A stretch of DNA of 64,000 bases from a virus (taxonomy: Duplodnaviria > Caudoviricetes): the IMG/VR virus record IMGVR_UViG_3300046710_000151, positions 1 through 64,000 of that record. One strand, 5' to 3'. Below, one piece after another: positions 1 through 64,000 of this stretch. The position numbers were made by a program, and so were the translations under genes. Numbering within the stretch: position 1 is the stretch's first letter; each line of letters begins with the position of its first letter. Below the pieces are notes generated by a model. It was given only the letters and a program-made list of their open reading frames with translations. It made no database searches and had not been told where the DNA came from.

Positions 1-30
1 GGTGTTTAGGTGGCCCAATATGACGTGTGA

Positions 31-100
31 GTGGTGACCTGGTGGGTGGTCAGTGGGAATTGAGAATGCGGTGGTCAGTGGTCAGTGGTGGGTGGTCACC
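31..100 (+). repeat. Clustered GTGGTCAGTGG / GGTGGGTGGTCA motifs upstream of the small terminase
   Basis: GTGGTCAGTGG at 46-56, 71-81 and 78-88; GGTGGGTGGTCA at 41-52 and 87-98; ends just before the ATG at 103. Confidence 0.7.
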
Positions 101-102
101 CT

Positions 103-777
103 ATGCCGGTGATGGGTTACCGGGAGTACGCCCGGCATCGCGGCTGCGCGCTCTCTGCCGTCCAGAAAGCCGTTGCCACCAAGCGGATCTCCGTCCTGCC
201 GTGCAAGAAGATCGATTCCGCCGCCGCGGACTTGGAATGGGAGGCCTCGACAAACCCGGCGAAAGCGCCCATGCCCCCGCAGCCGCCCGTGGTGTTGCCG
301 CTGCTGGACGGCTCGAGCAACGGCTCGAGCAACGAAGCCGCCGCGGCGGTGCCCATGAAGCGCCCGGAGTGGCCGGAATGGCCGAACTGGAAGCCCGCAC
401 TTCCCCCGAAGCTGGAGGCGCCGGCCGACAACGTGACCGGAATGGACACGTTCCTGGCGGCCAAGACCGAGCGCGAGCGCGCCGAGGCCGAAATGGCCAA
501 GATCGCGCTGCTCGAAAAACAGGGCCGGTTGATTGGTGCCGACGCCGCGCGGCAAACTTGGCGGGCCATCGGAAGAATGTTCGCCGCGGCGCGCGAACAG
601 GTGCCGGCGCAGTTGGCCGCGCAGTTGGTCGGCAAGACGGACCTCAACGAGATCGAGGCATCGGTGCGCACTGCGCTGCGCGAAGCGGATACGAGAATTG
701 CCAATGAAATCCAGGCGCGTTTTGGGGAAATGGTTACGGAGGATCGGGATCGTGGCGACCGCCGCATCGCTGGTTAG
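103..777 (+). CDS. terS: Terminase small subunit (Nu1-like)
   Basis: N-terminal wHTH-like YREYARHRGCALSAVQKAV, coiled-coil AKTERERAEAEMAKIALLEKQGRLI; directly precedes GpA-type large subunit. Confidence 0.85.
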   Translation: MPVMGYREYARHRGCALSAVQKAVATKRISVLPCKKIDSAAADLEWEASTNPAKAPMPPQPPVVLPLLDGSSNGSSNEAAAAVPMKRPEWPEWPNWKPALPPKLEAPADNVTGMDTFLAAKTERERAEAEMAKIALLEKQGRLIGADAARQTWRAIGRMFAAAREQVPAQLAAQLVGKTDLNEIEASVRTALREADTRIANEIQARFGEMVTEDRDRGDRRIAG

Positions 778-2635
778 CGCGGCCTTCGCCGAGGGCCTGC
801 GTCCCGAGCGGGACGTGCTGGTCAGCGAATGGGCCGATGCCCATCGCATCGTGGGGAAGCCTTCGCCTGAGACCGGGGAGTGGCGCACCTCGCGCGTACC
901 CTACACCCGCGAGATCATGGATAATTTCTCGCCGTCGTCCCCGGTCGAGATTACCGTGCTGATGAAAGCGGCGCAGGGGGCCGGCACGGAGATCCTGCTG
1001 AACGTGTTGGGGTGCATCATGCACCGCTATCCCAACCCGACCATGCTGGTGTTGCCGACCTCTGGCGCCGCCAAGAAATTCGTGCGTTCGCGTTTGGATC
1101 GCATGATTGAGTTGACGCCGGCCGTGCGCGGTGTCGTGGCGCGGGCGCGATCGCGGGAGAGTTCCAACACCGGATCGGTCAAGGAATTCGGCGGTACGGA
1201 ACTGATTATCCTGGGTGCCAATTCTTCGGTCGATGCGCGATCCTACCCGGCGCAGAACCTCCTGATGGACGAGGTGGACGGCTACCCGCCGGACCTCGAC
1301 CACCAAGGCAGCACCACAGACTTGCTGATTCAGCGCACGGCGGCTTATCGCGGGCGCAAAATCATGATGGTCTCGACGCCGACTCTGGAGGAAATCTCCG
1401 CGATTTCGTACTGGTATAAGGCGGGAGACCAGCGCTTGTACTTCATCCCCTGCCCGCTCTGCCAGAGGGAGCAATCCCTGATCTTTGGAGCGGATCGTGT
1501 GAAGGACGGGAGACTGGGTGGACTGCGGTGGCCCAAGGGCGAACCGGACAAGGTGCGGTACCAGTGCGAATACTGCGGCGACCATTTCGCCGAGTGGCAG
1601 AAAATCGAACCCATCGCTAAGGGAGCCTGGGAACCGCAAGCCGCCGATGTAGGGCGGGGCAAGATCCGCTCCTACCAGATCAACGCGCTCTACTATCCCT
1701 ATGGCTGGCCGGGGAACGCATGGCACAACCTGGCGGCGCAGTGGGACACGGAACACAAGGACCCGATCAAGCGCAAGACGTTCTGGAACCTGAAACTGGG
1801 CCTGCCCTATGCCGATCCCACCGAAGCCAAAGCCAGTGTCGATGTGCTGATGGTGCGCCGGGAAACCTACGGGCCTACACTGCCTGCGGGCGTGGCGCTG
1901 TTGACGGCGAATGTGGATGTCCAGGGCAACCGCCTGGAAGCGGAGTTGGTGGGATGGGGACGCGACGAGGAAAGCTGGAATATCGAGTACAAGGTGTTCC
2001 CTGGTGATCCTGGTGACGTAAAAAACCCGGTATGGAAGGAATTGGACGACTGGCTCAACGGTGAATGGTTGAGCGAACTGGGGATTAGCCTCGGAATTCG
2101 GGCCTGCTGTGTCGATGCCGGCTACCACACCGAAACTGTCCGCAAGTTTTGCAGCGAGCGCAAGAACCGGCGCATATGGGCGACCATCGGTCGCGTGGGG
2201 CAGGGCCGTCCGGTGTGGCCGACCAAGTTGAGGAAACAGACCGGTCCGCTGGTGCCTTCGGTGATGATTGGCATCGACACCATCAAGGAAGTCGTCTACA
2301 CGCGCCTGAAAATCCAGGTTCCGGGGCCGGGATTCTGCCATTTCCCCATGGAGCGGGACCGTTATTACTTCGAAATGCTCACCGCCGAGGTCCGCGTGCC
2401 GGATTACACGGGTCCAACGCCCCGTTACGAGTGGAAAAAGAAGACGCCGGGGGCGCGCAACGAAGCGCTCGACAACCGCGGCGGGGCCTACGCGGCTTTG
2501 CAGGGATTGGGCGTCACCACGGCGATCCGGTTAAACCGGGAAGTAGAACACATGCAGGCGGCGGCGGAAGCGCGACGCAATCACAGTGCCAAGCCTAAGT
2601 CGGTTTACGGCGCCAGCAAATCGAGTTATGTCTAG
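704..2635 (+). CDS. terL: Terminase large subunit, lambda GpA family
   Basis: SEWADAHR, RTSRVPYTREIMD, MKAAQGAGTE (Walker A-like), LLMDEVDGYP (Walker B), STPT, CPLC/CEYC, VDVQGNRLE, CVDAG, RNEALD; the ORF-track start at 533 is probably too long. Confidence 0.95.
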   Translation: MKSRRVLGKWLRRIGIVATAASLVSAAFAEGLRPERDVLVSEWADAHRIVGKPSPETGEWRTSRVPYTREIMDNFSPSSPVEITVLMKAAQGAGTEILLNVLGCIMHRYPNPTMLVLPTSGAAKKFVRSRLDRMIELTPAVRGVVARARSRESSNTGSVKEFGGTELIILGANSSVDARSYPAQNLLMDEVDGYPPDLDHQGSTTDLLIQRTAAYRGRKIMMVSTPTLEEISAISYWYKAGDQRLYFIPCPLCQREQSLIFGADRVKDGRLGGLRWPKGEPDKVRYQCEYCGDHFAEWQKIEPIAKGAWEPQAADVGRGKIRSYQINALYYPYGWPGNAWHNLAAQWDTEHKDPIKRKTFWNLKLGLPYADPTEAKASVDVLMVRRETYGPTLPAGVALLTANVDVQGNRLEAELVGWGRDEESWNIEYKVFPGDPGDVKNPVWKELDDWLNGEWLSELGISLGIRACCVDAGYHTETVRKFCSERKNRRIWATIGRVGQGRPVWPTKLRKQTGPLVPSVMIGIDTIKEVVYTRLKIQVPGPGFCHFPMERDRYYFEMLTAEVRVPDYTGPTPRYEWKKKTPGARNEALDNRGGAYAALQGLGVTTAIRLNREVEHMQAAAEARRNHSAKPKSVYGASKSSYV

Positions 2636-2721
2636 CCAGCGGCCGGTTTACCGGACCAGCGTATCGAGGCACGTTTGAGCGCGCCTCAATTTCAAAACAC
2701 ACACACGAAAAGGACACACAC

Positions 2722-2907
2722 ATGGAAAACAAAACGTCGTTAAAGCAACTGCCCTCCAACGATTCCCCGTTTCTGATTCGGCTGGAACTACTGAAACTCG
2801 CGGCGCACATGCAGGTAGACGGTGGTAGAGAACCCACCGCGGACTCGGTGATTGCCGAAGCCGAGAAGCTGAACCAATTCGTTTCAGGCGGGAGGGCGCG
2901 CAAATGA
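2722..2907 (+). CDS. Small hypothetical protein
   Basis: AAGGA RBS upstream; ...IRLELLKLA...VIAEAEKLNQFV pattern typical of small phage proteins. Confidence 0.6.
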   Translation: MENKTSLKQLPSNDSPFLIRLELLKLAAHMQVDGGREPTADSVIAEAEKLNQFVSGGRARK

Positions 2908-3062
2908 GATCAATCAATATTTGGCGAGTTCATCTTTCCGCGGGCATTCAGTCCTTGAGCAGCGGTTGGCGCGCGACAGGTATACAAAGGCTCTGCCGTC
3001 GCGGCATCCGCATCTCGTTTCATCGGCTCTTCGTTTGCATGGCGATTGCAGCGTAAAACAAG

Positions 3063-3272
3063 ATGGCCTACACTTCCCAGGATTTAACCAGCATCGAGCA
3101 ACTGATTGCCGGCGGCGTGGAGCGGGTGCGCTTCAGCGATGGCCGCGAGGTGCAGAACATGTCGGCGACAGACCTCATGGCCATCCGTTCGGATATTGTG
3201 CTGGCGCTGGTAGCGCAATCGCCCAAGCCATGTGTGCGGCGTATCAGGATTTATACGAACAAGGATTTCTGA
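3063..3272 (+). CDS. Head-tail joining protein, gpW-like
   Basis: MAYTSQDL..IEQLIAGGVERVRFSDGREVQ motif; located between terminase and portal as in lambda. Confidence 0.85.
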   Translation: MAYTSQDLTSIEQLIAGGVERVRFSDGREVQNMSATDLMAIRSDIVLALVAQSPKPCVRRIRIYTNKDF

Positions 3273-3430
3273 TGGCGCACTCGAAACATCCAATGCAATA
3301 CAGTCGGTTCGGCGTCAAAAGAAAGTTTCGACAAGGGGACGTGAAGATCTTCGTACAAGGTGGGAAACTCCTTGAGATCCCGAAGATTCTCAGAATAAAT
3401 AAGTCGGTAACTGTGAAAACTCCATTTTAA
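3272..3430 (+). CDS. Small basic AT-richer ORF (moron) between gpW and portal
   Basis: 52 codons (MAHSKHPMQY...), coupled by TGATG and TAATG overlaps at both ends. Confidence 0.4.
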   Translation: MAHSKHPMQYSRFGVKRKFRQGDVKIFVQGGKLLEIPKILRINKSVTVKTPF

Positions 3431-4986
3431 TGGCCACCCGCAACATCATCCCGATTACCCGCCGGCAATCCGCCCTGGTAGACCAGCACGGCCGCCCCAT
3501 GGCCAGCAGCGGATTCGATCTGACCGGCACCCAGCCGCTCTTCGACGCCAGCGGCGGCGGCCGGCGGATGCGCGGCTGGAACCCCGGCCTCACCGGCCCC
3601 AATTCGGCGCTGATCTACGCGGCGGATACCATCCGGGCACGCTGCCGGGACATGATCCGGAAGAACCCCTGGGCGGTCTCCGCGGTTCTCAAATCGACCT
3701 CGAATGTGGTAGGGGCCGGGATCAAGCCGCAGAGCCAGGCGCCGGGAGTCTACAAAGAAAAGATCCAAGACCTCTGGAACGACTCGTATCCCGAACTCGA
3801 CGCCGCCGGCCGGTGCGATTTCTACGGGCTCGAAGCGCTGGCTTGGCGGTCCGTTCTGGAGGGTGGCGAGTGCTTCATCCGTATGCGCCCGCGGCTTCCG
3901 CAAGACCGGCTGGCGGTGCCGATCCAACTTCAGGTGCTTGAGGCCGAACACCTGCCCGAGTACTACAACATGCAGCTCGAAAACGGCGCAGTGGTTCGCG
4001 CCGGAATCGAGTTCGACGCCAATATCCGGGACGCCCGAAACGCCTACTGGCTCTATCGTGAGCACCCTGGCGACCGTGCCCTGTTCCTATCCGATAACCT
4101 GATTCCAATTCGAGTGCCGGCATTCGTCAACGGGGTGGCGAACGTCATCCACATCTACCCGCTGTTGCGTCCGGGCCAGATGCGCGGGCTCCCTTGGCTC
4201 ACGCCGGTACTGGCAAGGCTCTACGAGATCGATCAGTGCGAAGACGCGGAACTGGTCAACCGGAAGATCCAAAATCTTTTCGGCGCGTTCGTCAAAAAGA
4301 ACTCGCCGGAAGATTCCGTACTGGGAGAGGACACCGACAACAACCGGGGTGCCACCACTGACCTGGAATTGCAACCTGGCACATTCCAAGTACTGCTTCC
4401 CGGCGAGGATCTGGTCTTCGCCGATCCCAAAGGGAATGCGGCCAGTGCGGAAATGTTCATCCGGGTGGCGCTGCGGGCTATCGCCGCCGGCCTGGGTCTG
4501 ACCTACGAGCAGTTGACCGGCGACATGACCGGTGTGAACTATTCGAGCGCACGTGTGGCGCTGCTGGAATTCCGGCGTCTCTGCGAGCAGTACCAGCGCC
4601 AGGTGATGATCTTCCAGTTCTGTCAGCCGTTCTGGAACGCTTGGCTCGACGCGGCGGTGATCGGTGGGGCCTTGACCTTGCCGGGGTACGCGCAGAATCC
4701 CCGTCCGTATCGACGGGTAGATTGGCACCCGCCCCGCTGGGACTGGGTGTCGCCGAAAGACGACATCGCCGCGGAGCGCGCCATGGTCGAAGCGTGCTTC
4801 AAATCGCCACAGCGGGTCATCAACGAAATGGGAGACGACCTGGAGCAGGTCTACCAGGAGATCGGTCAGGCGCAAGTCGTCGCGGGCAAGGTGGGCGTCG
4901 AGCCGATTTACGGAACGGTGCGCATCACTGAGAACATCCCGGAGCCGTCCGGCAGCAATCCGGTCGAACCGGGACAGAGGCAATAA
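3430..4986 (+). CDS. Portal protein, lambda family
   Basis: IRARCRDMIRKNPWA, LQVLEAEHL, GIEFD, RPGQMRGLPWL, GLTYEQLTGDMTGVNYSSAR, WDWVSPKDD motifs. Confidence 0.95.
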   Translation: MATRNIIPITRRQSALVDQHGRPMASSGFDLTGTQPLFDASGGGRRMRGWNPGLTGPNSALIYAADTIRARCRDMIRKNPWAVSAVLKSTSNVVGAGIKPQSQAPGVYKEKIQDLWNDSYPELDAAGRCDFYGLEALAWRSVLEGGECFIRMRPRLPQDRLAVPIQLQVLEAEHLPEYYNMQLENGAVVRAGIEFDANIRDARNAYWLYREHPGDRALFLSDNLIPIRVPAFVNGVANVIHIYPLLRPGQMRGLPWLTPVLARLYEIDQCEDAELVNRKIQNLFGAFVKKNSPEDSVLGEDTDNNRGATTDLELQPGTFQVLLPGEDLVFADPKGNAASAEMFIRVALRAIAAGLGLTYEQLTGDMTGVNYSSARVALLEFRRLCEQYQRQVMIFQFCQPFWNAWLDAAVIGGALTLPGYAQNPRPYRRVDWHPPRWDWVSPKDDIAAERAMVEACFKSPQRVINEMGDDLEQVYQEIGQAQVVAGKVGVEPIYGTVRITENIPEPSGSNPVEPGQRQ

Positions 4987-4999
4987 GGGGATTATATAC

Positions 5000-5611
5000 A
5001 TGACTACCTTGCAAGCAGCGATTGACGAAGGCAAGCGTTTGGGCAAGACGGCCCTGTATTTTGGGTGCTGGAGCGAGGCTGGTCACTACCTGCACGACGT
5101 GCAAGGGCACCATCTATATAGGAGCGATCGTGTCGCTGATTTGCCATGGGATGAAGGGCTCATGGACGCTACATTGCTTCGCAACGGAAAGGTCCTGGAT
5201 GTTCCCGATGGCCGTGTCTATTGGACATGCGGTGGCTCGAAAGCCTTCTGGTATGCCTTCTATTGGTGGGACCGGTCGATAGATACGCGCGGAGCTTGCA
5301 ATTCTGGCTTCTACGTGCGCGGATTCGGATGGCCGGAGTCGCAGGCTGCTTTTGATTATGCTTGCTCTCAATTCCCTCATATCGTAGATCGGCAGCATCA
5401 TCCGCTTGTTCTCCAGGATCACGTTACGCGCCAGAGCTTCATGGACATGGTTCGGGCGGAGGTTGCCACCAGCTTGGGTCTCGCTAATGAGTTATTGACC
5501 GGTGAAGCGACCGGTATCAATTATTCGAGTGAGCGCGCGAGGCTTCTGGAACTAAGGCACTTCTGGAGACCTTTATTCGGCCATCCGGTAGAACCGGGAC
5601 AGAGGGCATAA
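5000..5611 (+). CDS. Hypothetical protein with a C-terminal portal-derived segment
   Basis: N-terminal Trp/Tyr-rich domain; C-terminal LGLANELLTGEATGINYSSERARLLELRH resembles the portal and ends PVEPGQRA like the portal's PVEPGQRQ. Confidence 0.7.
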   Translation: MTTLQAAIDEGKRLGKTALYFGCWSEAGHYLHDVQGHHLYRSDRVADLPWDEGLMDATLLRNGKVLDVPDGRVYWTCGGSKAFWYAFYWWDRSIDTRGACNSGFYVRGFGWPESQAAFDYACSQFPHIVDRQHHPLVLQDHVTRQSFMDMVRAEVATSLGLANELLTGEATGINYSSERARLLELRHFWRPLFGHPVEPGQRA

Positions 5612-5613
5612 AC

Positions 5614-7242
5614 ATGAGTCTGATAACCACTCTCGGCATCACCGAAGGCCAGCTTTTGGCGGATATGGCTCGGGCGCAGTATTCCGGCAAGAGTCGCCGC
5701 GCAGCCATCGCCGAACGTCTCGGGCCGCGGCCTCACATGATCGAGCTAGCTGCGGTCTGCGAATCTTACGTGCCATCGAAGCCTTATGAAATGTTCGCTG
5801 GCGTGGCTGTCATCGGCATCTCGGGTGTCTTGAGCAACGACCCCTGGTACGGCGACACTTCCTACACGTCAATCTGTGACGCGTTGAATCAGGCGAATGC
5901 CGATTCGCTGGTGAAGGCCATCGTTTTGCGCATCAATTCCCCCGGCGGCGAGACGGACGGTGCTTTCGAAACCGCCCAATTACTGGCGACAGTAGCCGAA
6001 AACAAGCCGTGCCTCGCCGTGGCCGATCCTTGCGCTTTCAGTGCAGCGTACTTGCTCGCATCGCAATGTTCCGAGGTTTGGGCAGCTCCCAGCAGTGGGG
6101 GAGTCGGCTCGATTGGCGTGTATGCGGGCCATTGGGACGTGTCGGGCGCGCTGAAGCAAGCTGGCATGAAGGTGACCCTCATCTCGGCTGGAGAAGGAAA
6201 GACCGATGGTAACCCGTACGAACCCCTATCAGATTCCGCCCGCGCCGATATTCAGGCAAACGTCGATCGCTTGTACGGAGACTTCGTCGCCGCCGTTGCC
6301 CGCGGGATGGGAATTGCCGAATCGGCAGTCGTCAGGCTCGGTGCCCGTCTCTACCAAGGCGGAAAAGCTGCCCTCGGATCGGGATTAGCTGACCGCGCCG
6401 GCTCTCTCGGGGATGCCTTAGTAGAGGCGTCCAAGTTCCCGACGAGCATCAGCGCCGTGATCCGGCAACTGGGAGCCAATGCCAATCTTCAATCAGGAGG
6501 GCTTATGCCCGCGATCGCAGTACACCACACGGCCACGTCCGACGGTAGTTGGGACGCGGGCGCGAACGAGAAGCGACTACCGAGCAAAGAAGCCCCGCTG
6601 GTCGAAGCCCACGCATGGAAAGCCGCTGACGGCAACGCCGACGCCAAGGCAACCTACAAGTTTCCGCACCACGAAGTCGCCGAGAACGGAACAGTGGGCG
6701 CCGCCAACATGAGCGGCTGCACCAGCGGGTGCGGCGTGCTCAACGGTGCCATGGGCGGGGCGGATATTCCAGCCGCCGACCGTGAGGGCGTTCATGCCCA
6801 TCTGGCGGCACATCTCAAAGACGGCGGGAAAGACATTCCCGCCCTCGCAAGCTCTGCGGCAGCCGCCGCGAGAAAGGAGCCATCACCTATGGCTGAAACG
6901 CAAGCGGCGGTAGTCGTTACACCGACCCCCGCCGAAGTCGAAGCGCAGTTGGCGAGCGCCCGCGCAAGCGGGGCCGCCGAAGTCACGGCGATCCACGAAC
7001 TCTGTTACACGGCGGGAAAGCCTGCCCTGGCATACGGGTACATCGCCAAGAAATTCACGCTGGCGCAAGTCAGCGCGGATCTGTTGAAACAGCGGGTCGA
7101 GGATAGCGGACCCGAAACCGCCTCGCATATTCTGCCGGACGCCGGCACGAGCATCGAGGCAAAACCGAGTGAGAGCCCGGTAGTAAAGTTGGCCGAAGCT
7201 CGCGCCGCCGAGTTCAAAGCCACACAAGGAGGTAAAAAGTAA
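5614..7242 (+). CDS. S49 (SppA/ClpP-fold) capsid maturation protease fused to a further domain and a scaffold
   Basis: AIVLRINSPGGE, SAAYLLAS, GGVGSIGV, K-x-DGNPYEPLS; internal RBS+ATG near 6505 (GGAGG) and 6889 (AAGGAG) suggest nested products like lambda C/Nu3. Confidence 0.9.
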   Translation: MSLITTLGITEGQLLADMARAQYSGKSRRAAIAERLGPRPHMIELAAVCESYVPSKPYEMFAGVAVIGISGVLSNDPWYGDTSYTSICDALNQANADSLVKAIVLRINSPGGETDGAFETAQLLATVAENKPCLAVADPCAFSAAYLLASQCSEVWAAPSSGGVGSIGVYAGHWDVSGALKQAGMKVTLISAGEGKTDGNPYEPLSDSARADIQANVDRLYGDFVAAVARGMGIAESAVVRLGARLYQGGKAALGSGLADRAGSLGDALVEASKFPTSISAVIRQLGANANLQSGGLMPAIAVHHTATSDGSWDAGANEKRLPSKEAPLVEAHAWKAADGNADAKATYKFPHHEVAENGTVGAANMSGCTSGCGVLNGAMGGADIPAADREGVHAHLAAHLKDGGKDIPALASSAAAAARKEPSPMAETQAAVVVTPTPAEVEAQLASARASGAAEVTAIHELCYTAGKPALAYGYIAKKFTLAQVSADLLKQRVEDSGPETASHILPDAGTSIEAKPSESPVVKLAEARAAEFKATQGGKK

Positions 7243-7647
7243 ATGAGCACTCTTTCGCAAGCAAGCTTTTTAACGAGCTGGCTCAAGTTCGAGGAAGACA
7301 ACCTCTTCTGCCGGGAGCAGGTCACAGTCTACACCAGCGCGGGTCTCTTGCCGAGCGGCACCGTGTTGGGCGCTAGCGGTCCTCTGGCGTTCGGTTCGCC
7401 ATATGACGGCTCCGGCGTTGGCAACGTCGCGCCCTACGACGGCGATACCACCTACACAACGGCGGTGGGGATTCTGATTGAGCCGGTGGACGCGTCTGCC
7501 GGCCCCGTCAAGGGTGCCATGATCTGCCGCGGGCCGGCCATCGTGGATTACGACGGCCTGAATTGGGGATCGCAGGATACCGGTGACCGTACCGAAGGTG
7601 TCACCGATCTCGAAGCGCTCGGAATCATCTTCCGGGAGGGAGCATAA
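7243..7647 (+). CDS. Head decoration protein (gpD-like)
   Basis: GTVLG...YDG...AVGIL motif; located between protease and capsid. Confidence 0.8.
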   Translation: MSTLSQASFLTSWLKFEEDNLFCREQVTVYTSAGLLPSGTVLGASGPLAFGSPYDGSGVGNVAPYDGDTTYTTAVGILIEPVDASAGPVKGAMICRGPAIVDYDGLNWGSQDTGDRTEGVTDLEALGIIFREGA

Positions 7648-7651
7648 CACC

Positions 7652-8668
7652 ATGCCAATTATCAATCCGTTTGCCGGTCCTGGGTTTTCGATGGCGGCTC
7701 TGACGCTCGCCATCAACAAACTGCCCCAGCCGATGTACACGTTGCTCGGGGACCTGGGTATCTTCACCGAACAGGGCATCACTACCCGTACCGCTATCAT
7801 CGAGCAGCGCAATAACGTGCTGAACCTGTTGCCCACGCGACCCGTCGGAGCGCCGGGCACCGTTGGCACCATCGGGAAGCGCCAGGTGCGTGGGTTTGTA
7901 ATTCCCCAGATTCCGCATGACGATGCGGTAATGCCCGCCGATGTCCAGGGCATCCGTGCCTTCGGTTCCGAGAACGAAATGGAAACCGTGGGAAATCTCA
8001 TGGACGATAAACTTCAGACCATGAAGAACAAGCACACGATCACCCGGGAATGGCTTCGGGCCGGGGCCATCAACGGCATCGTCTACGACGCCGATGGTAC
8101 CACCGTGATCTACAACTATTTCACGGAGTTCGGGATCACCCAGGAGGTGCAGAATATCGTCCTGGGAACCAGCACCACAAAGACCATGGTTGGAGCCCTG
8201 GCCGTCAAGCGCTGGATCGAGTACCACCTCAAGGGCGACTCCATGACCGGAATCATGGTGCTGTGCTCCCCCGAGTTCTGGGACGCATTCACCACCCACC
8301 CGAACGTGCAGATCGCCTTCCAGTACTACCAGCAGCAGCAGAACCTTTCGGGTGACTTCCGCGCCGGCTTCAATTACGGCGGAGTGACCTGGCGGGAATA
8401 TATCGGGTCGGTCACCGACGTTAATGGCGTCGTACGCCGGTTCATCGCGGCTAACGAGGCCGTCGCTTTTCCGCTCGGGACGACGCAGACGTTTCGCATG
8501 TATTACGCCCCGGCCGACTTCAACGAGACGGCGAACACGGTCGGGTTGCCGCTCTATGCCAAGCAGGAAGAGCGGCCCATGCAGCGCGGCTGGGACATCC
8601 ATACCCAGAGCAATCCGCTTCCCGTGGTCACCCGTCCGGAAGTGCTGGTCCGCCTGACCATGACCTAA
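7652..8668 (+). CDS. Major capsid protein, lambda gpE family
   Basis: FSMAALTLAINKLP, TREWLRAGAINGIVYDADG, YYAPADFNETANTVGLPLYAK, TQSNPLPVVTRP. Confidence 0.93.
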   Translation: MPIINPFAGPGFSMAALTLAINKLPQPMYTLLGDLGIFTEQGITTRTAIIEQRNNVLNLLPTRPVGAPGTVGTIGKRQVRGFVIPQIPHDDAVMPADVQGIRAFGSENEMETVGNLMDDKLQTMKNKHTITREWLRAGAINGIVYDADGTTVIYNYFTEFGITQEVQNIVLGTSTTKTMVGALAVKRWIEYHLKGDSMTGIMVLCSPEFWDAFTTHPNVQIAFQYYQQQQNLSGDFRAGFNYGGVTWREYIGSVTDVNGVVRRFIAANEAVAFPLGTTQTFRMYYAPADFNETANTVGLPLYAKQEERPMQRGWDIHTQSNPLPVVTRPEVLVRLTMT

Positions 8669-8770
8669 ACGGATTCCGGCGCGCGGGAACGCAGGGTACA
8701 ACAGGGGGCGGGCATCGTCCGCACCCACAGACACACCCGCCCGCGCGTTGGGAATACTTCCTCCACAAAA

Positions 8771-8801
8771 GGGGCGGACTTCGTGAGCCGCCCCTCCTTT
8801 T
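8771..8801 (+). terminator. Hairpin after the capsid gene (probable intrinsic terminator/attenuator)
   Basis: GGGGCGG...CCGCCCC stem followed by TCCTTTT. Confidence 0.55.
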
Positions 8802-8804
8802 CCA

Positions 8805-9500
8805 GTGGCCACCGATCCAACTCAACAGGCGAAGTATTGGGCTGTTCCCAGGGAATGGCCCGGCGAGACTGCGTTTCTTCTCGGGGGCGGTCCATCCCTC
8901 ATTGGCTTTGACGCGGAGGTCCTGCGGGGCCGGCGTGTGATCGCCATCAACAATTCCTATTTGTCCGCTCCGTGGGCAGACGTGCTGTATTTCTGTGACG
9001 CCAAGTGGTGGAGCAGTCATCGGCTCGCGTGGATCGATCCGAAGGGCGTCGAGCAACCCGGCGCGTTGGAGTTCTTCACTGGCAGGCACCGGATCTCCCT
9101 CGGGACTTCGGAAGATGGCACGAAGCGGCTCTACAGCACCGGGCCGCGGGGCCTCGAACTGAAGCCGAACGGCTTGAAGCACGGTTCGAACTCCGGGTAC
9201 CAGGCGATAAATTTAGCAGTATTGTTCGGCGCGGCAAGGATTGTTCTACTCGGCTATGACATGCGAATCTCAGTGACGCCGGAAGGCGAGAAGCGGAGCC
9301 ACTGGCACGCCGGGCATCCGAAAACCACGCCAGACATGCAGCAGACGGCATTGCAGAAAATCTTCCTTCCACGGTTCAACGCACTGGTGGAGCCCTTGAA
9401 GGCCGCGGGAGTGGAAGTGCTGAACGCCACGCCGGGGTCGGCGCTCAAGTGCTGGCCGATGGTGGCCTTGGATGAGGTTCTGAACCCGGTAGCCGTATGA
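8805..9500 (+). CDS. MptE/DUF115-like (Maf/CstII-like fold) sugar-transfer-related protein
   Basis: AFLLGGGPSL, IAINNSY, ADVLYFCD, NSGYQAINLA, IVLLGYDM. Confidence 0.7.
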   Translation: MATDPTQQAKYWAVPREWPGETAFLLGGGPSLIGFDAEVLRGRRVIAINNSYLSAPWADVLYFCDAKWWSSHRLAWIDPKGVEQPGALEFFTGRHRISLGTSEDGTKRLYSTGPRGLELKPNGLKHGSNSGYQAINLAVLFGAARIVLLGYDMRISVTPEGEKRSHWHAGHPKTTPDMQQTALQKIFLPRFNALVEPLKAAGVEVLNATPGSALKCWPMVALDEVLNPVAV

Positions 9501-10381
9501 AGATCCTCCTACCCGTCATGTCGTTCCAGTATTTGACCGGCTCGGAGATGTACGTCTACGAACTGGGCAGGGAACTGGTGCGCCGGGGTCATGAGGTGAC
9601 GGTGGCGGCGCATCGCGTCGAGGGTGCCATGGCTGAACCCGCACTGGCCGCGGGTCTCCAGAAATATCGATTCCAGGACTTCCCGGACGGCCAATCCTTC
9701 GATGTTGTCCATGCCAGTCAGAGCGAGCCCACCCGGTGGGCCATGATGAAGTTTCCAAACACACCTGTTATCTGTTCGGTGCATTCTCAGTATCCCGTCG
9801 AGAGGCCGATGCCGTCCCCCCGCGTCCTGCATTACATCTGCGTGCGGCCGGAAGTGCAGGCGAAAATCACGAGTGCGGATCGGGTTCCACTCGCCAAAAC
9901 TAGCGTCATCTATAACCCGGTGGACTTTGCTCGGTTTCACAACGGGCTCGGACAAAGGGACGCGCGGCAGAAAAGGCGGGTGCTATTTTGTGGGACCATC
10001 GCCGCCCTGAGAAAACCGTCAATCTTGGACCTTATCGCCAGATCGCAAGCTGAGAATTTCGAGTTGCGGTTGGTTGGGTTGAAGGCAGACAACTACGACG
10101 GGTACATCGACAGGTTGCCAACCTCGGTTAATTGGTTCGACCAGATATGGAACGTGGAGCATCATATTCAGCGGTGCGATGAAACCGCCGGAATTCTCCT
10201 GGGTCGTACCACGATCGAGGGCTGGGCATGCGGTAAACCCGGATGGATCTATGATATTGACCTGAAGGGGAACATCCTGGGTAGTGCCTTGCACCAGCCG
10301 CCAGCCGATATGGAGCGGTTTGACAGTAACAAGGTGACCGATCAGATCGAAGCTCTCTATGTACGATATTGTCGTAGCTAA
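9497..10381 (+). CDS. Glycosyltransferase, GT-B/GT4-like
   Basis: MKILL...GSEMYVYELGRELVRRGHEVTV, FDVVHA, VIYNPVDFARF. Confidence 0.85.
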   Translation: MKILLPVMSFQYLTGSEMYVYELGRELVRRGHEVTVAAHRVEGAMAEPALAAGLQKYRFQDFPDGQSFDVVHASQSEPTRWAMMKFPNTPVICSVHSQYPVERPMPSPRVLHYICVRPEVQAKITSADRVPLAKTSVIYNPVDFARFHNGLGQRDARQKRRVLFCGTIAALRKPSILDLIARSQAENFELRLVGLKADNYDGYIDRLPTSVNWFDQIWNVEHHIQRCDETAGILLGRTTIEGWACGKPGWIYDIDLKGNILGSALHQPPADMERFDSNKVTDQIEALYVRYCRS

Positions 10382-11039
10382 TTACGTGACAGGTGACTCT
10401 CTGCCGATCGTTTTGGACTGTCTGGCGTCCGTGCGGAAGTACTCGCACGATTACCGGCTGATCCTGGTAGATAACGGGTCACCGGCCTTCGAAGGTATCA
10501 CCCTGGAACTGTCCCGGCATCGACACGTCATCTGCGTCAGAAACCAGACGAATCTCGGATTTATCAAGGCTACGAACCAGGGACTCCGGCTGTCCACTGC
10601 GCAGCGGGTTGTGCTGTTGAACAATGATACGCTGGTGGCCCCGCAATGGCTGGAAACGATGGATGCGGAGTTGAAAGGTTCGGTGGGGATCGTTGGACCG
10701 CGCAGTAACCGGAACGGCACCGTGTCAGGGGAACTCCCCTACCGCGCCGCGATGATCCTCCTGAAAGGGTCCATGCTCGTTTTCTTCTGTGTCATGATGA
10801 CGCGTGAAGTCATCGACCGGCTGGGATTTCTCGACGAAGGCTTCGGCGTCGGGCTGGGAGATGACAACGACTACTGCCGCCGAGCGCAGGCCGCCGGATT
10901 CGATCTCTGCTACCTAGGAAGTCTGACTATTCAGCATTGGCACAAAACCACGTTTCGGCAACTGTTCAGCCAATCTGAGATTGCCGAAATGGGAGTTCGG
11001 GCGGAGCGGATGCTGGTAGATAAGGCGGCCATCGCATGA
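10359..11039 (+). CDS. Glycosyltransferase family 2
   Basis: LILVDNGS, NLGFIKATNQGL, VVLLNNDT, GFLDEGFGVGLGDDNDYC. Confidence 0.92.
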   Translation: MYDIVVANYVTGDSLPIVLDCLASVRKYSHDYRLILVDNGSPAFEGITLELSRHRHVICVRNQTNLGFIKATNQGLRLSTAQRVVLLNNDTLVAPQWLETMDAELKGSVGIVGPRSNRNGTVSGELPYRAAMILLKGSMLVFFCVMMTREVIDRLGFLDEGFGVGLGDDNDYCRRAQAAGFDLCYLGSLTIQHWHKTTFRQLFSQSEIAEMGVRAERMLVDKAAIA

Positions 11040-12448
11040 CGGCGCGAGCCCAATTACTGAACGAACTGGCGGGTTGCGTCCGTCATGGCGTGTCTGTCTC
11101 GTTTGTTAAGCGCGGCGACGGGGAAGAGAACTGCATGCGCGGCGATGTGGGCGAAAACTGCGACGGCCATCCCTACTCACTCGAACTGGGTTGCCGACTG
11201 AGGGAAGCCTTTGCTTTCCTTGAGACCCTGCCAAGTGTAAGGATCGTTTATTTCAACGACCAGGACCGGTACCAGGCGTTGATTCACAACGGCGATAACC
11301 AGGACGTGCTCGAAACTAAGAGATTTTGGGAGGCCGTGCGCGATTCGGAACGTCCGAAGATCTTCGTGGGTCCGGATCGCCTGTTCCGCGCGGCGCGGAT
11401 GTTAGGCGCCAGCCACGTCAGGCTGCCGTTGGTCAACGCGTTCAGCGCCTATGAGGCGACGCGCGACTGCTTGGCTCAATTGGCGGCGAGAGCGTCGTCC
11501 AGCATCTTCATCTTTTGCGCCGGGATGCCGGCGAAGGTCTGGATCGCTGATTTGTTAAAGGAACGCCCTTCGCTTACCTGTCTCGATGCCGGCTCGGCCT
11601 TCGACCCGCTCTTCGTGGGAAATACGCGCACCGGGCAAATGCCAATGAATGAGGCGCGAGCGCTGTACAGCGATTGGACCGGTGTCCTGAGTGGAAATTC
11701 ATTGGTTCACTCCGTGGTCTTTTCGAAGGATCGGGCGATGCAACTCGACGCGTTTCTGAGAAGCATGAAGAAGTTTGCGCCAGAGTTCTACCCGCCGACC
11801 GTGTTCTGGATGGCATCTTCACCGCGCGATGCGGAGTCCTACCGCCAGTTGATCGCGCAGAACCGGGACTGTCAATGGGTTCCGCAAGTGCGAGCGTCGT
11901 TTACGCGCGATCTTTTGGGGTGCCTGGAGACGGGTAGCCTACTCTCTGCCCTGTTCTGCGATGACGACGTATTCTTCCGGGATGTTCCGGCTTTTGAGGT
12001 TGCTCCTGAGACTTGTTTTTCCCTCCGGTTCGGGGACGGCGTAGGTGACGGATGCTCCGAAGGATTTGAGAAATTCGCGCCGGTGGCTCCCGGTCCGGTT
12101 CAGGAGTCCAGAGGTTACTCGATTGACGGGAATGTCCACCGCACGGAGGAATTGCGTGCGGCGGTGAAGCGCTGTGCTACCTCAGAGCCGAACGGGCTTG
12201 AGGTAGAGATGAATCACTTATGTGCGCCCGTCGTGGAGCGCCATGCGAGACAGAACTGCCTCGTTGGCATCCCACACAATCTGGTCCAGAACGTCTTTCC
12301 GGGCAACCCGAACATGGGAGGGAGCGCAGCCGAACTGACCGAACGATATCTGTCGGGCGAACGGATCGATCTTGACGCTATGGACTTCTCGCACGTGGTT
12401 GACGCCCACCAATTTATCCCGTACGTCTTCAGGAAGCGATGCCAGTAA
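11036..12448 (+). CDS. Two-domain glycosyltransferase-like protein (GT-D/DUF1792-like N-terminus plus GT-A-like C-terminus)
   Basis: SFVKRGDGE...CLDAGSAFD N-terminal half; VVFSKDRAMQLDAFLRS...FCDDDVFF C-terminal half. Confidence 0.65.
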   Translation: MTARAQLLNELAGCVRHGVSVSFVKRGDGEENCMRGDVGENCDGHPYSLELGCRLREAFAFLETLPSVRIVYFNDQDRYQALIHNGDNQDVLETKRFWEAVRDSERPKIFVGPDRLFRAARMLGASHVRLPLVNAFSAYEATRDCLAQLAARASSSIFIFCAGMPAKVWIADLLKERPSLTCLDAGSAFDPLFVGNTRTGQMPMNEARALYSDWTGVLSGNSLVHSVVFSKDRAMQLDAFLRSMKKFAPEFYPPTVFWMASSPRDAESYRQLIAQNRDCQWVPQVRASFTRDLLGCLETGSLLSALFCDDDVFFRDVPAFEVAPETCFSLRFGDGVGDGCSEGFEKFAPVAPGPVQESRGYSIDGNVHRTEELRAAVKRCATSEPNGLEVEMNHLCAPVVERHARQNCLVGIPHNLVQNVFPGNPNMGGSAAELTERYLSGERIDLDAMDFSHVVDAHQFIPYVFRKRCQ

Positions 12449-12918
12449 CCGCGGACGTTCTGAGGAAGTATCCGAATCCTGCATTCATTGAGACTGGGGC
12501 TTATGAAGGCGACGGAGTTCAGGCCGCTCTTTCGGCTGGGTTCGAGATAGTCTGCACGATTGAATTGCTCACAGAGCGCGCCCGAAATGTTCTTAGAAGG
12601 TTCCATGGGTGTCCAGTCAGGGTACTTTTGGGAGATTCTGCCGAGATACTTCCATGGGTGTTACGGGATGTTCCGCGAGCGACTGTTTGGCTCGATGCCC
12701 ACGACAGCACCGGAGAGATCCTGACAGGGGACAAATACCCGCTCAAAAGGGAACTTGAGTGCCTGGTGGGAACGCGCCACACCATTTTGATCGACGATGT
12801 GCGGTTGTTTCCACTGTACGGACTCAGCATTGAAGGTATCCGCGCCATGTTCCCCGAAAGGCACATACATTTTGAGAATGGTTGCCAGCCTGACGACATT
12901 ATGGTGCTGGAGCCATGA
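12439..12918 (+). CDS. SAM-dependent methyltransferase-like protein
   Basis: FIETGAYEGDG, TIEL, LGDSAEIL, VWLDAH, ILIDDVRLF. Confidence 0.75.
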   Translation: MPVTADVLRKYPNPAFIETGAYEGDGVQAALSAGFEIVCTIELLTERARNVLRRFHGCPVRVLLGDSAEILPWVLRDVPRATVWLDAHDSTGEILTGDKYPLKRELECLVGTRHTILIDDVRLFPLYGLSIEGIRAMFPERHIHFENGCQPDDIMVLEP

Positions 12919-13643
12919 ACTTCGTTATCTGGGCTCCGCCGTTCGATCTGGCATTCGGCGGGTCGATAGCTCTTCACCGCCTCGGCCACAACCTGGCGAC
13001 CTTGGGCCATCGGGTTTGGCTGTGGGCATCGAGCAAAAACCCAGAATGGTTGGGCCAACTCACCGAGGACTTCAGTGACGTGCCAGACGCAATCGTGGTG
13101 TACCCCGAGGTGGTCTGCGGAAATCCGCTCCTCTCATTCGACCGCGTGGTGCGATGGATTCTCAACACGCCGGGCGTCATTGGTGGTGATGGGGTCTTCG
13201 GCGACCGGGATCTGATCCTGCTTTGGTCTCGGGAATACCGGGTCGATCCAAAGTACAAGGTCTCAGGCGAACTGACCGCATGGCGCGACTGGTCGCACTT
13301 TCGGGACCTCGGGCTGCCGCGGCGGGGAGCCTGCTACGCGGTGCGCAAGGGCACTGACCGGCACGCGCACCCGGCAGACGCCCTCTGTATCGACGACTAC
13401 GGTCTGCGCGGCGGTGACGATTATCTGATTGAAGTCTTCAACTCCCGCGAAGCGTTTTACTGCTACGACGATCACACGGCCTTGGTGGAGTTGGCCCGGC
13501 TGTGCGGCTGCCGGGTCGTCCCGGCCTTTCCTTCCGCTCCATCGGACGCTGAACGCATGGCACTGGCCGATCAACAGACGCGGGAGTTCGTGGATCTCTG
13601 CTACCAACAGTGGCCGGATCTGAGGCTATCGTGCCCGGCCTGA
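12915..13643 (+). CDS. Glycosyltransferase-related (WavQ-like) protein
   Basis: GGSIALHRLGHNL, IVVYPEVVCGNPL, VVRWILNTPG, FYCYDDHT. Confidence 0.6.
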   Translation: MNFVIWAPPFDLAFGGSIALHRLGHNLATLGHRVWLWASSKNPEWLGQLTEDFSDVPDAIVVYPEVVCGNPLLSFDRVVRWILNTPGVIGGDGVFGDRDLILLWSREYRVDPKYKVSGELTAWRDWSHFRDLGLPRRGACYAVRKGTDRHAHPADALCIDDYGLRGGDDYLIEVFNSREAFYCYDDHTALVELARLCGCRVVPAFPSAPSDAERMALADQQTREFVDLCYQQWPDLRLSCPA

Positions 13644-14320
13644 CGCTCCTGACGCCAACCGGCGCGCGGCCAGAAGCTTTCGCCTTGTGTGAGAAGTGGC
13701 TGGAGCGGCAGACCTACCAGGGCGAGATCCAGTGGCTGGTGGCCGATGACGGCCCGGTGCCCACGCCCTGCACGATGGGGCAAACAGTGATCCGTCCGGA
13801 GCCCTTCTGGCAACCGGGGGAGAATACGCAGTTCAGAAACCTCCTGGCGCTGTTTCCGCTCATCAAGTACGACAAGATCGTCCATTGGGAAGATGACGAC
13901 TGGTATGGGCCCGGGTATCTGGAAACCGTATCGAAGTGGCTTGACGAAGCGCCGTTGGTGGGCGAGATTCCAACCCGCTACTACAACGTGCGCGCCCGGT
14001 CATGGAATCCATTCGGGAACGACAAGCACGCTTCGCTTTGCCAGACGGGGATGCGGCCGGAAGTGCTGCCCGTGCTGAAGCGCATCTGCGAAGCCCGGCG
14101 CTGGGTGGATATGGCGCTATGGAAGGATTTTCCCGGAAAGATGTTTGCCGGGGAGCAGAATGTGGGGATCAAGGGCCTGCCTGGCAGGCCGGGTCAGGTG
14201 GGCGCGCATCAGAACCCGCGCACCTTGCGGCGCATGGTGGCCGACCCGAACCTGGAAACCTTGCGTAGTTGGATCGGGGAAGACGCGGAAGCGTATCGGA
14301 AGTTTGGAGAACCCTCATGA
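13631..14320 (+). CDS. Glycosyltransferase family 2-like
   Basis: LLTPTGARPE, WLVADDG, HWEDDDWYGPGYL (DxD-type). Confidence 0.85.
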   Translation: MPGLTLLTPTGARPEAFALCEKWLERQTYQGEIQWLVADDGPVPTPCTMGQTVIRPEPFWQPGENTQFRNLLALFPLIKYDKIVHWEDDDWYGPGYLETVSKWLDEAPLVGEIPTRYYNVRARSWNPFGNDKHASLCQTGMRPEVLPVLKRICEARRWVDMALWKDFPGKMFAGEQNVGIKGLPGRPGQVGAHQNPRTLRRMVADPNLETLRSWIGEDAEAYRKFGEPS

Positions 14321-15573
14321 AACTCAGCCGGCTTGCTTTCCTCGCTCTCGCTTCATGCCTGTCAGTGCAGGCCGCGGATTACTACGCCGCGCCAACCGGC
14401 TCCCCGTCCTGCGATGGAACGCCCACCTGCGCGTGGGATCTCCAGACGGCCCTGACCAAGCCCCTCATCGGCGGCGACCGTCTGCTGTTGACAGAAGGCA
14501 CCTACAAGGGAGCCTTCTCATCCTCGTTGAATGGCGCTGGCGTCCAGATCCAGGTGCTTCCCTATTCTGGGGCACACCCGAGAATTGACGGATCGTTGTC
14601 TCTTGGCGGCGGATACGTCACCGTCCAGGGTCTTGAGTTCTTTTCGTCAAACACGAATAGGACCGGAGCAATTGGGACGGACTGCCTTTACACCGGAGGG
14701 CCGTTCATCAACCTGGTCCACAACGTCATCCACGACTGCGGCGGAGATGGAGTAGGCTTCTGGTCTGCTGATCCGAACGGGGTCGCCTATGGGAATCTGG
14801 TTTACTACAACGGGTACAACGACGTTGACCGAGGCCACGGGCACGGGTTCTACACGCAGTCGAATCCCGGCGACACGAAGCTGTTGCAAGACAACGTGGT
14901 GCTCAATCAGTTCGGCTGGGGGCTGCACGGGTATACCGAAGGCGGGTTTATTGACGGCATCACGTACCGTGGGAACGTTGCGGCGAACAATGGCAGTTTG
15001 GCGACGGTATCGTGCGCCAAGGGCGGGAACAACAATATCCTTCTCGGTGGCGCTCCTGTAGCTTTCGGTGCGGCGTGGGACAGCAATTATTCGTACTACC
15101 CGTCGAACGGTTGCGTGAATGCGAACCTGGGGTACATCGGCGGGACGAGCGGAGCCCGCTTGACGAACAATTGGCTCATCGGTTCGACGCCTTTGCAGGT
15201 TGTCGCTGCTACTGGGCTGGTGCAAACCGGAACCGTCTCGTATAACTGGAAGGGCAAGAAGTATCCGGTTTCCACTTGCATCGTGCGTCCTGATCTCTAT
15301 GAAGCTGGCCGCGCACTCCTGGTGGTAATCAATCTGAGCGGGTCAACCGCTGCGCTGTCTTGCGACGTATCGGCGATCGGCTATGCGAGCGGGGCGCAAG
15401 TGCAAGTGGCATCGGCTGAAGATTACTTCGGTGCGCGTCGCACCTTTACCGTGAGCGCGGGCAAGATCAGTCTGTCTGTGACTGGCTGGACCGTGGCCGC
15501 TCCTATTGGATGGGCTAAGCCCGCGAGCATGCTGCCCAAGTTTGGGGTCTTTATTTCGAGAGCGAGTTTCTAA
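14317..15573 (+). CDS. Signal-peptide-bearing right-handed beta-helix (pectate-lyase-like) protein
   Basis: MKLSRLAFLALASCLSVQA signal; YYAAPTGS; repeated N-x-I/V-x-N turns; GHGHGFYTQ. Confidence 0.8.
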   Translation: MKLSRLAFLALASCLSVQAADYYAAPTGSPSCDGTPTCAWDLQTALTKPLIGGDRLLLTEGTYKGAFSSSLNGAGVQIQVLPYSGAHPRIDGSLSLGGGYVTVQGLEFFSSNTNRTGAIGTDCLYTGGPFINLVHNVIHDCGGDGVGFWSADPNGVAYGNLVYYNGYNDVDRGHGHGFYTQSNPGDTKLLQDNVVLNQFGWGLHGYTEGGFIDGITYRGNVAANNGSLATVSCAKGGNNNILLGGAPVAFGAAWDSNYSYYPSNGCVNANLGYIGGTSGARLTNNWLIGSTPLQVVAATGLVQTGTVSYNWKGKKYPVSTCIVRPDLYEAGRALLVVINLSGSTAALSCDVSAIGYASGAQVQVASAEDYFGARRTFTVSAGKISLSVTGWTVAAPIGWAKPASMLPKFGVFISRASF

Positions 15574-15574
15574 C

Positions 15575-17611
15575 ATGGCCTTCACTGCATCTACAGTTTG
15601 GGAAGTGCAGACCGGCGGCCTGGATGATTTCCAGACCGTATCCTCTGTAGTTGCGGGCGCTGGGTCCGGCTACACGAATGGTGACATCCTGACGCTCTCT
15701 GGCGGCACTTCCACCACGGCGGCTACCTTCACGGCTATAGTAGCGGGTGGAGTGCTCACGGGTGTTACGCCGCTGAACACCGGCCACTATACCGTGCTCC
15801 CCGCAAATCCGGTGAGCGTGACGGGCGGTACCGGAACGACGGCGACTCTCACCGTGACCTGGAACGCAGGCGGCAACGGCGGTGGCTTTGATGCGGGTGT
15901 GGCGGGGTTCCCCACGGATGGTGCGATCAGTTCTGCCAACACGGCCTCGCCGGTGCTTTCCAGCGCCAGCTACAACTTCGTGACCGGCGACGCGACCGCT
16001 GGCGCGTGGGCATATTTGAAGGCGGGCACGGGTGTGATCGCGGGTTGGTACAAGATCGTGTCTTGCGCTGGGAACGCTGCCACGCTTGACGCCGCGATAG
16101 GTCACGTGGTGCTTGCCACTGGTGCCCTGAATACGGTAGCTGGGTGTTCCGCTTCGGCCTCGCTTACCAGCATCACCTGGGGCTGCGACTACTCGCAATC
16201 CGCCACCCCGATTCTGTCTTTCACTGATTTAGTGATTGACGGGACGACTGACACCAAGTTCACCAGCGCGGCGCATCCGGTCGGAAAGAACTTCATTGGC
16301 AATATCATTAACGTAACTGGTGGCACGAACGTTACCGTTCAGCGGGTCGCGGTGGTTTCTACGGTTACAACGACGGCGACGTGCGATAAGTCCCTGGGCA
16401 CGTTGAGCAGCACGGGCGGAATTGCGAGTATGGCCGGGTGCTTGAAAAGCGTCGGCGCGGCAGGCGCTTTGACAACGTCTAACGGTCAATCGGTGTGGGT
16501 TAAATCGGGCTCTTACAGTATCACTTCGGCAACTGCAAATATTCCAGGCGGATGTTATGTGCCATCTTCAAACAGATATTTTATAGGTGGCTACCAGACA
16601 CTAAGATGGGACTTTGGAACGGCCCCCGTGTTGACGGCCTCTGGGATCAGTACGGCGACTTTAGTAAACAACAGCTCGTCATCCTCTTCGTTGACGGTAA
16701 ATCTGTCCGTAGATGGAGCCTCTCTGACAGCAATTAACGGAATAACCTCCGGGAATATCTACAGATGTAAAGCGTCGAATTGCTCAAATGTGGGAATCGA
16801 TGCTGTCGGTTTTTCGATACTATGTTCCGCCACTGGATGTTCGGGGACTGCTCCAGCGCTCCGTCTTAGGGGCGGCTCTATTGCTTGTGAGGCGTACTCA
16901 AATGCCACTACAGGGGCCGGCATTGATAGCTACGGTTCGACTGCGCTTTACTGTGTATCTTTCCTCAACTCCGGGCCTGGTTTCACTTCAGGGTCGAGTC
17001 CATCGCATCATGTTGGGTGTGTAGCTTACGGGAATGGGGGGAATGGTTTCATAAACCCAAATAATGCGAACGGCTCTTTTGTCAATTGTATAGCGGAATC
17101 AAACCTGGCAGCCGCGTTTAGCAATGGTCAATCCGGGACTCAAATCATTAACTGCGCAACTTTCAACAACACGTCAGGATCGGGACTCACACCAGGGTTT
17201 ACGTCTGGATCGCTTACAGCGGGTAATATCGCTTATCTCGCCACCGCCTTTGTCAACGCCGCCGCAGGCAACTTCGCCCTGAACAACAACAACCCCGGCG
17301 GGGCGCAACTGAGAGCAGCAGGCATCCCCAGAGTATTCCCCGATGGTCTGACCACCGGGTATCTGGACATCGGGGCGGCGCAGCACGCGGACCCGACCAT
17401 CTCATACCCCGCCGCGTCAAAGGTCTATGCCGGGACGGATCGTGGAGACGGAGTGACCGGCACGCTGCACGCGAGCAATATCTCCACGGCGGCTGGGTCG
17501 GGAAGCAACTTGAGCGCCGGGATACTGGCGACGGGAAACACGGTTGATGACGTAGTGGGATCGTTGGCGGGCGGTGGAGCGCAACTTATCGGCGGAGGGA
17601 AACTGTCATGA
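15575..17611 (+). CDS. Beta-helix/fibre-type virion appendage protein (tailspike-like)
   Basis: G/T/S-rich; repeated C-x-A-x-x-N-x-x-x-G-F units; GYLDIGAAQH. Confidence 0.65.
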   Translation: MAFTASTVWEVQTGGLDDFQTVSSVVAGAGSGYTNGDILTLSGGTSTTAATFTAIVAGGVLTGVTPLNTGHYTVLPANPVSVTGGTGTTATLTVTWNAGGNGGGFDAGVAGFPTDGAISSANTASPVLSSASYNFVTGDATAGAWAYLKAGTGVIAGWYKIVSCAGNAATLDAAIGHVVLATGALNTVAGCSASASLTSITWGCDYSQSATPILSFTDLVIDGTTDTKFTSAAHPVGKNFIGNIINVTGGTNVTVQRVAVVSTVTTTATCDKSLGTLSSTGGIASMAGCLKSVGAAGALTTSNGQSVWVKSGSYSITSATANIPGGCYVPSSNRYFIGGYQTLRWDFGTAPVLTASGISTATLVNNSSSSSSLTVNLSVDGASLTAINGITSGNIYRCKASNCSNVGIDAVGFSILCSATGCSGTAPALRLRGGSIACEAYSNATTGAGIDSYGSTALYCVSFLNSGPGFTSGSSPSHHVGCVAYGNGGNGFINPNNANGSFVNCIAESNLAAAFSNGQSGTQIINCATFNNTSGSGLTPGFTSGSLTAGNIAYLATAFVNAAAGNFALNNNNPGGAQLRAAGIPRVFPDGLTTGYLDIGAAQHADPTISYPAASKVYAGTDRGDGVTGTLHASNISTAAGSGSNLSAGILATGNTVDDVVGSLAGGGAQLIGGGKLS

Positions 17612-19341
17612 TTCATCTTGGCTACATGCCAGTCAACGGCGCGGCTTATCTGCCGTTCTCAACTAACGACGCCAACGGGGCAGCCATCACCTTCACCGGG
17701 ACGGTTTCGAATTTCAAGGTCTACAAGAATGGCAGCGTCACAGAGCGAACCTCCACGGCTGGTATCACGCTCTCCAAGGACTTCGACGGGGCGACCGGAT
17801 CCCACCTGATTACCTTGGATCTTACAGACAACACCGATGCCGGATTCTGGGCTGACGGGGCGGTCTACACCATTGCGGCCAACGGGATCACGGTGGACGC
17901 GAAGACGGTCACGGCCTGGGTAGGGGCTTTCAGGATTGGGACGGCAGCGGCGAACACAACGCAGGTAAATGGTACGGCACAGACGGCGCGGGACTTGGGC
18001 CTGAGCGTACTCCTCTCTTCTGGCACTGGCACCGGGCAACTGGACTTCACTGCGGGCGTGGTCAAGGCCAATTTGGCTCAGATTCTCGGCTCGGTTATCA
18101 CGGGTACGGCGGCGTTGCTCGTGGCCGCGTTCACGAAGTTCTTCAACGTTGCGGCCCCGACTGCTACCTGCCTTAGCCTGCCCGATGCGGTACCGGGTGC
18201 TAACGGTGGTCTGCCAACAACGAACGGGACGAAAAATAACCAAACGGTGGACCTGACAGCAGGTCAGAGCATCGCAGCTTCCAGCGTCCCCGCCGTCACG
18301 CTCGCTAACGGAGCGCATGGCGGGGCGGTGGCGACCATTACGTTGCAGGCCCCAATTGCAGCGACCGTACCGGACAGCCAAAAGGTGGATGTGCACACCA
18401 TTAAGACCGAGGCGGTCACGTGTGCTGCGCCCGTCACGGTGCTTGCGAGCGTGGGGACAGCGGCGGTCAGCACGGCGCAGACCGGAGACGTGGAGACGTT
18501 GATTACCACAGTAGGAGTGGCGGGCGCTGGCTTGACGGCACTCGGCGACACGCGGCTGGCCAACCTAGACGCTACGGTCGGCAGTCGCTCCACTTATGCA
18601 GGAGGGGCTGTGGCATCAGTCACGGGCTCCGTTGGGTCGGTGGCGTCCTTCGGAACCCTGGTCGCCGATATCGCTACAGCGATCTGGGCAGCGGGAGCCA
18701 GGACCTTGACGGCCTTCGGCTTCTCGGTTACGGCCAGTTCGGTTGCTGACAAGACAGGCTACTCGCTGACGACCGCACCTCCCACAGCTTCGGACGTAGC
18801 GACGGCGGTATGGGGTGCGGGCACGCGTACGCTCTCCAGCTTTGGGACGCTGGTAGCAGACGTGGCTACGGCGGTGTGGGGGGCTGGGACACGGGTCCTG
18901 ACAGCTTTTGAATTCACGGTGGCGGCGACTCCCGATGCCAACGTGGCGCTGATTAAGGCCAAGACCGATTTGATCCCAGCAGTTCCGGCAGCAGTGGGGT
19001 CTGCGATGACCTTGGATGCCGCCTACGACCCAGCCAAGAGCGCGGCTCCCACCGGCGCTGCCATGACGCTCACCGGTGCCTATGACGCGGCGAAGACGGC
19101 AGCGCCCACCGTGGCGCAGATTTTTGCGGCGCTGATGGGGGCAGACACCAGCGCGATCACTACTCTGGCGGATGAGAGCCTGTTGACGGCGCTGCGGTTG
19201 CTCGGCGGAATGAAAAACTGGTCGGTCAAGATGGAGGCCGGGCACGTCAACCTGTACGCACCCGGTAGCGGCACCCCGGCGGTATCTCGCGCGATAACGA
19301 CGGATGTTGGAGCGTTGCCGATTACGGAGGTTACCGCGTGA
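17608..19341 (+). CDS. Ala/Thr/Gly-rich fibre-like structural protein with internal repeats
   Basis: Three (V/I)ATA(V/I)W(G/A)AG(T/A)R-x-L repeats at about 18670-18910. Confidence 0.6.
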   Translation: MIHLGYMPVNGAAYLPFSTNDANGAAITFTGTVSNFKVYKNGSVTERTSTAGITLSKDFDGATGSHLITLDLTDNTDAGFWADGAVYTIAANGITVDAKTVTAWVGAFRIGTAAANTTQVNGTAQTARDLGLSVLLSSGTGTGQLDFTAGVVKANLAQILGSVITGTAALLVAAFTKFFNVAAPTATCLSLPDAVPGANGGLPTTNGTKNNQTVDLTAGQSIAASSVPAVTLANGAHGGAVATITLQAPIAATVPDSQKVDVHTIKTEAVTCAAPVTVLASVGTAAVSTAQTGDVETLITTVGVAGAGLTALGDTRLANLDATVGSRSTYAGGAVASVTGSVGSVASFGTLVADIATAIWAAGARTLTAFGFSVTASSVADKTGYSLTTAPPTASDVATAVWGAGTRTLSSFGTLVADVATAVWGAGTRVLTAFEFTVAATPDANVALIKAKTDLIPAVPAAVGSAMTLDAAYDPAKSAAPTGAAMTLTGAYDAAKTAAPTVAQIFAALMGADTSAITTLADESLLTALRLLGGMKNWSVKMEAGHVNLYAPGSGTPAVSRAITTDVGALPITEVTA

Positions 19342-19535
19342 GGTTTTTACGATTCCTGCTGGGATGGTGGGGAGCGCCCGAAGTCATCCCCAATGTTCCA
19401 GGCCGGGTATGCCTCTCCGACACGCGGGCCTTCCGCATCGTCACCGAGGATAAAGATTCTTCGATCACAGCTATTCGGGACCGTTCCGCCTGCGTTTGTG
19501 TCGTGACCGTTCGCCCCTTGAGGTGTTCCGCATGA
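19338..19535 (+). CDS. Small hypothetical protein
   Basis: Overlap-coupled to both neighbours. Confidence 0.45.
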   Translation: MRFLRFLLGWWGAPEVIPNVPGRVCLSDTRAFRIVTEDKDSSITAIRDRSACVCVVTVRPLRCSA

Positions 19536-19828
19536 GAAGCAACGAATACTATCCCGGTCAGGAAGTGCGCATCTCGGCGTCGTTCTCCAACTTGGCCAAC
19601 GTCGCGACGGACCCGAGCTCGGTGACGATCAAAGTGAAATCACCATCGGAATCCGTTGAGACTTTCGTTTACGGAACGGACAGCGAACTGGCGAAGGACG
19701 GAACTGGATTGTATCACCTCAATTACACGCCGGATATTCACGGAGTTTGGTTCTACCGGGTGGAATCGACCGGGCCGGCGACTGCGGCAAAAGAAGGCAC
19801 CTTCGTGGTCAAGGAGAGCGCCTTTTGA
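19532..19828 (+). CDS. Small Ig-like structural protein
   Basis: TDPSSVTIKVKSP...GTGLYHLNYTPDIHGVWFYR beta-sandwich pattern. Confidence 0.6.
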   Translation: MRSNEYYPGQEVRISASFSNLANVATDPSSVTIKVKSPSESVETFVYGTDSELAKDGTGLYHLNYTPDIHGVWFYRVESTGPATAAKEGTFVVKESAF

Positions 19829-20163
19829 GCCGCTTCGATGACGCCTTGGCCAGAGCGGATGCGGCGCAACTGGCGACCCATGGGGACTCGGTTACCTTCC
19901 GCGATCCCACTGGAGATAAGCCGGATTGCGATGTGGTGATCGTTTTCGGGGAGCGTGATGTGCCGGAACCACCCAACAGCATGGGCGTTTCTAAGGGTCA
20001 GTACAGTTCGGCATGGACGCGGCTTTCGCAGTTTCCTGTAGAGAATCCCACAGGCTATCAACTGCTGATCTCCGACCTGGAAGTTTACTGGATTCGGGAA
20101 GCCACGGCAGACGGCGGGGGCGCAGTCAATATGAAACTGCATAAGGTAAAAGCGCCGGCATGA
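19825..20163 (+). CDS. Head-tail joining / head closure protein (gpFII-like)
   Basis: Size and position before the tail terminator; YWIREATADGGG; TTG start overlaps the upstream stop. Confidence 0.55.
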   Translation: MSRFDDALARADAAQLATHGDSVTFRDPTGDKPDCDVVIVFGERDVPEPPNSMGVSKGQYSSAWTRLSQFPVENPTGYQLLISDLEVYWIREATADGGGAVNMKLHKVKAPA

Positions 20164-20672
20164 TCCAGCTCTCAAATCCCGTACGTCTGGCCGTGCGTCA
20201 GGAGTTCGCTAGCCAGTTCAACGCGCAACTGGCACTCGCCTGCGCCCCGCTGGGATTGACGCCATTCGAGATCGACTTCGCCACTCCCGGCAAGAACTAC
20301 TTCGATGGCCCGCTGGACCTGAACGATTTCCTCAGTTACTTGGAAGAAAACCCGGATGCCGTTCCCGCGCTGTGCCTATACGGGATAAAACTCGGAACGG
20401 ACAGGCGCACAGTGGCAAGGTTCTCTGGCAACGTCGCCATCGGCGGCGCAGTCTTCCTCCGATACCCGGTGGATGCTACGGACTTCGAATCGCTGAAAGA
20501 AGCGGTGGAAGCGGCGATCACCGGGATCATTCACGAATCGGACACAGACGACTGGGGACATGGCACCTATGAGAACGATCTGCGCTTCACCTCGTCTGGC
20601 CTAGTATTTCACAACGGCAGTTTCTACCGCACAATCTCGTTTTCAATGAGTTTTCAAATTACCGCAAATTAA
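20160..20672 (+). CDS. Probable tail terminator protein
   Basis: Immediately precedes the tail tube gene; alpha/beta pattern ending ISFSMSFQIT. Confidence 0.55.
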   Translation: MIQLSNPVRLAVRQEFASQFNAQLALACAPLGLTPFEIDFATPGKNYFDGPLDLNDFLSYLEENPDAVPALCLYGIKLGTDRRTVARFSGNVAIGGAVFLRYPVDATDFESLKEAVEAAITGIIHESDTDDWGHGTYENDLRFTSSGLVFHNGSFYRTISFSMSFQITAN

Positions 20673-20686
20673 AAGGAGAGCACCAA

Positions 20687-21682
20687 ATGGCAAACTATTC
20701 CAGCACGCGCCTGCAACGCGGCTACGTCACGAAAGAAATCACGTGGGGGCAGGCGGTCGCGCCGAGCAATGGCGACGCCTTCCTCTTCACAGACCTGACA
20801 ATGGACGATATCCAGACGGTCGAGGACCGTCCCGACAAAACGGGGTCCTTATCCCGCGTGGTGGGTCAGCGCACGCGGCGCAACGGTACCTGGTCCATGA
20901 AGGCTTCGCTGGCGAATGGCGGTACGGTCCCGGACATCGACGCCTTCCTGGAATCGCTGATGGGCAAGCCGGCGGCAGGAAGTACCTACCAGCCGGAAGA
21001 CCTCGACCCGAGCATGACCATCTGGGATTTCAACCGCCCCTCCGGCATGAATCAGCGGTGTGCTCCGGGCTCGATCGTGTTGGGAATGCAAATCTCGTTT
21101 GGCAAGACGTTCGCCGATGTCAGTTTCAACGGCGAGTGCAAATGTGTCCTGGGGTCCAAGACCTTTTCCGTCGAATCGGATGAAGCCAAGAGCGGCCTGG
21201 GATCGTTCCCCGCCGAGCCGTCTTCTCCCACAGTAGTAGGCGCGACCTTGGCATCGGTGGTCACCGGCTACAAGGGCATCATCACCCTGGCCGGACAGGA
21301 GTTCACCTCCATCCGCGACGGACAACTGGAAATCAAGGTGGAACGCGAACTGAAAAAGGATAGTTGGAACAACGATCTTCCGACCGGCATCATGAGCGGC
21401 GTTCGTACCGCGTCCATCCCTCGGGTGACGATGGACGATGACGACAGCACGGAACTCGCTACCTTGATTGCCAACGCCTACAGCGGGACGGCGGTGGTCG
21501 ATTTCGGTTTCCAGCTTGGCAAGGTGGTGGGTGGCATCTACACGCTGACCTACCGCAATATCGTCCTGCCTAAGCCGAAATACGATTACAGCCAGAAGCG
21601 CCGCGGTATCGTGTTCGAGAATCTCCAGGCCGCCGCCACCGACATCACCAGCAAGGACGAAGTACAGATCGTGGTCGGCTAA
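20687..21682 (+). CDS. Major tail tube protein
   Basis: YVTKEITWGQ...; strong AAGGAG RBS; beta-rich; precedes the chaperone and tape measure. Confidence 0.75.
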   Translation: MANYSSTRLQRGYVTKEITWGQAVAPSNGDAFLFTDLTMDDIQTVEDRPDKTGSLSRVVGQRTRRNGTWSMKASLANGGTVPDIDAFLESLMGKPAAGSTYQPEDLDPSMTIWDFNRPSGMNQRCAPGSIVLGMQISFGKTFADVSFNGECKCVLGSKTFSVESDEAKSGLGSFPAEPSSPTVVGATLASVVTGYKGIITLAGQEFTSIRDGQLEIKVERELKKDSWNNDLPTGIMSGVRTASIPRVTMDDDDSTELATLIANAYSGTAVVDFGFQLGKVVGGIYTLTYRNIVLPKPKYDYSQKRRGIVFENLQAAATDITSKDEVQIVVG

Positions 21683-21690
21683 AAACGCTT

Positions 21691-22239
21691 ATGATCTCCC
21701 TCACTACCACCAAAATTACGATGGACTCGCTCCTCCTCAAAGGGGCGCGGGTCCATCTCCGCAAGTTCACCGTGGATCGTCATACCCACGTCACTATAGC
21801 GCTCGCAAATCCTCGGGCCAAGCTGGGCAGTCTCTACCGCGAGTGGGGCCAGTATTCTCTTGTGCCGGATGAGACTGACGAAACCGGGAAGGTCACGAAA
21901 CCGGGAGATTCGGCTGAGATTCGTGAAGACAAAATCGTCCAACGGATGCGTCTACAGGGAGAGATCGATGCCTTAACTCAGATCAACCTCAAGGCGGCAA
22001 TCCTGTGCGAATACGTGGAGTCCATCGAGGGGGTGGAGCTGGACGGTGAACCGATGACGCCGGAAATGCTGGTGACCACTGGGCCGCCGACGTTCGCCGA
22101 TGAGGTCTACGCCTTCCTGGAGGCCAACAACGGCCTGCCCCCTTTCGTCGCCATCAAATCTCCGTCGCCGCCGCCTTCACCGACAGCGGAGGATGGGAAC
22201 ATCCCAATCCCGGCCCCGATACCAAGCCAGGCGCCCTAA
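21691..22239 (+). CDS. Tail assembly chaperone (gpG-like)
   Basis: Located between tail tube and tape measure; contains a slippery site. Confidence 0.7.
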   Translation: MISLTTTKITMDSLLLKGARVHLRKFTVDRHTHVTIALANPRAKLGSLYREWGQYSLVPDETDETGKVTKPGDSAEIREDKIVQRMRLQGEIDALTQINLKAAILCEYVESIEGVELDGEPMTPEMLVTTGPPTFADEVYAFLEANNGLPPFVAIKSPSPPPSPTAEDGNIPIPAPIPSQAP

Positions 22240-22619
22240 ATCCACTCTACGATTGCGACCAGTGCCGCCTGCACAAGATCTGGAAGATAGAGGATCGGAA
22301 TTGCCACAAGTATTTCCCGTTAAAGCATTCGAACTCATATCGCTGGAACCCGGAGTGGCACACCGATAAGGGCACTCCCTGGACCATCGACGTGGAATCG
22401 GAAGAGTGCCCGCGGTCGCTGATTGACGAGCAGTCGATGGTTCTCCTGGTGCTGGTGAGGCAGGACCGGCATGCCAAAGAAGCAACCGGGGCCACGATGT
22501 ACGGACCGAACCGCGGCAAGTGGCCGGTCGCGTGGGATGACGCGGTGCAGATATGCGAGCGGGTGAGAATCATGGAACATAACGCCGAGATTGAAGCGAT
22601 GAACAAGGATCGGAAATGA
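22140..22619 (+). CDS. -1 frameshift extension of the tail chaperone (gpGT-like)
   Basis: C CCT TTC heptamer at 22140-22146; the -1 frame is open from 22140 to the stop at 22619 (PFRRHQISV...CDQCRLHKIW...CPRSLIDE). Confidence 0.75.
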   Translation, partial: PFRRHQISVAAAFTDSGGWEHPNPGPDTKPGALNPLYDCDQCRLHKIWKIEDRNCHKYFPLKHSNSYRWNPEWHTDKGTPWTIDVESEECPRSLIDEQSMVLLVLVRQDRHAKEATGATMYGPNRGKWPVAWDDAVQICERVRIMEHNAEIEAMNKDRK

Positions 22620-22879
22620 CGATAGGGCAAATCACCCAGCTTTCCGCTAATTTCACCCCTGCTATGCCGAGGCCAAACTTGGAGGCAATCATGCTGGCCG
22701 CGCTCATATCGGATAAAGCTGGTGACGTACCATCGAAAGACCAGGCGGATTTGGCATTTCTCCGTTGGCTGGAAATCAAAGCGCCCTGGACGATGCAATG
22801 GTGGCGCGCAAATTACCAGGCGGCTTCGGTGTTGGCCGTAGGCGAGTGGGCTCTGGTGATTTCCAAGGCGACGGATTAA
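22616..22879 (+). CDS. Hypothetical protein
   Basis: ATGA overlap with the chaperone extension. Confidence 0.5.
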   Translation: MTIGQITQLSANFTPAMPRPNLEAIMLAALISDKAGDVPSKDQADLAFLRWLEIKAPWTMQWWRANYQAASVLAVGEWALVISKATD

Positions 22880-22904
22880 CCCATGGCGCGTGAAGTCGTA
22901 GCGG

Positions 22905-23174
22905 TCACGGTGCAACGCGCGATCCTGACGCCAAATCCAGGACGCAGAGCAACGTAACCAGAAAGCATATCACCGCAACGATCCTCACGGACGCATGTGC
23001 CGAATGTGAAGAGAATCGAGTCTCCGCGCTGCCGACCAGTTCAAGGCATCGGAGCAAAATGTATCCGCCAACCATCACGCCAATTGTAGGAATCATAAAC
23101 GGAATCAGTATCTCACGATTCTGGCCGCCGGTGGTATCGCTGGAGAGTTTCCATGGCGCGTAAACGGTTTGCAA
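22905..23174 (-). CDS. Small two-TM membrane protein (antisense moron)
   Basis: Two hydrophobic segments; opposite strand; flanked by an 11-bp direct repeat CCATGGCGCGT. Confidence 0.55.
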   Translation of the reverse strand: MQTVYAPWKLSSDTTGGQNREILIPFMIPTIGVMVGGYILLRCLELVGSAETRFSSHSAHASVRIVAVICFLVTLLCVLDLASGSRVAP

Positions 23175-23593
23175 CCAAGATCACCCACGCCCGGTTCGTT
23201 TACGGCCCTTTCAGTAGTGAGGTCATGGCCCATCTTGCTGGAGGCTTGCGGGATTCCATGAGAGGCCGCATTGCACAGGGGTTGAACGCCAACGACCAGC
23301 CAGCGAAAGAACTGTCGCCCGGTTGGGCGAAGCAGAAGGTGGCTAAGGGGAAGATCCCTATCCGCAATTGGACGATGACGGGAAACACGATGCGCTCCAT
23401 GGTGGTGCTGTCGGCCAATGAAAATCGTGCCGTGATCGGATTCAATAATCCCGTAGCGGGAAGAATCGCGCGTTTTAACCAACGTCGTGAAGACGCTTTC
23501 GGCGTATCGTCGCACGATAATCAGAACCTTATGGTGGACGTTCGCGCCACAATGCAACAGGTCAAGGTTGTTACGGTAAGGAAAATCGCATGA
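23153..23593 (+). CDS. Virion morphogenesis / tail completion-like protein
   Basis: RGRIAQGLNANDQPAKELSPGWAKQK...MTGNTMRSM pattern of neck/morphogenesis proteins. Confidence 0.55.
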   Translation: MARKRFATKITHARFVYGPFSSEVMAHLAGGLRDSMRGRIAQGLNANDQPAKELSPGWAKQKVAKGKIPIRNWTMTGNTMRSMVVLSANENRAVIGFNNPVAGRIARFNQRREDAFGVSSHDNQNLMVDVRATMQQVKVVTVRKIA

Positions 23594-26500
23594 ATGATCC
23601 AAACAACCCGCAGGTGGTTCTTGAAATCGACGAATCGCAGGTCGTCCAAGGGACCGCGAATGCGAACACTGCGCTCGACAACTACGACAAGAAAACCGCC
23701 GCGTCTGTGGGGAGAGCTGGGAAGGCGTTCGAAGAACACGGCGGTCTGGTGGTCAGGACCTCCGACCGGACGCGGACCGGCCTGAAGCGTCTGATCGAGA
23801 CGTTCGAGCAACAAAATGCCGCCTTCGGAAGATCGCCGGTAGAGCAACTTGGCGCGAAATACGATCTACTCACCAAGCGCCTGGCGGGCAATGTGGATAT
23901 GCTCAACCGGGCGGCCAAGGCCCACACCGAGTTGAGGGACAAGATGCTGGCGGCACAGAAGGCCGAGTCGTCCATCTTGAGCCCCCAGGGTCCTGCCGGG
24001 ATGTCAATACGCGCCGTACGCGACATCGCGGAAGGGCGGATCTCCTACGGCATCGCTACTGGCGCTGGGGCCGTTGCTGGAATGAGCGGTGCCCTTGGCG
24101 TCGTCACCGGTCTTGGTATCGCACTGGGAGCCCTGACGATTGCCGGATATAAGGCTGCCGAATCTCTCGCAAGAACTGCGGTGGAAATCCGCGACGTGCA
24201 GGCGCGTACCGGTTTCACTGTGCCCGAGGTAAACCAGTTTAGCTTTGCGGCCAAAGCCGTAGGCCAAGACATCGGCGTCTTTGAGAAGGGAATGCGCGGT
24301 CTTTCTCAGGCGGCGGAAGATCAATCCTCCGCTGGTGACAAGGCGCGATCCTGGATGCTCAAGTTCGGCATCGACATCCGTGGCGTACGCGACGGTTCAG
24401 TCAGCACCGCTGAGGTCATCAAGCAACTCGCCACTGGCCTAAATGGTATCCCCAACGTCCTTGAGCGCAACAAGGCCGGGATGGACATCTTCAAGCGCGC
24501 GTGGCTGGAGATGGCCCCGGCGATCTTGCACGTGGCGGACAATATCGAGACGGCCAAACAGCAAGGATTTGGCCCGAGCGAAAGCGACGTGGCGCGATTC
24601 ATGGAGCTGAATCGGCAGATCAATATATACCAGGGCCATTGGGCCGATCTGATGCGCGATTTCAAGGAAGGACTGGTAATTGAGGTAAAACTGATTGGCA
24701 GTGGTGCAAAGTTGCTGCTGGGAGGCATGCCGGGCGAAGCTGGAATCAGCGACGCGGCTTACGAGAAATTTCAACGCGACTCCGCTCTATCGAATGAGAT
24801 CAAGGCCGCCAAACCTGTCCTCGGGAACTGGGGTACACACGTTCCGCCAGATGAAATCGGACGTCTGACAATGGAGCGCACTCACGCTCTGGCAAGGCTC
24901 GATTCTGGTACGGCTTTCGACCAAGAAAACGCGACCGGGCAGCAGGCGGACGATCTTAAGTATGCGGCTAAACTCCAGAAACAAATCGAGGATCTTCGCA
25001 AAGGGACCGATGCGGCAAGTTTGGCGCGCAAGAAGGCGGAGCGAGATTCGGAAGATGACGCTATCCGCGCTTACGAACGCAACCAAGGCCCGGAACGCAA
25101 ACTTAAAGAAGCTGAGAAACGGTTGAGTGGGCTCCCGGAGATTCAACTCAATGTGAGCAGTCCACAGGACAGGATAGACCGTATAAAGGCAGAGCATGAT
25201 GTCGAAAGCGCCAAGGCGGCGGTCAAAGCGTTTGACGAGCAGAAAGCCATTCGAGAGAAACTTCGCAAGGCGAGAATCACGGCGGCCGAAGAGGACGCGA
25301 ATCCGTTTGGTATGCTCCCCACTGAACGCCTGCGGATGGAGAATGCGAAGGAACCAGGGGCAACCCCGGCTTCAATCGCCGAGTTCCGCAAGATCACCCA
25401 GCCCCAACTCGACAGGGATCAGCAAAAACGCGACGATGCCGCCACCACATTGGCCCGTCAGGAAGAAATCTCCACCGCCCGCGAACTGCTGCATATCAAG
25501 CAGGCGGTGGGCGCCGAAACGCCGATAACCGATTTGGGTAAGAATGGCGTGACCGCGCTTGACGTGGAGAAGAGCATCAACGAGCAATACGACCGGCGCG
25601 TGAAGGACGCGGCGGAACTGCGCCAGCAGGAAATTGGATGGGCAACGGAGAAGAAACTGGACCTCCGGGATGAGGCAAGTTGGATCGCGCGCAATCTGGC
25701 GATTCAGAAAGCCTGGAGTACGGAAGACATTCAGAACGCCAAGTCCCGCGCCGATCAGGAGAAGCAAATCTCCGATCTCCATGATAAGGACCGGGACAAA
25801 ACGCGCCAGTTCAATGAGTCGATGAGCAAGGTCCTGGCCGGCGACAAAGAGGCGGAGATCAAGCACGCTGCCGATCTGGCCGCGCGCACGGCGGAGTTGC
25901 GATTCAGGGGCGATAACCCTGCTGCCGGGATCATGGCGGACCTGGCCATCAGGAAGCAGGAAGCGGTGGCGCTAAATGCCGAGACGGAACGGCAGCTTGC
26001 GCAGGACTACGCCGACAAGCTCATCAATTACGACCAACTGAGATTGGGAAACGCCAAGGCGCTGAAGGACCTTCACGACGCGGACGGCAAGGCTCAAGAG
26101 GAAGCGCAGTATAAGCTGCTGGAAATGCAGCAAAAGCAACTCGACGCCATCAAGGGCACAACGCAAGGGCTGCTGCACGGCTTATTCACCTCGCCGTCCA
26201 CCTTTGGAAAACAACTCGGCGACACGCTCCGCGACGCGGCATTGAAGCCGATAGAAAGCGGGTTGAGCGAGATAATCGCCAAACAGTTGCATCCGGTGAT
26301 CTTCGGCTCGACTGGCACGGGAGGCATCGCCGGCGGGATCTCCGCCAGGCTGCACGGCCTCTTCGGCACCTCGGGCACGGGAGGCATCGCGGATGTCCAA
26401 CTGACACCGCTGGGCTATGTGCCGGTGGTTGTCATGGGCACCGAAGGCGGCTTGAGCCTCGCTGGGGCCTTCAGTCCCGCCGTCAGCACGTTCAGCCGGT

Positions 26501-28131
26501 TGACCGCGGAACTCGCTGCAAAACGAACCACCGCGCTCCCAAGCGCAGGGCTGGGCATTCTTTCGCCTTTCCTCAGCCTTATCCAACTCTTCAAGCGGGC
26601 TCAATCGCCCGTAGAGCAAATCGGTCTCGGCAAGATCGACGCTGCTGGTATGGCGCGCGATTCCTCCGGTTTGGTCCTGAGAGGATTGGAGCAGAGTGGC
26701 GGATTTAGTAGCGCAGCGAGCACGTGGGCGCGGCTGGCGGACGCGGTGTCTGGTTCAAAATTCGGAGGGAGCCCGAGCGATACCGCTGGAATGATTACTG
26801 CTGGGAATATTGATCTAACAAAACGACCAGTCGTCACCAACGCTGACGGATCAATCAGTACGGTACGCTCCATTTCCGTCAACATCGACGGAATGGAAAC
26901 TCTCATTCCTACCGTTACCGATGCGGGCCGGATCGTCTCGAACGCAAAAGCGATTGACATCTTTCGGCAGACAGGGCAGCATCTTGGGCAATTCGCTACA
27001 TCCGTTGCGGCGGACGCATATGCCCAGATATTACATGAACGGCAGGCGGCGCTGTATCTCCCTACGCCGCCTACTGAGCAAATCGGCCTCGGCAAGATCG
27101 ACGCCGCTGGACTGCCGCGCGATTCCTCCGGCCTAGTGCTGAGAGGGCCGGGACAGGCCGCCCTCGATCCACTGAGCAGCGCCACAGGGTTGAACACTAC
27201 GGCTACGGACTTGAATACCAAAGCCCTCGACGATCTGACGGCGCTGTTGGCTGAAGCGCGAGCCAATGCGGTTTCGGCATCGAGCGGCGGAGGCGGGTTC
27301 AGCAACGTGGGCGCGGGCTTCAGCAGCGCGGCATCCACCTTTGCCCGGATCTTGGCGGGCGGGGGTTCGGGTGGCGAAGTGATTGGCGGTGGGGATTCCA
27401 CGGCTGGGCTAACGCAGTTACCGGGCGGTCTGTGGCAACGCGGTCCGGTGGGCGGCGGCGCGGATGTTGGGTATACCCCTACGAACTGGGGATCTGGTGA
27501 GGGTAATGGTTCGGAAACCTACGGCCTGCCCACAGATAATCAGCGAAGCGGCGGCAACAGCGGAGAGGGCGGCGGTGGGATGACGCTGGGCAAAGGGGTT
27601 GGCCTCGCTGGTATGGCTGTGGCTGGCGGCTTCGGCATCTACTCTGGTATCCACGCCGGCGGGGCGCAGGGCGCGCTTACAGCAGCGGGGAGCGCGGCGG
27701 CTATGGCTGGCGGAATCACTTCCCTGCTTATCCCCTCTCTGTCTGCCACCCTCGGACCGATTGGCATGGCACTCGGTATGGGGCTCGGCATTGTGAGCAC
27801 GCTCCTGGGAGATCCGAAAAAGAACCGGGCAGCGGAGATGGACACTTGGCTCCAGCGTCATCAATCCTCGCTGCCGGACCCGGTGTCGATCGAGCGGGAT
27901 ACTCGAGGGCGGGATGTTTCCTACAATATGCAGGGGAACTTGCGGCCCATTCAGCAGTACACCACCAACAACAATACAACCACCACGAACAACGTCTCCG
28001 CAATCGACTCTCAGGACGTGAGCCGATTCTTTGCGAATAACGCGGCCGCGGTGAACAAGGGTGTGGCGCGGGCCATAGACGAAGGCGGGGAGATGGTGCC
28101 GAAGCTGGCGAGCGCGATGGGGCTGCAATGA
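23590..28131 (+). CDS. Tape measure protein
   Basis: 1513 aa, alpha-helical, Ala/Gly/Lys/Glu-rich; follows the chaperones; Gly-rich hydrophobic C-terminus. Confidence 0.9.
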   Translation: MNDPNNPQVVLEIDESQVVQGTANANTALDNYDKKTAASVGRAGKAFEEHGGLVVRTSDRTRTGLKRLIETFEQQNAAFGRSPVEQLGAKYDLLTKRLAGNVDMLNRAAKAHTELRDKMLAAQKAESSILSPQGPAGMSIRAVRDIAEGRISYGIATGAGAVAGMSGALGVVTGLGIALGALTIAGYKAAESLARTAVEIRDVQARTGFTVPEVNQFSFAAKAVGQDIGVFEKGMRGLSQAAEDQSSAGDKARSWMLKFGIDIRGVRDGSVSTAEVIKQLATGLNGIPNVLERNKAGMDIFKRAWLEMAPAILHVADNIETAKQQGFGPSESDVARFMELNRQINIYQGHWADLMRDFKEGLVIEVKLIGSGAKLLLGGMPGEAGISDAAYEKFQRDSALSNEIKAAKPVLGNWGTHVPPDEIGRLTMERTHALARLDSGTAFDQENATGQQADDLKYAAKLQKQIEDLRKGTDAASLARKKAERDSEDDAIRAYERNQGPERKLKEAEKRLSGLPEIQLNVSSPQDRIDRIKAEHDVESAKAAVKAFDEQKAIREKLRKARITAAEEDANPFGMLPTERLRMENAKEPGATPASIAEFRKITQPQLDRDQQKRDDAATTLARQEEISTARELLHIKQAVGAETPITDLGKNGVTALDVEKSINEQYDRRVKDAAELRQQEIGWATEKKLDLRDEASWIARNLAIQKAWSTEDIQNAKSRADQEKQISDLHDKDRDKTRQFNESMSKVLAGDKEAEIKHAADLAARTAELRFRGDNPAAGIMADLAIRKQEAVALNAETERQLAQDYADKLINYDQLRLGNAKALKDLHDADGKAQEEAQYKLLEMQQKQLDAIKGTTQGLLHGLFTSPSTFGKQLGDTLRDAALKPIESGLSEIIAKQLHPVIFGSTGTGGIAGGISARLHGLFGTSGTGGIADVQLTPLGYVPVVVMGTEGGLSLAGAFSPAVSTFSRLTAELAAKRTTALPSAGLGILSPFLSLIQLFKRAQSPVEQIGLGKIDAAGMARDSSGLVLRGLEQSGGFSSAASTWARLADAVSGSKFGGSPSDTAGMITAGNIDLTKRPVVTNADGSISTVRSISVNIDGMETLIPTVTDAGRIVSNAKAIDIFRQTGQHLGQFATSVAADAYAQILHERQAALYLPTPPTEQIGLGKIDAAGLPRDSSGLVLRGPGQAALDPLSSATGLNTTATDLNTKALDDLTALLAEARANAVSASSGGGGFSNVGAGFSSAASTFARILAGGGSGGEVIGGGDSTAGLTQLPGGLWQRGPVGGGADVGYTPTNWGSGEGNGSETYGLPTDNQRSGGNSGEGGGGMTLGKGVGLAGMAVAGGFGIYSGIHAGGAQGALTAAGSAAAMAGGITSLLIPSLSATLGPIGMALGMGLGIVSTLLGDPKKNRAAEMDTWLQRHQSSLPDPVSIERDTRGRDVSYNMQGNLRPIQQYTTNNNTTTTNNVSAIDSQDVSRFFANNAAAVNKGVARAIDEGGEMVPKLASAMGLQ

Positions 28132-28346
28132 TTCAACTACTTCTGGCTTTCTCCCTTGGAATTGTAGTGGGCTTTTTTATCGCGCGCAACACGCGTTCCC
28201 CGTTTCCACAGGAGCGGGAGCCGTGCAGGGTCACGAATAACGTCTGTGCTCTCGACGCCGAGTCTGTCAATGCGGCGGTGGCGCGTGCTGTCGATGTGGA
28301 CGGTGAGATGGTGCCGAAGCTATCGAAGGCGCTGGGGCTGCAATGA
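28128..28346 (+). CDS. Small TM protein ending in a copy of the tape-measure C-terminus
   Basis: N-terminal TM helix; VARAVDVDGEMVPKLSKALGLQ vs the tape measure's VARAIDEGGEMVPKLASAMGLQ. Confidence 0.6.
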   Translation: MIQLLLAFSLGIVVGFFIARNTRSPFPQEREPCRVTNNVCALDAESVNAAVARAVDVDGEMVPKLSKALGLQ

Positions 28347-28618
28347 CGAACCTGTTGCTATTTGGAAAAGGCTTTTCGACCTGCCCGCAGACGGACCATC
28401 CGTACTGGCACTGCACCTGTGAATCCGTGCTCGCCTTCGAACTACAGCGTAGCGAGCGGGCCGTTACTTTCACTTGGCAGATCCGGCTATTCGGGTACGG
28501 CTGCTGGGGATATTTCCGGTGGCTGGTGCGGAAAGGCAGATGTGCGCGAAAGCCGGATGTCACTTACCTTCGGTGGATGCTCCGGGACGGTCTGGTTATT
28601 CTGCCGCTGAAAGCGTAA
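28343..28618 (+). CDS. Hypothetical protein
   Basis: ATGA-coupled ORF. Confidence 0.4.
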   Translation: MTNLLLFGKGFSTCPQTDHPYWHCTCESVLAFELQRSERAVTFTWQIRLFGYGCWGYFRWLVRKGRCARKPDVTYLRWMLRDGLVILPLKA

Positions 28619-28619
28619 C

Positions 28620-29834
28620 ATGGCCGGCGCCTTCCCCACTCTCGCGCACGGGCAGACCACGCAATCGGGTCTGGTGCATAAACTGGAAATCCGTGCGGAC
28701 ATCCAGCAGTTCCGCTCCGGCGCAGAGCAGCGGTACGCGATCTCGGGACTCCTGAACGCCTTCACTATCGGCCTGTCAAACCTGCGCTGGTCGGAAGTCC
28801 AGGACATCCGGGATTTCTTCATCCTCCAACTGGGTGCCTTCGATTCGCTCTGGTCAATCACCCTGACGGACCCGGCCACTGGCATATCCAGGCCCTATTT
28901 GAACATGGCGCTGGATAGCGATGAACTCTCTGTGAGTGAAACCAAGCCGGCGCGCTATTCGGTCTCGTTCGATGCCGTGCAGACCGTGGGGGAGACCGTA
29001 AGCGTCAGCTTGCAGCCGATGTTTCCACTGCTCGCCACGGGAGCCAAATGGCAGTTGCCCTCCAGTTCGGTGCTGAAGTTCAAAACCGACCGCAACGACC
29101 TGGAAGCGGGCAAGCGCATCAGCTATTACGTCTGGCCAGGACCGGCGCACAAGTGGACGCTCGACTTTTCGCTCATCACGGACGCGGAACTGGCGACGTA
29201 CGTTTCGCATTACTTGGGGCAGGGTGGCCCGGTGAACCCATTTAGCTTCGCCGATCCTGACACGCTAGAGACATACGAAGGCTGCCGTTACGCCCTTGGC
29301 GGTATCGAGATCACGCGCCGGTCTCGTGATGCGAACCGACTGAGGCTGACGATTGAGGGGCCTCCCGGCCCGCCGCTGCCTGAAGCGGAACCCATGTCGG
29401 CAAACCTGGGTTTCTCGCTGACTACCTCGTGCCCGGACCCAGCCACGTGGGCCACGCTTTGGGGGCCAGATGCTTTATCGTGGGGTGCCGGGAGCGGTGG
29501 TACATCCGCGTCGGTGAATCTGTCGGTGTCGCCTTCCGGACTGAGGGCTTTCGTACTCAATTTGGCTTTTGGACACTCAGAGTTCTGGTGGGCGCCAGGT
29601 TTTTTGGAGACCGGATCGCTTGCCGAAGCGGCGCATGCAACCGTGTCCGGAATTCACCTCGAATGCACCTACGCAGATGGCTCCGTCAGGATCAAACGGC
29701 CTCGTCATTCATCCTCAAGTTCGGCGGGAGCTTGGGGGACCGCATCGGCGTCTAGGACTGGAGCAACGTTCGCTATCTGGCACACGAGCGGACTGAGTAA
29801 TATGGTCGGCGCCCAATTTAGAGATTTTGCATAA
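28620..29834 (+). CDS. Distal-tail-like protein with two DUF2460-like domains
   Basis: Two similar domains (FPTL...GAEQRY...FFILQLGAFDSLWSITLTDP; FPLL...HKWTL...GQGGPVNPFSFADP) after the tape measure. Confidence 0.6.
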   Translation: MAGAFPTLAHGQTTQSGLVHKLEIRADIQQFRSGAEQRYAISGLLNAFTIGLSNLRWSEVQDIRDFFILQLGAFDSLWSITLTDPATGISRPYLNMALDSDELSVSETKPARYSVSFDAVQTVGETVSVSLQPMFPLLATGAKWQLPSSSVLKFKTDRNDLEAGKRISYYVWPGPAHKWTLDFSLITDAELATYVSHYLGQGGPVNPFSFADPDTLETYEGCRYALGGIEITRRSRDANRLRLTIEGPPGPPLPEAEPMSANLGFSLTTSCPDPATWATLWGPDALSWGAGSGGTSASVNLSVSPSGLRAFVLNLAFGHSEFWWAPGFLETGSLAEAAHATVSGIHLECTYADGSVRIKRPRHSSSSSAGAWGTASASRTGATFAIWHTSGLSNMVGAQFRDFA

Positions 29835-29861
29835 CGTCTGAATCTTTCCAAGGAGCAACAC

Positions 29862-30260
29862 ATGTTTACGCACAGTATCCAGCGCACCTACAACGACGGC
29901 ATCACAAACACCGGCGGCGTGGAAACGGTCACCGCCGATAGCACACGCAACTTTGACGGTACCGTGCCGGGGTCCGGTACTCCCGACTACGAGATCGATT
30001 TCCCTCTCACCCGTGCGAACCTTAAATCGGTCTGCATCTCGACCGACAAGGCGCTGACCATCTGGATCAATCACTCCAGCGAGGACGTGGGTGAGGACAT
30101 CGCGGTCCCGGCCGGGCAACCGGTGATCTGGAGTCTCGCGGCCAACGGGCTCGATAGCTGCCCGTTCGTAGACGACGTGACCAAACTGTACGTCACCGTC
30201 GTGGGAACCGCCCCGGCCATCCTGAAGATCCGGGCCTTGAGCGATCAGACGCCGGCGTAA
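29862..30260 (+). CDS. Hypothetical tail-region protein
   Basis: AAGGAG RBS; beta-rich, 132 aa. Confidence 0.65.
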   Translation: MFTHSIQRTYNDGITNTGGVETVTADSTRNFDGTVPGSGTPDYEIDFPLTRANLKSVCISTDKALTIWINHSSEDVGEDIAVPAGQPVIWSLAANGLDSCPFVDDVTKLYVTVVGTAPAILKIRALSDQTPA

Positions 30261-30469
30261 GGAAAGAGCGCCCGGCATTCGTCAATTGTCATGGGGTACT
30301 CCGAGTTATAGCAGCCTTCCATCGCGCAACTCTGCCAATGATGCGCCCCTTCGTGGCCTGCGGGGCGGTTGCAATAGCAACTCAGCTTTCGGGGGTCGGG
30401 GTCCGTCGGCTTCCGGTGATCCTTTCCGCACGTCGCCCCGCATGTTCGCTTGTCCTTCTGATCGTCCAT
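30245..30469 (-). CDS. Small Cys/His-rich ORF inside an inverted-repeat-bounded segment
   Basis: CGATCG...CYCNRPAGHEGAHHW; its C-terminus MTIDEC duplicates the tail-tip N-terminus. Confidence 0.45.
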   Translation of the reverse strand: MDDQKDKRTCGATCGKDHRKPTDPDPRKLSCYCNRPAGHEGAHHWQSCAMEGCYNSEYPMTIDECRALFPYAGV

Positions 30470-30509
30470 AAACCCAAGTTTACTACACCTAAATGACAAT
30501 TGACGAATG
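30276..30509. repeat. Perfect 17-bp inverted repeat pair
   Basis: CATTCGTCAATTGTCAT (30276-30292) is the exact reverse complement of ATGACAATTGACGAATG (30493-30509). Confidence 0.9.
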
Positions 30510-33500
30510 TAAGGAACTGGTAGCTACCCACCAACCGCTGCTGCTAATCACGATCACCTTCCGGTCGGGTCTGGCCTCGGCGACGGCTACCATTTCCTCG
30601 GGCGGCGCAATCGACTCCATTGGGGTCGATAACGGCGGGGACAGCTACGTCTCCCCGCCCTACGTGACCATCCTGGGCGATGGAGGCGGGGCCATGGCAA
30701 CCGCAGTCGTCACCGATGGCGTGGTCACAGGGGTGACCGTCGATGAGGGCGGGGTCGGCTACACGTTCGCCTTTGTCGTCTTCGGTGACGTGCTCTTTCT
30801 CAGTACGAAGGATGTCACGTACAACGGCATCGACTACCAGGGCCGGTTGAGCGATTTGGACTTGGAAGCGGTGCAGATGATGTCCGAGTCGGGGGTGGAC
30901 GTGCCCGCTTCTCTCACCCTGCACATTGCCGATGCAGATGCGGCGCTTTACCTGAATTGGGAGGAAGGCGACGGCCGTGGGTTCCGGGGCGCCAAGGTGG
31001 AAGCCCGCATCGTCTTCTATGACGTGCTCAGTGGGACGTTCTCCGAGGATTCCGTTGTCCGGTACACCGGCATTTGCGACCCGGCGACGCCAGCCGACGA
31101 AGCGATCCTGGAAGTCCGAAGCACCAACCGGCTGAACGCCGGGATGAAGATGCTTCCCACGGAACTGATCCAGAAGTACTGCTGGAAGATCCGCCCGCGA
31201 ACCGCCTGCCAGTGCGCCGAAGCCGACACCCCCGGCTCCCAGTATTATCCGTGCGGTATCACCGACCCGAATGCGGCGGAGTGCAACACCACGAAAACAG
31301 GATGCGCCGCTGCTAACAATTCCCCCCGATTCTCCGGCGTCGCGTTCGCTCCCCTGCAAAATGGCGGGTATGGCCGGGAATATACCTCTGGTGCCTGGGT
31401 CCAGTTGTTCAACAACGCCAACGTGGCCAAGTACGGGCAGCCGTGGCCATTGGTGCTGGGCCGGGGTTACGTGGAGCCCCCCGTTCTGAACATGCGGCAG
31501 GACGGAAATTATACACGAATGGATGTCGGCCTGTGCGTCGGGCACATCGACACCGGCCGTGATGCGACGGTTGCCATGATTGTCGCAGTCAACGGCGTGC
31601 GCCTTCCGCCGGGCGGGTATGACGATCCGAGCCTGGGATGGGTGGCTCTGAATCCCGGCAATGTCGGCTGGTGGAACTGGGTCGGACGGGGCTGGCGCGA
31701 TGGAGTTATCAATCCGGGGACCGATCCATACGGTTCCGAGGCCACGATTGAATGTGTCATTCCGCAAAAGGCGGCTGGCGGAAACACCGTACCGCAGGTG
31801 TCCGTACTCTTCACCGGACCGATGCCTGGCGCCCCGTTTCAGGGGCCCACTCCCGACGTTCCGGTGGACAGTCCGGCATGGCATCTCTACGACATCCTGC
31901 GGCGCACAGGCTGGGATGCGAGCGAACTCGACTACGACTCTTTCGCGGCGGCCGCCCACATCTGCTCCGAATTCATCGCCTATAGTTCCCAGTACGGAAC
32001 CACGCCAGGCGGGTCTGGAGTCACTGGGATTACGCTGACCAACCATGGAACCCGCTACACGTTCAGCCCGACGGTGACCATTGTCGGTGGCGGCGGGACG
32101 GGTGCCACGGCGGTGGCTTACGTGGTTGATCCGCAAAGCTATAACCACAACGGAATTGGCATCATCCAATATATTGAGGTCACCGATCCTGGCTGGGGGT
32201 ATACCAGCCAGCCCTCCGTCGTCATCACCGATCACTATGGATCGAATGCCGCGGCCACCGCCAGTTTTTCTGCCGATGCCGCCAACCCGCTGCACGTTCG
32301 CTATCGATCGAATCTCATTATCCGCGAACGCCGCCAAGCGTCGGAGATTATCCGGGGAATCCGAGGGAACTTCGCGGCGCTTTTGCAGCCGAACAGTGCC
32401 ACGGGGCAACTCGGCGTGTTGGTGAGGGGAACGCTGGCCGCGCAGCAGCCGATCCCTCAGCCTGGTTCCAATTACAACGATGCCATCATGAGTCAGTTGC
32501 GCGATGGCACGCCAGCTAACGGGTATCCGGCCTATCATTTCACGGAAGACAACACCATCTCCATCAAGGGCATTCCCCGGCCGATCAGCGGCACGCCAAA
32601 CCGGCTGGTTTTCCAATACCAGGATGCCGAAAACCAGTTTGCCGCGACCTCTATGGGGCTGGTCGAGTCCGATGACGTGGAGCGTATCGGGCAGGAGGTG
32701 GCGGCAACCGCACAAATCCTGGGTTGCGCCAATACCGACCAGGCAACCCGGCTTGACCAGATGGCGCTGAAGGAAAGCCTGCGGGGTAATGCCAACGGGG
32801 ATACCCGTGGTACCCGCTACTTCGAAATCCAGACATCGATCCGTGCGATCCGCGTGGGGCTCGGCCAACTGGTCATTGCCACATGGGTGAAGCGAAATCT
32901 CGATCAGCAGCAGCTGCGCGTGATGGGTGTGCAGGGGCCGAACAAGCGCGGTGTCATCACCATCACGGCGGCATGGCATGACGATTCCTGGTACGTGGAT
33001 GCGCTCCTTCAGAAGCCCGCAGACGGATATTCCAATCCTGGAAGGAACAAACTGGCGCGGGCCTCTTATCCGGTGTGTCCGGATATGGTGGGGCCGCGGG
33101 CGGCTTCCGGTGGAGAACTTCAGGGCGATCCCCTGGTGGATGAAACCGACCGGACCTTTGCGGTCCTGCCGATCTACGACGTTTCGACAGACGGCGTGGT
33201 GCTGGCAAAGATGCGGATTCGGACCAAGATCGGCGTCAACCAGTTCGGGTCGGCCCATCCGCCGCAGACCGGAATTCAAGCCTCTACCTCGGATTCGGGC
33301 GGAACGCTTGCCTCGGGGCTCTATTACCTGGCACTATCCGCCCGCGATGGAAACGGAAAACTCTCCACTCTCTCCCTGATCGCTTCAAGGCACATGCCGG
33401 AGGGTGTAACGACGGGCTCCATTATTCTGCCCGTCCAGTGGTGGCACGCAAGCACTGCGGGGTGGGAACTCTTCGCCGGCCGGACGCCGTTCCGGTTGAG

Positions 33501-34584
33501 CCATCAACTGAGCGGAACCGAAACACCCGACAGGGTCACCCTCCAGGATTACAAGGTCTGCTCGTGGGGAGCGCCGGATCAGGAGTTGGACGCTTTGGTG
33601 GCGGTGGGAAAGGTAGTGCGGCACTCGGGGATCACAGGCACCCCTCTGCTTGACGTGGCAGCGGACACCCTCACAATCTCTGGCGATTGGACTGGGGTCG
33701 ATCTCGCCGGCCGGAAGTGCTCGATTTTGGCGAAGGGTGACGAAGTATCCGAAGTCCCGATCCTCAATTACACGATCACCGGGCACTCGGCCACCTCGTT
33801 GGGCGTTACCGACCTGATGGTGACCCCTGATCCCGTGCTGGACGGGGTGGTCAAGGGCGACGTGCTGACGATTCGACTGAAGCCGACCATCACCGACAGC
33901 GGGCAAACGCTGACCGATGCCGCCTGGGATAACCCGCTGGAGAACAATGGCGGCGGTTTGGCGCCGGCAGAAGAGGTCGGCCTGCTTTGCCGCATCCTCT
34001 ACGGCACCGGGCAGGGACTCACCAACACGGTAGCGTCAGCGACGGCCACGAGTCACACCATGGCGCGGGCGTGGCTGGTGGCCCCGGACAGTACGTCCAT
34101 TTTCATCTTCGAAGAGGCAAGCTGGCTTCCCCTGGACACCCCCATCCGGCCGATCAACAATGCGGACCCGGAAACCGTGTTGACGTTGACCTTCCCGGTC
34201 GAAAACTACTGCAAGCGCACCATGCTGGTGGGCCTGCAAACCGAGGATGGCAGCGAAGCGGTCAGCGTGGAAGCGCTCATGCCGGTGCGGGAAGTTTACG
34301 TGTACGGGCAACCTGAAACCACGGTCACGATCACGGAGAGCGACAGCCCCTACCAGTGGCGCTGGTCAGACATGAACGTCTATGCGGACTGTTCGGATGG
34401 CCCGGTGGAAATCGACTTGCTTCCGATGGTTTCCTACGCAGGAAGACCAGCGTTCATGAAGAAAATCTCCCTCGATTCCTTTACCGTCACGATCAAGCCG
34501 TTCGCGGACGAACGAATCGACGGGGAATCGGAAGTCATCCTAGCCGATCAGTGGGAATCGTTGCACATCAAATCAAATGTCTGA
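30493..34584 (+). CDS. Tail tip / central hub (host-specificity) protein
   Basis: 1363 aa; SPAWHLYDILRRTGW, PNRLVFQYQDAENQFA, ALKESLRG, VGLGQLV motifs of the phage tail hub family; two inserted GxGYT-type repeats. Confidence 0.85.
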   Translation: MTIDECKELVATHQPLLLITITFRSGLASATATISSGGAIDSIGVDNGGDSYVSPPYVTILGDGGGAMATAVVTDGVVTGVTVDEGGVGYTFAFVVFGDVLFLSTKDVTYNGIDYQGRLSDLDLEAVQMMSESGVDVPASLTLHIADADAALYLNWEEGDGRGFRGAKVEARIVFYDVLSGTFSEDSVVRYTGICDPATPADEAILEVRSTNRLNAGMKMLPTELIQKYCWKIRPRTACQCAEADTPGSQYYPCGITDPNAAECNTTKTGCAAANNSPRFSGVAFAPLQNGGYGREYTSGAWVQLFNNANVAKYGQPWPLVLGRGYVEPPVLNMRQDGNYTRMDVGLCVGHIDTGRDATVAMIVAVNGVRLPPGGYDDPSLGWVALNPGNVGWWNWVGRGWRDGVINPGTDPYGSEATIECVIPQKAAGGNTVPQVSVLFTGPMPGAPFQGPTPDVPVDSPAWHLYDILRRTGWDASELDYDSFAAAAHICSEFIAYSSQYGTTPGGSGVTGITLTNHGTRYTFSPTVTIVGGGGTGATAVAYVVDPQSYNHNGIGIIQYIEVTDPGWGYTSQPSVVITDHYGSNAAATASFSADAANPLHVRYRSNLIIRERRQASEIIRGIRGNFAALLQPNSATGQLGVLVRGTLAAQQPIPQPGSNYNDAIMSQLRDGTPANGYPAYHFTEDNTISIKGIPRPISGTPNRLVFQYQDAENQFAATSMGLVESDDVERIGQEVAATAQILGCANTDQATRLDQMALKESLRGNANGDTRGTRYFEIQTSIRAIRVGLGQLVIATWVKRNLDQQQLRVMGVQGPNKRGVITITAAWHDDSWYVDALLQKPADGYSNPGRNKLARASYPVCPDMVGPRAASGGELQGDPLVDETDRTFAVLPIYDVSTDGVVLAKMRIRTKIGVNQFGSAHPPQTGIQASTSDSGGTLASGLYYLALSARDGNGKLSTLSLIASRHMPEGVTTGSIILPVQWWHASTAGWELFAGRTPFRLSHQLSGTETPDRVTLQDYKVCSWGAPDQELDALVAVGKVVRHSGITGTPLLDVAADTLTISGDWTGVDLAGRKCSILAKGDEVSEVPILNYTITGHSATSLGVTDLMVTPDPVLDGVVKGDVLTIRLKPTITDSGQTLTDAAWDNPLENNGGGLAPAEEVGLLCRILYGTGQGLTNTVASATATSHTMARAWLVAPDSTSIFIFEEASWLPLDTPIRPINNADPETVLTLTFPVENYCKRTMLVGLQTEDGSEAVSVEALMPVREVYVYGQPETTVTITESDSPYQWRWSDMNVYADCSDGPVEIDLLPMVSYAGRPAFMKKISLDSFTVTIKPFADERIDGESEVILADQWESLHIKSNV

Positions 34585-34681
34585 GAAATCTGAGTGGCTT
34601 AAAGTCGGCAACGCTTACGCTGCAACATCAAATCAAATGTCTGAGAAATCTGAGTGGCTTAAAGTCGGCAACGCTTACGCT
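34565..34681 (+). repeat. 57-bp direct repeat with 60-bp period
   Basis: ACATCAAATCAAATGTCTGAGAAATCTGAGTGGCTTAAAGTCGGCAACGCTTACGCT at 34565-34621 and 34625-34681. Confidence 0.95.
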
Positions 34682-35158
34682 ATAGGCCGCTGCCCGCCGC
34701 TGCCTGAAGCGGAACCCATGTCGGCAAACCTGGTTTTCTGCCTGACTACCTCGTGCCCGGACCCAGCCACGTGGGCCACGCTTTGGGGGCCAGATGCTTT
34801 ATGGTGGGGTGCCGGGAGCGGTGGTACATCCGCGTCGGTGAATCTGTCGGTGTCGCCTTCCGGACTGAGTGCTTTCGTACTCAATTTGGCTTTTGGACAC
34901 TCAGAGTTCTGGTGGGCGCCAGGTTTTTGGGAGACCGGATCGCTTGCCGAAGCGGCGCATGCAACCGTGTCCGGAATTCACCTCGAATGCACCTACGCAG
35001 ATGGCTCCTTCAGGATCAAATGGCCTCGTCATTCATCCTCAAGTTCGGAGGGAGCTTGGGGGACCGCATCGGCGTCTGGGATTGGAGCAACGTTCGCTAT
35101 CTGGCACACGAGCGGACTGAGTAATATGGTCGGCGCCCAATTTAGAGATTTTGCATAA
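34577..35158 (+). CDS. Chimeric ORF: duplicated leader plus a variant copy of the C-terminal domain of 28620-29834
   Basis: MSEKSEWLKVGNAYA twice, then PPLPEAEPMSANL...FRDFA. Confidence 0.6.
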   Translation: MSEKSEWLKVGNAYAATSNQMSEKSEWLKVGNAYAIGRCPPLPEAEPMSANLVFCLTTSCPDPATWATLWGPDALWWGAGSGGTSASVNLSVSPSGLSAFVLNLAFGHSEFWWAPGFWETGSLAEAAHATVSGIHLECTYADGSFRIKWPRHSSSSSEGAWGTASASGIGATFAIWHTSGLSNMVGAQFRDFA

Positions 35159-35280
35159 CGTCTGAATCTTTCCAAGGAGCAACACATGTTTACGCACAGT
35201 ATCCAGCGCACCTACAACGACGGCATCACAAACATCGGCGGCGTGGAAACGGTCACCGCCGATAGCACACGCAACTTTGA
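34693..35280 (+). repeat. 588-bp duplicate of 29369-29956
   Basis: Colinear with an offset of 5324; about 12 substitutions counted by eye. Confidence 0.95.
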
Positions 35281-36017
35281 TGGAAGGCAGCAACGATGGC
35301 GTTACATGGGACACGCTAGACACGGTAAGCAGCGAAACCGGATGGTCTGATGGAGAGATCAGAACGTACACCTGTGACGTGGCAACCACTGCTTACTGCA
35401 TGTTCCGCCTGAATGTGACGGCGATCCAAACAGGCGGCGACTTGTTGCTGATCGGAGAGCTATATCTAATTGGTGATGCGGACGCAACACGAGAACTTAC
35501 CATCCATGACATGACCACCAACAGTAGCCACGCTCCACAGGTGGCTTCTGCTTCCACGCACTTTGGCACCTTTGACGCTTTCCAAGTTTTTGATGGAAAT
35601 GCAGACTTCATACACCCTTGGGTTGGAACCAATACGGGCGTCGATTGGATCAAAGTGGATTTTGGCCCCGGCGTTGCAAATGTGGCAAGCGGATACCGAG
35701 TCCTTGGTCCCGCAGGTTATCCGCTGCGGGCTCCCAAAAACTGGACCTTCCAGGGCAGTACCGATAACTTGTCTTGGGATACCCTGGATACTCAGACGAA
35801 TCAGACCGCGTGGCTCGCTGGAGAGATCCGATTTTTCCCAATCACTCCGGGATTGGGATACCGCTACTTCCGGCTGAACATCACGGCGAATAACAACAGC
35901 GGCGGAGATGCGGCCTACACGGAAATCGCGGAATTCTACATTATTGGAACAATCGGTGCAGCGCCATCAAGCACCGCCCGTGGCTACATCTCCGGCCCCG
36001 GATGGGCGTATCGGTAG
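35277..36017 (+). pseudogene. 5'-truncated discoidin/F5-8-type carbohydrate-binding repeat protein
   Basis: EGSNDGVTWDTLDTV and QGSTDNLSWDTLDTQ repeats, YRYFRLNIT; the frame begins abruptly at the end of the duplicated block. Confidence 0.65.
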
Positions 36018-36097
36018 GAACCGCTGCAAGGTGGGATGAACGAGTTGGTATTTGTGCCGCGCGCCCGTGCGGAGAAAACGGGCGGAAAAGGAGCATT

Positions 36098-36541
36098 ATG
36101 ATTCAACGCAGCTCAGACGGAAATACCCTTACTGGTGTGGATAACGGGAAGTCGTTCTCCCACAACAAGATGGAGGGCGCACCATTCGACGAAATGCTGG
36201 TTACCCTCGACGCGCAGATGCAAGCCGAGAGGGAGAATACCCAAACGCTCCTGGACTACAACCAGAAGCTCGGCAACGTGCAGGGGCCACTGGACGCCGG
36301 ACAGGCACCAGCGGGGACGCCAGTCGCGCCGCCGAAGCCGCAGGCAAAGATCGTGAGCGATACGGGCGTGGTGAGTTCCGCGCCATTCGACCCGCCGCTG
36401 GCCGATCTGGTGATACCGAAAACTACCCCCAGCCAGGTCAACACGGGGGCCGGCGGTGGACTCAGCGACCACGATATGCTGCTGAGGCTGTACCAGGTGG
36501 CCTTCCCGAACGGTGACCCGGCTTACCCAGCCAAAGGCTAA
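36098..36541 (+). CDS. Hypothetical protein
   Basis: AAGGAG RBS; Pro-rich. Confidence 0.6.
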   Translation: MIQRSSDGNTLTGVDNGKSFSHNKMEGAPFDEMLVTLDAQMQAERENTQTLLDYNQKLGNVQGPLDAGQAPAGTPVAPPKPQAKIVSDTGVVSSAPFDPPLADLVIPKTTPSQVNTGAGGGLSDHDMLLRLYQVAFPNGDPAYPAKG

Positions 36542-36564
36542 CGCGTTATACCCAAAGTTCTGCC

Positions 36565-37173
36565 ATGCGCCGCAATCTTCTTATCCTTGTCTTGTCCGGT
36601 GCTTGCTACGCGCAGGCACCGGCCGCGCCCTCAGCGCCGGTCAAGGTAAGCATCCAGTTCGTTCCCGAGCCGATGGAGGTGCTGAAGGCGGTCGGCATCG
36701 CGTCCCGACTCGGCCTGTGGCGCATAGGGATCTGCAACGATAGCGCCATTGCGGTGCAGATCCCGCCGGAGCGCATCTACATGGCCGCCGGATCTGTCCG
36801 GATCGTCTCCCCCGCGCGGGCGTCCCTGGTGCTTAGCCAGCGCCAGAAGCAGAGCGTGAAGGCGGTGATGGTCGAGGTCATCGAGTATGCGCTGATTGGG
36901 GCATCGGTGATCGGAGGCGGCGGGATGTTCTCGATCAGCACGAAGGGTTTGGGTGAGTTGGCGCTGGCGACCGGGGTGGCGCACACGGTCCACGACAAGC
37001 TACAAGGCCAGATTCCTTCTCTGGCCGCATTCACCGAGGATGCCCTGACCGGTCCAGTGGCGCTGGCTCCGGGGCAGTGTGCGACTAAATCCGCCTTTGC
37101 AGCCAAGATGAAGAATCCTCAGGTGGTCACAACCGAGATTTCTTTATCCTATGTGGCCGGACCGCTCAAATGA
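36565..37173 (+). CDS. Secreted/periplasmic hypothetical protein
   Basis: MRRNLLILVLSGACYAQ signal peptide. Confidence 0.65.
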   Translation: MRRNLLILVLSGACYAQAPAAPSAPVKVSIQFVPEPMEVLKAVGIASRLGLWRIGICNDSAIAVQIPPERIYMAAGSVRIVSPARASLVLSQRQKQSVKAVMVEVIEYALIGASVIGGGGMFSISTKGLGELALATGVAHTVHDKLQGQIPSLAAFTEDALTGPVALAPGQCATKSAFAAKMKNPQVVTTEISLSYVAGPLK

Positions 37174-37330
37174 GCCCCGCCCGTCTGGCCCAGTTGATGG
37201 AGAAATACCGCGAGATCGAAGCGCGCGGCTGGCCAACGTATGCCGATAATCCCGCGCGCTGTATCGAGTGCGCGGCGGAGTTTCTGACGCGGCGGGATGA
37301 ACTGCTGAGAGAAGAAAAGGAGACCAAGCA

Positions 37331-37627
37331 ATGCCAGACATACTCGGCATAGAGGCCATTGAATATAAGGTGATCGATTCGTTACTCGACCGGCTGAAGG
37401 CCGAGATTATCCCGGCGTTGGAAGCGGTGATAAAGCGGCGGGTGGACGATGCAATTGAGCAAGTTTCCAACACGATCCACGGGGCGCTGGTGGGCGCGCA
37501 GGGGATCGAGGACAAGGCTGCCGCCGATATTAAGATGGTCATCGGCGCGCTCGATGGGTGGATGGTTGTGCTCGACCCTCCAATCGTGATCCGGGCCATT
37601 CGGTTGAGCAAGCCGGGGGCCGCATGA
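37331..37627 (+). CDS. Hypothetical protein
   Basis: AAGGAG RBS; amphipathic helices. Confidence 0.55.
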   Translation: MPDILGIEAIEYKVIDSLLDRLKAEIIPALEAVIKRRVDDAIEQVSNTIHGALVGAQGIEDKAAADIKMVIGALDGWMVVLDPPIVIRAIRLSKPGAA

Positions 37628-38733
37628 GATTCGCAATTGCCCTCCTATTTCTCCTCAGCCTTTCCGCCCATTCCGCCACGCTGCTGCGCATTCAGTGCGG
37701 CGGTCCGGGCGGGCTGGACGCCGCGGGCAACGTGTGGGCGCCAGACGCCTACTTCACCAGCGGCGCTCGGTGGGGCGCGGCAGAGCAAGCGGTGGCTGGT
37801 GGGTTGCCGCTTCCGGCGCTGCCCTACAACACGCTGAGGTACTCGGCACCCGCAGGCACGCCGATCTTCTACGCGATTCCTTTGCCTGCGGGATCGTACA
37901 CGCTGAAACTGTTCTTCGGCGAGCCGAACAAAACAGGGGTCGGCCAGCGCGTGTTCTCTGTTTCGGCCAACGGCGCGGCCCTCATCACGAACCTGGACCT
38001 GTTCGCTATGGCTCCCGGTGCCCTGAAGCCCTACACCGTGAGTTTCCCACTGGTCACCACGGGGACGACGCTCCGGATCGTCCTGACGCCATCAGTGGGT
38101 AATGCCGACATCTCGGGGATTCAGGTGGATGACGTGACGCCTCCGCCGATACCTGTGGGTTACAAAGGACAATGCGAGGACGGGATTAGGAGTCAGCTTA
38201 TAGTTGGTAGCCAGGGGGGATTATTTCCTGCACCTTATAGCATGTTCTCCTGTAAAAATATGAGTGGGGGGTCACTGCGCATCACGAGGTTCAACTGTCA
38301 GGCGGATGTGGCTGGACAGATTGCTGATTTGCAGGCGAGAGGATCGGATGGTCTGCTCCACTCACTGCTGACATCTCCAGTTGTATGCACGACAGACGGC
38401 GCGGAAGGTTCGGTATTGCCGGGGGCGTCTTACGCCGATGGAGAGGTACTGTGGTGGTTCATCCGGATTGTCGATTCGACAGATCCCGGTCTTCCTTTAG
38501 TGAACCAGGTATCGTTGGTGGCGGTTCTGGAACAAGCATCTGTAACTGTACCGCAGGCACAACTACTCGGGCTGGAGAAATGCTCTGGCACGGGTACTGG
38601 CCGGGATTGCACCGGGATGCTGCGCGCCAAGGTTAGTTTAGGAGACGGCAGTCTACTGTCGTTTTGGGGCATACCGGCTCCGGAGGCATGGACGGTTCCG
38701 TTGCTGGGGATCACATGGACAACTGTTAAGTGA
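37624..38733 (+). CDS. Signal-peptide malectin-domain protein
   Basis: MRFAIALLFLLSLSAHS; LRIQCGG...WAPDAYF; YTLKLFFGE...GQRVFSVSANG...NLDLFA. Confidence 0.8.
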   Translation: MRFAIALLFLLSLSAHSATLLRIQCGGPGGLDAAGNVWAPDAYFTSGARWGAAEQAVAGGLPLPALPYNTLRYSAPAGTPIFYAIPLPAGSYTLKLFFGEPNKTGVGQRVFSVSANGAALITNLDLFAMAPGALKPYTVSFPLVTTGTTLRIVLTPSVGNADISGIQVDDVTPPPIPVGYKGQCEDGIRSQLIVGSQGGLFPAPYSMFSCKNMSGGSLRITRFNCQADVAGQIADLQARGSDGLLHSLLTSPVVCTTDGAEGSVLPGASYADGEVLWWFIRIVDSTDPGLPLVNQVSLVAVLEQASVTVPQAQLLGLEKCSGTGTGRDCTGMLRAKVSLGDGSLLSFWGIPAPEAWTVPLLGITWTTVK

Positions 38734-39206
38734 GCATTATGCCTGACAGTTTGGCGCTCAATCAAAAACCCATCCGTCCTAGAAGTGACGAGCCGAGGTT
38801 CGGGCAGAAATTGTGCCCCGAATGCGATCGTTCATTGCCGTTTGAGACCAAAGCTCAGAGACACCCGGCGTGCAAGAAAAAGCATGACGCCGAGCGTGCA
38901 GCCGAGCGGAAGCGATGAGAGCCGGTGAGCATACCGGGCGCTGCCGGTACTGCGGACATCCCCTGCGGGGTCGTTTGCAGATGTGCACACGGTGCCGGGT
39001 GCCGTCTCAGCAGTATGACGCAGCTTTCAAAAGCGCGCGGGTGCGGTGGCAGACCAAGATGCGCCACCTACTCTGTAGGACTTGGCTGGAACTGCGGCGC
39101 ATCCGGATCGATTTAGCAGGACCGCAAGGCTGGGTGCCGCTGGATCTGCTGATGCGCCTCGATGGGCGCGCGGCATGATTTGCAAAAAAGACTGGAAGGC
39201 CAAACG

Positions 39207-39770
39207 ATGTATCAACTCTTGGTAAATCTCTGGACGGCGGTAACTATCGCAGTGGCGCTGCTGAAGAGCATCGTTGCCGCGCAAGTCACCGAACAAATTG
39301 CGATCCAAGTTCTCAACGGAAAGCTGGATCATGTCATCGACCTCCTGACGCCCAAGCCCGCGGTGAAGTTTATCATCATCGCGGAAGTGGATGGCTGGAT
39401 AACCTACGGAGCAAAGGAAATTCAAATGACGGACACACAACAAGCGATACTGACGATCGAGCCGGTGGACAAGAAGGGCAACCCGGCGCAACTGGACGGC
39501 CCTCCCGAATGGGCGTCGTCCAACACGGAAGTCATCACGGTCACCGCGGCAGCGGATGGCCTCAGCGCGGTAGCCCTGGCAGTCGGTCCCTTGGGGACGG
39601 CGACCGTTTCAGTCAAGGCCGATGGCGACCTGGGACCGGGGGTTACCACGATCTCGGGGACCATCGACATCACAGTAACAGGTGGTGGTGCGGTGACTCT
39701 CAAGATTGCGATGGGCACGCCCACCGAGCAGGGCCCGGTGGCGCCGCCGATCGCACCGAACGTACCGTAA
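39207..39770 (+). CDS. Protein with an N-terminal membrane segment and a C-terminal Ig-like domain
   Basis: DKKGNPAQLDGPPEWASSNTEVITVTAAADGLSA Big_2-like pattern. Confidence 0.65.
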   Translation: MYQLLVNLWTAVTIAVALLKSIVAAQVTEQIAIQVLNGKLDHVIDLLTPKPAVKFIIIAEVDGWITYGAKEIQMTDTQQAILTIEPVDKKGNPAQLDGPPEWASSNTEVITVTAAADGLSAVALAVGPLGTATVSVKADGDLGPGVTTISGTIDITVTGGGAVTLKIAMGTPTEQGPVAPPIAPNVP

Positions 39771-39827
39771 CGCTCTGATCTTCCTCCGCCGGCGTCGAAA
39801 ACTCCGGCGGAGACCCTGGAATAGCAG

Positions 39828-40250
39828 ATGGAAATAAGCCAACCACTCGCCAATCAAGGTGCGCGGATGCCGACCTATCGACCTCTGCCGGTTGCAAGGC
39901 GGCCAATCCATCTGACGAAGAGAGAACAAACGGTGGAGAGGGAGTTGGACTCGGGAAAAAACAATAAGGAAATCGCCGCGGTATTAGGTATAGCGGTGGG
40001 CACCGTGAAGGCCTATCTCGTGCATCTCAAGGCGAAAGATCCCGCATGGGCCAATAGGTACACCACCGGGAACCGCTTGGTAAGGGGACGCGAGCGAGTC
40101 ATGGCGATTCGGCTCAATAGCTGGATTGTTGCGTGGGGTGATGCTTTACCGACTCCGGCTCTTTCAGAAATCAAAGGGATTATGGCCGATCAGGTCTGCC
40201 AGACGCTCTCAGGGATTGAACTTCCCTCGGGGAACTTGACATGCCCATAA
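39828..40250 (+). CDS. LuxR-type HTH regulator
   Basis: LTKREQTV...GKNNKEIAAVLGIAVGTVKAYL. Confidence 0.8.
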   Translation: MEISQPLANQGARMPTYRPLPVARRPIHLTKREQTVERELDSGKNNKEIAAVLGIAVGTVKAYLVHLKAKDPAWANRYTTGNRLVRGRERVMAIRLNSWIVAWGDALPTPALSEIKGIMADQVCQTLSGIELPSGNLTCP

Positions 40251-40672
40251 AATGTTTTCTGATCGAGCCGATTTACGGTGATGGCGATATCGGGTACGAG
40301 GCTTTTGATCGGCGACCGATCGTCGGCTGGGTCCGGTCAGACACCGGCGAGCGGCATGAGCGCAACTGTGAATTCGGCGCAGGCGCTATGTGGTTCGCAA
40401 CATGGTACGGCCCAAAATACAGCGAATGGCAGAATCAGGCCGGGCCACCACTGATCGTACGTTGTCCGGGAGAGCGCGACTGGAATATCGATTCCAGATG
40501 CAGTAATTGTGGACTTCCGGACGACAGACTCCATCGTTGCTGGGTGCGCCACGGAGAGCCGCCGAACATTACCGTTGATAAGGCTGGCGTGACTTGCTCC
40601 GCTGGGGCCGGGAGCATTGTACTCCCCAACTGGCACGGTTTTCTCAGAAACGGCGAATTGGTGGTGGCCTAA
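40241..40672 (+). CDS. DUF6527-like Cys/His protein
   Basis: RHGEPPNITVD...AGSIVLPNWHGFLRNGEL. Confidence 0.55.
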   Translation: MPIKCFLIEPIYGDGDIGYEAFDRRPIVGWVRSDTGERHERNCEFGAGAMWFATWYGPKYSEWQNQAGPPLIVRCPGERDWNIDSRCSNCGLPDDRLHRCWVRHGEPPNITVDKAGVTCSAGAGSIVLPNWHGFLRNGELVVA

Positions 40673-40835
40673 TGCTATTGCAGCCCGAAGTCCTGAAGTG
40701 CTAATGTCCCTGTGGCAAGACCCACGTCCTGCCCGCCGATACCACGGAGTTCGTATGCTCCTGTGGCCGGCCAGGAACCGTGCAGTGGGGAGAAGTCATG
40801 CAGTTGGTTGAGCCGGCGCATGCGGAGCCGCGAAT

Positions 40836-41069
40836 ATGAAACGCGTCCAGCGCGAGACTCGCCGCCGGCAAATCGCCATGGGTATCTGCCTGGGCATGTC
40901 AGTACGCCAAATGGCAGAAGCGCTTGATCTCAACATCCCGACTGTTTACAAATCTCATTATCGGGTAATCCGCGATGCCGGAATGAGTGATCGTGTTGAA
41001 TTTGCATTGCTTCAAAATGCGGGAGTGCGAGAGGTTCTCCGCCGAACTTTCCCAGGTGCCGGAACGTGA
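40836..41069 (+). CDS. Small LuxR/sigma-4-like HTH protein
   Basis: GMSVRQMAEALDLNIPTVYKSHYRV. Confidence 0.6.
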   Translation: MKRVQRETRRRQIAMGICLGMSVRQMAEALDLNIPTVYKSHYRVIRDAGMSDRVEFALLQNAGVREVLRRTFPGAGT

Positions 41070-41223
41070 AACTCCCTCCCTACTTGCGCGCCGTCCCCGT
41101 CGGTCGTTGTGGTCTGACACTTGAGCCCCGCTGGTGGGGCGGTCCAGTAGCCGCGGTTCGCACGTTGTATCAGGCTTGGATGGTCAGGCCGAAATGGAAG
41201 AAGAAGAAAAAGGAGCATTCCCA

Positions 41224-41493
41224 ATGACCTGGGGCCAATCGCAGTTCGACAAACTCCTGATGGCATTCTTCGTACTTGCGCTCACTGGACTCGCTACGGC
41301 ATCGAATGACAAAGTGGCCGCCTTCGCGCTTCAGGGAGCTGCCGGGTGCTTGGGATGCCTGCTAACCCTCGTCACCGCGCGGCGAACCACTGGGCCGGAG
41401 CCTACGTCTTCAGTGACCACGACCACATCTGAAACCGTCACGCCCGCGCCTCAGACGAAGGCGGAAACGCCAAAGGAGATCCCCGCCGCATGA
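41224..41493 (+). CDS. Small two-TM protein, holin candidate
   Basis: Two hydrophobic helices and a polar C-terminal tail; AAGGAG RBS. Confidence 0.45.
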   Translation: MTWGQSQFDKLLMAFFVLALTGLATASNDKVAAFALQGAAGCLGCLLTLVTARRTTGPEPTSSVTTTTSETVTPAPQTKAETPKEIPAA

Positions 41494-42095
41494 TTCCTCG
41501 CTTGATTTCGGCGTACTTGCTGGGCGTCGTTGTGATCGCCGCCTTTTTCACATGGGGCCAGTCTCCAAAAGAGGTTTCCCCAGAAATTGTGAAGCAGATG
41601 ACCAGGGAGGCGCAGGGGCCGATTCCGTACGATGCACAGCGGGAAGATTCTGTCATCCTGCGGGCATTGGCCGTGCTCACACAGCAGGTTGCCGATCTGG
41701 AAAAGACCATTGACGTGCATCGCGTGGAAATCGATTCGATGGATCCGCAAAAGAATGCGGAGCGGATCTTCAGCCTGGAGCGTGACCGCGACGAGCGCCG
41801 CGAAGCCGAGAAGAGACAGGCGGCGGCGAATGACAAACAATGGGACCGGGCATGGAACGCCTTTCTTGCAATCATACTACTACTGGTGGGTATTGCGGCT
41901 CACATGGGAGAAAGGCGCTGGGCTGACTGGAAGCGGCGCACAGCGCGGGACGCCGTGGTGGACACGAAGCTGAACGATATCAAGCGCACTGCCGATGGAT
42001 TGAGCGATAAGCGCGCGTCGGTCTCGAGGGAGCTTGGCCACACTGAGGGGGTTGCCGAGGAAAAGGCCGCCGAGAAGTTGCGCAGCGAGAACTGA
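41490..42095 (+). CDS. Membrane-anchored coiled-coil protein
   Basis: N-terminal and internal TM segments separated by coiled coil. Confidence 0.55.
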   Translation: MIPRLISAYLLGVVVIAAFFTWGQSPKEVSPEIVKQMTREAQGPIPYDAQREDSVILRALAVLTQQVADLEKTIDVHRVEIDSMDPQKNAERIFSLERDRDERREAEKRQAAANDKQWDRAWNAFLAIILLLVGIAAHMGERRWADWKRRTARDAVVDTKLNDIKRTADGLSDKRASVSRELGHTEGVAEEKAAEKLRSEN

Positions 42096-42149
42096 GCGAT
42101 TTAGTGCCGCCCGCTTCCGCCACTCCGCGCTCAGTCGTGCCACGTCCGG

Positions 42150-42470
42150 TTATGCGCTCTTCGCCAGCCGCAATTCATACGCTTCGTTGAATCCCCGGAT
42201 CAACGCCGGGATATCCAGCCCGTGCAGTTTGGCGAAGCCGCGCGGATCGGCGTCGTACTGATCGTGCTCTTTCCGTGTCAAAGGAATTGCTGAGAGATCC
42301 GATGACTTCTGAGACGTGGCGTGCGGTCCGGTGTGGCAGGGATCGCAGGGGCCAAGCCCGGAAACGACCGATGCCTGCCGGCGGATGAAGCGCAGGTAAG
42401 CCGGATCTCGCACCGGCGCGGAGCCAGAGTACATGCGCTCACTGCGGATTCGCTTGGGTTGGACAATCAT
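42150..42470 (-). CDS. DUF968-like His/Cys (HNH-related) protein
   Basis: RDPAYLRFIRRQASVVSG...HTG...QKSSDLSAIPLTRKEHDQYD. Confidence 0.7.
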   Translation of the reverse strand: MIVQPKRIRSERMYSGSAPVRDPAYLRFIRRQASVVSGLGPCDPCHTGPHATSQKSSDLSAIPLTRKEHDQYDADPRGFAKLHGLDIPALIRGFNEAYELRLAKSA

Positions 42471-43557
42471 TTCGGATCACATTGGTAACGAGAACAGATC
42501 ATACGGAAGCGGGCGCAACGGTGCGCAGGGGTTGAGTATGGAACTCGCGCAGACCACCTGCACGTCGGTCTGTTCGCGCCCGCATCCGCCGCAGTGGTAA
42601 AAGAAGCCCCCCGTCAACGTGGCTGAATCGATGGCGTATTCAGAACCCACGGCGATGCCGTCATCCAACACAGGAAATCCGCATGGGCAGATCGATAGAC
42701 GCTGCAACTTGGCGTTTTTCTTCATGCGCCCGCCGCTCCCTGCGCTCTGCGGCACCCCAGGCTCTTCTCGCAGGCCGCGGCAACGGACAGATTCGAGCCT
42801 GCGCAGCGCTTCCAACGCTGCGCCGCGAAATGCCAGATCAGGATGCGCTCCCCAGTCAGGTCGGTGCCGATGGCCTGGAACTGCACGGTGCGGAGGCAGA
42901 CCGGGCAGATGACCGGGGTGGGCTTCGGCGGCGCTTCGTCGCGGTAGGGAATGCAGGTGAGTTTCATACCGGTTCCTTTTTCATTAGATGCAGTATTCTG
43001 GAGCGGCTTCCCTGGTTTTCACCAAGTAATGCCATTCCTGATCTCGGATCACAGGTGCGGAGAGTGCTACTACGACATCGCGGCTCGAAGCGTAAGGCGG
43101 TGATCCAATGCGAGGAAAACGAGGCGAACGTAACTCTCTCGTGAGTTCCGCCTCGGTCCTGAATCTGATTTCCACCTTGCTAGCGTGCGTGGGAACGGAA
43201 TCTCGTAATTGCTCCGGCTTGCGTCGGCAGTCGAGACAGTAGCATGCCCGCGTTTCCTCCGATTCAAACGTCATCGAAAGCAGGAATGGACTCGGATGAT
43301 ATGCTTTGCTCATTCGGCTTCCTTATCCAACTCCGTCCGGCCCTGGGGCTGGCGTAGGCAAGAGGGTGTTTCCCGGTTCGCGCAGAACGAAGCGGTAGTC
43401 GTCGATGCGGCCAGCCCACAGCGCGCCGAGGTCACGCGCCCGGTTGTATTCGGGGCTGTCGTATGGGCTGGCGGCGCGTAGTGCGTCTTCTGCGATCAGC
43501 CGTTTCTGGGCATGGCGGAAGGGGGCTTCGATCTGTTTGCGGGGGAGCATCCGGGGC

Positions 43558-43830
43558 TTAGGCATGGATGTCTCCATCGGTTGACGCTGCTTCGGCGTCC
43601 TCTTCGGCGTGTCCCTGACACCCCGTCTGGTAATCAAAGTTGTCACATGGAGTGCATGGGATGACCTTGTGGCCTTTGGCAATTTCATCCATGAGAACGT
43701 CTTTTGCTTCGCGGGCCGTCATTGTTCGCCCGTCATCGTGTAGGAATACCCCTTTCATCTGGCGGTCACTCCAATTGTGAAGCGCCCCGCGAAGATCAAG
43801 GCAGAGGTGGTACATGGTGGTCTTAGGCAT
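43558..43830 (-). CDS. Hypothetical Cys-containing phage protein
   Basis: GGAGG RBS; IPCTPCDNFDYQTGCQGH. Confidence 0.6.
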   Translation of the reverse strand: MPKTTMYHLCLDLRGALHNWSDRQMKGVFLHDDGRTMTAREAKDVLMDEIAKGHKVIPCTPCDNFDYQTGCQGHAEEDAEAASTDGDIHA

Positions 43831-43866
43831 AGGTGCCTCCCTCCGCTAGTGTCCGCATCCGGGGCT

Positions 43867-44106
43867 TCATCGTTGGCTTACTGGTTTGATGTGCGTCCAT
43901 TTTTCACCATCCCATTCGTCGCGGCCCGACACGTGTTTAATAAACCGCTGTGCGGTGCCGTCCGGGTAGCAAGTGTAGGTCATATCGTTGGCCTCGAAGT
44001 CAACGTATGCGAGCCTCAAGCGCAGGGCGATATCGCAGCCGTTGCGCACGGCGTCGTCCAGATCGGAGCCGATCACCGCATTAAGCGTCAGGGATAGATT
44101 GTTCAT
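43867..44106 (-). CDS. Hypothetical protein
   Basis: Overlap-coupled to the upstream ORF. Confidence 0.55.
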   Translation of the reverse strand: MNNLSLTLNAVIGSDLDDAVRNGCDIALRLRLAYVDFEANDMTYTCYPDGTAQRFIKHVSGRDEWDGEKWTHIKPVSQR

Positions 44107-44642
44107 GCCGCCGCCCTCTTGCCACTCTGAATATAGGATGTGATGAAAAGTGCCCGGATTTCATCCGGTTTTACACGACCGTCGTGCTTGGTCAGCGAGT
44201 GGGCCAATACCATGGCGTACGCATCCACAAGGGCCGAAGCCTCGATCACAAGGCGGTCGGCAGCGGTTACGATGCGTTCGGGAGCGGTGGCGCTGACCGG
44301 CGGCTTGGGCTCCGGGAGTTTGGCCACGGCGAACGTTCCATCGGGCTGCTCACCTACGGCTGGTGCGATCCGCGCCACTTCCCAGGTACGAGTGCCCTTG
44401 CCGTCCTGTCTCATGCAGAGGGTAAACGATTCGCGGACGTTGACGCCTGCCGCTTCGATCTGTCCGGCGACTTCCGGGTCGAGGAAAAGCACACGGTTAT
44501 CCACGGTCGAGTACATCACACGGTCGCCAAAATCGTTGACGATGTGCTTGCCCTGGTTGTACTTCAGGGCGAGCGTTACGGGCACATTTGGCGCGAATTC
44601 AACCACGTCGCGCAAGGTTCGTTGCTGAGCTGCTGCTGCCAT
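44103..44642 (-). CDS. Hypothetical protein (starts MAAAAQQRTL)
   Basis: The GGAGG that forms hammerhead stem I lies 8 nt upstream of ATG 44642. Confidence 0.7.
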   Translation of the reverse strand: MAAAAQQRTLRDVVEFAPNVPVTLALKYNQGKHIVNDFGDRVMYSTVDNRVLFLDPEVAGQIEAAGVNVRESFTLCMRQDGKGTRTWEVARIAPAVGEQPDGTFAVAKLPEPKPPVSATAPERIVTAADRLVIEASALVDAYAMVLAHSLTKHDGRVKPDEIRALFITSYIQSGKRAAA

Positions 44643-44650
44643 TTCGGGTT

Positions 44651-44705
44651 CCTCCGACGCCTCGCGGCGTTTCGGCACGTTACCAGCGCGCCTTCATCAG
44701 GGAGG
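44651..44705 (-). ncRNA. Type I hammerhead ribozyme fold (copy A)
   Basis: Minus strand CCUCC-CUGAUGA-A-GGCGCG(CUGGUAA)CGUGCC-GAAA-CGCC(GCGA)GGCG-UC-GGAGG: full core plus three stems. Confidence 0.75.
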
Positions 44706-45035
44706 TCAGAATCCGCAGTCTTCAATGAACGAGCGGATATGGGTGCCAAGCCGCGTCTGCGTTTCGTCCGCAGCGCGTTTGCATTCGGGGCACAGTTCCC
44801 CAAACTGGTTCGGCTTCTCGCAATCCGGGCAGCAGAGAACCGCGTCGTCATAGTCCGGCTCTTCCGGGCGTTCAAGTTCCCTACCGGGCAGCAGCAGCCC
44901 CAACGCGCGGGCTCCCGTAACGAGATGTTGCACAGCATTGTGCAGATCGCGGTTCTGTTCGTTTTCCGATTCGGTGATGTGCAGCTTAATCAGGTGCAGC
45001 GCCTTCGAAAATTCCGTGTTTGCGTCGATTGCCAT
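44706..45035 (-). CDS. Hypothetical protein with a CxxC...CxxC zinc ribbon
   Basis: MAIDANTEF...CCPDCEKPNQFGELCPEC; bracketed by the two hammerheads. Confidence 0.7.
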   Translation of the reverse strand: MAIDANTEFSKALHLIKLHITESENEQNRDLHNAVQHLVTGARALGLLLPGRELERPEEPDYDDAVLCCPDCEKPNQFGELCPECKRAADETQTRLGTHIRSFIEDCGF

Positions 45036-45044
45036 TTTCGGTTT

Positions 45045-45099
45045 CCTCCGACGCCTCGCGGCGTTTCGGCGCGTTACCAGCGTGCCATCGTCAGGGAGG
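45045..45099 (-). ncRNA. Type I hammerhead ribozyme fold (copy B)
   Basis: Minus strand CCUCC-CUGACGA-U-GGCACG(CUGGUAA)CGCGCC-GAAA-CGCC(GCGA)GGCG-UC-GGAGG. Confidence 0.72.
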
Positions 45100-45114
45100 C
45101 TAAACGGCTTTGGC

Positions 45115-45408
45115 TTATGCGCCTTCGGCTTTTGCCAGGGCGGCCCGCATTTCGGCATGGTACGGAGCGCGGCAGTTCGCTCCCACCGAGCAAAACGGGC
45201 AGTACTGAATCATGTTGTGGACTACGGCGTACAGGTCTGGCGCGGCGGCGATCAGATTAGCATTCGCCGCTTGTTGTTCTCGCCCCATCCAGGTGCGGAT
45301 CTCGGCAACGCCGGACATTCGATTATCCGCATTGCCAGAGAGAACAACCGTATAGCGTGAATTCGCTTTCCACGGTCCCGGTGTCCATTTCGGCGTGTTA
45401 TCAGACAT
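45115..45408 (-). CDS. Phage hypothetical protein (TPGPW...ANANLIAAAPDL family)
   Basis: KWTPGPWK and AANANLIAAAPDLY motifs common in phage early genes. Confidence 0.75.
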   Translation of the reverse strand: MSDNTPKWTPGPWKANSRYTVVLSGNADNRMSGVAEIRTWMGREQQAANANLIAAAPDLYAVVHNMIQYCPFCSVGANCRAPYHAEMRAALAKAEGA

Positions 45409-45419
45409 GAGAGTTTCCT

Positions 45420-45878
45420 TCATGCAACTTCACTTCGTTCGGTCTTTGGCGCGCGCGCCGCGCCCATCGGTTTCGGCGCCACGGCCCGGCGTGCCTGTTC
45501 GTAGCGGATCATGTGCAGCTCCGCCAGTTGCGTCAGCGGGAAGCCGGATCGGCCGTAGCGCGCAACGAGCGTGGTCAGGCGGTCGGCCAGTTGGGCGTTG
45601 GTGCTGGCCTGGGTTTGTTCCAATTGGATATCGCGCGTCATGGGCTTGCGGGCAGGCTGGCAGTGGACGCACTCGGCTTCATGCGCCCGGAGCGCCAGGC
45701 GCATATGGTCGATGGTCTGCGCTTGGCAGATCAAAGCGTCGCGGACGGAGCAGCGTGGGCCGAAGATCGCCAGTTCTTCCGCGTCCTGGGCGGCCAGGTC
45801 GGCTTCGGTGACTTCGTTCTCCGGCTGCGGGGCGGGTTCGGTTTCCTCGAAGGTGGTTCGTTCGGTGAAGCGGTCCAT
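45420..45878 (-). CDS. Hypothetical protein, probably leaderless
   Basis: ATG 6 nt after the predicted -10 element. Confidence 0.55.
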   Translation of the reverse strand: MDRFTERTTFEETEPAPQPENEVTEADLAAQDAEELAIFGPRCSVRDALICQAQTIDHMRLALRAHEAECVHCQPARKPMTRDIQLEQTQASTNAQLADRLTTLVARYGRSGFPLTQLAELHMIRYEQARRAVAPKPMGAARAPKTERSEVA

Positions 45879-45884
45879 GTAGAT

Positions 45885-45913
45885 ATAGTAGCGTATCGCT
45901 AGGCTAATTGCAA
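45885..45913 (-). promoter_or_regulatory. Leftward sigma70-type promoter
   Basis: TTGCAA-17 nt-TACTAT on the minus strand. Confidence 0.65.
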
Positions 45914-45952
45914 GAGAAAAATGCGGTGCTTGCGAAAATAATTGTGTGGCGC

Positions 45953-45981
45953 TTGCAAATCTGATTGATTAGCGGTACGCT
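45953..45981 (+). promoter_or_regulatory. Rightward sigma70-type promoter
   Basis: TTGCAA (45953-45958)-17 nt-TACGCT (45976-45981). Confidence 0.65.
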
Positions 45982-45988
45982 ATCCGTG

Positions 45989-46141
45989 ATGGCAAAAAGA
46001 AAGAATCCAGCCGCAGTGGCTCTAGGTAAGCGTGGCGGGAAAGCCCGCAAGCGAAATCTTACGCCGGAACAGTTGAGCGAGATCGGGCGCAAGGGCGGCA
46101 AGGCGGGCGGGCGCGGGCGGAAGAAGGACGGTAAGGAATGA
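45989..46141 (+). CDS. Small basic KGG-motif protein (absent from the ORF track)
   Basis: MAKRKNPAAVALGKRGGKARKRNLTPEQLSEIGRKGGKAGGRGRKKDGKE. Confidence 0.75.
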   Translation: MAKRKNPAAVALGKRGGKARKRNLTPEQLSEIGRKGGKAGGRGRKKDGKE

Positions 46142-46323
46142 CGCAGACCGGCTTTTATCCCGAAGTATCGGCGATTATCACGGAATTCGGATGCCGCATG
46201 ATCCTGCTGTGCGAAGCAACGGAGCGCGCTACGGCCGCAACGACACAGTTTTCCGAGTCGGCACAATGGCTCGACACGCTGATAAAGGCAGAGGCGCAAG
46301 AGAAGAAGGCCGGCAAGGAGTGA
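46138..46323 (+). CDS. Cassette ORF 1, hypothetical
   Basis: Starts at the ATGA of repeat 1. Confidence 0.55.
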   Translation: MTQTGFYPEVSAIITEFGCRMILLCEATERATAATTQFSESAQWLDTLIKAEAQEKKAGKE

Positions 46324-46325
46324 GT

Positions 46326-46520
46326 ATGGATGGCAAGGTGCCGTGCGTCAAGGTGACGCGTCCCGACACACACGGTGAAGACTGGTGTCTCTACCGGATG
46401 GCTGGGTTCTCCGTGGCGGATGAGTTCGATGGAGCGGAAGTCGGCGAGCGGATCACGCTTGAACTCTGCGAGATGACTGAGGAAGAGATCAAGGCTCTCC
46501 CTGACTTCCAGGGGTGGTAG
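46326..46520 (+). CDS. Cassette ORF 2, hypothetical (acidic)
   Basis: AAGGAG RBS from repeat 2; MDGKVPCVKV...ALPDFQGW. Confidence 0.6.
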   Translation: MDGKVPCVKVTRPDTHGEDWCLYRMAGFSVADEFDGAEVGERITLELCEMTEEEIKALPDFQGW

Positions 46521-46588
46521 CGTAGCGAGATCGCACGGAAAGCGGGCAAGGCGGACGGGCGCGGGCGGAAACGGAAGGACGGCAAGGA

Positions 46589-46786
46589 ATGAGCGAGCGG
46601 CAAACCATATACGAACTCATCGAGCGCGCCCGTCGCCACGTCATGACTGATCAGGAGCGTGAGGCACAGCGCCGCAGCTTCGCGTACAGCAACGCGCATC
46701 TGGACAATCCGGCGATTACAAGGGCTGATATCGATCACGCGGCTGAAATGCTGGCGGGCAAGGCGGCCGCGGAAGAAGGACGGTAA
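46589..46786 (+). CDS. Cassette ORF 3, hypothetical
   Basis: MTDQEREAQRRSFAYSNAHLDNPAITRA. Confidence 0.65.
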   Translation: MSERQTIYELIERARRHVMTDQEREAQRRSFAYSNAHLDNPAITRADIDHAAEMLAGKAAAEEGR

Positions 46787-46789
46787 GGA

Positions 46790-47137
46790 ATGAGCGTTAT
46801 GGAAAAAGCCGTATGGAAGCAAAAGCAAATAGACGATGCCAAGAGGAACCTCGAAATCATCGCGATGTATAACGCAAGACTCAGACAGTTGCGCCAAGTG
46901 ATGCTTTCTCAGTTCTACCAGCCGTTCTGGAACGCGTGGCTCGATGCTGTGGTGAAGGCTGGTACCTTGACTTTGCCGGGATATGCCCAAAATCCGGAAC
47001 CCTACCGCCGGGTGGACTGGCACCCTCCGCCTTGGTCCGAACTCGATCCATTGCGGTCGGAAGAACGCATCGAGATCGCCCGGAAAGCGGGCAAGGCCGG
47101 CGGCAGAGGGCGGAAGCGGAAGGACGGTGAGGCATGA
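46790..47137 (+). CDS. Cassette ORF 4, chimera containing a 48-aa portal fragment
   Basis: RQVMLSQFYQPFWNAWLDA...YRRVDWHPPPW, 39/48 aa identical to the portal segment encoded at 4596-4740. Confidence 0.7.
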   Translation: MSVMEKAVWKQKQIDDAKRNLEIIAMYNARLRQLRQVMLSQFYQPFWNAWLDAVVKAGTLTLPGYAQNPEPYRRVDWHPPPWSELDPLRSEERIEIARKAGKAGGRGRKRKDGEA

Positions 47138-47371
47138 TTGCCCTGGGGAAGAAGCAACTGAATGACCCGAATGCTCTGCGGGAGCGTCGTGCCTGCGTGG
47201 AGTCATTGCTGGGAGAAGACCGATCCATTGCTGGGAGAAGACCGATCATCAGTAAGTCCTTCCAGCCAGGAATGGGTAAGCGCGGCGTACTTTGCTGGTC
47301 ACAGGCAGCTCCAGCTAAACGAGATTGCAGAGATTGACCGGCTTCTCATCGACTTGCTTCCCGTTCGATGA
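47134..47371 (+). pseudogene. Cassette ORF 5 frameshifted by a 22-bp tandem duplication
   Basis: CATTGCTGGGAGAAGACCGATC at 47204-47225 and 47226-47247; removing one copy joins track ORFs 47134..47337 and 47162..47371. Confidence 0.65.
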
Positions 47372-47380
47372 ACTCAGCCG

Positions 47381-47770
47381 CTACTTCACCACGCCAACCG
47401 CCGGCTTTGCAGTTTTCTCCGATTGTCGCATGACGAAGACGCCGGATACCACCAGGGCCGCCCCGCTTCCCATCGCACTTCCGCCGATCACGTTCTTGTT
47501 CTTCTCCATCCATGACGATCCGCATTGGCCTGCGGTCACCTGGATACCGAAAAAGCTGGATATCTGCTGCGCGCGGTCCTGTGCAGGGCAGGGCTTGGTG
47601 AATGCAACGGTGCCCAATGCCATCAGGCCGACGCCGCCGGCGACCATGATGGCGCCGAGCACGCGGTGGTGATGCCGGGCCGGGACGGGAGTGGGCTGGA
47701 CTTGGGGGCTCGCAATGGTAGCTGTCAGTAGGAGCCACATGGTGGTGGCGAGAATGTTTCGTTTTTGCAT
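47381..47770 (-). CDS. Exported/membrane protein
   Basis: Signal-like N-terminus and two Gly-rich hydrophobic segments. Confidence 0.6.
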   Translation of the reverse strand: MQKRNILATTMWLLLTATIASPQVQPTPVPARHHHRVLGAIMVAGGVGLMALGTVAFTKPCPAQDRAQQISSFFGIQVTAGQCGSSWMEKNKNVIGGSAMGSGAALVVSGVFVMRQSEKTAKPAVGVVK

Positions 47771-47843
47771 CTTTTGGGTTTCCTTTTTACTGTTTAATTT
47801 TCTGAATCGCGTTTCTCACACGATCCTTCCGCTGGCCTCGATC

Positions 47844-48245
47844 TCAGCCCCGTGTGCCAGTTCCGCCAGAATCATGTCGCGGTCGGCGTCCCAATCCCTT
47901 TCCGCGTCTTCCAAGCTCGCCCGAATCTCGATCAAGAGCCTTCTTCGTTTGATGAAGCTGCGCCACCGCACGGAGCTTATCGGTCGCGGCCTGATCGGCG
48001 GGGTTGCCAAGTGCATTGCTGAATTCTACAACCTTAGCGGTGGATTCTTCCACGCCTGCCGGTACGGAGATAGTACTGGTTAACAGTCCCTTATATGCTC
48101 TCCATGCCGCTAACAACAAGGCCCCCCGGGATGGTCCCTTTTCTCCGCGTGCCAGGTACGGCGCTATCTCGCGTCTCAATTCTTCCTGTAATTCCTGGGG
48201 AAGTTTGATCGATTCACCCTGTTTTTTACGTTTTGAATCAGTCAT
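47844..48245 (-). CDS. Putative repressor (RHH-like N-terminus)
   Basis: SIKLPQELQEELRREIA; divergent from 48330; its 3' part overlaps another plausible ORF (47816..48016). Confidence 0.5.
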   Translation of the reverse strand: MTDSKRKKQGESIKLPQELQEELRREIAPYLARGEKGPSRGALLLAAWRAYKGLLTSTISVPAGVEESTAKVVEFSNALGNPADQAATDKLRAVAQLHQTKKALDRDSGELGRRGKGLGRRPRHDSGGTGTRG

Positions 48246-48282
48246 TTAGTCTAAACTCCAACCTTTCAACCAAAAAAACCTC

Positions 48283-48311
48283 TTGACCTTTGAAGCACCA
48301 TTGGTTACACT
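48283..48311 (+). promoter_or_regulatory. Rightward early promoter
   Basis: TTGACC (48283-48288)-17 nt-TACACT (48306-48311) in an AT-rich divergent intergenic region. Confidence 0.7.
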
Positions 48312-48329
48312 TCATCACAGATAAACGAG

Positions 48330-57018: not shown

Positions 57019-57843
57019 ATGCAAACAACCCTAACGACCGCAATCTCATTTCTGCTGCTCTCCGCCGCGATTCTGCTCTGCATTTCGCCTGAGGCCAAGC
57101 ACTGGGCGGCAGAGGTCCTTCATCGCTTGGACGTTTTCCTATGCTCAGAGTTGGAAGCAAGGGCCAAAGCGCAAACGGCAGCGCGTTCCGCGTGGGATCG
57201 CGTCTACCGTGAGCAACGGGGCGCGTGTCCCTGGAACACGGCGGCTCCTTCGTCACACCTAATGGATGGCCTCGCGGCGGTGGATTATGCGCGCGCCGGC
57301 ACCGCTGGCGGGGTGCCGGATGAAAGGTTGGTTTATGACCGGCGGGACGCGCCTCCGGAGGCAGGGCTGTGAAGACCGACCCGCGCACTGGCCACCGCTA
57401 CGCGAAAGGTGCATTCGATGCCGAACAAGGTTGATAGCCTGCTCCTGCTGGCCGATGCTCCGGTTCCAATGGAAACTATCCTGGGATGGAGCGTAGGGCA
57501 ACTTCGGGCGGCGGGGGATTGGGCCTTGCGAACGTATCTGCGCGCGGCGGACAACGCGCATGTGCGTGTGCCAGTGAAGCCAGCGCATGTGATCGCGGGA
57601 CAGGTGAAGTAGAAAATGCCGAAGGAAGTGTTGAGTTCTGAGGAACGGTACGTCATGCGGATTACGTTCAAGGTGGCCATGATTCGTGCGGCCGAGATCG
57701 TGGAAAGCATCACTGCTGGCGACGTTCTGGACATGCAAGCGCGGCTTTTGGCCAAAGGTATAAGTTTGGAGAACGTAGCGAAGCTTGACCGCGCAATGCT
57801 TGGGGCAACCCATTTGCGGGCCATTGCAGCGGACTTGGAGTAG
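57019..57843 (+). CDS. Three short hypothetical ORFs (57019-57372, 57409-57612, 57616-57843)
   Basis: Co-oriented and tightly spaced. Confidence 0.5.
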
Positions 57844-57846
57844 AAC

Positions 57847-58071
57847 ATGCCGACCCTGGTCAAAGCCGATGAGCGGCACTATACACCCAAGGAAATCGCG
57901 CAGATTTTGCGCCTTGATCCCAAGTCGGTCCGGGATCTGTTTCGAAAAGAGGAAGGCGTGGTGCGTATCGGGAATCCAGACAGCACATTCCGGAAGAGAG
58001 CGCATACCACGCTGAGGATTCCAGAGAGCGTGTTTGAGCGGGTGCATAGAAGGATGAGTGTGAAGGGGTAA
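57847..58071 (+). CDS. Excisionase-like winged HTH protein
   Basis: HYTPKEIAQILRLDPKSVRDLFRKEEGVVRIG; about 0.8 kb from the integrase. Confidence 0.7.
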   Translation: MPTLVKADERHYTPKEIAQILRLDPKSVRDLFRKEEGVVRIGNPDSTFRKRAHTTLRIPESVFERVHRRMSVKG

Positions 58072-58075
58072 AGGC

Positions 58076-58327
58076 ATGGACGAACTGAATCCGAACCATC
58101 CGGTGACGCGCGAACTCCGTGAGCAGTGGTACAAGTTGTGCGCCATCCTCCTGTGGAAGTCTGGAGCCACTGAAGTCCAGATCACCAGCGACGATATTGA
58201 CGGGTTTATGAAAAGCGGCCTGGCCAATATCACGATGCACCCAAAAGACGACGTAATCACGCTGGGGCTGGTGAGTGATGCGGAAACCGTGCGGTTGTCG
58301 CGCAAGGAAGGGGGATTGCCAATATGA
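58076..58327 (+). CDS. Hypothetical protein
   Basis: ELNPNHPVTRELREQWYKLCAILLWK. Confidence 0.65.
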   Translation: MDELNPNHPVTRELREQWYKLCAILLWKSGATEVQITSDDIDGFMKSGLANITMHPKDDVITLGLVSDAETVRLSRKEGGLPI

Positions 58328-58872
58328 GTGAGAAGGCCGAAGGCTTTTTGGAAGTTGGCCTGAATGAGCAAGGCGAGATCGTGGTGAACCATCCTGATCT
58401 GAAGCCTGACTCCAACGGCGTGGGGCATATCGTGTTCTCCTCCGTGCAGGCACGCGAACTGGCCCGTTTACTGCTCAAGCACGCAACGCAATCCGAAAGG
58501 GAGGCAATGGAACGTATCTCAGTGGAACGGTACAAGGCGGCTGAGGCGATTCCCGTGGATCGTGATTGCCGCGTGTTGACCGACGGCTCGCCGGTCACCG
58601 AAGACCACCGCGAGATAAACCCCGCCACCGGCCAGCAAAAAGGCTACGTGGTGCTCTGCGAGGCGGAACGTCGTAAGGGATTCGTACGGCCGGTTCGCAG
58701 AGCATACCTACACAAGACTTGCGGCTCAGTCACGACAATGGGCCTGACATTGGCGGAAACCTACGCTCGCGATCCGACGTTCTACAGCGGCACGTTCTGC
58801 TGCGCGTGTAGGGCTCACTTCCCGCTCGATCAATTCGTGTGGGAAAGGACCAATGAACTAGTAGGCTCCTAG
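58324..58872 (+). CDS. Phage protein with a C-terminal Cys/His zinc-binding domain
   Basis: GFVRPVRRAYLHKTCGSVTTMG...TFCCACRAHFPLDQFVW. Confidence 0.7.
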   Translation: MSEKAEGFLEVGLNEQGEIVVNHPDLKPDSNGVGHIVFSSVQARELARLLLKHATQSEREAMERISVERYKAAEAIPVDRDCRVLTDGSPVTEDHREINPATGQQKGYVVLCEAERRKGFVRPVRRAYLHKTCGSVTTMGLTLAETYARDPTFYSGTFCCACRAHFPLDQFVWERTNELVGS

Positions 58873-58879
58873 AAGCCCG

Positions 58880-60043
58880 TTATCGATGCCACATCCCCAT
58901 CACCTCGCGTATGAGCATATCGGCTCTGCTTCGGACCCACGGCGCATAATGCTGCTCGGTAGTCTTGATCGAACTGTGCCCCAAGAGCATCTGCACGGTT
59001 TCGAGCGACCGCCCGGCTTCCAACAGCCGCACGGCGAAGGTATCGCGGAATCGATGGGCGTGGATGTTAAAAACGCCGGAAAGCGTGGAGAGCGGGCACA
59101 GGTACGAAGAATAGAAGCCGTTGGCGATAGACCGCGCATCGGTCTGGTACCGGGAAGCGACGGGAGGAATGAACGCGCCAGCCTCGCTCAATCGCGGTGC
59201 CTGCCGGATGACTTCGGCTACATCGGGCGGCAAGGGGCACATCACCCACTCCCCGGTCTTGGTCTGGTAGGTCTCATAGACCGCCACGCCATGGCCGCCG
59301 AGCGTGAGCGTTCGGATCTTGCGCGGCTCAAACAGCACGGCATCGCTGGCGCGCAGGCCGGTCCATCGCAAGACCAGCAGCAGAGCACGGGCGGTTTCGG
59401 GATGGGCACTCCACAAGCCACCGAAATGCCGGCGGTTGCCAAACTGCTCAGCCGTGGCGAAGATCCTGGCTTCCTCTTCGATCGTGAACGGCAAGGTCGG
59501 CTCCCGGTTGTCACTGGGTTTCAGCAGTCCCGAGGCCGGATTGTCACCGATCCATTTCCGGGTAAGGCAGAATTTGAAGAAGGAACGTGCCAAGTCGATG
59601 CGGCTCCGGTGCGTCGTGCTGGCATAATCCCAGGTGCTCACCCACTTGTCCAGGAGTCCGAGATTCAATTCGGAGAGGTACTGGAGACCGGCATGGGCGC
59701 ACCAGGCAGCGAGAGAGGCCGTCATGGCGCCGTGGACCTGGCGTACCGTGCGCGGCTGGCGCTTGGCGGCCAACAAGGCGTTTTTCCAGGCATCGAGGGC
59801 GCTGGCGATTTCAACGCGCGGGACTTCGGGCGTACCCAGTTCGATAGCGCGTTTCAGGTGCTCGGCAACCTGCCAGCTTGTGGTGTTCAGCGAATGCCGA
59901 TGGTAGGCGCCGTGGGGATCGAGGCCGATCAACCAGACCGGGCAGCCGCAACGCCGATGTGTGCGGAGCTCGCCCGTGGTCATGCCCTTGGCGCGCAGCT
60001 TCTTTTCGCAGATTCTAAGGTGACGGCAGTAGAGGGAGAGCAT
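58880..60043 (-). CDS. int: Tyrosine recombinase / phage integrase
   Basis: LRWTGLRASDA (R), KTG (K), HAHRFRDTFA (HxxR), LGHSSIKTTEQHY (H/Y); N-terminal LYCRHLRIC...CGCPVW. Confidence 0.95.
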   Translation of the reverse strand: MLSLYCRHLRICEKKLRAKGMTTGELRTHRRCGCPVWLIGLDPHGAYHRHSLNTTSWQVAEHLKRAIELGTPEVPRVEIASALDAWKNALLAAKRQPRTVRQVHGAMTASLAAWCAHAGLQYLSELNLGLLDKWVSTWDYASTTHRSRIDLARSFFKFCLTRKWIGDNPASGLLKPSDNREPTLPFTIEEEARIFATAEQFGNRRHFGGLWSAHPETARALLLVLRWTGLRASDAVLFEPRKIRTLTLGGHGVAVYETYQTKTGEWVMCPLPPDVAEVIRQAPRLSEAGAFIPPVASRYQTDARSIANGFYSSYLCPLSTLSGVFNIHAHRFRDTFAVRLLEAGRSLETVQMLLGHSSIKTTEQHYAPWVRSRADMLIREVMGMWHR

Positions 60044-60047
60044 GGGG

Positions 60048-60509
60048 ATGATTAGGGCAATTAGCTTATGGCAGCCTTGGGCCACTCTGTGGCTCTTGCG
60101 TAATCCGGATGAGAAAATCTACGAGACGCGGCACTGGTATACCGGGTACCGCGGTGAGTTGGTTGTACACGCGGCAAAGAAAAGCGATGGCGAGGTACGG
60201 GCGGCTCTGAGCGATCCGTACATGCTGGAGCGGCTTGCTGCGCATGACATCGAGCATGTCACAGATCTGGCCTTCGGCGCCCTGATTGGCCGGGTGCGCT
60301 TGGTCGGCTGTTGCCAGATGTCTCTGATTCCGGAACCTAGCGAGCGAGAGCGACTGGTAGGTTGCTGGGAGCCGGAGCGATATGCCTGGGAGCGCGGGGC
60401 ACTCACCACAATTTTTTCGCGGCCCATTCCATGGAAGGGCTCGCAGGGGTTCTTTGACGTACCAGCACTCACGGAAGGCGTGGCGGCAATAGAGGGAGAG
60501 CATCAGTGA
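60048..60509 (+). CDS. ASCH domain protein
   Basis: AISLWQPWA, KIYETRHW, YRGELVVHAAK, GALIGRVRLVGC, IPWKGSQGFF. Confidence 0.9.
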   Translation: MIRAISLWQPWATLWLLRNPDEKIYETRHWYTGYRGELVVHAAKKSDGEVRAALSDPYMLERLAAHDIEHVTDLAFGALIGRVRLVGCCQMSLIPEPSERERLVGCWEPERYAWERGALTTIFSRPIPWKGSQGFFDVPALTEGVAAIEGEHQ

Positions 60510-61078
60510 CGCCTCGTATGGATAGCCGTTTGATGCAAGCGCGTTTCACATTGGATGAAGCGCAGCGCGCTGGCGATGAATGGGGTCTGAACTGCGGTCC
60601 TGCGGCCATCGCTGCAATGACCGGCTTGACGCTGGAGCAAGTACGTCCGCACCTTGGAGACTTCGAGCGGAAGCGCTATACGAATCCGACTTTGATGTGG
60701 GAGATTCTGCGCAGCATCGGCGTGCGCTGGCACTGCGGAGCCGCGCAGCATAGCAGTGAGAATCAGGGCATGTTGGCGTGGCCGGAATTTGGTCTGGCCC
60801 GTGTGCAGTGGGAGGGGCCATGGACTGCCCCTGGAGTTCCGATGCGCGTCCGGTATCGGCATACGCACTGGGTTGGGTCGATGAAGGTAGACGGCGAAGA
60901 GCAGAACATCTTCGACGTGAACTGCATGTGCGTTGGCGGCTGGGTGCCGCTGTCTGAATGGGCCGGCAGCGTCGTCCCCTGGATTTTGGAGCAGTGCGAG
61001 CCGAAGGCCAGCGGCAGATGGCACCTGACGCATTCGGTCGAATTGGAAAAGTTTTGCGACATACCACATGAACAGTAA
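60506..61078 (+). CDS. Hypothetical protein, possibly C39-peptidase-like
   Basis: NCGPAAIAAMTG and HTHWV motifs. Confidence 0.55.
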   Translation: MTPRMDSRLMQARFTLDEAQRAGDEWGLNCGPAAIAAMTGLTLEQVRPHLGDFERKRYTNPTLMWEILRSIGVRWHCGAAQHSSENQGMLAWPEFGLARVQWEGPWTAPGVPMRVRYRHTHWVGSMKVDGEEQNIFDVNCMCVGGWVPLSEWAGSVVPWILEQCEPKASGRWHLTHSVELEKFCDIPHEQ

Positions 61079-61354
61079 CAGTCGGGCTACGAGGCGAAAA
61101 CCGCAGGTTCGGTGTGCTTCCCCACGAGGCGATGGGATGGGGACTCCAGCGTGGTACCGCGCTGGCCGGAATGCTTCAGGCATACGGAGATTATGCTTAA
61201 GATCGTCAATTTGCGGCGGGCTATCGTACATCGGTGTAAATGGCTGTGAAAATAAGCACGCAGTACAGGCCGAAAGCAAGGGGCGGGATGGTGCGTTGCT
61301 GCATCCTGAACGTGGATTCCGCCCCTCGGTCTGCGCGGTTGTGGGAGAGTCCTT

Positions 61355-61681
61355 GTGACCCGAGTGGTGAATCGCCGCCGCGAACCGTTCGACGTGTACA
61401 TCGGCCGGCCCGGACCGTGGGGTAATCCCTTCAGCCATAAGCCAGGGACGTTGGCTCAATTCCAGGTGGCAAATCGCGCGGAGGCCATCGATCGGTTCCG
61501 CGAATGGTTTCTGGCCCAGCCGCAATTGGTAGAGCGTGCAAGGCACGAGCTGAAAGACAGGGTGCTCGGCTGCTGGTGCAAGCCGGCGACGTGTCACGGC
61601 GACGTGATCGCGGAGATCATCGACGGAACTGAAAAGCCCGCTCATGGTACGCAGGAATCGCTATTCGAGGTAACTACTTGA
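61355..61681 (+). CDS. DUF4326 protein
   Basis: DVYIGRPGPWGNPF...ELKDRVLGCWCKPATCHGDVIAEI. Confidence 0.88.
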   Translation: MTRVVNRRREPFDVYIGRPGPWGNPFSHKPGTLAQFQVANRAEAIDRFREWFLAQPQLVERARHELKDRVLGCWCKPATCHGDVIAEIIDGTEKPAHGTQESLFEVTT

Positions 61682-61847
61682 TAACACTACCAATTGCCTC
61701 ACCCATCGACATACGCATTATACCTACCTGCACTCCAGGGCCTCGTTTCGTTTCACAAAGAAACAGGGCAGCAGATGGGAATGAAGAGAAAAAGGGCACT
61801 AAAGCACGGGTCGGCGTACGCTCACAGCCCGTCAAAACGGAGGCTTC

Positions 61848-63924
61848 GTGAGCCTGTTCTCGGACCATATAAACAAAGTTGTCGCCGACCTCGGGCCACT
61901 CGCCTGCGATGAGGTGGCGAAAGCCCTGATCCGGGAGCGCGTCATGGAAGCGCGGCACATAGCGGAACGGATTCGCACGAAGGGGGGCCATCTTCCGGCG
62001 TTGGCGGCGATGGTCGATCAGTTGGAGGATCGGGCCAGCCACCTGGACAAGATTGCAAACAACTGGCCGGAGAAGACCGGAGCGAAACGATGAAGACGCC
62101 AACGATGTCCATTCTTCGCCGCCTATTCCCGCAGGCCCCGGAGATCGGCAGCACTGCCATGATCTATCTCGGTGTGGGAAAGACGGCCGGGAGGATTCAC
62201 CACACGGTAGTGGCCGGCCCGGACGACATCGCCCGGCCGTGCGTCGTGCTTGGCTACACGATCCGCATTGGAGACAACGGACCAGCCAGGCAGGCTGGGG
62301 TCTTGGTGACGGTACGGTTACTGAATCGCTGCCGGCTGATACCAGACAAGATCCACATGGCATACGCGGATTGCCTTCAGGTGGCAAGCGATGAAGACGC
62401 CGCCCGAAACCATCCCTCGTGGCTGAAACTTCCAATTGGAAGGTTATCAGCCGCAAACAACGGAGCCTAACACCTGATGCCCGATCCTAAAATCCGATTC
62501 ACTCCCAAAGATCACCGCGAAGCGCGCAAGCTCGGCATCTCGCTCGAAGATCCGCTCGACGGGCACCAGCCCGCGGTCGAGCGCCTCTACAATACGCTGA
62601 CGACCGCCTACCAGCGTCTCGACGATGAGTGCGCGCACGTTCACCGGGCGCACCGCGACGTGTGCCGGAAACTGGATGAGACGCGCGCCCAGGTCAGGTG
62701 GCTGATTTGCGTGCTAATTGTGCTGCTGGGGCTTGCGCTCGGCGAAGCATGGGTGATCGGCAGATGAGAGATCCAATCACAGCAATTGCGGCGACCGCCG
62801 CACGCCGGATCTGCGGCATGTTCGGGACGATGGATTACTACCGTGATGACATCGCGGCGCAGGTGGCTATGGCTGTTTCGGAGGGATTGCCTCGATTGCT
62901 AAGAGAGCAAACAGCAGGCAGCGCTTGCGGGTATCCAGCCGCACTGGAAGAGATGCGGAAGGACGGGGAGCGGCTGGCGCGGCTGACAACCTTACATCCT
63001 GCGGCGGATTGGCACGAGGATTTCGGAGCAGTGCTTTGGTGGCATCTGCCAATTTGTGAGCCCCCATCGGTCGGATGCGGCGAGGGGATGAACGAAACGG
63101 ACCGGCACGGGAAGCCTACCTCATGCGCCCTAGGTCAGCGTTCCGGCTGGCTTACTCATTGGTCGAGGATTCCTATAGGTGGTGAGAAGGAAGGAGGTGA
63201 TGCCCCGGTGCCAGAACGCAAACCTAGTGCAGAGGCGGCAGCGAGAGCCGAATGGGGTGATATGGTGCCAACCGAGCAGCAAGGTGCCGGGGCCTACGCG
63301 TTTCTCGCCGGTCGGGGTGCGCGCACCGACCTCAAGCGTCTGATCGACCATCCGCACCCTCGCGAAAGTCAGGAAGCGAACGATTGGGAAGATGGATGGA
63401 AATCGAAGCACTACGAAATGCTGCGTCCTCCCACGACGCCAGAGAAGCAGCAAGGTGTCGGGGCTGTCGATCTCTCCAGCGACCCCGACACGCCGCATTG
63501 GGTAGCGAGAGAGGAACTGATAGGCACGGCGCCAGTAGCGCAATTCATGGGCCTGCCATTCTCCACCTTTACTCAATTGGTCTGCCAACTCCGTGCCAAT
63601 CTGGCAGCCGCCAACCAGCGCATTGAGGGATGGCAACTTGAAGCTGCGACGCTCCGCGCTGACCTGGAAGCCGCAGCCACCAGACTGGCTGTCGTGAAAG
63701 CAGAGGCACTAATTGAGATCACGATGGCTAACCGGCGCGCGGAGAAGGCGGAGGCCTATCTACAGAAGGCGCTGTTGATGTTGGAACGGGCAGCAAAGGC
63801 GCTACGTTTTGCAAGCGAGCCAGAGGCGCGTATGGTTCACTTCTACGACATTGCAGCCGAGATTGATGACTTACGTGCCGCCGCCCTGCTGGCGAAGCAC
63901 CCGGAGGCGAAGCGTGAAGGCTGA
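61848..63924 (+). CDS. Four hypothetical ORFs (61848-62093, 62090-62470, 62477-62767, 62764-63924)
   Basis: Overlap-coupled; the last is a mosaic with WHEDFGAVLWW and a C-terminal coiled coil. Confidence 0.55.
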
Positions 63925-64000
63925 AAAGGTCTACGGTGTTGCCGACAAGGCCTGGCAGTGCGTGGTGGGTTGCGACCCGCACATGCAGTGCGCACCTCGC

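Follow-up and report, generated by a model that had tools for sequence, protein, structure and literature searches.

The window analysed here is a 64,000-nt stretch of DNA, positions 1 to 64,000 of virus record IMGVR_UViG_3300046710_000151. Its minus strand carries two 55-nt elements, copy A (44651-44705) and copy B (45045-45099), both assigned to the type I hammerheads on sequence, on fold and on a match to the covariance model R2 described below. They lie in a leftward run of small genes annotated without function and bracket a single 109-aa open reading frame (44706-45035, minus strand). This ORF encodes a zinc-ribbon-like protein (CxxC...CxxC) that matched no family and for which relatives were found for the zinc-ribbon part only; its TGA stop codon (44708-44706) directly adjoins stem I of copy A. 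The 179-aa gene downstream (44103-44642, minus strand) belongs to a conserved phage and prophage family with ~76 relatives. Upstream, a 102-aa gene assigned to phrog_1273 (45115-45423, minus strand) ends with a TAA codon (45117-45115) 15 nt before copy B, and a homologue search with this gene found no relatives. Both flanking genes fell only into 'hypothetical protein' clusters of the protein Atlas. An earlier reading of the letters alone (hereafter the sequence-only reading) had described two near-identical minus-strand hammerheads of 55 nt and, bracketed by them, a zinc-ribbon ORF (45035-44706) stopping right at copy A; every one of these coordinates held.

The whole virus record (76.6 kb) encodes terminase, portal, protease, tape measure, integrase and ParB-like proteins. 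A temperate lifestyle is indicated by the ParB-like gene (54846-55799, plus strand) together with the tyrosine-integrase-like gene (58880-60085, minus strand), and from its gene content the record is probably that of a tailed, temperate phage. The GC content of this phage is 59-60%, and blastn of the 3 kb around the locus against cultured phages gave no match. A 358-aa frame on the plus strand (44184-45260) runs antisense over both ribozymes and the 109-aa gene and matched no Pfam or PHROG family. GC by codon position did not distinguish the strands; the minus strand was taken as coding because its genes have homologues, and the plus-strand frame is probably an artefact of high GC. The sequence-only reading had also placed the elements in an 'early transcript', a proposal not supported by our scan for promoters and terminators, whose results, promoter-like sites included, were at chance level.

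Read along the minus strand, copy A consists of CCUCC (44705-44701), the core segment CUGAUGA (44700-44694), an extra A (44693), stem II (GGCGCG/CGUGCC, with one G.U pair and the loop CUGGUAA), GAAA (44673-44670), stem III with its loop (CGCC-GCGA-GGCG), U16.1 (44657), C17 (44656) and GGAGG (44655-44651), the last forming the 3' side of stem I. In copy B, stem I (CCUCC/GGAGG) and stem III (CGCC-GCGA-GGCG) are unchanged and the core reads CUGACGA, with an inserted U, GAAA and a GUC triplet; the stem II of this copy has six pairs including one A.C mismatch and again carries the loop CUGGUAA. The two copies are identical at 51 of 55 positions, copy B differing in N7 (C), in the extra nucleotide (U) and in the A.C mismatch of stem II. 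The repeat extends past the 55 nt through the spacer and the sequence ATGGCA, giving ~70 nt at 91% identity. All hammerhead core residues (C3 U4 G5 A6 N7 G8 A9, G12 A13 A14, A15.1-U16.1 and H17 not G) are intact in both copies, with C17 at the cleavage site. The G10.1-C11.1 pair does not follow A9 directly, one nucleotide lying between them (A in copy A, U in copy B). The three-way junction is the minimum-energy fold of each isolated 66-nt stretch. Cleavage is predicted between 44656 and 44655 in copy A and between 45050 and 45049 in copy B, and the two predicted sites are 394 nt apart.

Infernal searches with the Rfam 15 hammerhead models, a check that the sequence-only reading had proposed, gave no match to either copy at the gathering score or even at E<=10, whether the window, a 1-kb stretch or a 91-nt stretch was searched; this includes Hammerhead_1 (RF00163), whose type I topology and catalytic core the copies have in common. 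A bare motif count in the window gave 3 matches with 1.14 expected, which is not significant alone. Since Rfam was empty and the motif count non-significant, we sought relatives. From six seed elements we built a covariance model (R1), which detected 120 copies distributed over 89 sources. A second model, R2, was rebuilt from 104 elements of other phage contigs, none of them from the window. R2 matched copy B with 72.2 bits (E = 4.5e-18) and copy A with 69.5 bits (E = 2.7e-17), the next-best match within the window having an E value of 0.11. Both copies rank among the best-scoring of the class, and they are its only two members in the whole virus record. The third motif match (30222-30290), supported by neither R1 nor R2, was rejected. 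No class member scored above 15.7 bits with RF00163, whose gathering score is 34, and Rfam likewise missed other class members, including those that lack the insertion. The silence of Rfam therefore reflects a gap in the models and does not count against the ribozymes. A large phage hammerhead class invisible to current Rfam models means that such elements are missed in phage annotation.

A pattern scan of viral contigs prescribed the core, an inserted W, GG...GGU...CC and GAAAC, leaving stem I, stem III and the cleavage triplet free. It returned more than 117 stretches, and ~105 of the 129 parsed matches were complete type I hammerheads with their own stems I and III. Among 119 distinct relatives, 96.7% of cells were paired, compared with 72% in shuffles and 31-44% with slid partners. 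Changes on both sides were seen in 19 of the 20 pairs, all three stems covaried, and none of 500 shuffles reached the observed values of pairing and covariation. U16.1 was present in 117 of the 119 elements and H17 was never G (113 C, 6 A), at positions that the search pattern did not force. In addition, loop II (typically UGGU) forms a pseudoknot with a tail, ACCR, starting two bases past stem I: 89% of its cells were paired and all four pairs covaried (for example GGC:GCC, UUGC:GCAA, UAGU:ACUA and UGAU:AUCA). Because this pseudoknot is outside the model, it provides an independent test of the structure. In the window, the contact that loop II makes with the stem I side joins UGGU to the ACCR tail by four pairs in copy B and three in copy A. 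Pseudoknots of this general kind give the tertiary contact between stems I and II in all hammerhead types (PMC3088659). The independent model match, the covariation of the class and the intact core positions bear out the earlier assignment to the hammerhead class, with complete core and three stems, and confirm at the level of sequence that both elements are genuine type I hammerhead-class motifs.

The base after A9 was U in 96 of the 119 elements, A in 2, absent in 9 and never C, and judged by this distribution the inserted nucleotide is a trait and the norm of the class, not a defect. Twelve elements have no base between A9 and G10.1; their bulge, an A or a U, immediately follows the G10.1-C11.1 pair (CUGAYGA-GA-stem; for example L099:3037-3117, L135:9649-9729 and L066:1375-1448), so that the extra 5'-strand nucleotide is kept, shifted by one position. 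The class may be defined by an open stem I of 5-6 bp, one inserted nucleotide after A9 (normally U), a stem II of 5-9 bp, and a 4-bp pseudoknot between loop II and a tail 2 nt downstream of stem I. A further type I candidate with stem I AGGUG/CACCU and triplet GUA was noted on contig L008 (10214-10277, plus strand); the GGAGG-type match of the same contig is on the other strand and has a seemingly degenerate stem II.

Class members lie on the same strand as the genes. They usually start 0-3 nt past the upstream stop codon (median 3 nt; 0 nt in 22) and occur in arrays around single small genes; same-strand arrays were present in 23 contigs, with a median spacing of 736 nt (range 293-6742 nt). 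Most have CCCGC/GCGGG or similar as stem I and a separate strong Shine-Dalgarno (SD) sequence 20-45 nt past the cut. Two examples come from named phages. In a Christensenellales phage from human gut (PV036454.1; L141:1517-2568, plus strand), an amidoligase gene is directly followed by small genes, and three consecutive gaps between these each contain a class member. Flavonifractor phage Castelnaud (ON453903.1; L142:1213-1286, plus strand) has one 68-bit member within a minus-strand CDS (901-1374, hypothetical protein), and its position suggests a gene-calling error in this cultured phage. Some neighbourhoods of relatives are also dense in other ribozymes: a twister-sister, two RAGATH-5 and one type II hammerhead lie within 3 kb of a type I copy, all on one strand (L023:2696-5728, minus), and L047 (4894-4973) likewise has a twister-sister.

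At both copies in the window, the SD is part of the ribozyme itself. The ribosome-binding site (RBS) region of the 109-aa gene (45033-45049, minus strand) comprises GGAGG (45049-45045), the linker AA, ACCG (45042-45039), AAA and the AUG (45035-45033), and ACCG pairs with UGGU of loop II in copy B (45079-45076). That of the 179-aa gene (44640-44655, minus strand) comprises GGAGG (44655-44651), the tail AACCCG and the AUG (44642-44640). The gap between GGAGG and AUG is 8 nt at copy A (AUG at 44642) and 9 nt at copy B (AUG at 45035), and the pseudoknot partner (ACCG or CCCG) lies inside this spacer. Twelve elements with a GGAGG stem were collected, with the insertion (the two window copies, L004, L006, L010 and L087) or without it (L003, L005, L007, L009, L011 and L012). 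In 10 of the 12 an ATG lies 5-10 nt past GGAGG and no other SD is present, which upholds the proposal of the sequence-only reading that GGAGG doubles as the SD of the gene that follows and as the 3' side of stem I. Measured from the cleavage site, the ATG of GGAGG-stem members is 10-15 nt away. In L006 and L010 the pseudoknot partner includes the A of the AUG. Stem I thus takes up the SD and the pseudoknot the spacer, and the whole initiation region is contained in the folded ribozyme.

Few class members share this arrangement: when GGAGG was not part of the search pattern, ~5% of the members found had the SD in stem I. Masking of the SD can therefore not be what the class does in general; its common role is better described as cutting between stop codon and ribosome site, with SD masking as a lineage-specific elaboration. 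The kind of ribozyme, the pseudoknot contact and the bracketing of genes were already published in 2011 (PMC3088659). In the full-text literature searched, no natural hammerhead was described with the SD as a helix strand, the nearest cases being engineered switches, and an SD built into a ribozyme helix is a little-described variant.

The fusion recurs in front of relatives of the 179-aa gene, both in Acidobacteriota genomes and in metagenome contigs. In five Acidobacteriota loci (genome contigs L150, L152, L154, L170 and L191, from Solibacteraceae, Bryobacteraceae and Bryobacterales assemblies) a CCUCC/GGAGG hammerhead stands immediately before a homologue with 46-52% identity; these are the closest homologues, each with a hammerhead, and on this ground the window phage probably infects Acidobacteriota. 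Locus L154 has a second, weaker homologue (27% identity) ~1.4 kb upstream. The pattern scan of prokaryote genomes returned 53 stretches, with ~45 expected by chance as estimated from pattern degeneracy and database size; 6 passed a strict helix test and R2 added L170 and L191. Loci reached via the 179-aa protein alone are unbiased toward GGAGG, and two of these eight distinct loci had an SD-fused hammerhead (L203 and L204; R2 scores of 67.8 and 73.8 bits, AUG 9-10 nt past GGAGG), the other six having ordinary leaders or overlapping genes. No hammerhead was found upstream of the 179-aa homologues in viral contigs L013-L020, so this gene can do without the ribozyme. A comparison of 12 GGAGG-type elements, L203 among them, showed covariation in stems II and III and variation in the pseudoknot (for example GGAU:AUCC in L203), while every stem I was CCUCC/GGAGG; part of this invariance is built in, since 9 of the 12 were found by a pattern requiring GGAGG.

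Hammerhead ribozymes cleave after C17 and leave a 2',3'-cyclic phosphate on the upstream product and a 5'-OH on the downstream product, ends that can be ligated. From the comparisons above we consider it fairly probable that copies A and B are self-cleaving type I hammerheads of a widespread phage class, which cut the leftward operon RNA 5' of each RBS and hold the SD and spacer in the ribozyme until it is cut or unwound by a ribosome. Placed right after the upstream stop, each ribozyme would cut the polycistronic RNA immediately 5' of the RBS of the next gene, and the 109-aa gene would be freed as a 394-nt monocistronic message. The usual leader would have been compacted away in the window lineage, GGAGG itself supplying the 3' side of stem I and the SD-AUG spacer pairing with loop II. 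The initiation region would stay locked until the RNA is cut and the short 3' product dissociates, or until a ribosome terminating on the adjacent stop unwinds the ribozyme. After the cut, the folded ribozyme and the 2',3'-cyclic phosphate would stay on the upstream RNA and the downstream RNA would begin with 5'-OH-GGAGG. For stem I alone after cleavage we predicted a Kd of 3-22 μM, at which the cleaved product should fall off and expose the SD; on this prediction it is plausible that cutting frees the RBS. As the upstream stop abuts copy A, terminating ribosomes would unfold copy A and could free its SD without a cut.

That translation of each cistron has to await either the cut by its own hammerhead or termination on the abutting stop is a stricter proposition that we advance only tentatively. 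If true, such a natural cleavage-gated translation start would be nature's counterpart of an engineered RBS-masking hammerhead switch. Bacterial switches whose RBS stays hidden by a 5' UTR hammerhead until cleavage were reportedly engineered by Ogawa and Maeda in 2008 and by Wieland and Hartig in the same year. In those switches, as at this locus, the SD is paired in a ribozyme helix, and there cleavage liberates it for translation. The switches are synthetic, built on a Schistosoma ribozyme and controlled by ligand, whereas the window elements are natural and have no recognisable ligand domain. The design of such RBS-hiding switches is described in PMC12192606. The type I hammerheads of eukaryotic RNA viruses resemble the window elements in their long stem III, in their position just upstream of a viral ORF and in a proposed link between ribozyme and translation; unlike the window elements, they involve no Shine-Dalgarno mechanism. 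An SD held in the ribozyme would give phage hammerheads a testable job, and this locus would be a clean test of cut-dependent translation.

Alternatively, the ribozymes may do no more than process the RNA. Operon RNA would be cut into single-gene messages, the SD would have come to lie in stem I by intergenic compaction, and cutting would not regulate translation, a 5-bp helix being opened in any case by ribosomes or by translational coupling; differential stability could be set through the structured 3' end and the 5'-OH. The separate SD of most class members and the class-wide abutment on stop codons are in keeping with this explanation, and so is the weak sequestration of the SD in ensemble predictions that include context. 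In 180 nt of context the minimum-energy fold lacked the hammerhead, and three of the five SD bases were 55-83% unpaired in the ensemble, a calculation that ignores tertiary contacts. Processing into gene-length mRNAs is also the role that Perreault et al. (2011; PMC3088659) proposed for the long phage transcripts in which they described clustered hammerheads flanking single genes or short blocks, in prophages of Agrobacterium tumefaciens, Azorhizobium caulinodans and Clostridium scindens; these hammerheads cleave in vitro and in E. coli. The same role is proposed here. The likeness is close, both sets having several same-strand hammerheads between varied small phage genes and a pseudoknot between the stem I side and loop II, and the window, with intergenic ribozymes on one strand 394 nt apart around a single 109-aa phage ORF, matches their layout. 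Unlike those clusters, the present class has a systematic inserted nucleotide after A9 and is undetected by Rfam. Moreover, that paper makes no mention of 'Shine' or 'ribosome binding', whereas in the window copies stem I takes its 3' strand from the SD and loop II pairs with the spacer. Against processing alone, the GGAGG subgroup has both SD and spacer in ribozyme helices (stem I and the pseudoknot), and the fusion was retained before one gene family while stems II and III changed, which would be an odd coincidence if masking were inconsequential. We therefore regard processing without any effect on translation as unlikely.

It is improbable that the elements are relics that no longer cut, inactivated by the extra nucleotide and by stem or pseudoknot blemishes, and now serving only to couple translation through an anti-SD hairpin or to stabilise RNA. 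Blemishes do exist. The A.C mismatch of copy B falls at a stem II position where no more than 2 of 119 relatives lack a pair, and copy A has an inserted A instead of U and a weakened pseudoknot with three of four pairs. The absence of an Rfam match could be read in the same way, and some hammerhead-like sequences were inactive in the study of Perreault et al. (PMC3088659). However, the catalytic core positions are all intact in both copies, both are among the top scores of the class, and the inserted nucleotide is the class norm. Its effect is also known from a viroid. According to the account given in PMC3705267 of De la Pena & Flores 2001, the plus-strand hammerhead of chrysanthemum chlorotic mottle viroid (CChMVd) tolerates an extra A10 between A9 and G10.1, cleaves 3-4-fold faster with U there, and is harmed by C or G. 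The phage class has one extra nucleotide at the same core position, and its preference for U or A (U 96, A 2, C 0) fits these data, so the appeal to CChMVd made in the sequence-only reading was sound. The CChMVd ribozyme differs from the phage class in that it processes a replicating circular RNA, has no coding context and uses a loop-loop contact, where the phage class has a tail pseudoknot.

Circularisation in the manner of retrozymes, raised by the sequence-only reading, was not supported: a double cut would free a 394-nt RNA with SD and ORF, whose 5' GGAGG would pair with CCUCC of copy A and rebuild a hammerhead across the ends for ligation by the ribozyme or by RtcB, and identical stem I strands of the same polarity would let the ends pair while hammerhead cleavage leaves them ligatable, but the segment between the copies is an ordinary coding sequence that ends in a stop codon, array spacing elsewhere is very variable (293-6742 nt), and Perreault et al. 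searched clustered phage hammerheads for circular or spliced products without finding any (PMC3088659), which makes circles highly improbable. As in retrozymes and viroid-like circular RNAs, a segment of ~400 nt is bracketed here by two hammerheads that have the same polarity and an identical stem I; unlike those RNAs, the locus is a DNA phage operon with a protein-coding segment and no retroelement features.

The gene order in front of the 179-aa family varies between loci. In L204 a single hammerhead directly precedes the 179-aa homologue. In L010 a nearly identical hammerhead is followed by an unrelated 88-aa Cys-rich ORF that overlaps the 179-aa homologue, with no second ribozyme. In the window the order is hammerhead B, the 109-aa zinc-ribbon ORF, hammerhead A and the 179-aa gene. 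From these arrangements it looks as if small ORFs were inserted at this joint, in the window with duplication of the ~70-nt hammerhead-SD-ATGGCA module, and the module may serve as an insertion joint for small gene cassettes. A few genes downstream of the 179-aa gene, the window has a small DUF968/HNH-like gene (42150-42470, minus strand); this gene is also present in most related loci (L196, L197, L199, L200 and L203), marking a conserved small-gene module.
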